This document shows, one piece after another, positions 1 to 56,956 of a DNA stretch of 56,956 bases. A program made the position numbers and the translations under genes. Source of the DNA: a virus (Duplodnaviria > Caudoviricetes); the IMG/VR virus record IMGVR_UViG_3300036791_000660, positions 1-56,956 of that record; one strand, given 5' to 3'. Position 1 is the first letter of the stretch; each line of letters starts with the position of its first letter. The notes beneath the pieces were generated by a model. The model ran no database searches, was not told the DNA's origin, and worked only from the letters and a program-made list of their open reading frames with translations.

Positions 1-545
1 CTAGCCCACCCCCGGCACGACACGGCAGGCGCGGCTCGGACTGGCGCGACAAGGATGGCGAGGAACGCGGGGCCGGGTCAGGCAACGCATGGTCTGGCGT
101 GGCAGGCCTGTCGAGTCTTGGCATGCCGAGACTTCTCCGGGCGTGACTTCGCTGCGCGAGGCGGGGCCGGGCATGGCAGGCGTGGCATGGTTTTGCGGGG
201 TTGGGCACGACGAGCCGAGCCAAGGCATGGCTGGTGCGGCTAGGCGAGGAAGCCAAGGGATGGCCAGCAGCGGCGCGGTGAGGCCGGCCACGGCACGGCA
301 GGTGCGGCGGGGCAACCCAAGGCGCGACGGGGGAGGCTTGGCTTCCCACGGTCCGGCACGGTGAGGCAGGCAAGTCGAGGCAAGACACGATGTGACATGG
401 CACGATGCGGTTCGGCAGGCGCGGCTAGGAGTTCGCGACGAGGTAGGCAAGGCGGGGCTGGGTGCGGCAGGTCTGGCGCGTCGAGGCGAGGGTCGCGGGG
501 CGTGGCGGGGCAAGGCACGCAATCACATGGCACGGCAGGCACGAC
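1..545 (+). ncRNA. Array of degenerate GGY-NN pentamer-repeat units (putative multi-guide RNA precursor), truncated by the window start
   Basis: 5-nt periodicity (ggcgc ggctc ggact ggcgc gacaa...). Units are delimited by GGCAGG at 24, 101, 175, 297, 365, 414, 466 and 534 and by GGCTGG at 229. No credible ORF. The repeat is seen directly; RNA status is inferred. Confidence 0.8.
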
Positions 546-548
546 ATC

Positions 549-597
549 TGCCAGTTACTGTCAGGCACTACTGACGGTCTATTGCCAACTTCTGTCA
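549..597. promoter_or_regulatory. Two TGCCA-N5-TGTCA operator-like sites (549-563, 583-597)
   Basis: The motif recurs at about ten intergenic or promoter-proximal positions in the window. Confidence 0.65.
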
Positions 598-610
598 ATA
601 AGCCTATATG
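582..610 (+). promoter_or_regulatory. sigma70-type promoter
   Basis: TTGCCA-17 nt-TATATG upstream of the Gly-rich gene. Confidence 0.65.
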
Positions 611-665
611 CCAAGCTCGCCACGCACAGGCGTTGGCGGTGAACAACCTTTCAGGAGACCTTGTG

Positions 666-1457
666 ATGTTGCGGCGTAAATTGTTGATGGCCGTCCTCGG
701 AGTCGTGGCGGCTGGTGGAGCGATGACGGCGGCCGATGCCCTCGCCAAAGGTGGTGGCGGCGGTTCCGGTGGCGGTGGTTCGGGCGGCGGTGGCGGCTCG
801 GGCGGTGGTGGTTCTGGCGGAGGAGGTTCCGGTGGCGGATCAGGAGGAGGTGGCGGCGGCTCCGGCGGAGGCGGGGGTTCCGGCGGTGGTAGCGGCAGCG
901 GGGGCGGTGGCTCCGGTGGTGGCTCGGGTGGCGGCGGAAGCGGCTCGGGCGGCGGCAGCGGCGGAGGCGGCGGATCGGGCGGTGGCGGCTCGGGCGGTGG
1001 CTCTGGCGGCGGTGGTGGCGGCTCGGGCGGAGGCTCGGGCGGTGGAGGCGGCGGCTCGGGCAGCGGCGGCGGAGGCGGCTCAGGCGGCGGAGGGTCGGGC
1101 GGCGGCAGCGGCGGCGGTGGTTCGGGCGGCGGTGGTAGCGGTTCTGGTGGCGGTGGGTCTGGCGGCGGCGGTGGCGGCTCGGGTGGCGGCTCTGGCGGCA
1201 GCGGTGGCGGTTCTGGTGGTGGCGGTTCCGGTGGCGGTGGCGGTGGCGGATCGGGCTCCGGTGGCGGCGATGCTGGCGGTGGCGGTGGCGGCGGTGCTTC
1301 TGGCGGTGGGAGTGCTGGTGGCGGGTCGAGTGCTGGGTCTAGCTCCGGGTCTGGGGCTGGCGCTGGTGCCGGGGCCTCTGCCTCGGGCGCCTCGGGTCCG
1401 TCAGGAGCCGACGGCGTCAACAACGTGAACGAGTTCTTCCGTTCGCGTCGTCGGTAG
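666..1457 (+). CDS. Exported Gly/Ser-rich low-complexity protein
   Basis: AGGAG RBS. N-terminal MLRRKLLMAVLGVVAAGG...ALA signal peptide, then a long GGGGS-type tract with varied wobble bases. Confidence 0.7.
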   Translation: MLRRKLLMAVLGVVAAGGAMTAADALAKGGGGGSGGGGSGGGGGSGGGGSGGGGSGGGSGGGGGGSGGGGGSGGGSGSGGGGSGGGSGGGGSGSGGGSGGGGGSGGGGSGGGSGGGGGGSGGGSGGGGGGSGSGGGGGSGGGGSGGGSGGGGSGGGGSGSGGGGSGGGGGGSGGGSGGSGGGSGGGGSGGGGGGGSGSGGGDAGGGGGGGASGGGSAGGGSSAGSSSGSGAGAGAGASASGASGPSGADGVNNVNEFFRSRRR

Positions 1458-1483
1458 GCTTGACGAGTCTTGTCAAGGGGCTT

Positions 1484-1511
1484 GATGGTGGGACCGATTT
1501 GTCCCACCATC
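1484..1511 (+). terminator. Hairpin after the Gly-rich gene
   Basis: GATGGTGGGAC-cgattt-GTCCCACCATC, perfect 11-bp stem; no strong U tract. Confidence 0.55.
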
Positions 1512-1516
1512 TTCCC

Positions 1517-1544
1517 TTGCCAACTCCTGTCACCGCCCTATATT
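1517..1544 (+). promoter_or_regulatory. sigma70-type promoter overlapping a TGCCA-N5-TGTCA site
   Basis: TTGCCA-16 nt-TATATT; operator-like site at 1518-1532. Confidence 0.6.
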
Positions 1545-1666
1545 CAGGACATGAACTTACCCCCGCATCTTTACCACGGCACGTCGAGCAGACGATTGCG
1601 CGCCATCCTGAAGCGCGGACGGAGTCCGCGCGGCGAGCGCAAGCCCGTGAAGAAGGAGAGAGCAGC

Positions 1667-1843
1667 ATGACAATCGTTGGCGTTCAAAAGTTGGTCACTG
1701 GCCAATTCGATCTCGTCCTTCGGCTCACCGAGAAGGAAGGCCTCGATCTGGCCAGCCTGATCGTCCAGCAGCAGGAACTCACACAGTCACCCCCACCACC
1801 ACCCTCAACCGAGGGCGGCACATCAGAGGAGCCGAAGTCGTGA
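1667..1843 (+). CDS. Hypothetical protein
   Basis: AGGAGAGAGC leader before ATG; stop overlaps the next start. Confidence 0.6.
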   Translation: MTIVGVQKLVTGQFDLVLRLTEKEGLDLASLIVQQQELTQSPPPPPSTEGGTSEEPKS

Positions 1844-2052
1844 ACATCTTCGCCCGAGGCTCGGACAACGTCCGGCTCAGCCGCAAGCATCGCATCACCA
1901 TCACGTCGGCGCTCAACCTCGCCGCCGACCAGTGGCTCGAAACGGCGGCCAAGGAGACGAACAACAAGGCGACGCTGCTCGCCTTGGCCGGCGAGGCGAA
2001 GGCGCTCGCCATCCTGCTTGAACCCGATGTCGAGGAGGAGCCGCAGTCATGA
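1840..2052 (+). CDS. Hypothetical protein
   Basis: Coupled start/stop overlaps; phage-like codon usage. Confidence 0.6.
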   Translation: MNIFARGSDNVRLSRKHRITITSALNLAADQWLETAAKETNNKATLLALAGEAKALAILLEPDVEEEPQS

Positions 2053-2252
2053 GCGAGTTAGCCCACTGGACGTTCCTGCTGAACATCGTGCTCACCATAG
2101 CCAACGTCGGCCTGACGTGGCGCGCCATACGCGGCGAGAAACAGCTAATTCGCGGCCTGCTGTGGATCATCTGCAAGCGCATCAAAATGGGACAGTTCTA
2201 CTCGCCGTTCGAGAAGACCATCGTCGTCAAGGCCATCGAGTACGTCGGATGA
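2049..2252 (+). CDS. Small membrane-anchored hypothetical protein
   Basis: GGAG RBS, ATGA overlap, N-terminal hydrophobic helix. Confidence 0.55.
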   Translation: MSELAHWTFLLNIVLTIANVGLTWRAIRGEKQLIRGLLWIICKRIKMGQFYSPFEKTIVVKAIEYVG

Positions 2253-2473
2253 GATCGCTCAGACGACACACCCGGCCGCTGCGCGCCGTCACGCCGATAG
2301 CCGCCGAGCTAGGATTCCGCTTCGATGGACTGACCCGGCGCGGCCACTTCAAATGGCGCAACCGCCATGGCTTCATGGTGATCACCGGCTCGAAGTTCGA
2401 TGAGCCGCGCAGCCTCAAGAACGCGACCACGCAATTCCGGCTGGCTGTCCACAGCCAACCTGCCATAAAGTAG
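2249..2473 (+). CDS. Basic hypothetical protein
   Basis: ATGA overlap with the upstream gene. Confidence 0.5.
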   Translation: MRSLRRHTRPLRAVTPIAAELGFRFDGLTRRGHFKWRNRHGFMVITGSKFDEPRSLKNATTQFRLAVHSQPAIK

Positions 2474-2491
2474 CAATCAGGAGCACCCCCG

Positions 2492-3415
2492 ATGATCATC
2501 AGCAAGCCCGGCTTCTACAACGAAGTGCCGGAAACCGACTATCACGGCGACCCCGTGAAAGACCTGTCGCTAAGCTCGGACGTGGTCAAGCTGATGGCCC
2601 TGAAGTCGCCGCGCCACGCCAAGCACGCCCACCCGCGCCTGACCGATCAGCCCAAGAAGGACGCGCCCGACCGCGCCATGTGCATCGGCAGCGCCGCTCA
2701 CAAGAGGCTGCTCGGCCGGGGCCGCCAGATCGACGTGCTGGCCTACGACGACTATCGCAAGAACGACGCCAAGGACCAGCGCGACGCCGCACTGGCAGCC
2801 GGCAACGTGCCGGTGCTGGCCGCCGACATGGAGAAGGTCGAGGCCATGGTGAAGGCGGCCGAAGAACAGCTTGCCGAACTGGGCCACGCCGACATCTTCA
2901 CCGGCGGCCACGCCGAGGTGACGATGGTCTGGCAGGAGAGGAAGAACGGCGTGTGGTGCCGCTCGCGGCCGGACTACATCCACGACGAGGCGCGCAAGGG
3001 CGGCCACATCATCGTGCCCGAACTGAAGACGACCGAGGGCTCGGCCCATCCCGACGACTGGTCCACGACCTGCGCCGGCATGGGCCACGACTATCAGGCC
3101 TGCCTGCGTGAGCGCGGCCTGAAGGCGCTGATCCCCGGCCTCAAGAGCGTCGAGACGCTGTGGGTCGTGCTGGAGCAGAAGCCGCCCTACGGCCTGTCGC
3201 TCGTCACCATGGACAACCAGACGCGGACCGAGATCAGCGACATGGTCGCCCTCGCCATCGAGGCATGGGACGGCTGTCTGAAGACCGGCCAGTGGCCGTC
3301 CTACGAGCGCGGCGTGCTCGACGCCAAGCCGTGGCGCTCGATGTCCACCGAGCTTCGCCGGCAGGCGCTGCTCGACCGTGTCGCCCACTGGCAGCGCCCG
3401 CTGGAGAGCGCGTGA
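2492..3415 (+). CDS. PD-(D/E)XK exonuclease, RecE/ExoVIII (DUF3799)-like
   Basis: YH..LSLSS, GSAAH, CRSRPD..ELKTT and DYQA motifs; followed by an AAA gene. Confidence 0.85.
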   Translation: MIISKPGFYNEVPETDYHGDPVKDLSLSSDVVKLMALKSPRHAKHAHPRLTDQPKKDAPDRAMCIGSAAHKRLLGRGRQIDVLAYDDYRKNDAKDQRDAALAAGNVPVLAADMEKVEAMVKAAEEQLAELGHADIFTGGHAEVTMVWQERKNGVWCRSRPDYIHDEARKGGHIIVPELKTTEGSAHPDDWSTTCAGMGHDYQACLRERGLKALIPGLKSVETLWVVLEQKPPYGLSLVTMDNQTRTEISDMVALAIEAWDGCLKTGQWPSYERGVLDAKPWRSMSTELRRQALLDRVAHWQRPLESA

Positions 3416-3441
3416 ACCTCAACCCGCCGACGGAGACTGTC

Positions 3442-3624
3442 ATGACCGAACAGCAGATCGAGACCGAGATCGACGCTGCCATTGATCAAGTCGAGGAGCG
3501 CTGCACGCCGGACAAGATGAGCAAGAGCGAGGCGGTCGATTACCTCGAAGGCGTGATCGCCCGCCTGCGCACCTCGGTCGAGGCGCTGGAGGAGGAGATC
3601 GGCAACGCAGGAGACGAGGCATGA
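3442..3624 (+). CDS. Small acidic hypothetical protein
   Basis: GGAG RBS; ATGA overlap with the next gene. Confidence 0.6.
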   Translation: MTEQQIETEIDAAIDQVEERCTPDKMSKSEAVDYLEGVIARLRTSVEALEEEIGNAGDEA

Positions 3625-3965
3625 GAAAGAAACGGCAGATGGAAGTCCGCGCGCCCAACGCCATCGAAGACGAGCAACTGGACTCGCTGGCGCAGTATCT
3701 GGCCGACGCCATGGAGCACTGGCGCAAACACCGGCGCCTGCGCGGGCTCGACGCCGACGTGGCGATCAACGCCCACGCCTGCTGCATCGCGCGGATCATC
3801 ACGCACTGCCCCGACGACGAGAAGCGCTCCGCCATGACGGCGTCGCTGCTCTACTTCCTGTGCGCCGAGACCAAGAGCGACATCGGCATGATGCTCGACT
3901 ACGTCAACCTGATGAGCGCGCAGGACAAGGCCCTGCTGCTGCATGGAGTCGTCGGACATGGCTGA
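3621..3965 (+). CDS. Hypothetical protein
   Basis: Coupled ORF in the operon. Confidence 0.6.
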   Translation: MRKKRQMEVRAPNAIEDEQLDSLAQYLADAMEHWRKHRRLRGLDADVAINAHACCIARIITHCPDDEKRSAMTASLLYFLCAETKSDIGMMLDYVNLMSAQDKALLLHGVVGHG

Positions 3966-5067
3966 GATCGCGCACTACAAGTTCAGCCCCGCCAAGCGCG
4001 AGGGCGTCGGTCTGTTCATCGGCTTGGCCGGTGGCACGGGCTCGGGCAAGACCTTCTCTGCGCTCCGTCTGGCGCGCGGCATCGTCGGGCCTGACGGCAA
4101 GATCGCGGCGGCCGACAGCGAGGGCCGACGCATGAGCCACTACGCCGGCATGATGGGCGGCTTCGATGTCACCGACCTCGAACCGCCGTTCCGCCCGGAC
4201 AAGTACGAGCAGGTCGCCAAGGACGCCGAGGCCGCCGGCTACAAGGTGCTTATCGTGGATTCGATGAGCCACGAGTGGTCGGGCGACGGCGGCGTGGTCG
4301 AGTGGCACGACGAAGAACTCGACCGGGCCTACGCCAAGGCGGTGCAGAATGCCCGCGAGGGCGACACCGTCGATGAGGAGAGGGTCCGCAACGCCAACAA
4401 CATGCGCGCGTGGATCAGGCCGAAGACGGCGCACAAGCAGATGGTGCAGAGCTTCCTCCAGCGCCGCATCCCGGTGATCTTCTGCTTCCGCGCCGAGGAG
4501 AAGATCAAGGTGCTGCCCAACGGCCGCATCGAGGCGATGGGCTGGACGCCGATTGGCGACCAGCGGTTCATGTTCGAGTTGACGGTGATGATCACGCTGG
4601 CGAACGACCGGCCGGGCTGCGTCAACTACGACCTGCCGCGCAAGATTCAGGAGCAGCACATGCTGCTGTTCCCCGACAAGAAGCCGATCACCGAGGACGC
4701 TGGGGCCAAGCTGGCGGCATGGGCGCGCGGCGAGGACATCGTGCCGGAGAAGAAGGCCGCGCCGGCCAAGAAGGAGCCCGAGCAGAAGCCGGCGGCAGCC
4801 GCCACGACCAGCGGCGGCGAATTGGCACTGGGCGACAGCGACAAGGCGGCAGCGGCGGCCAAGCGGATTATCGACGGCGTGGCGGCGCTGAAGACGCGCA
4901 TCGCCGAGGCCAAGACCGGCGAGGCCGTGACGGCGATCCTTCAGGAGGCCGAGGTGCGCAAGCAACTGGCGTACCTGTCGAAGAACCGCAAGGACCTCAA
5001 CAAGGAAGTGATCGACGCCGCCAACGCCCGCCGCCGCGCCCTGCGCGACGCGAAGAAGGCGGCATGA
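3958..5067 (+). CDS. AAA-family ATPase (phage recombination, Sak4-like)
   Basis: Walker A GGTGSGKT, Walker B VLIVDSMSHEW; located near the RecE-like nuclease. Confidence 0.8.
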   Translation: MAEIAHYKFSPAKREGVGLFIGLAGGTGSGKTFSALRLARGIVGPDGKIAAADSEGRRMSHYAGMMGGFDVTDLEPPFRPDKYEQVAKDAEAAGYKVLIVDSMSHEWSGDGGVVEWHDEELDRAYAKAVQNAREGDTVDEERVRNANNMRAWIRPKTAHKQMVQSFLQRRIPVIFCFRAEEKIKVLPNGRIEAMGWTPIGDQRFMFELTVMITLANDRPGCVNYDLPRKIQEQHMLLFPDKKPITEDAGAKLAAWARGEDIVPEKKAAPAKKEPEQKPAAAATTSGGELALGDSDKAAAAAKRIIDGVAALKTRIAEAKTGEAVTAILQEAEVRKQLAYLSKNRKDLNKEVIDAANARRRALRDAKKAA

Positions 5068-5204
5068 GCGAAACCAAGAGCCAGCGCCTTTGACCAAGGG
5101 GCGAGGGCGGCCAAGCCGGGGCGAGTAGCCCGCTAACGTGTGAGATGAGGACGTTGCACGGATGCGGTTAGCCCCGGCGGGGTTGCCGAGACAGGGAGAT
5201 AGGC

Positions 5205-5564
5205 ATGAAGTCGGTCGAATTGAGGCTGGTCGTGATCCTGCCCAACAGCGCGCTGGACGAGGTGATGGACATCGCCTGCCCGGTGAACGAGCGCGACGAG
5301 CCCGAGTTCACCAGTCTGCGCGGGCTGATCAAGGCCAAGCTCGATCACGCCGAGTTCGAGCACGTCACCGTTTTCTGGAACGACGAGTACCGCGATATGT
5401 TCGTGGATGACACCGGCGTGCTGAAGGGCCTTCCTATAAATGCGCGGGCCACCGCCATCTACTGGAACAACACGCGCATCCACATGCCGGACGACTACGA
5501 CCCGGAAACCATGGCGATGATCCACGGCCCGGCCGTGCTGTTCGACAAGAAGGTCTGGTTCTGA
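5205..5564 (+). CDS. Hypothetical phage protein (DUF3846-like)
   Basis: MFVDDTG..KGLPINARAT..IHGPAV pattern. Confidence 0.6.
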   Translation: MKSVELRLVVILPNSALDEVMDIACPVNERDEPEFTSLRGLIKAKLDHAEFEHVTVFWNDEYRDMFVDDTGVLKGLPINARATAIYWNNTRIHMPDDYDPETMAMIHGPAVLFDKKVWF

Positions 5565-5833
5565 TGCGCGAGCGCGTGCATGCCCTGAAGCTGCCGAACC
5601 GGACGGCGTGCGGCCGTGAGGGCCGCCTCCAGCGGCTCGGCCATCTCGCCATGCTGCTCACCGAGGCCGATCTCAGCCTGCGCCTCGGCGACCGCAACGA
5701 GGTGACGTGCAAGGACTGCCTCCTCGCCATCGCCAAGCACGGCTACATGATCAACTGGACTGACGTGCCATCCCACGCGGCGAGCGCCGCCAAGGAGAAG
5801 CGGCGACGCCACCGCCGCCGCACGCGGGCATGA
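5564..5833 (+). CDS. Hypothetical protein, possibly Zn-binding
   Basis: HAL..TACG..VTCKDC; coupled ORF. Confidence 0.55.
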   Translation: MRERVHALKLPNRTACGREGRLQRLGHLAMLLTEADLSLRLGDRNEVTCKDCLLAIAKHGYMINWTDVPSHAASAAKEKRRRHRRRTRA

Positions 5834-7617
5834 GCAGCAAGTTCCGGTTCGGCGGCATCACGCTCGACGCGCTCGACATCGGCAGCCGGGCGAACGGCGT
5901 GCTCGGCATCCGCGATTCGGGCAAGTCAGTGACGGCCAAAGCGTTGGCCGAGCACATCCACGACCACGGCATCCCGTTCGTCGGCTTCGATCCGTCGGGC
6001 GTGTGGCGCTTCCTGCGCGTGCCCGGCAAGGGCAAAGGCCGGCCCATCGTCGTGGCCGGTGGCGTCGAGGCCGACCTGCCGCTCAGTCCGGCGAGCGCGC
6101 CGCAGATCGTGGAAGCGGCCATGCAGCAGGGCCTGTCGCTGGTGCTCGACTTCCACGGCGTCGATCTCTCGAAGGCGCAGTGGCGCGCCATCGTGCGCGA
6201 CTGCGTGCAGTTGATGCTGCGCAAGAACCGCCTGCATGGCCTGCGCCATGTCTTCCTCGAAGAAGCCGCCGAATTCGTGCCGCAGCGCGTGATCGACGGG
6301 CTGGTCTACGCCGAGGTCGAGAAGCTGGCGCGCATCGGCGGCAACCAAGGGCTCGGCATCACGCTGATCAACCAGCGCGCCGAGGAAGTGAACAAGGCGG
6401 TGCTGGAGCTTTGCGACAACCTGTTCCTGCACCGTACCAAGGGCAAGAATTCGCTGCAGTCGCTGAACAAGTGGCTGGAGCTTGGCGCGGTCAAAGACGC
6501 CCGAGTCGTTATCGACTCGCTTTCGACTCTGCCGACCGGCGAGTGCTGGGCGTGGCTGCGCGAGGCCAGCCAGCCGGTGCACCTGCACGTCCCGCCGACC
6601 TCATCGTTCCATCCCGACCGGCGGGCGATGCGCGGCGACGTGAAGCTCGCCCACCGCCCGGTGGACGTGAAGGACTTCGTGGCGAAGTTGCTCGGCGAAC
6701 TGCCCAAGATCGAGGAGCAGGCCAAGGCCAACGACCCGGCCGAACTGAAGCGCCGCATCATCGCACTGGAGGCCGAGATCAAGGGCCAGCACGTCTCGCC
6801 GGCCCCGGAGGTGCTGAACGCCGCCCGCGAGGAAGGCTACCGCCAAGGCATGGACGCCTACCGACCGGGCCTGAAGCGGCTGAGCGAAGCCGCCGACAAG
6901 ATCGAGGCCGCGCTTGGTGATCTGCGCAAGGCTGTCGATCAGAAGCTGCTGACGGCTCTGGAACACGCCAAACTCATCGAGCCCGCTCACAGGAACACGA
7001 ATCCTCAGTACCACCGCACCGGGGGAAAAGGTGAGCGGCCGGTGCACTACATCGCCAACGTGACGTGGCCGTCCGGGCGCGTGGAGAGGCTTGAGAGTCA
7101 CCCAACGAAACCTGCTCACCGCATCGAGGAACCAAGTCACCTCACGAAACCGCGCCAGCGCATCCTCGACACGCTGGGCTTCCTCGAAACCATCGGCGAG
7201 CCAACGCCGAGCAAGGTGCAGTTGGCGCTGTGGTGCGGCGCGAGCCCGAAGTCGTCGGCCTACGCGAACAATCTCGGTGCCCTGCGCTCGGAAGGCCTGA
7301 TCGACTATCCGGGCGGGCAGGTGGCGCTGAGCGACGAGGGCCACAAGCTCGCCCATCCGCTGCGCATGTCACAGCCCGAGATGCAGCGCAGCCTGCTCGA
7401 CCGGCTGACCGTGCCGCAGGCCAACATCATGAGCTACCTGCTGGCCGTCTATCCGACGCCGATGGCGCGCGACGCGCTCGCCGAGCAGGTGGCGGCGTCG
7501 GCCAATTCGAGCGCCTACGCCAACAATCTCGGCACGCTGCGCTCGATGGGCGTGCTCGACTATCCGAGCCGGGGCGAGGTCGTGGCCACCAAGATTTGCT
7601 TCATGGGGCGGTCGTGA
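5830..7617 (+). CDS. HerA/FtsK-like (DUF87-type) ATPase with two C-terminal winged-helix-like repeats
   Basis: Walker A GIRDSGKS, Walker B VFLEEA, LINQR motif; duplicated [20 protein letters not shown]. Confidence 0.75.
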
Positions 7618-7913
7618 AGGCGGTCGGCAACGGTCTGGCCTGCCCGAAGTGCGGTGGCCTCGACCTCGACGTGAAGGACAGCCGGGCGGCCAACGGCATG
7701 ATCCGACGACGCAGACGGTGCACGGCGTGCAGCGAGCGCTTCACGACCTATGAAGCGGCGGCTGATGACGATGAACGTGGATCGTCGCTGATGCGGGCGC
7801 TCGACTTGCGGCGCAAGCTCGACGCGCTGCCGCCCAACCTGCGCCCGCTGATCGAGGCGCTGATCGACCGACTGAAGGAAAGCCATGCCACTGAAGATCA
7901 TCCCGACGCCTGA
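7614..7913 (+). CDS. NrdR-like Zn-ribbon protein
   Basis: [28 protein letters not shown]; no full ATP-cone. Confidence 0.75.
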
Positions 7914-8199
7914 CTACATCATCACCAACTACGGCGACGTTGGTGCTGTCTACCTGATCGAGGCCGGGCCGTGGGCGGGCAAGCACGCCTGCTGCCTGTC
8001 GATGATGTTCACCGTCGGCATCGCGGTGATGGATGCCGACCAGTGGTACGCCCGCTGGTGCTACGACAAGCGCATCGAGGCATTGAAGGCGCTCACCGAC
8101 TGGGACGGCATGGGCGATCCGGGCGGCCCGTGGATCAAGTACAAGGGCCGGGGCGGTGAACGCCACGGGCCGGGCTCGACGGCCGAGGTGCGCGAATGA
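7885..8199 (+). CDS. Hypothetical protein
   Basis: AAGGA RBS; RWCY..WDG.GDP pattern. Confidence 0.6.
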
Positions 8200-8420
8200 A
8201 ACTGGTCGATGTCACGTGGGGCGACCCGGTCAACATCCTGACGGTCGAGTGCTGCGGCGAGCAGTTCCGCCGGCCCTCGAACTACAGCCGGGTGCGTTGC
8301 CCTCGCTGCAACAAGATCGAGTTGTGGCATCGCGTGCAGCCGACCAAGCCCGGCAGCGGCTTCTTCGATGATCCGGTGATGGAGCAGCCGACATCACCCT
8401 TGACAAGTGTTGTCAGTTAG
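8196..8420 (+). CDS. Small Zn-finger-like protein
   Basis: ECCG..CPRC; ATGA overlap. Confidence 0.5.
   Translation: MKLVDVTWGDPVNILTVECCGEQFRRPSNYSRVRCPRCNKIELWHRVQPTKPGSGFFDDPVMEQPTSPLTSVVS
8401..8415. promoter_or_regulatory. Perfect TGACA-N5-TGTCA palindrome
   Basis: TGACAagtgtTGTCA; includes TTGACA. Confidence 0.65.
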
Positions 8421-8784
8421 TTCATTGGCCTTTGGTCGGGGAACGAGAGAGGCGCGACCACCTAAATGAATCAGACGGGGAGCCTTGCAGCACGCCGGGC
8501 ATTCAATGAGCAGGTCAGCATCATCGGCACGCTGAGCGGCGATCTCGCGGCGATTAAGCAGACCGTCATCGCGGCGGCGACCGCCGGCATCATCGACATG
8601 CGCCACACTCACAATGTCTACGGCCTTTGGCAGCGCGTGCAGAAGCCGAAGCGTCCGCTGTGGAGCCGGCGCGCGGTCGAGTCGGTGATGGACCAGCGCC
8701 GCGCCCAGCAGGCCGCCGAGTTCAACACCATCAGGCAATGGGTAGAGACCGGCCGCCAGCGCTGGCGGAAAGGACAGGCACGTC

Positions 8785-9009
8785 ATGGCCAAGGCGGAGA
8801 TACCGCAGCACCTGCGCCCGTATCACGAGGCGCGATGGAACGAATGGCAGGAACGGGTGGCCGAGGAGCGCGCCGAAGCCACCCGGCGCAACGTGGCGCG
8901 TGAACAAGAAGACAAGAGGCAGCGACACGACTGCCGCAAGCGAACAGGGAATGCAATCGTCGGCATCTACGAGGTGCTGAAGATGTGGTGCAGATTCGGC
9001 TTCTACTAG
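8785..9009 (+). CDS. Hypothetical protein
   Basis: AGGA RBS; phage-like codon usage. Confidence 0.5.
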   Translation: MAKAEIPQHLRPYHEARWNEWQERVAEERAEATRRNVAREQEDKRQRHDCRKRTGNAIVGIYEVLKMWCRFGFY

Positions 9010-9029
9010 AGAGAGCGGGAGGCTATCAA

Positions 9030-9329
9030 ATGCTATCGTCTGGATTCGGCATGAGCCTGTTGTACGGGCTCGTGATGCTGTTGCTGATGGGCGGCGTGGT
9101 GTGGCTCGGTCAGTACGCCGAGCAGAAGCGGCTGGCGTGGGTGCGCGCGATCTACGATTATTCAGGCGTGCTGCTCGTGGCCGCCCCGATGCTGATCCTG
9201 ATATGGCATCTCTACCTGATGAAGGAGGATCGTCGGGGCCACCTCGCCAATCCGACGCCGGTGGTGGAGGGCGCCACCAAGGCGCTGGTCGGCACACTGC
9301 CGGCCGGCGTCGTGCGCGCCAAGGACTAG
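9030..9329 (+). CDS. Two-TM membrane protein
   Basis: GGAGG RBS; two hydrophobic segments. Confidence 0.55.
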   Translation: MLSSGFGMSLLYGLVMLLLMGGVVWLGQYAEQKRLAWVRAIYDYSGVLLVAAPMLILIWHLYLMKEDRRGHLANPTPVVEGATKALVGTLPAGVVRAKD

Positions 9330-9481
9330 GCGATGAGACCCTTCGAGGTCGTCCTCATGTTGATCTTCTGGCTGATGTGCGCCGCCGTCTTCGCTATCAC
9401 CGGCGTGATCTCGTTCCTCGCGTGGGCAGCCGTCGTGACCGTCCAGAGAGCGCGTGCCCTTGCCCGACATTTCCTCTGACG

Positions 9482-9832
9482 ATGCGAAACCTCGATGAAC
9501 TGAACCACTGCCGCGTGCCACTGCCCGACGTGGTCGGTGGCGGCAACGGCAACTATCGCAACGGCGCGTTCCTGCTGGTGCGCAACGGCGTCGAGCTTCG
9601 CATCATCGCCAGTGCCGGCGGCGGCTGGGACCATGTGTCGGTCTCGACGCCGGACCGCGTGCCAGATTGGAGCGAGATGGAATTTATCAAGCGCACCTTC
9701 TTCAAGGATGACGAGGTGGCGATGCAGCTTCACGTGCCGTCGAAGGACCATATCAACATCAACCCGCGCACGCTTCATCTCTGGAGACCTCGCCTCACCA
9801 AGATTCCGCTGCCGCCCAAGGAGTACGTGTGA
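9482..9832 (+). CDS. Conserved phage hypothetical protein (GWDHVSVS family)
   Basis: GWDHVSVS..PDWSEMEFIK..QLH..HININPRTLHLWRP. Confidence 0.7.
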   Translation: MRNLDELNHCRVPLPDVVGGGNGNYRNGAFLLVRNGVELRIIASAGGGWDHVSVSTPDRVPDWSEMEFIKRTFFKDDEVAMQLHVPSKDHININPRTLHLWRPRLTKIPLPPKEYV

Positions 9833-10006
9833 TGCGTCAGCCCACCCAGAACGACGCCATCGCCATCTGCGAACGGCTCGACCTGTTGATCGAACTGCTG
9901 CGGGAGCGCCTGCCCGTGCCCTGCGAGCACGAGTTCATCGCCGTGCAACACCCTGACCTGCCGAACACGGCTTACAGCGTGTGCTGCAAATGCGGCTATC
10001 GCCCGA

Positions 10007-10219
10007 ATGGCTAAGACCTACATCTGCGCGTCGTGTGGCGGCGAGTTCGAGCAGGGCTGGGCCGACGAGGACGCGCGAGCCGAGCGCGTGGAGAAGTTCG
10101 GCGCACCCAAGCCCGGCGAGGTCGATGACGTGATCTGCGACGATTGCTACGCCGAGTTCATGAAGTGGTTCGAGTCGCTGACGCCGGAGCAGCGTGCGGA
10201 GATCGAGCGCGACCAGTAG
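10007..10219 (+). CDS. Small Zn-finger protein
   Basis: CASC..CDDC. Confidence 0.6.
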   Translation: MAKTYICASCGGEFEQGWADEDARAERVEKFGAPKPGEVDDVICDDCYAEFMKWFESLTPEQRAEIERDQ

Positions 10220-10220
10220 T

Positions 10221-10291
10221 ACCCTCCTTCTAGGGCGACCCTCAACATAGGGCGGATTGACTTTTGCAAACGCCTGTCCTATAATTAGGGC
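10221..10291 (+). promoter_or_regulatory. Strong sigma70 promoter with three CCCT-N6-AGGG-type palindromes
   Basis: TTGACT (10257)-17 nt-TATAAT (10280); palindromes at 10221-10236, 10238-10253 and around the -10 box. Confidence 0.8.
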
Positions 10292-10314
10292 GTTGTCAAT
10301 CACTAGGAGAGAGC

Positions 10315-10638
10315 ATGACACCGAACGACGAACTCCTGATCCCCGCGTTCCTGCGGGCGACAGGACCAGTGAAGAAGGTCCGCGCACCACGCTGGAAGAA
10401 GATGGCCAAGGTCGAGAAGCCGACGGCCGAGCGCTACGAGGACGCCGAACGCTACGAGGTGTTCATCGAGTCCACTGAGACCTTCCTGCGCAAGATCGCC
10501 TGCGGTCTGCGCCGGGTGTGGGTCGCCGAGGACGAGACCGGAGCGCGCAAGGTCTGGCTGCACGACGGCGAGACCGAGCAGAGCCTGCCGATGAGCGAGT
10601 GGCAGCGCATGTCCAACAAGGCGCGGAGGATCGCATGA
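10315..10638 (+). CDS. Hypothetical protein
   Basis: CTAGGAGAGAGC leader. Confidence 0.65.
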   Translation: MTPNDELLIPAFLRATGPVKKVRAPRWKKMAKVEKPTAERYEDAERYEVFIESTETFLRKIACGLRRVWVAEDETGARKVWLHDGETEQSLPMSEWQRMSNKARRIA

Positions 10639-11201
10639 CCGTCGCCGACGCCGTCTATACCGCGACCAACGCGCTGTGGATTCCGGTCGCCGACCAGATC
10701 GGAGTCTTCACGATGGCGGACGGGCTCAAGCTCGCCCGCCACCTGTGGGGCAAGTTCGGCGGGCGCACGGTGCGCTACCCCTACCGCGACGCCAACATGA
10801 TGCGGGGCCGGCGCGTCTGGGCGTCGTCGCCCACGAACCACCGCAGCCTCGCCCGTGGCGCGCGGCGCGTGGTGCACGATGTCAGCCACGCCCTGCATCA
10901 TGCGCGCTCGAACGGCCGCTTGCTCGATCACTGCCTGCCCCACGCCGAGCTTGAACGCGACATGGTGCGCTACGTGATCGAGGCCGGGCTGTACCGCAAG
11001 GTTGTCGAGCCGAAGCCCACCACCGACCAGCGCCGGGCGCGTGAGCTTGGTCGCACCATCGCCGGGATCAGGCGCTGGGAGACCAAGGCCAAGCGCGCCA
11101 ACACGGCCTTGAAAAAGCTGCGCCTCAAGGCGCGTCGGCTCAACGCCCTCGTTGCAGGGTCTGTGCAAGACTGCCAGAAACTGTCCACAGGTCCCTTGTA
11201 A
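10635..11201 (+). CDS. Hypothetical protein with HDVSH..H motif and basic C-terminal helix
   Basis: GGAGG RBS; ATGA overlap. Confidence 0.6.
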   Translation: MTVADAVYTATNALWIPVADQIGVFTMADGLKLARHLWGKFGGRTVRYPYRDANMMRGRRVWASSPTNHRSLARGARRVVHDVSHALHHARSNGRLLDHCLPHAELERDMVRYVIEAGLYRKVVEPKPTTDQRRARELGRTIAGIRRWETKAKRANTALKKLRLKARRLNALVAGSVQDCQKLSTGPL

Positions 11202-11231
11202 ACCCGGAGGTTCCACCCTATATTCAGGGTG
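11196..11231 (+). promoter_or_regulatory. sigma70 promoter with -10 inside CACCCT-N6-AGGGTG
   Basis: TTGTAA-17 nt-TATATT. Confidence 0.75.
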
Positions 11232-11302
11232 TCTCAGAGACACGTCCGACCGGCTATTTCGCCTTAACATCACAGGCATAACGCGAAACGCCCGACCGTC
11301 TC

Positions 11303-11358
11303 CTCGACCCCCAGCCCCGCCCGGCCCTGAAAAGCCGAGGCGGGGTCGGGGCGTTGAG
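11303..11358 (+). repeat. Conserved intergenic hairpin, copy 1
   Basis: GCCCCGCC-CGGC-cctgaaaa-GCCG-a-GGCGGGGT with an extended outer stem. Confidence 0.7.
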
Positions 11359-11407
11359 AGAACCGGCGAAGCAGCCCGAACGTAGGGCACGGCCACTAGG
11401 AGCGAGC

Positions 11408-11884
11408 ATGGCGAACCTTTTTGAGAGCGAGACTTGCAGCCGCTGCGGTGGCACTGGCCACTACAGCTACTGCCAGATGCACGGCACCACGTGCTTCGGT
11501 TGCAGTGGTCGCAAGGTCAAGCTCACCAAGCGCGGCTACGCTGCGCAGCAGTGGCTGATCAAGCAGCAGTCGAAGCCGGTCAGCGAGCTTCAGGTCGGCG
11601 ACCTGATCCGCGAGGAGGATTTCTTTTCGAGCCTGATCGCGTGGATGCGAATCGACAAGATCGAGGTCGATGCCGACGGCAGGTTCAACCTGTCGGTGTC
11701 GTACCAGCGCAAGCACGAGACCACGCGCCGCGAGCTTGGCTTCAACGGCCTCCCGGCGACCGACACCAAGCGGGTCCGGCCCGGCACCAAGGCCGAGCTT
11801 CGCTGGCAGCAGATGGTCGGCCTCGCTTATCAGGCGACGCTCACCAAGGCCGGTACGGTGCGCAAGGCCCGCAAGGCCGCCTAA
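11408..11884 (+). CDS. Zn-finger (CxxCxGxG) hypothetical protein
   Basis: CSRCGGTG..CFGCSG; CTAGGAGCGAGC leader. Confidence 0.7.
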   Translation: MANLFESETCSRCGGTGHYSYCQMHGTTCFGCSGRKVKLTKRGYAAQQWLIKQQSKPVSELQVGDLIREEDFFSSLIAWMRIDKIEVDADGRFNLSVSYQRKHETTRRELGFNGLPATDTKRVRPGTKAELRWQQMVGLAYQATLTKAGTVRKARKAA

Positions 11885-11885
11885 C

Positions 11886-11928
11886 CCTCTAGCCCCGCCT
11901 AGCCCTGAGAAGCTACGCGGGGCAGAGG
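11886..11928 (+). repeat. Conserved intergenic hairpin, copy 2
   Basis: GCCCCGC-c-TAGC-cctgagaa-GCTA-c-GCGGGGC. Confidence 0.7.
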
Positions 11929-11940
11929 AGTCAGAGGGCC

Positions 11941-11976
11941 TTGACAGTCCGGGGTCCACACCCTAAATCAAGGGTG
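11941..11976 (+). promoter_or_regulatory. sigma70 promoter with -10 inside CACCCT-N6-AGGGTG
   Basis: TTGACA-17 nt-TAAATC. Confidence 0.75.
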
Positions 11977-12001
11977 CCAGAAAACAGCAACAGGAGAGCA
12001 A

Positions 12002-12226
12002 ATGCAAGTGTGTGAGATGATCAATCAGGCGACCGACAGCTTCGACAAGGTGCAGTCGTTCGCCAAGGTGCAGAAGGCCATCGAGTTCAAGGAGGCCTAC
12101 AAGCACCGCACCGGCCACCGCCCGAGCCTCGTGAGCATCATCGTTCTGTGGCAGGACGCCGAGGCCAAGTTGGCGGCCCTTCACGCCAAGGTCGCGATGC
12201 TGGAGGCCGCCGGCGGCCCGCTCTAA
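12002..12226 (+). CDS. Hypothetical protein
   Basis: AGGAGAGC leader after the promoter. Confidence 0.65.
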   Translation: MQVCEMINQATDSFDKVQSFAKVQKAIEFKEAYKHRTGHRPSLVSIIVLWQDAEAKLAALHAKVAMLEAAGGPL

Positions 12227-12240
12227 ACGCCACCCGTACA

Positions 12241-12273
12241 GCCCCGCCACGGATTGAGCCCCGTGAGCGGGGC
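12241..12273 (+). repeat. Conserved intergenic hairpin, copy 3
   Basis: GCCCCGC-CACGG-attgagcc-CCGTG-a-GCGGGGC. Confidence 0.7.
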
Positions 12274-12337
12274 CAAGGAGTCGGAAAGGCCTCGATAGTC
12301 GCGGCCTCAACGAGAAGCAAAGGAAGTCGAAATCGCG

Positions 12338-12541
12338 ATGAGAGCCGTACTAATCGCCGTCACGCTGTTGGCGTGCGCGATGTCTACCTCGGGCTGCGCT
12401 GCCCTTGTTGTGGGTTACTTGGTGGGCGATGGCATGGCCCGGTCCGACCGGATCAAGGCGTGCCGCACCAACCTGCAGACCATCAACACGGCGCGGATGG
12501 CCAAGAGCCAAGAGCCGTTCCCCGACCAGTGCGGGGGCTGA
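12338..12541 (+). CDS. Small lipoprotein-like protein
   Basis: Signal peptide with a TSGC lipobox-like motif. Confidence 0.55.
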   Translation: MRAVLIAVTLLACAMSTSGCAALVVGYLVGDGMARSDRIKACRTNLQTINTARMAKSQEPFPDQCGG

Positions 12542-12550
12542 ACCACTCCC

Positions 12551-12583
12551 ACCCCGCCACGCCCTGAGAAGCGTGCGCGGGGT
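12551..12583 (+). repeat. Conserved intergenic hairpin, copy 4
   Basis: ACCCCGC-CACGC-cctgagaa-GCGTG-c-GCGGGGT. Confidence 0.7.
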
Positions 12584-12615
12584 CAAGGCGTCGAGAGACC
12601 CAACTAGGAGAGAGC

Positions 12616-12798
12616 ATGACCCGCAAAGACTTCCAACTGATCGCCGACGTGGTCGCCACGATCACCGACGACGAGACCCGCCGCGCGGTCGCCGACGCCT
12701 TCGTCAAGAAGCTCGAAGCGACCAACCCCCGGTTCAGCCAGATGGCCTTCGAGGTCGCCTGCAAGGTGCCGGTGAGACTCGGCCGGAGGGTCGCGTAA
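12616..12798 (+). CDS. Conserved small phage protein (MTRKDFQLIA...NPRF)
   Basis: CTAGGAGAGAGC leader; common phage N-terminus. Confidence 0.7.
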   Translation: MTRKDFQLIADVVATITDDETRRAVADAFVKKLEATNPRFSQMAFEVACKVPVRLGRRVA

Positions 12799-13451
12799 TG
12801 CCGCGCGTTCATCATGTCCTGAAGGCGCGCAAGGCGCAGCCTGAGAACGGCATCGCGGTCGGCGACTCCTACTTCTGGTGGGAGTTCAAGACCGGGCCGC
12901 GTTCGAGCCGGCGCGTCGTCAGCAAGAAGGCGCCCCGGCCGTCGCAGTTAACGATGTCGGATTTCAAGTCGCAGTGGCGCGGCTTCGCCGAGGAGATGCA
13001 GGACCTCGCGCTGGACGACAGCCTGCACGACGCCTTGCAGGAGATCGCCGGCCGCATCCGCGACCTCGGCTCCGAGCAGGAGGACAAGCTCGGCAACATG
13101 CCCGACGGCCTGCAGCAGTCGCCGACCGGCGAGTTGCTGCAGGAGCGCGTCGATGCCTGCTCGAACTGGGCCGACGAGATCGAGGGGCTGGAGCAGCCCG
13201 AGCTTGAGGAGCCGGAGACACCCGACTTCGAGGACCGCGTCGAGGACGCGACGTACTACACGGCCGAGGTCGGCACCGACTTCGAGACCGCCGAGGACGC
13301 CTATGATGCCATGTACGACGCCGCCCACATCGCGTGGGAGGAGTACGGCACCGAAGTCCTCGATGCCATCGAGCGCGCCCGCGAGGAGTACGACTCCGCG
13401 CTGGAGAGCCTGAAGGAAGACGCCATCAACGCCGATCCGGGCGAGGTCTGA
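12798..13451 (+). CDS. Hypothetical protein with a very acidic C-terminal two-thirds
   Basis: GGAGG RBS, TAATG overlap; D/E-rich. Confidence 0.7.
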   Translation: MPRVHHVLKARKAQPENGIAVGDSYFWWEFKTGPRSSRRVVSKKAPRPSQLTMSDFKSQWRGFAEEMQDLALDDSLHDALQEIAGRIRDLGSEQEDKLGNMPDGLQQSPTGELLQERVDACSNWADEIEGLEQPELEEPETPDFEDRVEDATYYTAEVGTDFETAEDAYDAMYDAAHIAWEEYGTEVLDAIERAREEYDSALESLKEDAINADPGEV

Positions 13452-13452
13452 G

Positions 13453-13665
13453 ATGGCGAAGAAGTTCACCATGACGCAGACGCAGTGGGAGGCACTGGTG
13501 AAGGCCAGCGTCCGGGTCAACAACACGGACGACGTGCCGAAAATCGCCGCCCTGTGCGTCGAGCACGACTGCGGGACGTGGCACGCCGCCGCGATGTTCT
13601 ACGGGCACCTGAACCGCTGCCCGTGCGCCACCTGCATCAAGGCGCGGGCCGAGGCGCTGCGATGA
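13453..13665 (+). CDS. Hypothetical protein
   Basis: GAGG RBS; coupled ORF. Confidence 0.55.
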   Translation: MAKKFTMTQTQWEALVKASVRVNNTDDVPKIAALCVEHDCGTWHAAAMFYGHLNRCPCATCIKARAEALR

Positions 13666-14234
13666 CCCACGACGAACTCGAACGCGGCATCAGGACGAAC
13701 CAGTGGCCGCGCCACACCCACACGCCATGGCCACAGCCGCAGGCTCCCGTCCGCCTGACCAACTCGTGGAACTCGCTGTACTGGCCCGAGGCCAACATGA
13801 GCCGGCCCGATTCGTATTTCGAGGCGCTGGCGCGCGAGGAGCAGCACCTGCGCGAGCAGCGCTACGAGTTGAAGATGAGGGCGCCATGGGCTTTCTGATC
13901 TTCCTCGCCATCCTTTGGCTGCTGGCCGGCACGCGCGTGGGCAACTTCTTGTTCACCGTGCTGGGCGCGGCCATCTGGTTCGGCGTCGCCTACGTGGTGC
14001 TGCACTCATGAGCGGCGGCAAGGCCTGCAAGTGCCCGGAGTCGAAGAAGACGCTGATGCGCTCGCGCAACTGGGTGGTCTACCAGCGCAACTGCAACCAC
14101 TCGGCGTTCAACGGCTACCGCTACACGCCGAGCGACTGGTCGTGCGTCGGCTGCCGCTCGTGTGGCGCGGTGTGGCGGACCAAGGCCAGCTACATCGGCT
14201 TTCTGCTCGACAAACATCAACTGAGGGACCCGTC

Positions 14235-14263
14235 TTGACCGCCGGGTTTCGGCACCCTACTTT
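14235..14263 (+). promoter_or_regulatory. sigma70 promoter
   Basis: TTGACC-17 nt (ending CACCC)-TACTTT. Confidence 0.65.
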
Positions 14264-14284
14264 CATGGCAATAGGAGAGAGCAA

Positions 14285-14884
14285 ATGATACCGACAGAAG
14301 ACGTAGTGGCGGACACGCCCGCCCGGAAGATCGAGGCCGCCATGGCGCGCCACGGCCTCCTGATCACGGCCGAGTTCGTGCCGTACAGCCAGAGCCGCAA
14401 CAAGGACGAGGACAGGCCCTGCCTGAACTGGAAGGTCTCGCTGAAGCGCATGGCGTTCATCGGCGACACGTTCCGGCCGGGCTCGGAGCGCACCATCCTG
14501 ACGACCGACTTCTCGGCCGGCATCGCGCACTGCCCGAGCTACCGCAACAGCCGGCGCGACCAGTCGGTCGATGAGGCCGGCGCCATCGCGTGGGAGTGCG
14601 AGCACGGCCAGAGCCATGGCCTGTACCCGGCCGAAATGGGCAAGGGCTTCAAGCGGCAGGCGATCCTGCCCGACACCGCCAGCGTCATGCACTCGCTGGT
14701 GCTCGACTACGACGTGATGCGCTACCCGACCTACGAGGAGTGGGCACCCGAGGTCGGCTTCGACCCGGACAGCCGCAAGGGCGAGCGCGTCTACAACGCG
14801 GGACGCGAGATCGCGCACAAGATGTACGCCGCGCTCGGCGACAAGGTGATCGAGGACCTGCGCGCCGCCGGGGAGGACCTGTGA
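14285..14884 (+). CDS. Hypothetical phage protein
   Basis: TAGGAGAGAGC leader; YEEW..GFDPDSRKGE motif. Confidence 0.7.
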   Translation: MIPTEDVVADTPARKIEAAMARHGLLITAEFVPYSQSRNKDEDRPCLNWKVSLKRMAFIGDTFRPGSERTILTTDFSAGIAHCPSYRNSRRDQSVDEAGAIAWECEHGQSHGLYPAEMGKGFKRQAILPDTASVMHSLVLDYDVMRYPTYEEWAPEVGFDPDSRKGERVYNAGREIAHKMYAALGDKVIEDLRAAGEDL

Positions 14885-15098
14885 TGTCCGACATCCAGAA
14901 CGGCCTGCACACGGTCGCCGTGCCGGCCTACGAACCACGCCGGCGCTGCTGGGCGGTTACGAACATTCGTCGCTGGAAGATCGGCGACCTCGACCTTGAG
15001 ATTTGCGGGCGCAAGCCGCGCAAGGGCCGCCTGACCTGTGACGCCCACGCCCAGTACGAGGCCGACGCGCAGGCGCTGCGCAAGAAGCGGGGGATCGC

Positions 15099-15332
15099 GT
15101 GATCGAGCACATCCTCTTGGGCATCATCGGCGTCATGGCGGCGATGCTGGTCGCCATGGTCGGCTTCTGGCTCATGCGAGTCGAACGCCTGATCACCAAC
15201 TTCGACGGCAAGTTCGACGGCCTGAGCAATCGGCTCGGCGCGGTCGAGCAGGGCGTCGCCGGGCTGAACGGCCGGATCGACGCCTTCGGCCAGCGGCTCA
15301 ACCGCATGGAAGCCAACGGCAAGGTGACGTGA
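15099..15332 (+). CDS. TM helix plus coiled-coil protein
   Basis: N-terminal hydrophobic helix and heptad repeats; a similar ORF follows (15332-15511). Confidence 0.55.
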   Translation: MIEHILLGIIGVMAAMLVAMVGFWLMRVERLITNFDGKFDGLSNRLGAVEQGVAGLNGRIDAFGQRLNRMEANGKVT

Positions 15333-15662
15333 TGGAATCGGACACCATCAAGTGGGTGATCGGCGGCCTGCTGGCCGTGATCGCCGCCGGGCTGGGCTAC
15401 TTCCTGATCAAGCTCGATGAGGACATCCGCCGGCTGAACAATTCGGTGCACCGCCTCGAAGTGACGTTCGCCAAGGTCGTGAAGCGCAAGCGCTGGAAGG
15501 CTCCCCGATGATGAAGCCGCTCGCGATGATCGTCGGCGTGCTGCTCGTGGGCGTCGGCCTGTGGGGTGACGTGCCCCACTTCGGCGGTCTCCTTGTTGTG
15601 TGGATCGGCCTCGCGCTGATCCTCGGGCCGCTGATCGGCGCGTGGCTCGCCCGGCGGCAGCC

Positions 15663-15926
15663 ATGAAGAAGCTCCTGCTCTGGCTGGCCGTGCTCGGGCT
15701 CGCGGTGGCTCCGGCGGTGGCGCGCACCCAACGCAATCCCGAGGTGCCGCGCCAGTTCCAGCGCTCGCATCCGTGCCCCTCGACCGGCCGCACGACCGGC
15801 GCCTGCCCCGGCTATGTGCGCGACCACATCGTGCCGCTCTGCAAGGGTGGCCCTGACAGCCCGAGCAACATGCAATGGCAGACCGTCAGGGACGGCAAGG
15901 CCAAGGACAAGTGGGAGTGCAAATAG
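15663..15926 (+). CDS. HNH-like nuclease with an N-terminal signal peptide
   Basis: DHIVPLCKGGPDSPSNMQWQT; MKKLLLWLAVLGLAVAPAVA leader. Confidence 0.7.
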   Translation: MKKLLLWLAVLGLAVAPAVARTQRNPEVPRQFQRSHPCPSTGRTTGACPGYVRDHIVPLCKGGPDSPSNMQWQTVRDGKAKDKWECK

Positions 15927-15930
15927 GGGC

Positions 15931-15990
15931 TGCCAGAAATCGTCAATTCGGCCCTTGCAATGGGCTGGGAGATACCCTAAATAGAGGGTG
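15931..15990 (+). promoter_or_regulatory. sigma70 promoter with both operator types
   Basis: TGCCA-N5-CGTCA (15931); TTGCAA (15955)-17 nt-TAAATA; ACCCT-N6-AGGGT (15974-15989). Confidence 0.75.
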
Positions 15991-16029
15991 TCGCCGGGGA
16001 CATTCCCGGTTCTAGGAGAGAGCCAACAA

Positions 16030-17112
16030 ATGCAAAAAGGTCTTACGCTTGTAGAGATGGCCCAGAAGATCGAGGGCCTGAAGACGATGAAGAAGGACTT
16101 CATCGCCGATACGTCCAGCATGGAGATGGTGGTTGCGGACAAGAAGCCCGCGCTGCTGATCCCCTCGCAGGGCCAGTTCCCCGTGCTGCCGCTGGCGCAT
16201 AACCAGATCGCCGCGCGACTCGAAATGCCGGTCAAGTATTACGACCGCATGGCGCACGAAGCTCCCGAGCTTCTGGCGACCAACGTCAACCACTGGTTCA
16301 AGTCGTCCAGCGAGAAGCGGATGGTCCGCACGCTGTCGGGCAACACCCGCGCGTTCCTGTCGAACAAGTACCAGCGCATCGAGAACGAGGAGATCGCGCA
16401 GGTCGCCCTGCCGATCCTCATGAACACGCCCGGCCTCAAGGTCGTGTCGTGCGAGGTCACTGAGCGCCGCCTCTACATTCAGGCGGTCAACACCAACATC
16501 AAGCGCGAGATCAAGAGCAAGCGCGTCGGCGATGTCGTTGAGTCCGGCGTCGTGATCTCGAACTCCGAGGTCGGCCACGGCTCGGTGTCGGTCAGCGAAC
16601 TCGACTGGTATCTCGCCTGCCTGAACGGCATGATTGCCAGCAAGCTGATGCGGGCCAACCATGTCGGCCGGCTGATCGAGGACAACAACGACCTGTGGGC
16701 CGACGACACCAAGAAGGCCGACGACAAGGCGCTGGTGCTCAAGGTCCGCGACATGATCACGGCCGCGATGGACCCGACCCGGTTCAACGCTCGCATGGAC
16801 AAGGTGCAGAGCCTGACCGAGGTCAAGATCACGGGCAGCGTGCAGGCCTCGGTCGAGGTGCTGGGCCAGAAGATCGGTGCCTCGCAGGAGGAGACCGGCA
16901 ACATCCTGAAGGCCCTGATCGAAGGCGGCGACCTGTCCGCGTTCGGCATCCTTCAGGCGGTCACGGCGCAGGCGCACGACGCGCCGAGCTACGACCGGGC
17001 GGTCGAGTTCGAGGCGGCCGGTGGCCAGTTGATCGAACTGCAGCCGAGCGAATGGCGCGAAGTGCTGGAAGCCGACAAGGCTCCGGTGCGTCGCATGAGG
17101 AAGGCGGCCTAG
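16030..17112 (+). CDS. DUF932-family protein
   Basis: RAFLSNKYQRIEN, GVVISNSEVG.GS and CLNGM motifs. Confidence 0.8.
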   Translation: MQKGLTLVEMAQKIEGLKTMKKDFIADTSSMEMVVADKKPALLIPSQGQFPVLPLAHNQIAARLEMPVKYYDRMAHEAPELLATNVNHWFKSSSEKRMVRTLSGNTRAFLSNKYQRIENEEIAQVALPILMNTPGLKVVSCEVTERRLYIQAVNTNIKREIKSKRVGDVVESGVVISNSEVGHGSVSVSELDWYLACLNGMIASKLMRANHVGRLIEDNNDLWADDTKKADDKALVLKVRDMITAAMDPTRFNARMDKVQSLTEVKITGSVQASVEVLGQKIGASQEETGNILKALIEGGDLSAFGILQAVTAQAHDAPSYDRAVEFEAAGGQLIELQPSEWREVLEADKAPVRRMRKAA

Positions 17113-17131
17113 CCTTCCTCCTCTCCCCGAC

Positions 17132-17180
17132 CCCCGTCCCGGCCGCGTACTTGGCCGGGCGGGGCGAAGGAGACGGAAAG
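17132..17180 (+). repeat. Conserved intergenic hairpin, divergent copy 5
   Basis: CCCCGT-c-CCGGCC-gcgtactt-GGCCGG-GCGGGG, then cgaaggagacggaaag (compare ccaaggagtcggaaag after copy 3). Confidence 0.55.
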
Positions 17181-17190
17181 CCGAAACACC

Positions 17191-17535
17191 ATGAAGAAAT
17201 TCATCACCACACTGGCGCTCTGCGCCACACCGCTGGCGGTTCACGCTGGCAATGCCGATCCGGCAAGCGCCGGGCTCGGCTTCCTGACCCTCGGCATCAT
17301 CTTGGCCTGCTACTTCCTGCCCAGCATCATTGCGATGGTGCGGGGCAAGGCCACTGGCACGGGCGGCGTGGTCTTCGTCAACTTCTTCTTGGGCTGGACG
17401 GTGGTCGGCTGGTTCCTCGCCTTCGTGTGGGCGTGCACCGGGCTGACCAACGCCGACAAGGCCCGCGAGCAGCGCCGCCACGAGGAAATGATGGCAGCGG
17501 TGAGCGGCCGGATTCCGCCGAGGGCGCGGTCATGA
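17191..17535 (+). CDS. Superinfection immunity protein (T4 Imm-like)
   Basis: YFLPSIIA..VNFFLGWTVVGW..AFVWA. Confidence 0.85.
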   Translation: MKKFITTLALCATPLAVHAGNADPASAGLGFLTLGIILACYFLPSIIAMVRGKATGTGGVVFVNFFLGWTVVGWFLAFVWACTGLTNADKAREQRRHEEMMAAVSGRIPPRARS

Positions 17536-17909
17536 AGAAGCTCATCCTGCTGCTGGCGCTGGCCGGCGGCGTCGCCGCCTGCGGCGAACCGGACTACAGC
17601 CACACCGGCTGCATCTACGAGAACACCGGCAAGCCATCGCCGGGGCCGTGCACCGAATACGCGACGCCGGCAACCTACGCCAAAATTCAGGCAGCAAAGG
17701 ACCACGAACGCGCGGTCATAGAGGACGACCGCAAGTTCTGGGCGCTGTCGCCCGAGGAACGTCAGCGCGAGGCCGACCGGCGGCAGCGTGCGGCCAATCA
17801 GACAATGGCGCGCATCGACGCGATGAACGCAGCGGTCGGCGCCTGCCGAGAGTGGGTATCGGTGCCGGGCGGCTACCATGGCCTGCCAGAGCCGGTGTGC
17901 GTGCGATGA
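17532..17909 (+). CDS. Lipoprotein
   Basis: MKKLILLLALAGGVAAC lipobox. Confidence 0.6.
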   Translation: MKKLILLLALAGGVAACGEPDYSHTGCIYENTGKPSPGPCTEYATPATYAKIQAAKDHERAVIEDDRKFWALSPEERQREADRRQRAANQTMARIDAMNAAVGACREWVSVPGGYHGLPEPVCVR

Positions 17910-18110
17910 GCAATCCACAGATGACGGTGCGCCAGCTTCACGCGGCGCTCACCAAGATACTGCGCGAGCATGCCGACCGGCCTGTCACCATCTGGCTGCC
18001 GGGCTCGAAGATCGACCTGCATGGGGTGATCGGCCCGATGGCTGAGCCCAGAGGTGGGCCGGTCGAGGTGTTGATCGAAGGCAACCTGCGCGACGGGAGC
18101 GCTCTGGGCA

Positions 18111-18470
18111 ATGAGTAGGAACTACAAGACCAAGATCGGCGTGCAGTGGGGCAGCCTTGCGCTCGCCAGCACGAACCTCTCCGACAAGGCCGAGACCCAG
18201 TTGCGGGTACGCCGGGTGAAGCCTTCGGACGAACCCGAGCACGTGCAGGTCGAGGTCGAGATCGTCCGCGTCGGCGCGATGCGGCGCGCCAGCTATCACG
18301 GCTACATCCAGCTTGACGCCAAGCAGGCCAAGGCACTGGCGACGGCGGTCAGCAAGGTCCAGCCGGACTACGACCGGGACTCGCCGCTCGCCGGCCTGCA
18401 AGCCGATTCGGACAAGGCGTGGGCCGAATTCTACGGCATCGACCCCAAGGATATGGCGAGGTTCCTGTGA
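18111..18470 (+). CDS. Hypothetical protein
   Basis: Coupled ORF. Confidence 0.55.
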   Translation: MSRNYKTKIGVQWGSLALASTNLSDKAETQLRVRRVKPSDEPEHVQVEVEIVRVGAMRRASYHGYIQLDAKQAKALATAVSKVQPDYDRDSPLAGLQADSDKAWAEFYGIDPKDMARFL

Positions 18471-18988
18471 AAAAATGTAACGTGAACCCCAAGCTTCTGA
18501 TCGACTTCTTCGACGGCACCGAGTTCGACTTCCTGTCCAATTTCCACCCGGCCTGCATCACGTGGGAGGGCAAGAAGTGGCCAAGCACCGAGCACGCCTT
18601 TCAGGCGGCCAAGACGACCGACGTGGCCTATGCCGAGCGCATCCGGCGCGCCCTGTCGCCGGGTCACGCCAAGTCGCTCGGCCAGCGGTCCTCGTTCATG
18701 CACTACGGCGTGGCGCTGCGGCCCGACTGGGACACGGTGAAGTACGACATCATGCTCGACCTGCTGCGGCTCAAGTTCGCCATCCCGTCGCTGCGCAAAG
18801 CCCTGCTGGCGACCGGCAACGCCAAGCTGGTTGAGGGCAACAGTTGGAACGACCGTGACTGGGGCGTCTGCGGCGAGGGCGCCAACAACCTCGGCCGCTC
18901 GCTGATGCTGGTGCGCGCCGAGATCAGGGCCGAGATCGCCGAGGCCAATCTGGAATATCTGACAGGAGAGAAGCATGGGACTCTTTAG
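18467..18988 (+). CDS. NADAR (YbiA-like) family ADP-ribose hydrolase
   Basis: FLSNF..STEHAFQAAK..RPDWD..KF..LLATG..LVEG..DRDWG..G.NNLGRSLM.VR. Confidence 0.9.
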   Translation: MKKCNVNPKLLIDFFDGTEFDFLSNFHPACITWEGKKWPSTEHAFQAAKTTDVAYAERIRRALSPGHAKSLGQRSSFMHYGVALRPDWDTVKYDIMLDLLRLKFAIPSLRKALLATGNAKLVEGNSWNDRDWGVCGEGANNLGRSLMLVRAEIRAEIAEANLEYLTGEKHGTL

Positions 18989-19244
18989 ACCGAGTGACGC
19001 TGAACTGGCCTTGCGCGCCGCCGAGGAACGCCGGCGAGTCGAAACCGCCGAGATCGAAATGATGATGGTCGATCCGGCTACCGGCAGCTACATGAAGGTC
19101 AGGCGCTACGCGCCCGGCCATGTCGCCGACCGGGCCATTGCCGTGGCGCTCGACCGCATGGTCAGCGCGCTCAACAATCAACCGGCGCTGCCGGCGCCCG
19201 CGCCCAGTGCCCCGGCACTGCTGACCGACCGCAGGAGCCGCTGA
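18975..19244 (+). CDS. Hypothetical protein
   Basis: AGGAGAGAAGC leader. Confidence 0.55.
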   Translation: MGLFRPSDAELALRAAEERRRVETAEIEMMMVDPATGSYMKVRRYAPGHVADRAIAVALDRMVSALNNQPALPAPAPSAPALLTDRRSR

Positions 19245-19606
19245 TGGATGTCCTGCTGATCTTGGGCGGCGTCTTCGTCGTCTACTTCCTTGCCTTCAAC
19301 AGGGACACGAAGATCAAGAAGACCACGCATGTCGATGCCGATGGAACTCGTCATGAGACGCAAGTCGTGGGCGAGGTGCCTGTCTCGCTGGGCGAGCGCG
19401 CGGGGGTCGCTGCCATCATGACGATCTTCATGCCGTTCGTTGCCCCCTTCCTCGTGCTGGGCTGGCTGTTTGGCGAGCGCAAGCGGCCGACCATCCAAGT
19501 CGAGCACACCATGAGCCGGGACAACGAGAAGATCACGGTGCGCGGCACCGCCGATCCCAAGGCCAACAAGGACGTGATCGACATCCTGAAGCGGAGCGGG
19601 TCGTGA
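19244..19606 (+). CDS. Membrane protein
   Basis: Two hydrophobic segments; AGGAG RBS. Confidence 0.6.
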   Translation: MDVLLILGGVFVVYFLAFNRDTKIKKTTHVDADGTRHETQVVGEVPVSLGERAGVAAIMTIFMPFVAPFLVLGWLFGERKRPTIQVEHTMSRDNEKITVRGTADPKANKDVIDILKRSGS

Positions 19607-19935
19607 AAGGCAAGCTCTACATCTTCAAGCCGGGTCAGCGCGTGCCCGAGACGCGCGACCTGTTCGCGCCGCTCGGCCATCTCGACATCCACGCCATCGT
19701 CGGCGGCCCCATCGAACTGGTGCCGGGCTTCAACGAGTTCGACGGCGAACGCTGCGCGGTCTTCTGCCACGAGGAGGGCAAGCTCATCGACCCGCCGCTG
19801 CCGGCCAACAACGTGGCCACGGCGCTGTGGGCCGACACGCTCGGCATGCCGGTCTACGTGCTGGCTGGGCGCGATTTCCTCGTCGGCACCATCGCCATCG
19901 TGACCGGCGACGATGAACTGATGAACGCGATGTGA
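19603..19935 (+). CDS. DUF3846-like protein
   Basis: IVGGPIE..CHEEGKL..LPANNVAT..LVG.IAIV. Confidence 0.7.
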   Translation: MKGKLYIFKPGQRVPETRDLFAPLGHLDIHAIVGGPIELVPGFNEFDGERCAVFCHEEGKLIDPPLPANNVATALWADTLGMPVYVLAGRDFLVGTIAIVTGDDELMNAM

Positions 19936-19970
19936 TTGACATATCCCGGCAGCATTCCTAAATATAGGGT
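19936..19970 (+). promoter_or_regulatory. sigma70 promoter with a degenerate CCT-N6-AGGG site
   Basis: TTGACA-17 nt-TAAATA. Confidence 0.75.
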
Positions 19971-19994
19971 GTATGAGAAGGAGTATCACCTACG

Positions 19995-20252
19995 ATGACG
20001 ACCAAGCAGGAACGGGACAAGCGCCTGCTCGACCAGATCGGCACCTACCTGTACGGCGAACGCTGGCAGAGCACGCTGGCCGAGCACCTGAAGCTCAATC
20101 CGCGCACCGTGCGCGGCTGGCTCGAAGGCCGCTCGAACATCTTGCCGCCGGTCTGGGAGCAGATCGCGGTACTGGTCGAGAAGAAGGTCTCGCGCGGCCC
20201 AGACGTGGCCGAGCAGATGAAGAAGAAGCTGGCAACACTGGAGGCCGCATGA
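19995..20252 (+). CDS. Cro-like HTH DNA-binding protein
   Basis: LYGERWQSTLAEHLKLNPRTVRGWLEG. Confidence 0.75.
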   Translation: MTTKQERDKRLLDQIGTYLYGERWQSTLAEHLKLNPRTVRGWLEGRSNILPPVWEQIAVLVEKKVSRGPDVAEQMKKKLATLEAA

Positions 20253-20584
20253 AGGTCGCGATGAAGACGCTGGTCGATTTCGACAACGAACCGCTGAAGG
20301 CGGGCACCATCATCCTGACCACGCAGGTGGTGATGGTGAACTGCCTGATGGCCGACGTGCCGCCCAACGTGCCGCGCCGCACCGGGCAGGACGTGGCGAC
20401 GCGCGTGCAGCTTGCCATGGCGATCCACAAGATGAAGGAGGGCGAGGAGATCGAGATCAGCCTCGACACCGCCAAGATGCTGAAGGACGACGTGCTGCGG
20501 CTCTATCCGCCGATCACCAGCCACCAGCTTCTGGCGATGCTCGACCCGGCGCTGTTCTCGCCCGGCAAAGAGAAGGCCAACTGA
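20249..20584 (+). CDS. Hypothetical protein
   Basis: GGAGG RBS; ATGA overlap. Confidence 0.6.
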   Translation: MKVAMKTLVDFDNEPLKAGTIILTTQVVMVNCLMADVPPNVPRRTGQDVATRVQLAMAIHKMKEGEEIEISLDTAKMLKDDVLRLYPPITSHQLLAMLDPALFSPGKEKAN

Positions 20585-20991
20585 TGCAGGCCAAGATTCT
20601 CGAAATCCGCGACAGCGCCACGTACTTCGCCGTGGTGTGCGTCGATATGAACCCCGACATGGACCTGATCGACGTGGTCGCCGAGAAGCCGAGCGACCGC
20701 GTCCGCGAGCGCGCGGATCGCTACGACGCGCAGCGCTATCACCTGCGCCGTCGCGGCTTCCCGTGCGATGGCGTGCCGAATATCGCCATCCACCACATCA
20801 ACTGCGGCGGCGAGGCGGTGTGGAACGACCCCTACGGCTGGAGCCGCGACACACGCACCTACCGGGTGGCACATGAGTACATCTACGACCACTGGGCCGA
20901 GTTGAAGGACGGCGACGTGGTCGATGTCGAGTTCATCCTCGGCGAGACGACCGAGAAGAAAACCAGCGAGAGGATCAGCGACCCGTTATGA
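20584..20991 (+). CDS. Conserved phage hypothetical protein
   Basis: LEIRD.AT..DPYGW..HWAELKDGDVVDVEFILGE. Confidence 0.65.
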   Translation: MQAKILEIRDSATYFAVVCVDMNPDMDLIDVVAEKPSDRVRERADRYDAQRYHLRRRGFPCDGVPNIAIHHINCGGEAVWNDPYGWSRDTRTYRVAHEYIYDHWAELKDGDVVDVEFILGETTEKKTSERISDPL

Positions 20992-21248
20992 CCGACCGCG
21001 AGACCATCCAGCGCACCTACATCCGGGTGTGCGGCGACAGCGGCTTCCGCATGACGGCGGTCGAGGCGGCTGGCTTCACGTCGAAGCTGCTGGACCTCGG
21101 CACTCCCCTGATGGTTTGGCTGGCGCTGGGGCTCGACACCATGGAGGAGATCGCCGTCGGCCGGCACCCGGCGCTGCTCAACCCGCGCTACGCCGACGAG
21201 TGGACGCGCACCCGAGCGAAGACGATTCAACTAGGAGAGAGAGCATGA
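20988..21248 (+). CDS. Hypothetical protein
   Basis: ATGA overlaps at both ends. Confidence 0.5.
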   Translation: MTDRETIQRTYIRVCGDSGFRMTAVEAAGFTSKLLDLGTPLMVWLALGLDTMEEIAVGRHPALLNPRYADEWTRTRAKTIQLGERA

Positions 21249-21514
21249 GCAAGGAACGAGACAGGACGATCTTCAAGCGCCAGACGGTGCACGAGTTCGT
21301 CGGCGGGTTCACCTACGACACGGAAGCCGACGCCGGCTACCTCTACTTGGGCAACAGCGGCGACAGCAAGGTGGCCGTCACCCAGCGCTGCAAGGGCCGG
21401 CGCGATGTCTACCTCGACTTCGATGAGCAGGGCCGCCTGATCGGCATCGAGCTTCTGGGCCGCGATCTGCTCGCCCCGGATTTGATCGAGGCCCTGAAGG
21501 TGACCAGCGAATGA
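21245..21514 (+). CDS. DUF2283-domain protein
   Basis: YDTEADAGYLYL..LDFDEQGRLIGIELL. Confidence 0.75.
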   Translation: MSKERDRTIFKRQTVHEFVGGFTYDTEADAGYLYLGNSGDSKVAVTQRCKGRRDVYLDFDEQGRLIGIELLGRDLLAPDLIEALKVTSE

Positions 21515-21963
21515 ACACGCGCGTCCTCCACATCAGCAACCACGTGCGCGCCGAGATCGCCGCGCTCAAGGCCAAGGCGGCCGAGCCCGGCAACGTCACC
21601 AAGCTCGCGACGGTGGTCGAGATGGCGGGCAAGCAGGCCAAGGGCGAAATCCCCTCCGGCTTCAACGAGGCCCACGTGCCCTTCACCATGGCGATCCCGC
21701 ACGGCTTCTACGTGACCTACACGCACGAGGAGCAGCACCAGTGCACCTGCCGCCACATCAGCGTCAGCGTTGAGTCGGGGCCGGGCAAGGGTCCGCACCC
21801 GACGGCGTTCGGGATGCTGCTGCGCGAGTTCGGTTTCGTGAACACGCTCGACGGCAAGACCAAGCCGTACATCTGGACCAGCACGACGCCGGGCGGCCGG
21901 CTGGTGATCGAGGCCATCGAACCGCTCGACGGCGACATGCACCGCTTACAGAGGAGTGCCTGA
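21511..21963 (+). CDS. Hypothetical protein
   Basis: Coupled ORF; CRHISVSV motif. Confidence 0.6.
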   Translation: MNTRVLHISNHVRAEIAALKAKAAEPGNVTKLATVVEMAGKQAKGEIPSGFNEAHVPFTMAIPHGFYVTYTHEEQHQCTCRHISVSVESGPGKGPHPTAFGMLLREFGFVNTLDGKTKPYIWTSTTPGGRLVIEAIEPLDGDMHRLQRSA

Positions 21964-22232
21964 TGCGCAAGATCATCGCCATCGTCGTCGGCGGCCTGAC
22001 CGGATTCGTGATCGCGCAGGCCGTCTTCCTGCTGATCTCGTCGGCCAACGCCCAGACCGCCTTCGGTTCGGGCCAGAGCACCACCACGAGCACCTGCTAC
22101 AAGCAAGGCAGCGCCCTCGTCTGCGACAACCGGGTCGAGAGCAACACGCCGACGCCCTTTGGCTCGACGCGCAGCAAGACCGTCTGCATCAAGCAGGGCA
22201 GTGCCACCAAGTGCACGACGGAACCGCGATGA
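21963..22232 (+). CDS. Small exported Cys-containing protein
   Basis: Signal peptide; two KQGSA repeats. Confidence 0.55.
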   Translation: MRKIIAIVVGGLTGFVIAQAVFLLISSANAQTAFGSGQSTTTSTCYKQGSALVCDNRVESNTPTPFGSTRSKTVCIKQGSATKCTTEPR

Positions 22233-22690
22233 GTGCCGACATCGCCCGCCTCTACGACATCCTGCGGCGGACCTGTCAGGAGTTCCGCAAGGGCGACGAG
22301 GTGGTGACGAAACAGCAACCCGGCGTCGAGGTGACGGAAGTCTTCATGATGCCGCACGAGAGCGAGGCGCTGCCGGTCTACGAACTGGTGGACCTGCACT
22401 TCATCAAGATCGGCGTGGACAAGGAGACGGCCCCGCTGTTCAAGGACGAGGTGCAGAGCATCCTGAAGGAGCTTGCGCCGCAGTGCCGGCTCGAAGACGG
22501 CCCGAGCTACATCAGTGTGGGGGCCGTGATCGGCGATCAAGGGGCCGCGCTCTGCCTGTTCGCGCTCGGCAAGGTGATGGGTCTGTGGGACATCGTCACG
22601 CCGGCCACGGTCTTCGCCAGCGGCGCCATGGCCGACCAGATGGCGGGCAGCGGCTTCATCATGTGCGCCGGCTGGAGGGCCGACCGTTGA
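22229..22690 (+). CDS. Conserved phage hypothetical protein
   Basis: GPSYISVGAVIGDQGAAL..LG..LWDIVTP. Confidence 0.65.
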   Translation: MSADIARLYDILRRTCQEFRKGDEVVTKQQPGVEVTEVFMMPHESEALPVYELVDLHFIKIGVDKETAPLFKDEVQSILKELAPQCRLEDGPSYISVGAVIGDQGAALCLFALGKVMGLWDIVTPATVFASGAMADQMAGSGFIMCAGWRADR

Positions 22691-22801
22691 ACAGCGACTG
22701 GGAGGAGTGGAAGCGCACCTTGCTGATCGTGACGCTGGGCGGCGTGATCCTGCTGATCGCGATCTCGCTGCTCGGCGACCCCAGTGCGCTGACGATGTGA
22801 C

Positions 22802-23212
22802 ATGATCGAGCAGCCCCGCCGGATGTACTACATCCTCAAGGGGCGCGAGCCAGTCGAGGTGACGTTGGATGAATGGTCGCGCTGGTTCGCGACGAACGAG
22901 CGCCACGTCGCCGACGAGGCGATTGGCAACTTCCGAATCTCGACGGTGTTCCTCGGCATCAACCACAACTTCAGCTTCAGCGGCGACGAGGACGACAGGC
23001 CGCCGATCCTGTTCGAGACCATGATCTTCATGGTCACGGAGGACCAGCAGACGCGCGAGCGCTGGCCCGACTGGGCAAGCACCTACCAGACGCGCTGCGC
23101 GACGTGGTCGGAGGCCGAGACCATGCACCAGATCGCCGTCGCACTAGTCAAGGGCAAGGTCTCGGGCGAGGCCATCCCCGGCCGGCGCGACCTCGAAATG
23201 GGCCTGCTGTAG
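22802..23212 (+). CDS. Conserved phage hypothetical protein
   Basis: ISTVFLGINHNF..LFETMIF..RCATWSEA..H. Confidence 0.65.
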   Translation: MIEQPRRMYYILKGREPVEVTLDEWSRWFATNERHVADEAIGNFRISTVFLGINHNFSFSGDEDDRPPILFETMIFMVTEDQQTRERWPDWASTYQTRCATWSEAETMHQIAVALVKGKVSGEAIPGRRDLEMGLL

Positions 23213-23285
23213 TCCGGGCGACGGTATATATACCTCGCCCGGCGCCATGGTTGACCTGACAGGTTACGGCACTTATGGTCCAGCT

Positions 23286-23570
23286 ATGCTCGACCACGAA
23301 CACAAGCTGCCGATGAATCTGTGCCCGGCCTGCGGCTACGCCGCCGACCGGGCGACCGGCATCACCGGCAAGGAGAAACCCGAGATCGGCGACTACTCGG
23401 TCTGCATCAACTGCGGCGCGCTGCTGCGCTTCGGTGTCGGGTTCACGCTGGAGCACGTCAAAGATGTCAACGATCTCCTGCGCACGTGGAACAAACGGGC
23501 GATCATCAAGGCCAGCCAGTCGTTCATCAGAGCGCGGGGACCGATCCCCAAAAACGAGACGAAACACTAG
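23286..23570 (+). CDS. Zn-finger hypothetical protein
   Basis: CPACG..CINCG. Confidence 0.55.
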   Translation: MLDHEHKLPMNLCPACGYAADRATGITGKEKPEIGDYSVCINCGALLRFGVGFTLEHVKDVNDLLRTWNKRAIIKASQSFIRARGPIPKNETKH

Positions 23571-23581
23571 GAGAGAGCATC

Positions 23582-23818
23582 ATGGGCAGCAAATTGAAAC
23601 CCGGACGGTGGGACTGCTACGCCAACGCCGAGCCCGACGAGCCGATGTTCATCCTGCTGGCGCGCGACAGCAGCGCCCCGACCATGGTGCGGATGTGGGC
23701 GGCGCGCCGGATCAAAGCCATCGAAGTTGGCGAGAAGCCCAAGGACGACGAGCAGCAGATCACCGAGGCGCTCGATCTCGCTGACGCCATGGAAGCGTGG
23801 CGCAAGGAGCACCGATGA
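23582..23818 (+). CDS. Conserved phage hypothetical protein (DEPMFILLARD)
   Basis: CTAGGAGAGAGC leader; family motif. Confidence 0.7.
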   Translation: MGSKLKPGRWDCYANAEPDEPMFILLARDSSAPTMVRMWAARRIKAIEVGEKPKDDEQQITEALDLADAMEAWRKEHR

Positions 23819-23966
23819 CCAAGGCCCAGATGCAGGCGCGCGTCGCCGAACTGGAGGCCTTGCTGCGCCACATCGAGACCGTCATCGAAGCGCTCGGCCC
23901 CAAGGTCATGAAGGAGTTGGCGGCGCTCCGCCGAGAGTGTGACGAGAAGTCGAAGGCCAAGCACCC

Positions 23967-24164
23967 ATGACCGATGACGACCTCACCAAGTTCCTCGGGC
24001 TCACGCCGGCCGAGGCCGAGGTGATTCTGCCCACGCTGACCCAGAGCCTGCGCCAGACCTACGAACGGCTGCACGACGCCGAGATGGCGATCCGGCTGTG
24101 GCAGCAAGGCGTTGCCCCGCTGCCCAAGGGCATCATCGTGCTGCCCGACCGGGGCAACGAATAA
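23967..24164 (+). CDS. Hypothetical protein (last early-arm gene)
   Basis: ORF with phage-like codon usage. Confidence 0.5.
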   Translation: MTDDDLTKFLGLTPAEAEVILPTLTQSLRQTYERLHDAEMAIRLWQQGVAPLPKGIIVLPDRGNE

Positions 24165-24362
24165 ACCCAGCGCGACGCTGGGAAATTGAGGGGGCGCTTC
24201 CGGCCATGATCGTCGGGGCCGGGAGTGTTCAAACTGGGAAGGACGCGCCGGGGGTTCTACCCCACCCGACTGGCCGTCCTTCCCTCTTTTCCCCCGGCCG
24301 ATAGGCCGCCGGGCTCGCCTGACGCGATTCGCGGGGTGGCCAGTTCAGGACCCCAGACGCAG

Positions 24363-24392
24363 AAAAGGCCCCCAGCGGGCGCTGGAGGCCTT
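24363..24392 (-). terminator. Intrinsic terminator of the late arm at the convergence point
   Basis: AAAAGGCCCCCAGC-ggg-CGCTGGAGGCCTT; U tract on the - strand just downstream of the endolysin. Confidence 0.65.
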
Positions 24393-24418
24393 CCTGAAGC
24401 GGTAATTTTATTGCTCCG

Positions 24419-24868
24419 TCAGGCGAAGCCGTAGCGCATGCCCGAGTGGTCGATGGTCATCGCCATGTACCTCGGCGACTCGGCGATGCCGAGATGCACC
24501 CAGCTACCGTGCCCGAAGTGCTCGTGAATCAGTTGGTCGATTCCGAGATCGCGCATCAGCGGCTGCAGCCGCTGGCAGATCGCCAACGGTGAGCCGAAGC
24601 CGGGCGCGATGAAGTCGGCGGCTTGGCCGGTGGCGTGGGCGCTGTTCACCGCGCCGCCGATCTCGGGATGGCTGTTGAGCGCGGGCGAGCGGTAGCCCGA
24701 GGTGATCTGGATGGGGTGACCCAGCACCTCGCGCACGTTCTCCAGACATTGCGCGAGGTCCGTCAAGTTCTCCAGCACCTCGGGCGTCGGGGTGTTGTCG
24801 ATGCCGTGCTTGGCGGCGGTCGCGCTCGCCGTCAATTCTGCCAAGGTGAAATGCGCGGAGAGGTTCAT
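24419..24868 (-). CDS. Endolysin, peptidase M15A family
   Basis: HFTLAEL..ITSGYRSPALN..GGA.NSAH..G.AADF..WVH. Confidence 0.9.
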   Translation of the reverse strand: MNLSAHFTLAELTASATAAKHGIDNTPTPEVLENLTDLAQCLENVREVLGHPIQITSGYRSPALNSHPEIGGAVNSAHATGQAADFIAPGFGSPLAICQRLQPLMRDLGIDQLIHEHFGHGSWVHLGIAESPRYMAMTIDHSGMRYGFA

Positions 24869-25110
24869 GGCTTCTTCACTCCGCCGACCAGCAGCGCCAT
24901 GGCGACCGCCAAGGCGCCGGTCAGCAGGTCGCCCAGTCGGTTGTCGGGGTCACATTTCACGTTGGGATCGCTGATGATCATTGCCGAGTGGATGACGCAC
25001 GCCCCGACCGACGCCAGCACGACGATGCCCTCGACGCCGAGGATCGCTGCCAACAACCAGAACGCTGCTCGCACCAGATCGAACGGCGGGCGGTCATCCA
25101 CACTGGCCAC
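24865..25110 (-). CDS. Two-TM membrane protein (holin candidate)
   Basis: Hydrophobic segments; adjacent to the endolysin. Confidence 0.5.
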   Translation of the reverse strand: MASVDDRPPFDLVRAAFWLLAAILGVEGIVVLASVGACVIHSAMIISDPNVKCDPDNRLGDLLTGALAVAMALLVGGVKKP

Positions 25111-25281
25111 CTAGCCGTGCAATGGCGGGCCGAACACTTTCCAGCCGAGCAGCGCGAGCAGTGCGAACACAAGGATGGTGCCGCCCCACGGGCCGTAGAT
25201 GCCGAGCACGCCGGCATGCCATGCGAGACCGAACACCAGCCAGATCAGCATCAGAATCCAAAATGCGAGACCGAGGCTCAT
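25111..25281 (-). CDS. Small two-TM membrane protein (not in the ORF track)
   Basis: MSLGLAFWILMLIWLVFGLAWH...LLGWKVFGPPLHG; GGAGG RBS. Confidence 0.6.
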   Translation of the reverse strand: MSLGLAFWILMLIWLVFGLAWHAGVLGIYGPWGGTILVFALLALLGWKVFGPPLHG

Positions 25282-25307
25282 GGTGATCCTCCCTTGCTAG
25301 GCCGTGA

Positions 25308-26342
25308 TCATGCTCCGATGACAACACTCGGACCGTTGATCTCGCAGAGCGCTGGGTTGGTGCCGATGAGTTCAACCGACCCGGCCCCCGTCAACTGGGC
25401 GATCTTGGGGTTGCCGCCGCCGTAACCTGTCACATCGCAGGTATCGAGGCGGACCTTGTTGACCACGTAGCCCTGCATCAGCCACGACTGCGGGCCGTAG
25501 GTCGAGCCCGTGCACCGGCGCAGGTAGGCGAAGTTCTCGGCGTAGATCGCCGCCCCGCCGAAGTTGTTCTCGAAGCCGCAGGCATCGACCAGTTCGAGAC
25601 CGCACAAGGCGTTGATGCCGTTCTTGCCGTTCTCGCAGAAGTACAGACCATAGAGCCGCATGTCGTGCGGGCCATCGTAGCCCTCGTAGTAGATGCCATG
25701 GCCGCCGTTCTGGCGCTGCGTGCCACCGAACCAGCGCATCGCCGACATCACGCCGCCTTCGAGATTGGCGAGGTGGATGCCGTCGCCCTTGCAGTTCATC
25801 GTGGACACGCCGTAGAGGTTGCCCTCGAACAGGTCGCCCATCAGCCTGATGCCGACATTGCCTGAGCCTTCGCAGTAGATCGTGCGAAGCTCGGGGTTGA
25901 CCAGCCACTTGTCGGGACGCGCCACGTCGATCTGCAGCAAAGCATCCTCGTTGCCAGCCCCTTGGAACTTGAGGTTGCCGACGAACATCGAGCGCGCACA
26001 CACGCCGGCCGGCACGCTGCTGTCCATGTAGAACCGCAACGCCGGCTGGCCCGACACCCGGCTGTTGATCTTGTGCATGGCGCCATCGAGACCGAACCAG
26101 CCTTGGAAGCTGTCCTTGATCTTGATGGCGACCGGGGCGTCGAGCGTCACGTCGCCGGTCAGCGTCAGCACCGAGTTGTTGTCGATGGCGTTCTGCAACG
26201 CCGTCTGGAAATCGCTGTCGGGGGTCGGTGGCACAGGCGTTCCTCCATTGCTTCCTGATTGAATCATGCTGAGCGCCTTGGCCGATTGGACAGGCGCATC
26301 CTGCAGCCACTTGATGGCGGCATCTTCCTCGGGCGTGCTCAT
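25308..26342 (-). CDS. Right-handed beta-helix (pectin-lyase-like) protein, possible depolymerase
   Basis: Recurrent (N/C)xGxGI turns; position after the tail fibres. Confidence 0.6.
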   Translation of the reverse strand: MSTPEEDAAIKWLQDAPVQSAKALSMIQSGSNGGTPVPPTPDSDFQTALQNAIDNNSVLTLTGDVTLDAPVAIKIKDSFQGWFGLDGAMHKINSRVSGQPALRFYMDSSVPAGVCARSMFVGNLKFQGAGNEDALLQIDVARPDKWLVNPELRTIYCEGSGNVGIRLMGDLFEGNLYGVSTMNCKGDGIHLANLEGGVMSAMRWFGGTQRQNGGHGIYYEGYDGPHDMRLYGLYFCENGKNGINALCGLELVDACGFENNFGGAAIYAENFAYLRRCTGSTYGPQSWLMQGYVVNKVRLDTCDVTGYGGGNPKIAQLTGAGSVELIGTNPALCEINGPSVVIGA

Positions 26343-26514
26343 GGTTTACCCGGCGGATAGTCGCGCGGCTTCGGTTGCGGTAGCGGGTTGGGGATGCCGG
26401 TGTGATGAGGCGGCTCGAACTTCCAGTTCGTCGGCCGAGGCGGCTTGGAGATAGCGGGCTCGGGGGGTTTAACCATTGTCATCCTCCTTGGGTGAACTGC
26501 GCCAGTCTACTCGA

Positions 26515-27867
26515 CTAAGGGAAGACGCTGAACCACGCTTCCGTTTGCGGGTCGATGAACGCGGTGCCGACGTTGTTGAAGATGCCGAAGCTGAACTGGC
26601 TCAGCGTGCGTGGGGCCGCTCCGGCTTGGGTGTACTCGGGCGTCGAGCCGGGGCCGGTGGCTCCCGAGTTCTGAACGCCGATGCTCGTGCGATAGAACAG
26701 GTCGGCCATCGGCGTCGTGAGGTTGACCGTGAACCACGGGCCGACGCTGCCCGACGTTTGCCGGATGATGCTGGCGATGTTGGACGACTTGTTGATCGTC
26801 ACCAGACCGCCCGACACCGAGAAGTTGGCGGCGGCGACCGGGCCGCCGAGACCCGGCGAACCCTGCACGCCGGGCGGTCCCTGCACGCCTTGGCCAAGTT
26901 CCTCGATGCTGAAGATGCACGCTGCGCCGGGCAGGAAGAACGAACTGTTAGTGCTGACGAGGTAGAAGATGCCGCCGTCGTTGGTGCCGCCGCGCACCTC
27001 GAAGGTGTGCGCGCCCGGCGACAGAACGCCTTGCCAGTCCAGAATGATCGCCGTTCCATAGCCGCTGGCACCGGGCGTACAACTGGTAAAGCGGTTGGCG
27101 GTCGCCGCGCCGTCGATGAACAGACCGACGGCGATTTGGTGAGCCGCGTTCGATCCGAAGGCGGCCACCATCCTGACGCGGACTGGGTTCGCCGGGTTGA
27201 GCGCCGTGTAGCTCTGAAAGAACATCCGCGCGCCCGCCGTGATCGGCATGGGCGACGCATTGAACGTCACTGTAGCGGTAACGGACGCTGTCGGGTCGGT
27301 GATCTCCTGACGGAATGGGGCTGCAACCATGGCGGCGGCGGGCTGCTGGAACAGCGAGATCGCCGAGGCCGAGAAGTTCGTGTAGGTGGCGTCGAGGGTC
27401 TGCCCGGCCGACGAACTAATCCACGCCTCGAAGTAGTCGGTGCCGTTGGCGACGACGATGCCCGACACCGTCGCGCCGGTGCTGCCGCCTGATCCGACAT
27501 TGTTGGCGCTGGAGAGGATCGGCGTGGTGACGCTGTTCTTCCTGATCTGCATCACCACGTTCCACGCGACGCCGGTCGCGCCGAGACCGGCGCTCGCCTC
27601 GATGTAGTAGACGCCAGCGGGCGGCGTGAAGCGGCTGGTGCCGGGATTGAAGTAGTTGCCGATGTTGAACAGCGGGGCCTGCAAGGGCAGCAGCGCTGCC
27701 GCAGGCGACAGACCAGCGACGCCGGGCGCGAAGAAGCTCGGCACCTGACCGGGCTGGCCATTGTTGTACGTCACCCAGAGCGTGCCGTTGAACTGGTAGG
27801 TGACGCCTGACGGCGCAACGAACAACTGCCCGGAGGTCGGCGCGTTGGGGAAATTCAGGGCGGCCAT
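26515..27867 (-). CDS. Tail fibre / receptor-binding protein with a C1q-like domain
   Basis: MAALNFP..P..GQ N-terminus; FNPGTSRFTPPAGVYYI; short collagen-like stretch. Confidence 0.7.
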   Translation of the reverse strand: MAALNFPNAPTSGQLFVAPSGVTYQFNGTLWVTYNNGQPGQVPSFFAPGVAGLSPAAALLPLQAPLFNIGNYFNPGTSRFTPPAGVYYIEASAGLGATGVAWNVVMQIRKNSVTTPILSSANNVGSGGSTGATVSGIVVANGTDYFEAWISSSAGQTLDATYTNFSASAISLFQQPAAAMVAAPFRQEITDPTASVTATVTFNASPMPITAGARMFFQSYTALNPANPVRVRMVAAFGSNAAHQIAVGLFIDGAATANRFTSCTPGASGYGTAIILDWQGVLSPGAHTFEVRGGTNDGGIFYLVSTNSSFFLPGAACIFSIEELGQGVQGPPGVQGSPGLGGPVAAANFSVSGGLVTINKSSNIASIIRQTSGSVGPWFTVNLTTPMADLFYRTSIGVQNSGATGPGSTPEYTQAGAAPRTLSQFSFGIFNNVGTAFIDPQTEAWFSVFP

Positions 27868-27874
27868 CAGACCC

Positions 27875-28948
27875 TCACTGGTAGACTGTCACGGTGTAGC
27901 GAGCGGCATCAGCGAGTGCGGAACTACCATTCACACTGGCAACGGAAATTGCGGTCGCTGACGGGGCCGCACCAGCGGCAAGAAAACCGATGAAGCCATT
28001 GCCCGCCAGACTTTGGATCGTCAGTGAGACCTGTGGAGCGGGCGGGAAGGTGCCGTTGAGAGTGAACTGACCCGCGCTGGTCTTGGTGACGCTCGATGCC
28101 GAGTAGCCACCCGCGTTAATCTGCTGGAGGATCGTACCCGTGTTGTCGAATGTGCAAACGACGACAGGGAAAGTCGAGCCACCGGCTGGCCCGATCGGAC
28201 CCTGCGGTCCCTGCGCGCCGACGCCGATCTCCTTGATCGTCATCGTCGTCCGCATCGCGCCGCCGCCAACGCGACCACCGGGCATACCGTTCAGGGCCGC
28301 AGCGGTGCTGCCGCTGCTGCTGGCGAGCCGGACCGAGAACGTGTGCGGTCCCGGCGACAGTACACCTTGCCAGTAGACGCGAAGGTCATTGCCCGTCGAG
28401 GCGTTGATATTCTGGCCCTTCTGCGCCACGGCATTGGCCGCGCCGTCGATGAACAAGGCAAGCTGCGCCCACACCCCGGTGGTGCCGACTCCCATGAAGC
28501 CCGAAATATCGACTTCGATGGGATGCGCCGGATCGACGGCGGTGAAGCTGCGGCTGAACACCTGCGTGCCGTTGGTGATCTGCAACGGCGTATCGACGTT
28601 GCCACCCGTGCCGCTGACATCGGTCAGCAGCGTGTTGAAGATGTCGTAGGTCGGCGTCGCGACGGGAGCCGGGCCTTGCGCCGCTGGCGCGGCCGGGACC
28701 CACTGGGTGGAATCGGCGTCCTGAAAGTAAATGTAGAGTTGGCCGCCGCCCGGCGACGTGTCGTTGGAGTTCCACCACAACTGGTTCACGACCGGCGACG
28801 CGGGCGGCGTCGTGCCGACATAGATCACGGGCGTGCCCGCGATGGGCAGCCAGATGCCGGGCGCGGCCTTGAACTGATAGATCGTGCCGTTCGGCGCGAC
28901 GAACTGCTGGCCGTCGGTCGGAGAGGCCGGGAAGTCGATGGCTGCCAT
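27875..28948 (-). CDS. Tail fibre protein
   Basis: MAAIDFPASP N-terminus; LWWNS..LYIYF.D.DSTQWV module; collagen-like stretch. Confidence 0.7.
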   Translation of the reverse strand: MAAIDFPASPTDGQQFVAPNGTIYQFKAAPGIWLPIAGTPVIYVGTTPPASPVVNQLWWNSNDTSPGGGQLYIYFQDADSTQWVPAAPAAQGPAPVATPTYDIFNTLLTDVSGTGGNVDTPLQITNGTQVFSRSFTAVDPAHPIEVDISGFMGVGTTGVWAQLALFIDGAANAVAQKGQNINASTGNDLRVYWQGVLSPGPHTFSVRLASSSGSTAAALNGMPGGRVGGGAMRTTMTIKEIGVGAQGPQGPIGPAGGSTFPVVVCTFDNTGTILQQINAGGYSASSVTKTSAGQFTLNGTFPPAPQVSLTIQSLAGNGFIGFLAAGAAPSATAISVASVNGSSALADAARYTVTVYQ

Positions 28949-28955
28949 CAGACCC

Positions 28956-30260
28956 TCACTGGTAGATTGCGGCGTAGTAGCGACCGCAATCAGCAAAGCC
29001 GAAGCTCGAATTAAGGGAGTTGATGATGATGGTGGTGGCTGACGGCACCGTGCCCTGCTGGACGTAGCCAAAAAGACCAGCCCCCGATCCAGCCAGAAAT
29101 GACAGCATCACCTGCGGGTTGGCCGGGAAAGTGCCGTTGAGCGTGTAGTTGCCCACGCTGTTCTTGGTGATGCTCGTCACCGAGAAGCCGCCCGTGCTGG
29201 TCTGCTTGAGGATCGTGCCGGTGTTGTCGAAGCTGACGACGACCGACGGAATGGTCGTGGGCAGCGTGGGTGTCGTGCCGTTCGTTCCGTTCGTGCCCGG
29301 CGGGCCTTGTGGCCCCACCTGACTGATGGCGGCCGGGACCCACTGCGAGGTGTTCGGGTCGGTGTACCAGAGATAGAGGATGCCGCCGCCGGGCGTGCCG
29401 TCGGAGTACCACCACAGCGAGCCGTTGTTGGGCGACGCGGGCGGGGTGACGCCGACCACCGCGCCGCCCGGATTGGCGGCGATGGCGGCGGCGACGAACG
29501 CCGTGGTCGCCCCGAGGGTCGTGTTGTTGCCGGGCGCTTGCGTGGCGAAGCTGACGTTGGCGTCGGCTCCTGCCGAGACGGTCCTGAACGCCGCCTGACC
29601 GTTGGTGGCGAAGTCGATCACGATGCCCGCGTTGGCGGCGGCGTTGGCGAAGCGAAGCTGCTGCGCGCCGAGCCGCGACACCGTGGTATCGACCGGGCTG
29701 CCGAACTGGAGCACCTGCCCGGCCATGCCGAGCGGGCCAGCCATGGTGCCGCCTGAGAGCGCCAGCGCGCCGATGGCGCTGGGCGTGATCAGCGTCGAGG
29801 CGGCGGCGGTGAGGCGGCCCTGCGCATCGACCGTGATCGAGGAGGTGTGGGCGTTGTCGCCGTAACTGCCCGCCGACACCGCCGTGTTGGCGAGCGAGAT
29901 GCTGCCCGAGCCGGTGATCGGGTTGGGCGACAGCACGATGCCGACGCCCTGCGTGAGGTTGCTGACGCCGGTCGAGGGGACCGCCTGAACGCCTGCGAGG
30001 GTCAGTTGGCCGCGCGCATTGACGGTGAAGGTCGGGTAATTCAGCGCGTCGCCGTAGGCTCCTGCCGTGACGCCGGTCGGCGCGGTGATCTGCACGCCCG
30101 CCTCGTAGACGCCCACGGCGTTGATCGTGCCCGGTCCCTTGTCGCCACCGGCCACGCCGGCCGGCAGCGTGACGCCGCCGTCGTTGTAGGAGAGCGTCGG
30201 CCCGGCTTGAGTCCACGGGCTCGACAGCGGCTGTGGGCCGGGATTGGTGAGATCAACCAT
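28956..30260 (-). CDS. Tail fibre protein
   Basis: GVTAGAYG..TVNARGQLT repeats; LSGGTMAGPL; ATTAFV motif. Confidence 0.75.
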   Translation of the reverse strand: MVDLTNPGPQPLSSPWTQAGPTLSYNDGGVTLPAGVAGGDKGPGTINAVGVYEAGVQITAPTGVTAGAYGDALNYPTFTVNARGQLTLAGVQAVPSTGVSNLTQGVGIVLSPNPITGSGSISLANTAVSAGSYGDNAHTSSITVDAQGRLTAAASTLITPSAIGALALSGGTMAGPLGMAGQVLQFGSPVDTTVSRLGAQQLRFANAAANAGIVIDFATNGQAAFRTVSAGADANVSFATQAPGNNTTLGATTAFVAAAIAANPGGAVVGVTPPASPNNGSLWWYSDGTPGGGILYLWYTDPNTSQWVPAAISQVGPQGPPGTNGTNGTTPTLPTTIPSVVVSFDNTGTILKQTSTGGFSVTSITKNSVGNYTLNGTFPANPQVMLSFLAGSGAGLFGYVQQGTVPSATTIIINSLNSSFGFADCGRYYAAIYQ

Positions 30261-30266
30261 CGGGGA

Positions 30267-30575
30267 TCACCAGTAGATCACTGAAAAGCGATGCCCTGAA
30301 GTCAGGGCGTTCACCGAGGTCGGCGTCGTCTGGCCGGGGATGATCGTCCACGATTCGCCGGGTCGCAGCGCGAACGTCGTGCCGTTGGCGATCAGCGCGG
30401 CCGGGCCGACGGCGTTGATGTAAAGCGGCTCGGCCGGCGTCGGGCTGATGCCCTGATCGCCCGGCGTCGCCGGGTTGGTGATCAGGCCGCCGTTCACGTT
30501 GGCGGGTACAGCATTGACGGCGCTGCCGCCGGTCGTGACGACCGAAGTGAGTCCTGCGACGGGAGTGGCGGCCAT
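30267..30575 (-). CDS. Small virion-associated beta protein
   Basis: Paralogous to the N-terminal domain of 31739-32842. Confidence 0.6.
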   Translation of the reverse strand: MAATPVAGLTSVVTTGGSAVNAVPANVNGGLITNPATPGDQGISPTPAEPLYINAVGPAALIANGTTFALRPGESWTIIPGQTTPTSVNALTSGHRFSVIYW

Positions 30576-30588
30576 GGTGCTGCTCCTC

Positions 30589-31725
30589 TCAGGTCTTGAT
30601 CAGCCAGTAGATGCCGGCCGACGGCTGGAGGTTGTTGTGCGGCAGGTCGCCGCCGGTCGGGCTGGTGGTGCCCGGATTGTTGACGCCGGGTGCGCCGCCA
30701 CCGGATGCGGCGTTGTTGACGTTGTTCAGGCCGACGTAGGCGTGGGTGTGCGATGGCATCTCAGGAACGGTCAGTTGGTGCTTGGCCTCGCCGACCTCTT
30801 GGCCGAGCGCGAAGGCGGCTCCCATCACGGTGCCGGCGGTATCGACGCCGGCCAGCACGCGGCCGACGAGGTTGGGCAGGTTGAAGGTGGTCGAGCCGTC
30901 GCCGACGCCCCACGTCGTGCCGATCACGGTGAACAGGTTGGCCTGCGCCGAGCGCGAGACTTGCGAACCGTCGCACAGCAGGAAGCCCGACGCCGGGAAG
31001 TGTGTGGGCGATCCGGCGAACGGCACGATCATGCCGGTCGAGACCGAGGTCACGGCGGCGGCGAACTGATGGGGCGTGATGAAGCTGTAGGCGTCGGTGC
31101 CGGCAGCGAGGGCCGCTGCGGTGGCCGGGGCGGCGTTGTCCTTGCGCCACTGCGTGCCGGTCCATGTGAGCCACGGCGCGTCGCCGGCGATCATCTCGCC
31201 GCCGATGAAGGCCGAGCCGTCGGAGCGCACGATGGGCGCGGCTCCCGTGCCGGGATCGAAGGTCGAGGGGCCGGTGTTGGTGTTGGCGATCAGCAGGCGC
31301 ACCGCCATGCCCTGCACGTTGGCCGTCAGCACCGGGTTGAGGACGCAGCGGTAGGCGTTGGCGATGCCGGTATCGACGCCGAAGGTCGAGGCGCCGGATT
31401 GCTCGTCGCCGTTCTGGAGCATCGTGGCGCACTGGCCGGCGGTCCACAGTTCGGCGATCAGGTCGTTGGCCGCCCACGTCTTGGGCGTGGTGCCTTCCTG
31501 ACCGCGCACGATGGTCAGGGTGTCGCCGACCACGGCCGTCACCCAGATGATCTCGTCCAGCAGGCCGGTGGCGGCGTCGATCAGGGTGCCGACCCAGTAT
31601 TGGCCGGCCGCCGGCACGGCGAACAGGATGCCGGTGCCAGCCGCCACGTTGAGCGAGGTCGCGGTCGCGCTGATCGAGCCGGCCAGCGTGCTCTGCGCAT
31701 TGTTTCTGAAGATCAGCTTCGCCAT
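30589..31725 (-). CDS. Tail fibre protein with a tail-collar domain
   Basis: GFLLCDGS.VSR..LF.VIGTTWG.GDGSTTFNLPNL.GR. Confidence 0.85.
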   Translation of the reverse strand: MAKLIFRNNAQSTLAGSISATATSLNVAAGTGILFAVPAAGQYWVGTLIDAATGLLDEIIWVTAVVGDTLTIVRGQEGTTPKTWAANDLIAELWTAGQCATMLQNGDEQSGASTFGVDTGIANAYRCVLNPVLTANVQGMAVRLLIANTNTGPSTFDPGTGAAPIVRSDGSAFIGGEMIAGDAPWLTWTGTQWRKDNAAPATAAALAAGTDAYSFITPHQFAAAVTSVSTGMIVPFAGSPTHFPASGFLLCDGSQVSRSAQANLFTVIGTTWGVGDGSTTFNLPNLVGRVLAGVDTAGTVMGAAFALGQEVGEAKHQLTVPEMPSHTHAYVGLNNVNNAASGGGAPGVNNPGTTSPTGGDLPHNNLQPSAGIYWLIKT

Positions 31726-31738
31726 GGTCCCCTCATCT

Positions 31739-32842
31739 TCAATTCGTGTTGACGATGAACTTGAACTGGAACGGCACTTCGAGAACGCCCGCGTCCATCG
31801 CCGCCTTGAAGATCGGCGCGAGTGGGTTGACCGGGAAGTTGGTCGAGGTGGTGTCGAACTCGTTGAGCGCGAAGGTGTTGAGCGGGCGCGTGTTGAGCAG
31901 CGCGCCGCCGACGAAGCGCCGCTTGGTGGTCTGGAGGTTGATGTTGACCTCGTTGTTCGCGCCGAAGGTGACGCTCACGTCGTAGGTCTGGTCAGGCTGG
32001 TAGGGGATCGGCGCGCCGCTCCTGCCGTTCTCGTAGCGCAGGAATCGCTCGACCCGTCGCTTCAGCCAGCGGATGTCGAAGACCTTGCCGTCTTCCTTGT
32101 AGAAGTGCCACGTGATGATGCGCTTGAAGATGTCATCGCTGGTCGCGTAGTAGCTGGCCGGCGGGATGTTGCGCAGCACGTTGAGCGCCAGCGTGTTGAG
32201 CGCGTAGGTGTTGAGCGGGCCGATGGTACGCGCCCGACCGGCGGGCAGCGCCGGGCGCTTGATGCCGTAGAGACCCGCCGCCACCCAGTCGAGCAGCGAG
32301 CCCGTGATCGTGTCGGCGGTGTAGACCGGCAGTTCGATGTAGGCGAACCACGAGATGTACTGCTGCATCAGGTTGTTGAACGACGTGACGAACGCCTGCA
32401 GGTCGTCGTCGTCGCTATACTGCTGGTAGAGGTACGACGGGATCGTCTTGCTGAGCGTCGTCGGAATCAGGTTGCCGTTGGCATCTGTCAGCGGGAAGTC
32501 GCCCGGCTTGGGCTTGGGCGGCGGCACCCGCACCTCGGTGAAGAACAGACCGGCGAACGAGTGGCCCGTGGTGGCGGCGTTGACGCTGACCTGCCCGGTG
32601 AAGCCCGCCGGCACCGGGAAGCTCTGGCCCGGCTGGAGCTTGAAGGTGGTGGCGCTCTCGATCAGGCCGGCCGGATGCACGAGGTCGATGAACAGCGTCT
32701 CGCTCACGGCGATGGTCTGGTCGGCCGCCTTCTCCGGGTTGACGATGAAGCCGCCCAGCACTGGGCCGAAGATCGCCGTGACCGGCGTGCCGCCGACACC
32801 GATGCGCGCCAGCGACAGCGGCCAGAGTTGGACCTGCGCCAT
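31739..32842 (-). CDS. Baseplate wedge protein with an extra N-terminal domain
   Basis: IPSYLYQQYSDDDDLQAFV..LLDWVA.GLYG..RP; follows the baseplate J gene. Confidence 0.7.
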   Translation of the reverse strand: MAQVQLWPLSLARIGVGGTPVTAIFGPVLGGFIVNPEKAADQTIAVSETLFIDLVHPAGLIESATTFKLQPGQSFPVPAGFTGQVSVNAATTGHSFAGLFFTEVRVPPPKPKPGDFPLTDANGNLIPTTLSKTIPSYLYQQYSDDDDLQAFVTSFNNLMQQYISWFAYIELPVYTADTITGSLLDWVAAGLYGIKRPALPAGRARTIGPLNTYALNTLALNVLRNIPPASYYATSDDIFKRIITWHFYKEDGKVFDIRWLKRRVERFLRYENGRSGAPIPYQPDQTYDVSVTFGANNEVNINLQTTKRRFVGGALLNTRPLNTFALNEFDTTSTNFPVNPLAPIFKAAMDAGVLEVPFQFKFIVNTN

Positions 32843-32845
32843 CGC

Positions 32846-34534
32846 CTAGCCCTGCACCACGGAGATTTGCGAAGTCGAGGTGAAGAAGTACGACTGCGGA
32901 TCGCCGAAGATCAGGAAGGTGCCGGCGCTGGGCAGCGTGCCGATGCCGTTGATCGACACCGCGAAGGTCAGCACCGAGATGAAGGTCGGGCCGAGCACGT
33001 TCTCGACGGCGGTCTGGAACACGTCCTCCATCACCAAGACGTTGAGCGGCTGGCCGACGATCACCGAGTTCACGTAGTCGGCGAGCGCCGGGGCGGCGAG
33101 TTGGGCGATGGCGGCGGCCGAGATGAAGTTCGGCGAGTCGGTGTTCCACGTCACCGTCATCGTCACCGTCTGCTGCGGCGGCACGACGAAGTTCACCACG
33201 TAGGTGTCGGGGTAGTCGGTGATCGTGACCGCGAGGTTGCGGTTGTTGGGCGTCACCACGCCGCCCGACACGTAGGCCGGCAGGCCGGTCGAATCGAAGT
33301 TGGCGATGCCCGCCTGAAGCTGGCCGAGCACCGTCTCGGCGCCGGGATTGGTGGCCAGCGGGAAAGTGATGGTGGTGCCCGACGCGGTGGTCGCCACGAA
33401 GGTGCCGTTCCAGCCGGCCGGCGTCGAGCCCGCCAGCGCGAAGGTCGAGCCCGGCGTCACGTTGTGCGCCACCAAGGTGGTCGCCGTGGCGACGCCAGCG
33501 GCCCACGCCAGCGACGCCAACTGGTTGGCCGGATAGGCCGTGCCAAGCTGGAAAGTCTTCTCCGAGGGCACCGCGAGGATGGCGTGGTTGCCGTTGAAGC
33601 CCACCGGGTTGACGCCGGCGAGCGTGATCGGCTGGCCGACCAGATAGCCGTGGTTGAGGTCGGTCGTGACCACCGCCGGGTTGGCGTTGGTGATGTTGGT
33701 GACGCTGACCGTCGAGCCGACCAAGTTCGAGATGTCGAACAGCGCAGTGTAGATCGCGTTGGCGACATCGTAGGGATCGCCGCCGCCCACGATGATCATC
33801 CAGCCACCGGCCGGGCCGGGCTGCTGCTGGATTCCAATCAGGCGCGATTGGACTCCGGGCACGTTCTCCAACAGCGTGCGCAGGTAGCGCGGCATGCCCT
33901 GTGAGGCCGCCAGCCCCGCCTGAAGCACCCGCGCCCGGTACATGCTCTCGGTCTCGGCGTCGGTGCCGGGGACGCCGGCCTCGGGATTAACGACGGTCAG
34001 CGTGAAGCCGGTCGGCGGCGGCGTGATCAGTTGCGTCACCACCCCCGGCGGCACGCTGAAAGAGCCGGCCTGCGTGGCGAGGGCGAACAGCGGATCGCTC
34101 TGGCCGGACTGGCCGATGATGCCGCCATCCCGCAGCGCATATTGGAAGTTGCCGTCGGAGACGATGAAGCCCTTGCCGATCACGAAGCCCGGCAGGCCGG
34201 AGAACACCACCAAGACGCTGGTGTTGCTGGCCGTACCGGGAACTACGCCATAGACCTCGCCAAGCTCGGCGAGGATGAAGGCGTTGCAGCCGAACGGCGT
34301 CAGCGAGTTGACGGTCTCGACGCGCGCCAGATCGGCCAGCACCAGCGACTGCACGTCGGTGCTGACGATGTCCTCGACCAGCGAGCCCGGCAAATTTCCG
34401 CTGAAACCCGGATTCGTCGCCGACACGCCGGACACCACCTCCTCGCGCAGCGTGAGAGGCGGCGTCGGCACCAGCCCGGCCGGGCCGATGACAGTCGGAA
34501 GTTCGCTCCCCGATGGCGGGATCGGATCGGCCAT
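32846..34534 (-). CDS. Baseplate J-like protein
   Basis: NLPGSLVEDI, AETESMYRARVLQA and GGGDPYDVA.AI motifs; synteny. Confidence 0.8.
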   Translation of the reverse strand: MADPIPPSGSELPTVIGPAGLVPTPPLTLREEVVSGVSATNPGFSGNLPGSLVEDIVSTDVQSLVLADLARVETVNSLTPFGCNAFILAELGEVYGVVPGTASNTSVLVVFSGLPGFVIGKGFIVSDGNFQYALRDGGIIGQSGQSDPLFALATQAGSFSVPPGVVTQLITPPPTGFTLTVVNPEAGVPGTDAETESMYRARVLQAGLAASQGMPRYLRTLLENVPGVQSRLIGIQQQPGPAGGWMIIVGGGDPYDVANAIYTALFDISNLVGSTVSVTNITNANPAVVTTDLNHGYLVGQPITLAGVNPVGFNGNHAILAVPSEKTFQLGTAYPANQLASLAWAAGVATATTLVAHNVTPGSTFALAGSTPAGWNGTFVATTASGTTITFPLATNPGAETVLGQLQAGIANFDSTGLPAYVSGGVVTPNNRNLAVTITDYPDTYVVNFVVPPQQTVTMTVTWNTDSPNFISAAAIAQLAAPALADYVNSVIVGQPLNVLVMEDVFQTAVENVLGPTFISVLTFAVSINGIGTLPSAGTFLIFGDPQSYFFTSTSQISVVQG

Positions 34535-34569
34535 GGACAATACCTGTCAATTCGTGTTTGGTGGGTGAA

Positions 34570-34651
34570 GCCGCGCCACGGCAAGTCCCGGCGGGGCTAG
34601 GCACGTCGAGGCAAGGTCTGGCCCGGCGGGGTTCGGCAAGGCACGGCAGGC
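34570..34651 (+). ncRNA. Stand-alone GGY-NN repeat cassette A (putative guide RNA)
   Basis: 15 in-phase pentamers ending GGCAGGC; intergenic and antisense to the late genes. Confidence 0.8.
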
Positions 34652-35044
34652 TTAGAGTGGGATCGGCACGCTCACGTCGATCTTCAGGCCAGCATGAGTG
34701 ACGATGTTGATGCGGTAGACCGGCGTCGTCGGATCAGGGACTTTGGCGATGATCAGCGAGGCGAACTGCGCAGCGAATCGCTTCTGGGTCATCACGACTT
34801 CAAAATCGGGGAAGACCTGCTGCAACACGCTGTAGGCCGCCGCGATGCCCCAGTCGGCATAAAACGGGCTCTCGCCTGCGTTCAGCAGCAGCACCTGCGC
34901 CAGCGCCGTCAGCATCACCATGTCGTTGAAGCCCTTGGCATCGGTCGTGACCACGACCCACTTCTTCGGCCCCTTGTTGAAGCTGATGTTGCTGCCGGGT
35001 GGACCGCCGAGCGGCGTGGCCGGGATGCGGCCGTAGGTCCTCAT
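34652..35044 (-). CDS. Baseplate wedge subunit (gp25-like)
   Basis: MRTYGR..L.LN.GESPFYADWGI; between spike and J. Confidence 0.65.
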   Translation of the reverse strand: MRTYGRIPATPLGGPPGSNISFNKGPKKWVVVTTDAKGFNDMVMLTALAQVLLLNAGESPFYADWGIAAAYSVLQQVFPDFEVVMTQKRFAAQFASLIIAKVPDPTTPVYRINIVTHAGLKIDVSVPIPL

Positions 35045-35706
35045 GGGACGACCGGGCCGCTGGTGCCCGAGCCGGGCTGCACATTCTGGTGGGTGTGCGC
35101 CGGGAAGACGTGGGTGATGTTGTCGATCAGGGTGCCAGCGGACGTGATGTCGAGGCCCATGCCTTGGAAGTTGAGGTGGAAGCCGCTGTCATCGACCCGC
35201 ATCAACACCTGCCCCTTCCATGTGACGGTGAGGCCGGTCTTGGTGTCGAGGTTGAAGATGATCTGCGAGTTCTCGTCGCGCAGGATCACGCCGTTGGGGC
35301 CGTAGATCAGCGTCTTCTCGGGATCGTCGGTCGGCGTGAAGTTGACGTTGCCACACGGGAAGAACACGCCGGTCGAGAGGTTGCCCGGCGGCGCGTAGGA
35401 CGCCTTGCCTTTGCCGAGCCCCGACATCTCGCCCATGTAGTAGTCGGCGCTGAGCACCAAGCCCTTGGTGCCCTTCTTCAGAGGCCAGCGACAGAACTCC
35501 GGGCCGTACACCGGCATCTTGATCTTGGGCAGCGTCCACTGCGACACGGTCTCGAACTTCACCGTGACGATGGTGCCGGTGGGATCGACCTCATCGACCG
35601 ACGCCGGGTGCGACTTCTGGAGCGCCTGATGGAAGCCGCTCAGCCGGTTGTCGGTGAGGCGGTTCAGACCTTGGATGGCTGGAAAGCGCTGTTGCGTCAG
35701 GTTCAT
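35041..35706 (-). CDS. Baseplate central spike
   Basis: OB-like N-terminus; C-terminal HxH (AHTHQNVQPGSGTSG) metal-binding tip. Confidence 0.8.
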   Translation of the reverse strand: MNLTQQRFPAIQGLNRLTDNRLSGFHQALQKSHPASVDEVDPTGTIVTVKFETVSQWTLPKIKMPVYGPEFCRWPLKKGTKGLVLSADYYMGEMSGLGKGKASYAPPGNLSTGVFFPCGNVNFTPTDDPEKTLIYGPNGVILRDENSQIIFNLDTKTGLTVTWKGQVLMRVDDSGFHLNFQGMGLDITSAGTLIDNITHVFPAHTHQNVQPGSGTSGPVVP

Positions 35707-35715
35707 GGTTCTACC

Positions 35716-36849
35716 TCAGAGGGTGGTGCCCTGCTGGACCGGCGGCGCGTCCTGCTTGGTCAGCGCGAACAGGTCGAAGGCCGTGGTCCACGCCTCGCCG
35801 GTGGCCTGCCGGAAGCGGCCGTTGTGGTGCATCTCCTGCACCCGCCAGACGCCTTGGAAGACCGACTTGTCGCGCGACGGCGTCTGGATCGCGGCGATGC
35901 CGGCGGCCTTGGGGTTCGGCGTGGTCGTGTAGGGCTGTTGCAATTCCGTCGGCAGCTTCACGAAGTCGAGGCACTGGATGTCGCCGCGCATCATGGTGAT
36001 GATGCTGATCGTGTAGGCGTTCTTCCATGCCGGCTGGCCGATCAGGTCGTTGAACACGATCTGCTTCGGCTTATCGACGCTGCTGCCGCCGGTCGGCGAC
36101 TCGTTCTGGGCGGCGTCGCTGACATAGATCGTCTTATCCTGCGTGAGGAACTGCACGCCGTAGTAGGGCGAGCCGTTGACGCCCTTCAGGCTGGAGAACG
36201 GACTGCCGGGCAGGGTGCCGTTGGTGTACTTCCTGATCCAGTCGCCCATCTCCGACAGGTTCTGGGCCTGATGGAGGACTTGCCCCGGTGTCTGGAGGTC
36301 GTCGCTGACCTTGCCTTTCACCGTGTACGCACCCGCGCCATAGGTGCCATCGACCATCTGCCGGATCGCGCCGACGAAGTCGAAACCGGGACTCCAGTTG
36401 AAGGTCAGCGGCTGGCCGACGAAGCTCTTGGGGTCGATGCTGTCGGCGATCAGCGGCACGATGGTGAAGTCGATGAAGGTCTGGTTGCCGACCCAGTTGC
36501 CCGAGCTTTGCCAGATCGTGCCCTTGACCAAGAGGTCGGGCAGGTACTGGAGCGACAGCGGAAAGTCGCCCTTGGTCATGCCGGCCCAGATCGAGATGGT
36601 CGCGCCTTGCAGGTCGGTGTCCTGCGCCACCTCCCGAATATCGACGCCATAGATGCGAATCCGTCCGCCTTGGCGCGGCAGGTCGTAGGTAAAGACCGGC
36701 AGGTCGATCACGATGTCGAGCGCCGACGAGTTCGGGCTGCCGTTGATCACCGAGGTGTAGGACGCATCCTTGACGCTGGCGGGAAGCGACGACGACTGCC
36801 AGACCTCGGTCTGGCCGTGCTTGGTTATCGCAATTTTGTAATATCTCAC
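35716..36849 (-). CDS. Baseplate hub protein
   Basis: GTG start overlapping the upstream stop; DLIGQPAW, MRGDI and H.GRFRQ..W.T motifs; synteny. Confidence 0.7.
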   Translation of the reverse strand: MRYYKIAITKHGQTEVWQSSSLPASVKDASYTSVINGSPNSSALDIVIDLPVFTYDLPRQGGRIRIYGVDIREVAQDTDLQGATISIWAGMTKGDFPLSLQYLPDLLVKGTIWQSSGNWVGNQTFIDFTIVPLIADSIDPKSFVGQPLTFNWSPGFDFVGAIRQMVDGTYGAGAYTVKGKVSDDLQTPGQVLHQAQNLSEMGDWIRKYTNGTLPGSPFSSLKGVNGSPYYGVQFLTQDKTIYVSDAAQNESPTGGSSVDKPKQIVFNDLIGQPAWKNAYTISIITMMRGDIQCLDFVKLPTELQQPYTTTPNPKAAGIAAIQTPSRDKSVFQGVWRVQEMHHNGRFRQATGEAWTTAFDLFALTKQDAPPVQQGTTL

Positions 36850-37340
36850 GGGCTGATCTCGAACTGGTTGTTGGGCAGCCGGTAGATCAGCGAAGACTCG
36901 AAGAACGGCTTGGCGAGATCGAGCATGGCCGAGATCGTCCCGAGCAGAGTCGCTTGGCCGGGATTGGCCGCCAGTTGGTACTGGAAGGTGGTCGGGCCGG
37001 TGATGAAGACCATCGCGTCGGCCACGTTGTAGGCATCGGGCAGGCAGCCGGCGATGGTGAGCCTGAAGGTGTCGCCGATGCGCAGGTCCTGCGGCACCTC
37101 GGTGGTGCCCGAGACGCGGCCGTTGGCCCACGCCAGCGTCTGAATCTGCAGCCCGGTGCGCGTGCCGGTGAGCGCGCGATGGAAGATCAGGTTGCCGCCG
37201 AGGTCTTGCAGCGTGAGATACCAGCGCTGGCCGAAGATGTTCCACGTCACGCTGGCCGAGTAGACCTGCCCGTCGAGCGTCGGGTTGAAGGCGAACGGCG
37301 GGGCGCCGGGGCCGGGCTGGAAGTCGATGATCGTGGCCAT
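36846..37340 (-). CDS. Baseplate protein with an inserted beta module
   Basis: F.F.PTLDG..Y...VTWNIFGQRWY. Confidence 0.65.
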   Translation of the reverse strand: MATIIDFQPGPGAPPFAFNPTLDGQVYSASVTWNIFGQRWYLTLQDLGGNLIFHRALTGTRTGLQIQTLAWANGRVSGTTEVPQDLRIGDTFRLTIAGCLPDAYNVADAMVFITGPTTFQYQLAANPGQATLLGTISAMLDLAKPFFESSLIYRLPNNQFEISP

Positions 37341-38092
37341 CAGTGCGCCGCCGAATAGGACGGAGTGCCGACGACGGGCAGCGGCGTGTTGGTCGCGACC
37401 GGCACGATGGCCGACGTGCCCGGCGGGGCGCCTCCGGCGACGGCGCTGGTCTGCAGGCCGCTGAGCGGCGGCTGGCCGATCACCTGCTTGCCGCCGTTGG
37501 CGGCGTCGAGGATGTCGTTCAACTGGCTGGTGATGCCCTGCGCGTCGTCCAGCGTGATCAGCGGCTTCTCGAAGTCGAGCGCCCACGAGGTCTGCACCTG
37601 CTTGGTGCCCGACGAGGAAGTATCACGCATCGAGCGCATCACGCAGTTGGCGTAGAGGAACGACGGCGTCAGGCAGTGATAGAGGCCGCCTTGGCGGTTG
37701 TGCTGCTCGAACGCCGTCTGCAACAGCATCATCACCGGCAGCTTGGTGAACATGCCGAGCGCACCGCGTGCCGGGCAGATCATCTGGTAGGTGATCGACA
37801 GCGGCTTGGTCAGCGCCGAGTTGGCGGCCGTCACTTGATTTGCGAACGGGTAGTGGGCGATGTCCTGATCAATCATCGTCGCGCCGGGCATCGGCGTGTA
37901 ATGGCAGAAGCAGTTGTCGAGGCTGATGCCCTCGGGCGCGGTCAGCAGGCCCGTCGCGAAGTTGACGGCTTCTGTCAGCGCGATGATCGGCATCATCTGG
38001 AACGGAAAGTTCTTGAAGATGCCGCCCTTGAAGATGATCGGCGAAAGCTCGAAGGCGAGCTTCCATGCGTTGTAGCCCACGGTGCCAGCCAT
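37340..38092 (-). CDS. Tail-tube initiator / Dit-like protein
   Basis: Immediately after the tape measure; YPFANQVTAAN and W.LDFEKPLI motifs. Confidence 0.65.
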   Translation of the reverse strand: MAGTVGYNAWKLAFELSPIIFKGGIFKNFPFQMMPIIALTEAVNFATGLLTAPEGISLDNCFCHYTPMPGATMIDQDIAHYPFANQVTAANSALTKPLSITYQMICPARGALGMFTKLPVMMLLQTAFEQHNRQGGLYHCLTPSFLYANCVMRSMRDTSSSGTKQVQTSWALDFEKPLITLDDAQGITSQLNDILDAANGGKQVIGQPPLSGLQTSAVAGGAPPGTSAIVPVATNTPLPVVGTPSYSAAH

Positions 38093-38100
38093 CGCTCACC

Positions 38101-39972
38101 TCACAGCGGGAACGGTGGCGGCGCGAACGCCGCCTGTTCGAGCGACGCCACGACCGAGCCGCCAGTGGCATCGTTGATCGTGACGCCGGCACCGCCGGCC
38201 GGCGCGCCGCCGGCGTACATGTTGCCGCCGAGCGCACGCTCGCGCTGGGCCACCATCTGGGCGACGCTGACGCCGGATACCTTATCGGCCCAGCGTGACG
38301 ACACGCTGTAGGGCTGGCCGCTAGCCCACATCGAGAACACGTCGCGGCTGGTGTGATACTTGTTGAGATATTCGTTCACCATGGCGGACGCGATCTGGTC
38401 CTGCATGCCGGGGTTCGACAGGTACTCTTGCGGCGACACGGTGCGGCCGAGCACGCGGCGGCTCATGGTGGCCAGCGTGCCCGGCATCAGTTGATAGGCG
38501 CCGAGCGCACGGCCTTGCCCCGGCACGTTCGCGCCGAGGATGCCGTAGTTGCCGCTGCTCTCGAACTGCTTGATGACCTGAAGAATCTTCTCCGGGCTGG
38601 CGACGATCTCGCCCTCGTGGACGCGGGCGTCCATGTCGTGCGGCACCACGCCGCCTTCTTGGTAGGCCCCGGTCGTGCCGCCCGACGAACTCGACGGCTG
38701 ACCCGACGCCAGCCAGTCCTGATAGGGCATCGGATTGATGCCGAGCTTCATCGACTCCCGCTGGTAGGCGTCATAGCGCCGCTTGTTGATGCGGTCGCGC
38801 TGCCAGCCCGGCATCTCCTCGGTGGTCGGCATGAAGCCGGGATTGCTGCGCAGCAGGTCGGGCGTGCTGGTGGGCGCGGCCGGCGGCGTGCCCGGCGCAC
38901 CCGTGAACCGCGCGATGAACTCGTAGATCGCCTTGCCGGCCTCAAACAGGCCCTTGGCGAACTTCTCGATGTAGTCCGGCAGCTTCTCCATGAACTCCTT
39001 GAACTCGGGCCGCTGCACCCACTCGCCGATCTTCTTCACGAACACCTCGGCGAAATGCTCCAGCGCCGGCAGGAGCGGCGTCAGGCCCTCGGCGATCAGC
39101 TTCCGCAACCGGCCGGTCACATCTTCCAGCGCGTCCTTGAACTCGCTCCACGCCTTCTCGGCGCCCTCGCGGATGCCGTACTTGCCGACGCCCGCCGTGA
39201 CGCTCTGTTCCTGCTTGGTGATGTCGGCGTCGCTCATGCCGACGGCGCGCTGGACATCCTGCGTGCTCAGCACGCCGCTCAGCCCCATCGCCTCCAGTTG
39301 CCCGGCCCACATGCCCTTGTTGACGCCGCCGAACTTGGACTTCAGCGCCCGGTTGAGGCCCCGGATGTTCTGGAACGCGCCGGCCTCGGGATTGAGCCCG
39401 AGCGCCCGCATGCCGATGTAGGCCGGGCTGCCGATGTCGGCCTGCGCGCCCGCGAAGGCGTCCATCAGCCCTTCGACGTTCATGCCGGTGCCGCCCAAGC
39501 CGATGCGCAGTGACTCGATCTGGCCGGGCGCCATGCCGAGCCCGGCGCGCGTCGCCCGCGTGCCCCGGATCGCATCGGCGAGCTTGTCGAGGCCAAATAG
39601 CAGGCCGCCGCCACCAACCGCACCCGAGATGCCGGCCCACCGCATGAAGCCGAGGCTGGCGTCCTTGATGTGGATCGCGAAGCTCTTGGCGTGCTCGCGC
39701 AGCTTGCCCCACGACACCACCGAATCGCGGGCGTGCACCGCCACGTCCTTGTGGTGGGCGACGATCTGGCGGCCGAGGCTGGCCTGCGCCGTCATCGCCG
39801 CCGTCATCCTCGACATATTTTCCATCGCCGCGCGCTGCTCGGCGGTGACGTTCTTCCAGTCCTTCGGCGTCTGCGCCAGCATCTTGGAGTATTTGGCGAA
39901 GGCGTCTTGGAAGCGCTTGAACTGTTGCTCGTTGACTTCAATGTCAACGACTGATTTTGCGTTTACTGCCAC
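38101..39972 (-). CDS. Tape measure protein with a C-terminal lysozyme-like domain
   Basis: GTG start 5 nt after GGAGG; helical body; FESSGNY..ALGAYQLMP.T..QD motif. Confidence 0.8.
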   Translation of the reverse strand: MAVNAKSVVDIEVNEQQFKRFQDAFAKYSKMLAQTPKDWKNVTAEQRAAMENMSRMTAAMTAQASLGRQIVAHHKDVAVHARDSVVSWGKLREHAKSFAIHIKDASLGFMRWAGISGAVGGGGLLFGLDKLADAIRGTRATRAGLGMAPGQIESLRIGLGGTGMNVEGLMDAFAGAQADIGSPAYIGMRALGLNPEAGAFQNIRGLNRALKSKFGGVNKGMWAGQLEAMGLSGVLSTQDVQRAVGMSDADITKQEQSVTAGVGKYGIREGAEKAWSEFKDALEDVTGRLRKLIAEGLTPLLPALEHFAEVFVKKIGEWVQRPEFKEFMEKLPDYIEKFAKGLFEAGKAIYEFIARFTGAPGTPPAAPTSTPDLLRSNPGFMPTTEEMPGWQRDRINKRRYDAYQRESMKLGINPMPYQDWLASGQPSSSSGGTTGAYQEGGVVPHDMDARVHEGEIVASPEKILQVIKQFESSGNYGILGANVPGQGRALGAYQLMPGTLATMSRRVLGRTVSPQEYLSNPGMQDQIASAMVNEYLNKYHTSRDVFSMWASGQPYSVSSRWADKVSGVSVAQMVAQRERALGGNMYAGGAPAGGAGVTINDATGGSVVASLEQAAFAPPPFPL

Positions 39973-39992
39973 GACACCCTCCATTGAGGGCA

Positions 39993-40094
39993 GAGGATGG
40001 CAGCCGTGAAGCCACCATCCTCCCTTGCCGTGCCTCGACATGCCTCAACACGACACGCCCTGCATTGCAGCGCCTTGCCACGTCGCGCCATGTC
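39993..40094 (-). ncRNA. Stand-alone GGY-NN repeat cassette B (putative guide RNA) with 3' hairpin
   Basis: 14 in-phase pentamers (40094 down to 40025), then a GAGGATGG...CCATCCTC hairpin; TTGACA at 40129-40124. Confidence 0.8.
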
Positions 40095-40255
40095 TGATGC
40101 CAGAGACCGCATTGGACAGGAGGTGTCAATCATGGCCTACCCCCGACGTAGCAGTGCCACGAGATGGCGGTGCCGGTAGTCGTGCGCGGTGCGCCACTCG
40201 AACTCGGGCGTGCGGTCGGCGAACACGTCCACGAAGCCCTCGGTGACGATCCAGT

Positions 40256-40831
40256 CTAAACAGGAATGGAAGACGGATTCGCCGTCTCGCCAATACTCAC
40301 GGCCGGCGTCGATGTCGGCAAAGAACTGCGGTAGTCCGTACAGGTGGAGGAGGTGATCCGCGAACCGGACGCCGCGAACAGCGGGTAGATCATGTCCCGG
40401 CGCTCCGAGGGCGTGTGCGCCCACGAAGCTCCCGTAAAAAAAACCAGTTGGTTCCTGATGTTCTGCGCGTCGTCGTCGTTGATCAGCTTGTCGCTGATCG
40501 ACTTCTCGAAGGGCAGCATCTGCCAGCCGCCGCTGCCATCCGGGGCAAGGACGTTGGTCAGTCGCCAGATTTCGGCAAGGAGGTGTTGCTCGACGTTCGG
40601 GCGGTTCATCTTGGCCGCCGCGTCTTGCAGCATCAGGAGGCCCACGCGGGGCATCATGAAGGGGGCGATGCCTTCCTCGTACATGGCCGACATCATGCGG
40701 CTCAGCACGAGGAAGTTCGCCTCGTAAATCTCGCGCCTGACCGGCGTCGAGTGGACGAAGATGTCTTGGCCTTTTTCGTCCGTCACCGTGAAGACGATGT
40801 TCAGCTTGCGGTCGATCTGCGGGTCTGCCAT
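40256..40831 (-). CDS. Tail assembly chaperone
   Basis: Between tube and tape measure; a -1-frame ORF (to 40137) overlaps its 3' part. Confidence 0.7.
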   Translation of the reverse strand: MADPQIDRKLNIVFTVTDEKGQDIFVHSTPVRREIYEANFLVLSRMMSAMYEEGIAPFMMPRVGLLMLQDAAAKMNRPNVEQHLLAEIWRLTNVLAPDGSGGWQMLPFEKSISDKLINDDDAQNIRNQLVFFTGASWAHTPSERRDMIYPLFAASGSRITSSTCTDYRSSLPTSTPAVSIGETANPSSIPV

Positions 40832-40887
40832 GGGGTCTGCCTTTCTGTCTATGCCCTCATTTGAGGGCGTACCTAACTAGAGTCTAA

Positions 40888-41340
40888 TTAGGTCTCCCAC
40901 AGGAGCGAGTTGATCAGGACGTAGCCGCGCATCGAGACGCGGAAGCCGGCATCGGTGCCGGAGAACGCCTGCTCGGCGACGTTCTCGATGGCGCAGTTGA
41001 TCAGTTGGTAGATGCCGATGCCGGGCGAGTTGAGCGGCACGTCGGGGTGAACCTGCCCGTCGCCGATCATCGCATCGCTCTCCATCTTGGCCTTGTAGAG
41101 TTGGGCAAGCTGCTGGGTCTTCAGCAGCGCCATCGTCATGGTGAACATCTGGTAGGGCTCGGGGCTGGTGACCGCGCCGGTCATCGACGGCAGGAACACC
41201 GTGGTGCCGCCGTCGAGCGCGAGCCGGATGCCTTCGGCCCCCAGATAGGACGCCGTGACGTTAAGGTCGGGGAAGTCGGGCCAGATGACCGACGCCCGCA
41301 GCCGGTTCAGCGAGCCTTGCGCAACAAGCGGATTCGCCAT
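40888..41340 (-). CDS. Tail tube protein
   Basis: MANPLVAQGSLNRLRAS..LP.MTG.VTSPEPY; follows the sheath. Confidence 0.75.
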   Translation of the reverse strand: MANPLVAQGSLNRLRASVIWPDFPDLNVTASYLGAEGIRLALDGGTTVFLPSMTGAVTSPEPYQMFTMTMALLKTQQLAQLYKAKMESDAMIGDGQVHPDVPLNSPGIGIYQLINCAIENVAEQAFSGTDAGFRVSMRGYVLINSLLWET

Positions 41341-41358
41341 GTCTGTCTCCCTTCAGCC

Positions 41359-43008
41359 CTACGCCGCCGCGACGAAGTCGGTGACGTTGATGTGAAAGAT
41401 GATGTGCTCGAAGCCCCGCGCCGGCGTGTAGACCATGGTCAGCCCGCCGTACTTGCCGATCTTGTAGTCGCCGGGGTTCTTCGACAGGTACGAGGTGAAG
41501 GGGTCGGCATCGACCGCCACCTGCCCGGCGTAGAGGCCCTTGTTCACGTTGATGATGAACTGGTCCTCGGGCAGCGTGAGCGGGATCACCCGGCCGATGG
41601 CGAGGCCGACCGAGATCGCGGTGGCCCCGGTCGAGGCGGCGACCGCCAGCAGGCGGTTGATGCCGTCCTGATTGTAGTAGAGCGGGTTCACCGTGGTGTT
41701 GCTGCCATTGATGATGGCGTTGCTGATGTTCAGGTCGATGTTGATCTGCATCCAATCGACGGAATACCAGTAGTTGAACGGCCGGGCGTCCAGCGTGTGG
41801 CCGAACTTCAGGATGTTGTCGCTGATGCCGCCCTCGGCGCCGAAGCCGACGATGTTGATGCTGGCCGCCTCCAGTGCGTCCATCACCGCTTGGTTGCCCG
41901 GTGACGGGAACGTCGTGACGCCGAACAGGAACGAGTAGCTGTAGGGCGGCACGCGGCTCGTGGAGGACGGGCTGTAGTTCAGCGTCACCCACCACGCGGC
42001 GGCCATCGAGAACTCGGTCGGCGGCACGCCGGCTGACGGATAGACCTGCTGTTGCAGGAAGCCCAGCGTGGTCTCTGCCCCCGGATTGGCGTCGAGCGCG
42101 TAGACCAGCGCCGTGCCGGTGGTGCCGGGTTGGGCGACGAAGGTGCCGTTGTAGGCCGCCGGCACCATGCCGATCACGGTGAAGGTCTGGCCGGGCTTGA
42201 CGGTGTGGTTGGTGGTGGTCTGCAGCGTGACCAGTCCGGCCGACCACGCGGCGCTGACGATGGCGTTGCGCGGCCACGCGCCGTAGCTCGGGGCCTCGAT
42301 CAGGGCGACCACGTCCTTCATCAGCGGCGTGTACGCGGTGTAGCTGCCGAGCGTGGTGGTGACGAAGAAGTAGGTCTTGCCGGTCGGGCTCTCGAACTGG
42401 GCGATCAGCGACAGGAACTCCGGCACCCCGTCCCATTCGCGCGGCACGAGGTAGCTGTAGAACATCTGCGCGTTGTCGTTCATGAACTGCTGGAGGTTGG
42501 CGACGCCCTGCGCCGGCGTGCCAGCCCCCAGTTCGAGCACGTAGCAGCCCTGCTGGAAGCCCTGCGCGAAGAACGTGTTCACCATCGCCTGAAGCTCGCC
42601 GGCGGCCGGCGACGTGAAGGTGCCGACTGTCGTCACCGTGCCCGGATTGGTGGCGAGGTAGTAGGTGAAGGACGAGGCACCGCTGGCCTGTGCCATGAAC
42701 TGGCCGTTGTACTGGGCCGGCACGACGCCCGCGATGGTCACCGGGAACAGGTCGCCGATCTCTGCGCCATGCGGCAGCGTGGTGTTGACCGTCACCTGCC
42801 CGCCATAGGCGGCGCTCCAAGCGAGCGAGGCCATGGCGGCCGGTGGCGCGATGATGTTGGTGAGGTCGGACGGCTGCTGAAGCAGCGTCGTGGAGCCGAC
42901 CGGCAGGACGGTGCCGCCTTGGCTCAGCATCGCTCCCATCTTCTGGAGCGTGTTGGGCGTCGGGGCCTGCGTCTGCGTGACATCGACAAGGACAATGGGA
43001 TTCGCCAT
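41359..43008 (-). CDS. Tail sheath protein
   Basis: FNYWYSVDWMQIN..SNAIINGSN..NPLYYNQDGINRL. Confidence 0.8.
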   Translation of the reverse strand: MANPIVLVDVTQTQAPTPNTLQKMGAMLSQGGTVLPVGSTTLLQQPSDLTNIIAPPAAMASLAWSAAYGGQVTVNTTLPHGAEIGDLFPVTIAGVVPAQYNGQFMAQASGASSFTYYLATNPGTVTTVGTFTSPAAGELQAMVNTFFAQGFQQGCYVLELGAGTPAQGVANLQQFMNDNAQMFYSYLVPREWDGVPEFLSLIAQFESPTGKTYFFVTTTLGSYTAYTPLMKDVVALIEAPSYGAWPRNAIVSAAWSAGLVTLQTTTNHTVKPGQTFTVIGMVPAAYNGTFVAQPGTTGTALVYALDANPGAETTLGFLQQQVYPSAGVPPTEFSMAAAWWVTLNYSPSSTSRVPPYSYSFLFGVTTFPSPGNQAVMDALEAASINIVGFGAEGGISDNILKFGHTLDARPFNYWYSVDWMQINIDLNISNAIINGSNTTVNPLYYNQDGINRLLAVAASTGATAISVGLAIGRVIPLTLPEDQFIINVNKGLYAGQVAVDADPFTSYLSKNPGDYKIGKYGGLTMVYTPARGFEHIIFHINVTDFVAAA

Positions 43009-43027
43009 GGAGGAGGTCTCCTGTCGA

Positions 43028-43309
43028 TCACGAGAAGACGACGTTGTAACTGCCCGTCAGCGGTGCCTTGACCGAGATGCCGACCGACGCCGAGGAGTTG
43101 AGCGGCAGCAACTGCCCGGCCACCATGGTGGCGGGGAAGCCCGCGATGGCGAGACCCGCGCCGCCGGTCGTGACATCGTTGATCAGGTCGATGGTGCCCG
43201 GCGTCAGGCAGAGCACGCTGACGACGGTGCCGGGCTTGGCCTTCAGCACCTGCACCGTGTTGAGGCCGCGCTTGATGCCGGCGGTCAGGAACATCTGGTT
43301 CTGCGGCAT
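43028..43309 (-). CDS. Small virion-associated protein
   Basis: AGGAG RBS; beta-rich. Confidence 0.6.
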   Translation of the reverse strand: MPQNQMFLTAGIKRGLNTVQVLKAKPGTVVSVLCLTPGTIDLINDVTTGGAGLAIAGFPATMVAGQLLPLNSSASVGISVKAPLTGSYNVVFS

Positions 43310-43327
43310 GGCTTCGTTCTCCTGCTT

Positions 43328-44389
43328 TTAAGGAACGGGGATGGGCACCTGTTCGAGGAAGGTGTCCTGCGCGTAGACCTTCGCGAACGCCTCGGTGATC
43401 AGTTGCCGGGCGATCTGGCGCATGGCGAACTGGTTGTAGGACACGTCGAGGATGATGTGCTTGCGCTCGGCGAGAACCAGCATCTCGGTCTGGAACTTCT
43501 TGTCGTCGCGGATCACGCCCATGACCCCCGCGATGCCGAACAGTTCGGTGTCGAGCGTGTACTGGTAGAGCGCGGCGAGGAAGTCCTGCGCCATCCGGTT
43601 GGTCGCCCCGTAGAGCGTGATGGTGACGCGATCCTGCGCAAGCTGGAGCGACGACATCGTGTCATCGAACGCCGGGGCCATCTGGAGGGCGACCGTCGAG
43701 TCGGGCTCGATGTGCACCGTGCCGAACGGCGGGCGCAGGTTCAGCCCGGACAGGAACGACGGGTAGAGCGTGATCGACGGGAACGGGATCAGCACCGGAT
43801 AGAGCGGCGCATAGCGGTTGATGGCGAGGAACGCCGGCAGCGAGTTCGAGACGATCAGCGCGTCCACGTCGAAGCCCGACGGGTCGTCAATGATCTGCGA
43901 CTCCATGTCGGCGTTGATCGCCTGTCCGACATAGTGGTGCAGGTTCGACTGCTGGAAGTAGCTGCCGCGCGCCGAGAAGGCGAAGCGGATGCCGTCGAAG
44001 GCGCCGATGTAAAGCTGGTTCGGGCTGATGACGTTGAAGTCTTGGATCGGGTCCTCGGCCGAGAAGATCACCCGGTTGGTCGCGTAGTTCTCGTCCAAGG
44101 TCTGGTGCAGGTCGGTGATGTAGTGCACCGCGCCCATGATGGTCTTGGTCGGCGCCGGCACCGTGACCGAGGCCGCCTGATTGAGCGCGAACGTGTTGAG
44201 CGGCCCGCCCTTGCCGAGCACCGCGCCCATGTTGACGGTCGCGGCCTTGATCCAGAACACGAAGCCGTCGGCCGGCAGCACGAGCCGATTGTAGAGCGTA
44301 AAAACAATCTCCTGATCGAGGTCGAGCGTGTCGAGGCCGGCTTTGAGCGCATTGCCCATCGCTGTTCGGATGCCGTCGTCAATCGCCAC
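43328..44389 (-). CDS. Head-tail joining / tail completion protein
   Basis: RLVLP.DGFVFWI and YFQQSNLHHY.G motifs; synteny. Confidence 0.6.
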   Translation of the reverse strand: MAIDDGIRTAMGNALKAGLDTLDLDQEIVFTLYNRLVLPADGFVFWIKAATVNMGAVLGKGGPLNTFALNQAASVTVPAPTKTIMGAVHYITDLHQTLDENYATNRVIFSAEDPIQDFNVISPNQLYIGAFDGIRFAFSARGSYFQQSNLHHYVGQAINADMESQIIDDPSGFDVDALIVSNSLPAFLAINRYAPLYPVLIPFPSITLYPSFLSGLNLRPPFGTVHIEPDSTVALQMAPAFDDTMSSLQLAQDRVTITLYGATNRMAQDFLAALYQYTLDTELFGIAGVMGVIRDDKKFQTEMLVLAERKHIILDVSYNQFAMRQIARQLITEAFAKVYAQDTFLEQVPIPVP

Positions 44390-44390
44390 G

Positions 44391-44720
44391 TCAGACCTGC
44401 ACCTTCCAGCCGTAGGCCGCCAAGTAGGCCGCCGTGTAGGCGATGCGATGGCCCTGCATGGGCGAGATCGGTGCCCACTGCTTGCTCGCCTTTTCCCAGC
44501 GCATCAACTTGCGCTCGTCGCCGCCCGGCGTGATCAGCCACATCATCGCGCCGTCCTCGGTGCCCTCGGGCGGCAGGCACTTGCTCTCCGGGTTGATCGT
44601 CACGGTCGGCATGGGCAGCGCGCCCGCGCGAATGTGGCCAACTCCCGGCACAAACATATGCTCGGTCTTGGCGGCCATCGCCTGCGCGTGCGGGCTCAGG
44701 ATTCGCGAGAGGTCAGGCAT
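44391..44720 (-). CDS. Hypothetical protein
   Basis: GAGG RBS; ORF between structural genes. Confidence 0.55.
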   Translation of the reverse strand: MPDLSRILSPHAQAMAAKTEHMFVPGVGHIRAGALPMPTVTINPESKCLPPEGTEDGAMMWLITPGGDERKLMRWEKASKQWAPISPMQGHRIAYTAAYLAAYGWKVQV

Positions 44721-44768
44721 CACTGCACCTCATTGACAAATGTTGGCGGATGCGGTCAGTCGTCGGCA

Positions 44769-44899
44769 GCCACGGCCAGTCGCGGGATGGCAAGGCCTGT
44801 CACGGCAGCGCTAGGCAGCGCCCGTCGTGGCTCGCCACGGCAAGGCGAGTCGGGGAAGGCACGGCACGGGGAGGGACGGCTCAGCGATGGGCCGTCCCT
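44769..44899 (+). ncRNA. Stand-alone GGY-NN repeat cassette C (putative guide RNA) with 3' hairpin
   Basis: 17 in-phase pentamers (44769-44853), a short tail, and an AGGGACGGC...GCCGTCCCT hairpin; TTGACA at 44733. Confidence 0.8.

Positions 44900-56956: not shown

What the first reader, a model, noticed from the sequence alone, without database searches (positions are those of the whole stretch)
39931..40129. Cassette B encodes the first 14 codons of the tape-measure gene; self differs by GTG start and Ser recoding
Minus-strand NN = AT GC GT AA GC AA AG GT GT GA AT GA AC AA = M-A-V-N-A-K-S-V-V-D-I-E-T-N. The own gene (39972-39931) is GTG GCA GTA AAC GCA AAA TCA GTC GTT GAC ATT GAA GTC AAC (MAVNAKSVVDIEVN), an 11/14 match. 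Two of the three mismatches are silent: ATG versus GTG start, and Ser AGy versus TCA. This is the clearest internal evidence for the code and also supports the true start codon. Residual self-matching could alternatively tune the phage's own late expression.
Basis: partly seen in the sequence, partly recalled or inferred. Interest (0 to 1): 0.92.

Follow-up and report, generated by a model that had tools for sequence, protein, structure and literature searches.

The report
Guide RNA gene beside its target
The repeat upstream of this phage's tape-measure gene is a guide-RNA gene of the recently described VIPR silencing system, and it spells the start of that same gene, which differs from the guide at a few letters; this suggests phages keep a weapon against relatives next to their own resistant gene copy.

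Summary
On the minus strand, 40094-40025 holds 14 five-base units (G-N-C plus two variable bases). The variable pairs match codon positions 1-2 of the tape-measure gene start (39972-39931) in 11 of 14 units. That is the only one of 113,832 window positions scoring 11 or more; the next best scores 7.

The "code" is the published VIPR rule from 2026 preprints: GGY/NN guide RNAs read DNA while skipping each wobble base. Cassette B is therefore a solo vrRNA gene.

Three further solo cassettes (A, C, D) also have their best own-genome match in the adjacent gene. Better matches to two of them lie in other phages. C matches a baseplate-wedge homologue at 12 of 13 units. D matches eight homologues at 10-12 of 13.

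The phage's own copies differ from the guides partly by synonymous Leu and Ser codon-family switches, and in B by a GTG start.

Most likely reading: the guides silence related phages and each sits next to its own resistant allele.

Caveats:
- No Vipr protein gene lies on this record.
- Only 7 of B's 14 units conform to GGY.
- No outside target was found for B.
- There are no expression data.

The parts
40124..40129 (-). TTGACA motif opening the cassette B leader. The same motif, followed after 5 bases by TGTC, opens cassettes A and D.
   Evidence: Sequence read. The consensus promoter scan found 0 sigma-70-like promoters here, so a promoter role is inferred only.
40025..40094 (-). Cassette B repeat tract: 14 pentamers, each a scaffold triplet plus a variable pair. 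This is the guide part of a solo vrRNA gene.
   Evidence: Third base is C/T in 14/14 units and full GGY in 7/14. It belongs to the same element class as arrays that flank a RAMP gene in other phages.
39993..40024 (-). GC-rich hairpin directly after the repeats, the presumed vrRNA 3' tail.
   Evidence: The RNA fold of 39920-40136 gives a 14-pair stem here, z = -4.26 for the whole region. Cassettes A and D carry similar GGGACGG hairpins.
39970..39982 (-). Ribosome-binding sequence GGAGGG (39982-39977) and the GTG start codon of the tape-measure gene (39972-39970).
39931..39972 (-). Near-self target: TMP codons 1-14, matching guide B in 11/14 units and 23/28 bases.
   Evidence: The wobble positions here are unusually A/T-rich: 4 of 12 are G/C, against 0.91 for the whole gene.
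38101..39972 (-). Tape-measure gene, 623 aa.
   Evidence: It lies after the sheath, tube and chaperone genes (PHROGs). Homologues are P0002-P0004.
40137..40831 (-). Tail assembly chaperone (40256-40831) with its overlapping frameshift-type extension (40137-40424). Cassette B fills the 164-base gap between this gene and TMP.
   Evidence: In relative G002 the TMP start follows the chaperone stop directly.
49555..49646 (+). Cassette A: 13 units (49555-49619) and a hairpin (49623-49646). It lies between the protease-like and scaffold-like genes and is inverted relative to them.
   Evidence: Its pairs match the scaffold gene start (49490-49452, minus strand) in 7/13 units, one of only two window positions that reach 7.
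34570..34649 (+). Cassette C: 16 units. Units 1-13 are the guide and the last three are the recurrent ending.
   Evidence: The best own match is 9/13 units at 34420-34382 (minus strand, wedge gene codons 39-51), the unique top of 113,838 positions. The outside target is L143, at 12/13 units.
44789..44853 (+). Cassette D: 13 units. TTGACA lies at 44733-44738 and a hairpin follows near 44871-44896.
   Evidence: The best own match is 8/13 units at 44919-44957 (plus strand, antisense to the 3' end of gene 44900-45406), the unique top. Eight other phages match at 10-12/13 units.
1..545 (+). Array E: a long multi-guide repeat region with one-base phase slips. It runs into the left end of the record.
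   Evidence: Arrays of this look lie beside a RAMP gene in other loci. 'Staggered arrays' are described in the discovery preprint (passages seen).

Best explanation
Cassette B is a solo guide-RNA (vrRNA) gene of a VIPR-type system, inserted between the tail chaperone gene and the tape-measure gene.

How such guides work, as published for other phages: Vipr protein copies line up on the scaffold triplets. Each copy presents its two variable bases. These bases pair with double-stranded DNA while skipping every third base, and transcription is blocked.

Guide B spells codon positions 1-2 of the first 12 to 14 codons of a tape-measure gene. I infer that its real targets are related phages that carry the matching allele, and that binding there would block their tape-measure gene and the tail genes downstream. 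The phage's own allele, 53 bases downstream of the repeat tract, differs at the start codon (GTG) and at codon 7 (both bases). I infer that this spares it.

Shown here:
- the element class;
- the code match;
- that all four solo cassettes sit beside the own homologue of their best match;
- that cassettes C and D have better matches in other phages than in self.

Inferred: expression of B, loading onto a Vipr supplied from off the record or by a co-infecting rival, and silencing itself.
For: (1) The match is real and unique: 11/14 units, 1 of 113,832 positions, next best 7.

(2) It is the same kind of element as published vrRNAs. A motif taken from this window's arrays retrieved at least 120 IMG/VR loci, and 105 of the 120 hold period-5 arrays. 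In 74 of the 120 a ~210-aa gene lies beside the arrays, on the same strand for 125 of 126 arrays. Its AlphaFold model (pLDDT 91) matches Csm3/Cmr/Cas7 RAMP proteins with Foldseek E values down to 4e-6. This is the architecture described in 10.64898/2026.04.26.720920.

(3) All four solo cassettes have their best own-genome, wobble-aligned match in the adjacent gene. In 404 array runs from other phages, the best own-locus match fell within 300 bases in 32 cases against about 31 expected by chance. Only 1 of the 404 reached 70% of units.

(4) Non-self beats self for two cassettes. C scores 12/13 in the wedge homologue of L143 against 9/13 in self. D scores 10-12/13 in 8 of 8 retrieved homologues against 8/13 in self.

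(5) Self mismatches look like escape. The own gene has TTG at 3 of 3 Leu sites where a guide has CT, although TTR makes up 7.0% of 582 Leu codons. It has AGT where guide D has TC, although AGT makes up 2.4% of 415 Ser codons. The self sites of B and D lie among the lowest-GC3 windows (at most 4 of 12; 45 of 7,399 twelve-codon windows); most of the other such windows lie in the hub ORF, whose start is probably miscalled.

(6) The syntenic relative G002 has no arrays and essentially no gaps at the sites of B, C and D, so the cassettes are inserts.

(7) Solo vrRNAs in phages without vipr, with self-match below non-self match, are in print (10.64898/2026.10.15.759431; sections 7, 8, 9 and 17 read).
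Against: - No Vipr-family gene lies on the record: hmmsearch E > 1, hhalign probability below 5%, and a six-frame profile search gave 0 matches.
- B's scaffold is degenerate, with GGY in 7 of 14 units against a median of 0.93 in 442 runs elsewhere. The preprints report base-specific reading of G1, G2 and Y3, and loss of silencing when GGY is perturbed.
- No guide-type TMP start was found. Two exact patterns gave 0 hits in IMG/VR. A 10-unit pattern gave 1 metagenome hit and 2 genome hits, all matching only the 10 required units and none at a tape-measure start. No closer TMP N-terminus exists in GenBank phages or in the protein collection.
- Self-match is 82% of guide bases, above the 80% cut-off that the authors use to call targets. 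They report no self-hit at that level, so self-silencing is not excluded.
- No sigma-70-like promoter was detected, and no RNA data exist.
Confidence: 0.6

Rival explanations
1. Self-regulation. Guide B is meant to bind the phage's own tape-measure start weakly, at 82% match. This would lower or delay transcription of the tape-measure gene and the baseplate genes behind it, which are needed in few copies.
For: The best match known anywhere is the own gene, only 53 bases from the repeat tract. It passes the 80% cut-off used in the preprints. All four cassettes match adjacent own genes. No outside target for B was found.
Against: A regulator should keep a good match. The sister cassettes match self only at 62-85% of bases, while other phages match C and D better. 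The self sites carry rare synonymous codons that lower the match. Relative G002 manages without any cassette.
Confidence: 0.12
2. Relic. The four solo cassettes are decaying remains of guides that no longer work, because the phage has no Vipr and their scaffolds have drifted.
For: No Vipr gene lies on the record. GGY conformity is 7/14 in B, 7/13 in D and 8/13 in A, at or below the 5th percentile (0.64) of runs elsewhere.
Against: The third scaffold base is C/T in 56 of 56 units of the four cassettes. Guides C and D still match outside targets at 10-12 of 13 units. The tail hairpins are intact. The record ends inside array E, so a vipr gene may simply be missing from the assembly. The October 2026 preprint shows working solo vrRNAs in satellites and predicts a similar use of another element's Vipr for VIPR-null phages.
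Confidence: 0.18
3. Plain leader or small gene. The insert acts only as a structured 5' leader that limits tape-measure translation, or it encodes the 56-aa Cys/Arg-rich ORF 40133-39963. On this reading the match to the gene start is incidental.
For: The region folds strongly (z = -4.26). The ribosome-binding sequence and start codon are paired in the predicted fold. The ORF starts 4 bases after the chaperone stop, and its stop overlaps the GTG.
Against: An incidental 11/14 match is excluded by the controls. About 64% of the ORF's codons end in G/C by my hand count, against about 0.9 for the late genes. The five-base period and the family-wide architecture point to an RNA guide.
Confidence: 0.05

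Closest known systems
VIPR systems (Vipr RAMP protein plus vrRNA), bioRxiv 10.64898/2026.04.26.720920, with structures in 10.64898/2026.04.26.720927
   Same: Tandem pentamers of a conserved triplet plus two hypervariable bases, 13-16 units (published range 9-16), followed by a structured 3' part. Targets follow the one-base-skip rule with the skip on the codon wobble, on either strand. Targets lie in genes of other phages.
   Different: No vipr or vap gene lies on this record. The guides are scattered singly through the late structural operon rather than flanking vipr. The scaffold triplets are much more degenerate. One guide matches its own genome at 82% of bases, whereas the authors report no self-hit at 80% or more.
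Solo (orphan) vrRNAs of VIPR-null phages and satellites, bioRxiv 10.64898/2026.10.15.759431
   Same: vrRNA genes without the protein genes. Self-match is lower than non-self match, which the authors read as avoiding autoimmunity. They are presumed to use a Vipr made by another element.
   Different: The published cases are Enterobacteriaceae SUSP1-like phages whose 1-2 solo guides sit in place of the deleted vipr-vap1 genes and aim at vipr genes, other vrRNAs, satellites or host REP elements. Here, in a 66% GC phage found in runs labelled soil metagenome, four guides aim at virion genes (scaffold, a head-tail region gene, tape measure, baseplate wedge). Each lies within about 150 bases of the phage's own diverged copy of its target.
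Class 1 CRISPR crRNA-Cas7 filaments
   Same: A RAMP protein polymerises on a guide and interrupts pairing periodically. The protein found next to such arrays in other phages folds like Csm3/Cas7.
   Different: Pairing is 2 bases in 5 of the guide against 2 in 3 of the target, not 5 in 6. There are no CRISPR repeats, no Cas1/Cas2, and no known way of acquiring guides.
Free-standing homing endonucleases of phages ('intronless homing') and toxin-antitoxin linkage
   Same: By analogy only: a weapon gene lies next to a resistant allele of its own target, so recombination carries both together.
   Different: Nothing indicates DNA cleavage. This is a comparison of population logic recalled from general knowledge, not a tested membership.

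Membership tests
VIPR vrRNA | Tandem five-base repeats, 9-16 units, with a conserved triplet alternating with a hypervariable pair | tested here: met
   B has 14 in-phase units. A has 13, C has 16 and D has 13.
VIPR vrRNA | The conserved triplet is GGY, read base-specifically by Vipr | tested here: inconclusive
   In B, Y3 holds in 14/14 units, G1 in 12/14 and G2 in 9/14 (hand count), and full GGY in 7/14. The median elsewhere is 0.93. The preprint mentions internal degeneracy and variant consensus forms.
VIPR vrRNA | A conserved structured 3' tail after the repeats | tested here: inconclusive
   A GC hairpin follows the repeats in B, A and D. I could not compare it with the published tails, because the figures and supplements were not available.
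VIPR vrRNA | Variable pairs specify a target with one skipped base per unit, usually the codon wobble | tested here: met
   B, A, C and D are all wobble-aligned on coding sequence. C matches L143 at 12/13 units. D matches 8 phages at 10-12/13 units.
VIPR system (complete locus) | A vipr gene (minimal RAMP of about 20 kDa) beside the guides | tested here: not met
   A profile built from 74 array-linked RAMP genes finds nothing in the window. Caveats: the record ends inside array E, and Vipr types too distant for this profile cannot be excluded.
VIPR system (complete locus) | An accessory vap gene | not tested
   I had no vap profile. The Pfam scans of 30 window proteins, which cover the early (plus-strand) genes and five other genes, returned only DUF3799/PDDEXK-like, AAA_24, NADAR, Lar, M15 peptidase and some weak sub-threshold matches; I had no way to tell whether any is a vap.
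VIPR vrRNA | Expressed as an RNA of about 100 nt that co-purifies with Vipr | not testable with these tools
   No RNA run holds the sequence. Only DNA contigs could be laid.
Solo vrRNA of a VIPR-null element | Self-match lower than the match to the outside target | tested here: inconclusive
   Met for C (9 against 12 of 13) and D (8 against 10-12 of 13). For B no outside target is known.

The most novel reading that the evidence does not exclude
The four cassettes are linked 'guide plus immune allele' modules. Each guide sits within about 150 bases of a recoded, resistant copy of its own target. Recombination between co-infecting relatives would then move weapon and immunity together. That would make them a drive-like selfish unit working by silencing rather than cutting. 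A bolder version is that guides are written in place from the neighbouring gene, which would expose the unknown way VIPR acquires guides. The codon-family switches (Leu CTN to TTG, Ser TCN to AGT, ATG to GTG) would then be the natural escape route from a wobble-skipping guide.
Probability: 0.25. Interest if true: 0.85.

Novelty: new variant of a known kind. Interest (0 to 1): 0.6.

Why it matters
VIPR was described only in 2026, and its authors stress that skipping the wobble base defeats synonymous escape. This phage appears to show how escape still happens in nature. The routes are switches between the two codon families of Leu and Ser, an alternative start codon, and unusual local recoding.

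It also shows an arrangement I did not find in print: single guides embedded in the virion-gene operon, each beside the phage's own diverged copy of its target. One guide sits above the authors' 80% self-match cut-off. If this reading is right, it gives a testable model for how guides and immunity spread together among related phages. It also offers a natural set of matched and mismatched target pairs for measuring mismatch tolerance.

Tried and rejected
Chance, low-complexity artefact and ordinary homology were tested as explanations for the match and rejected.

Before finding the literature I considered several other readings: a TRAP-like protein-binding repeat, two-tetrad G-quadruplexes, five-base codons, tRNA decoys, primase sites and a MITE-like insert. 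None explains the wobble-aligned match.

Searches that returned nothing useful:
- Rfam gave no family in the window.
- A first leader-based pattern gave 11 IMG/VR hits, none with arrays.
- A first, faulty parse of C, D and E that ignored GGT units found nothing. It was corrected.
- Array E guides gave no match above shuffles in the window or in G002.
- 274 array runs from other loci gave no own-locus match above shuffles.
- Two literature searches were unproductive.

Relatives of the tape-measure gene were scarce:
- The search for related loci found none.
- The protein search found 3 distant ones.
- An N-terminal search found only self.
- GenBank phages gave 5 weak hits.
- The record holding C's target (G003, 33% complete) has no tape-measure match.

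Expression and read data: no RNA holder was listed. The contigs of two DNA runs reproduce the window, including cassette B, but one run may be the source, and neither showed a variant at B.

A motif search for RAMP G-loop and N-terminal motifs in the six frames gave only short, unspecific matches. Supplementary files of the three preprints were not seen. Their target tables and locus figures may already show target-adjacent or structural-gene-targeting guides. My statement that this arrangement is not in print rests on two searches and on the sections read.
Full report
**What the window is.** The window is one whole IMG/VR virus record of 56,956 bases, classed linear, with CheckV completeness 100. 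It has 65.7% G+C. The minus strand from about 30.5 to 55.7 kb carries a contractile-tail virion module. In order: a protease-like and a scaffold-like gene, the major head protein, sheath (41359-43008), tube (40888-41340), a chaperone with an overlapping extension (40137-40831), the tape-measure gene (38101-39972), and hub and wedge genes (PHROGs). The only runs that hold the sequence are DNA runs labelled soil metagenome.

**The observation.** On the minus strand, 40094-40025 is 14 in-phase pentamers, each a G/T-N-C/T triplet plus two variable bases. The variable pairs equal codon positions 1-2 of tape-measure codons 1-14 in 11 of 14 units and 23 of 28 bases. Of 113,832 window positions, one scores 11 and the next best scores 7. 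The best score in 300 shuffles was 6 to 9. The mismatches are at unit 1 (ATG-type against GTG), unit 7 (AG against TC) and unit 13 (AC against GT).

**The insert.** The 164 bases between the chaperone stop and the GTG are an insert. In a syntenic relative, the tape-measure ATG follows the chaperone stop directly. That relative is G002: 54,636 bases, 65.9% G+C, head protein 86% and tube 72% identical. G002 has no window of ten pentamers with 7 or more G-N-C units, whereas the window has eight such places.

The insert reads as follows: a TTGACA motif, about 30 bases of leader, the 70-base repeat tract, a 32-base GC hairpin, then GGAGGG and GTG. Four more repeat regions exist:
- cassette A, 49555-49619, plus strand;
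- cassette C, 34570-34649, plus strand;
- cassette D, 44789-44853, plus strand;
- a long array E, 1-545, plus strand, which runs into the left end of the record.

**What kind of element it is.** Of these, 105 hold period-5 arrays, in genomes of 33-71% G+C. Many are perfect GGC/NN tracts arranged in multi-cassette arrays.

In 74 of the 120 loci a gene of about 210 aa lies beside the arrays. Its coding strand is the GGC strand for 125 of 126 arrays: 89 lie downstream of it, 23 upstream and 13 overlap its called ORF. Its AlphaFold model (35-sequence alignment, pLDDT 91.1) matches Csm3, Cmr and Cas7 RAMP proteins, with Foldseek E values from 4e-6 and 61 chains at E of 0.001 or less.

[quoted passage not shown] I read its Results, Discussion and Methods sections 18, 20, 26 and 27. 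According to that text:
- VIPR systems consist of a minimal RAMP (Vipr), an accessory gene and vrRNAs of 9-16 GGY/NN repeats with a 3' tail.
- The variable pairs pair with double-stranded DNA, with one skipped base per unit, usually the codon wobble.
- Targets lie on either strand and need no PAM.
- The outcome is transcriptional repression.
- Natural targets are competing phages, satellites and prophages.

A companion structure preprint (10.64898/2026.04.26.720927; abstract and passages) reports that one Vipr protomer binds each repeat, that G1, G2 and Y3 are read base-specifically, and that unwinding runs from the tail-proximal 3' units towards the 5' end.

A third preprint (10.64898/2026.10.15.759431; sections 7, 8, 9 and 17) describes solo vrRNAs in satellites and in 346 VIPR-null phages. 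Some have self-match scores below their non-self scores.

**The sister cassettes.** With a parse that accepts GGT units, each solo cassette has its best wobble-aligned own-genome match in the neighbouring gene:
- A matches the scaffold gene start in 7/13 units, one of two positions reaching 7.
- C matches wedge codons 39-51 in 9/13 units, the unique top; the next best is 6.
- D matches, antisense, the last codons of gene 44900-45406 in 8/13 units, the unique top; the next best is 6.
- B matches as described above.

G002 matches guides B, C and D at the homologous sites: 10/16 for C, 9/13 for D and 8/14 for B (guide A matches the G002 scaffold start in only 4/13 units).

This adjacency is not a general property of such arrays. 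In 404 runs from the other loci, the best own-locus match lay within 300 bases in 32 cases, against about 31 expected by chance. Only one run reached 70% of units.

**Outside targets.** Guide C has an exact 11-unit match in IMG/VR locus L143, inside a wedge homologue (48% identical) at the homologous peptide. That is 12 of 13 units against 9 of 13 in self. The last three units of C do not match there, so they are probably constant.

A 9-unit pattern of guide D found 8 loci. All 8 lie in homologues of gene 44900-45406, at the conserved PSFVDTGLY motif, matching 10-12 of 13 units against 8 in self.

Nothing comparable was found for guide B:
- Two exact patterns gave 0 hits in IMG/VR.
- A 10-unit pattern gave three hits in the metagenome and genome collections. 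All three matched only the 10 required units, and none was a tape-measure start.
- No closer tape-measure N-terminus exists in the collections searched.

These scans required exact matches, so a rival at 80-95% could have been missed.

**Self-escape.** At guide D's site the own protein keeps PSFVDTGLY. The own DNA, however, uses AGT where the guide implies the Ser-only box TC, and TTG where it implies the Leu-only box CT. A further Leu position beside the motif and one in guide C's site show the same CT-to-TTG switch.

In 20 late genes TTR makes up 7.0% of 582 Leu codons. AGT and TCA each make up 2.4% of 415 Ser codons, and 17 of 20 start codons are ATG. Among 7,399 twelve-codon windows of 21 late genes, 45 have 4 or fewer G/C wobble bases. 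These include the self site of D and the tape-measure start. Most of the rest fall in the hub ORF, whose called start is doubtful.

For B itself, the GTG start is a silent-type change. The AG against TCA difference may be a Ser family switch, but AG could also mean Arg. Unit 13 probably belongs to the constant ending. If the guide is units 1-12, both mismatches to self are of the silent type.

**What is missing.**
- The record has no Vipr-family gene. Array E abuts the left end, where a vipr gene would be expected upstream by analogy with other loci. It may therefore be off the assembly, or the phage may be VIPR-null and use a rival's protein.
- B's scaffold conforms to GGY in only 7 of 14 units, against a median of 0.93 elsewhere.
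- No promoter was recognised.
- No RNA data exist.
- B matches self at 82% of bases, above the authors' 80% target threshold. They report no self-hit at that level.

**Verdict.** Cassette B is a solo vrRNA gene of the VIPR kind. Its guide spells the start of the tape-measure gene. The most likely function, at about 0.6, is silencing of related phages that carry the matching allele, with the linked own allele protected by a few changes of silent type. Self-regulation (0.12), a relic (0.18) and a plain leader or small ORF (0.05) remain possible.

The system itself is already in print. What appears new is the placement of single guides beside their own diverged targets in the virion operon, and the codon-family-switch signature of escape.

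Noticed in passing
window 1-545 (+): A long multi-guide repeat region with one-base phase slips at recurring ACGGCAGGC-type junctions. It resembles the 'staggered' vrRNA arrays mentioned in the discovery preprint. It runs into the record's left end, so the assembly may have broken inside it.
   Followed up: partly
window 44903-44960 and 39931-39972 (-): The phage's own copies of the guide D and guide B target sites are among the most A/T-rich wobble stretches of all late genes, with 3-4 of 12 codons ending in G/C against about 0.9 overall. This suggests local recoding beyond the paired bases. I have no explanation for why skipped bases should matter.
   Followed up: partly
window 40100-40136 (-): The ATG at 40133 sits in the same gcc-ATG context as the tape-measure start of relative G002. 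The leader behind it contains an 11-of-12-base likeness to G002 codons 2-5. This may be a remnant of the ancestral gene start left upstream of the insert. A 56-aa ORF (40133-39963) runs from this ATG across the cassette and ends overlapping the GTG.
   Followed up: no
window 49491-49648: Cassette A lies between two genes that together match one 545-position PHROG profile (phrog_6216: protease-like part 6-308, scaffold-like part 317-544). Relative G002 also has two genes there, but they are adjacent.
   Followed up: partly
window 40124-40129, 44733-44738, 49518-49523, 34537-34553, 575-600: A TTGACA-N5-TGTC(A) inverted-repeat-like motif precedes or borders every cassette. G002 has ATTGAC motifs just upstream of its scaffold start. 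This could be a promoter element or a protein-binding site.
   Followed up: no
window 663-1430 (+): An ORF with a signal-peptide-like start followed by about 200 residues of Gly/Ser repeats, directly right of array E. It has no Pfam match.
   Followed up: no
L115:2600-12500: Another IMG/VR phage carries five single vrRNA-like cassettes about 1.3-3.1 kb apart. Each has the same 3' structured part. Three lie 14-37 bases downstream of tRNA-like 3' ends, suggesting co-transcription with tRNAs.
   Followed up: no
L062:8900-10900: A 36% G+C phage has two arrays of six and two perfect GGC/NN cassettes flanking the RAMP gene. A constant spacer separates them, and most cassettes begin with an AT pair. 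Neighbouring cassettes are variants of each other with whole-unit insertions and deletions.
   Followed up: no
window 35716-37245 (-): The first ~130 codons of the called hub ORF have very low G/C at wobble positions and no homology to G002 or to the PHROG profile. The true start is probably further downstream.
   Followed up: no
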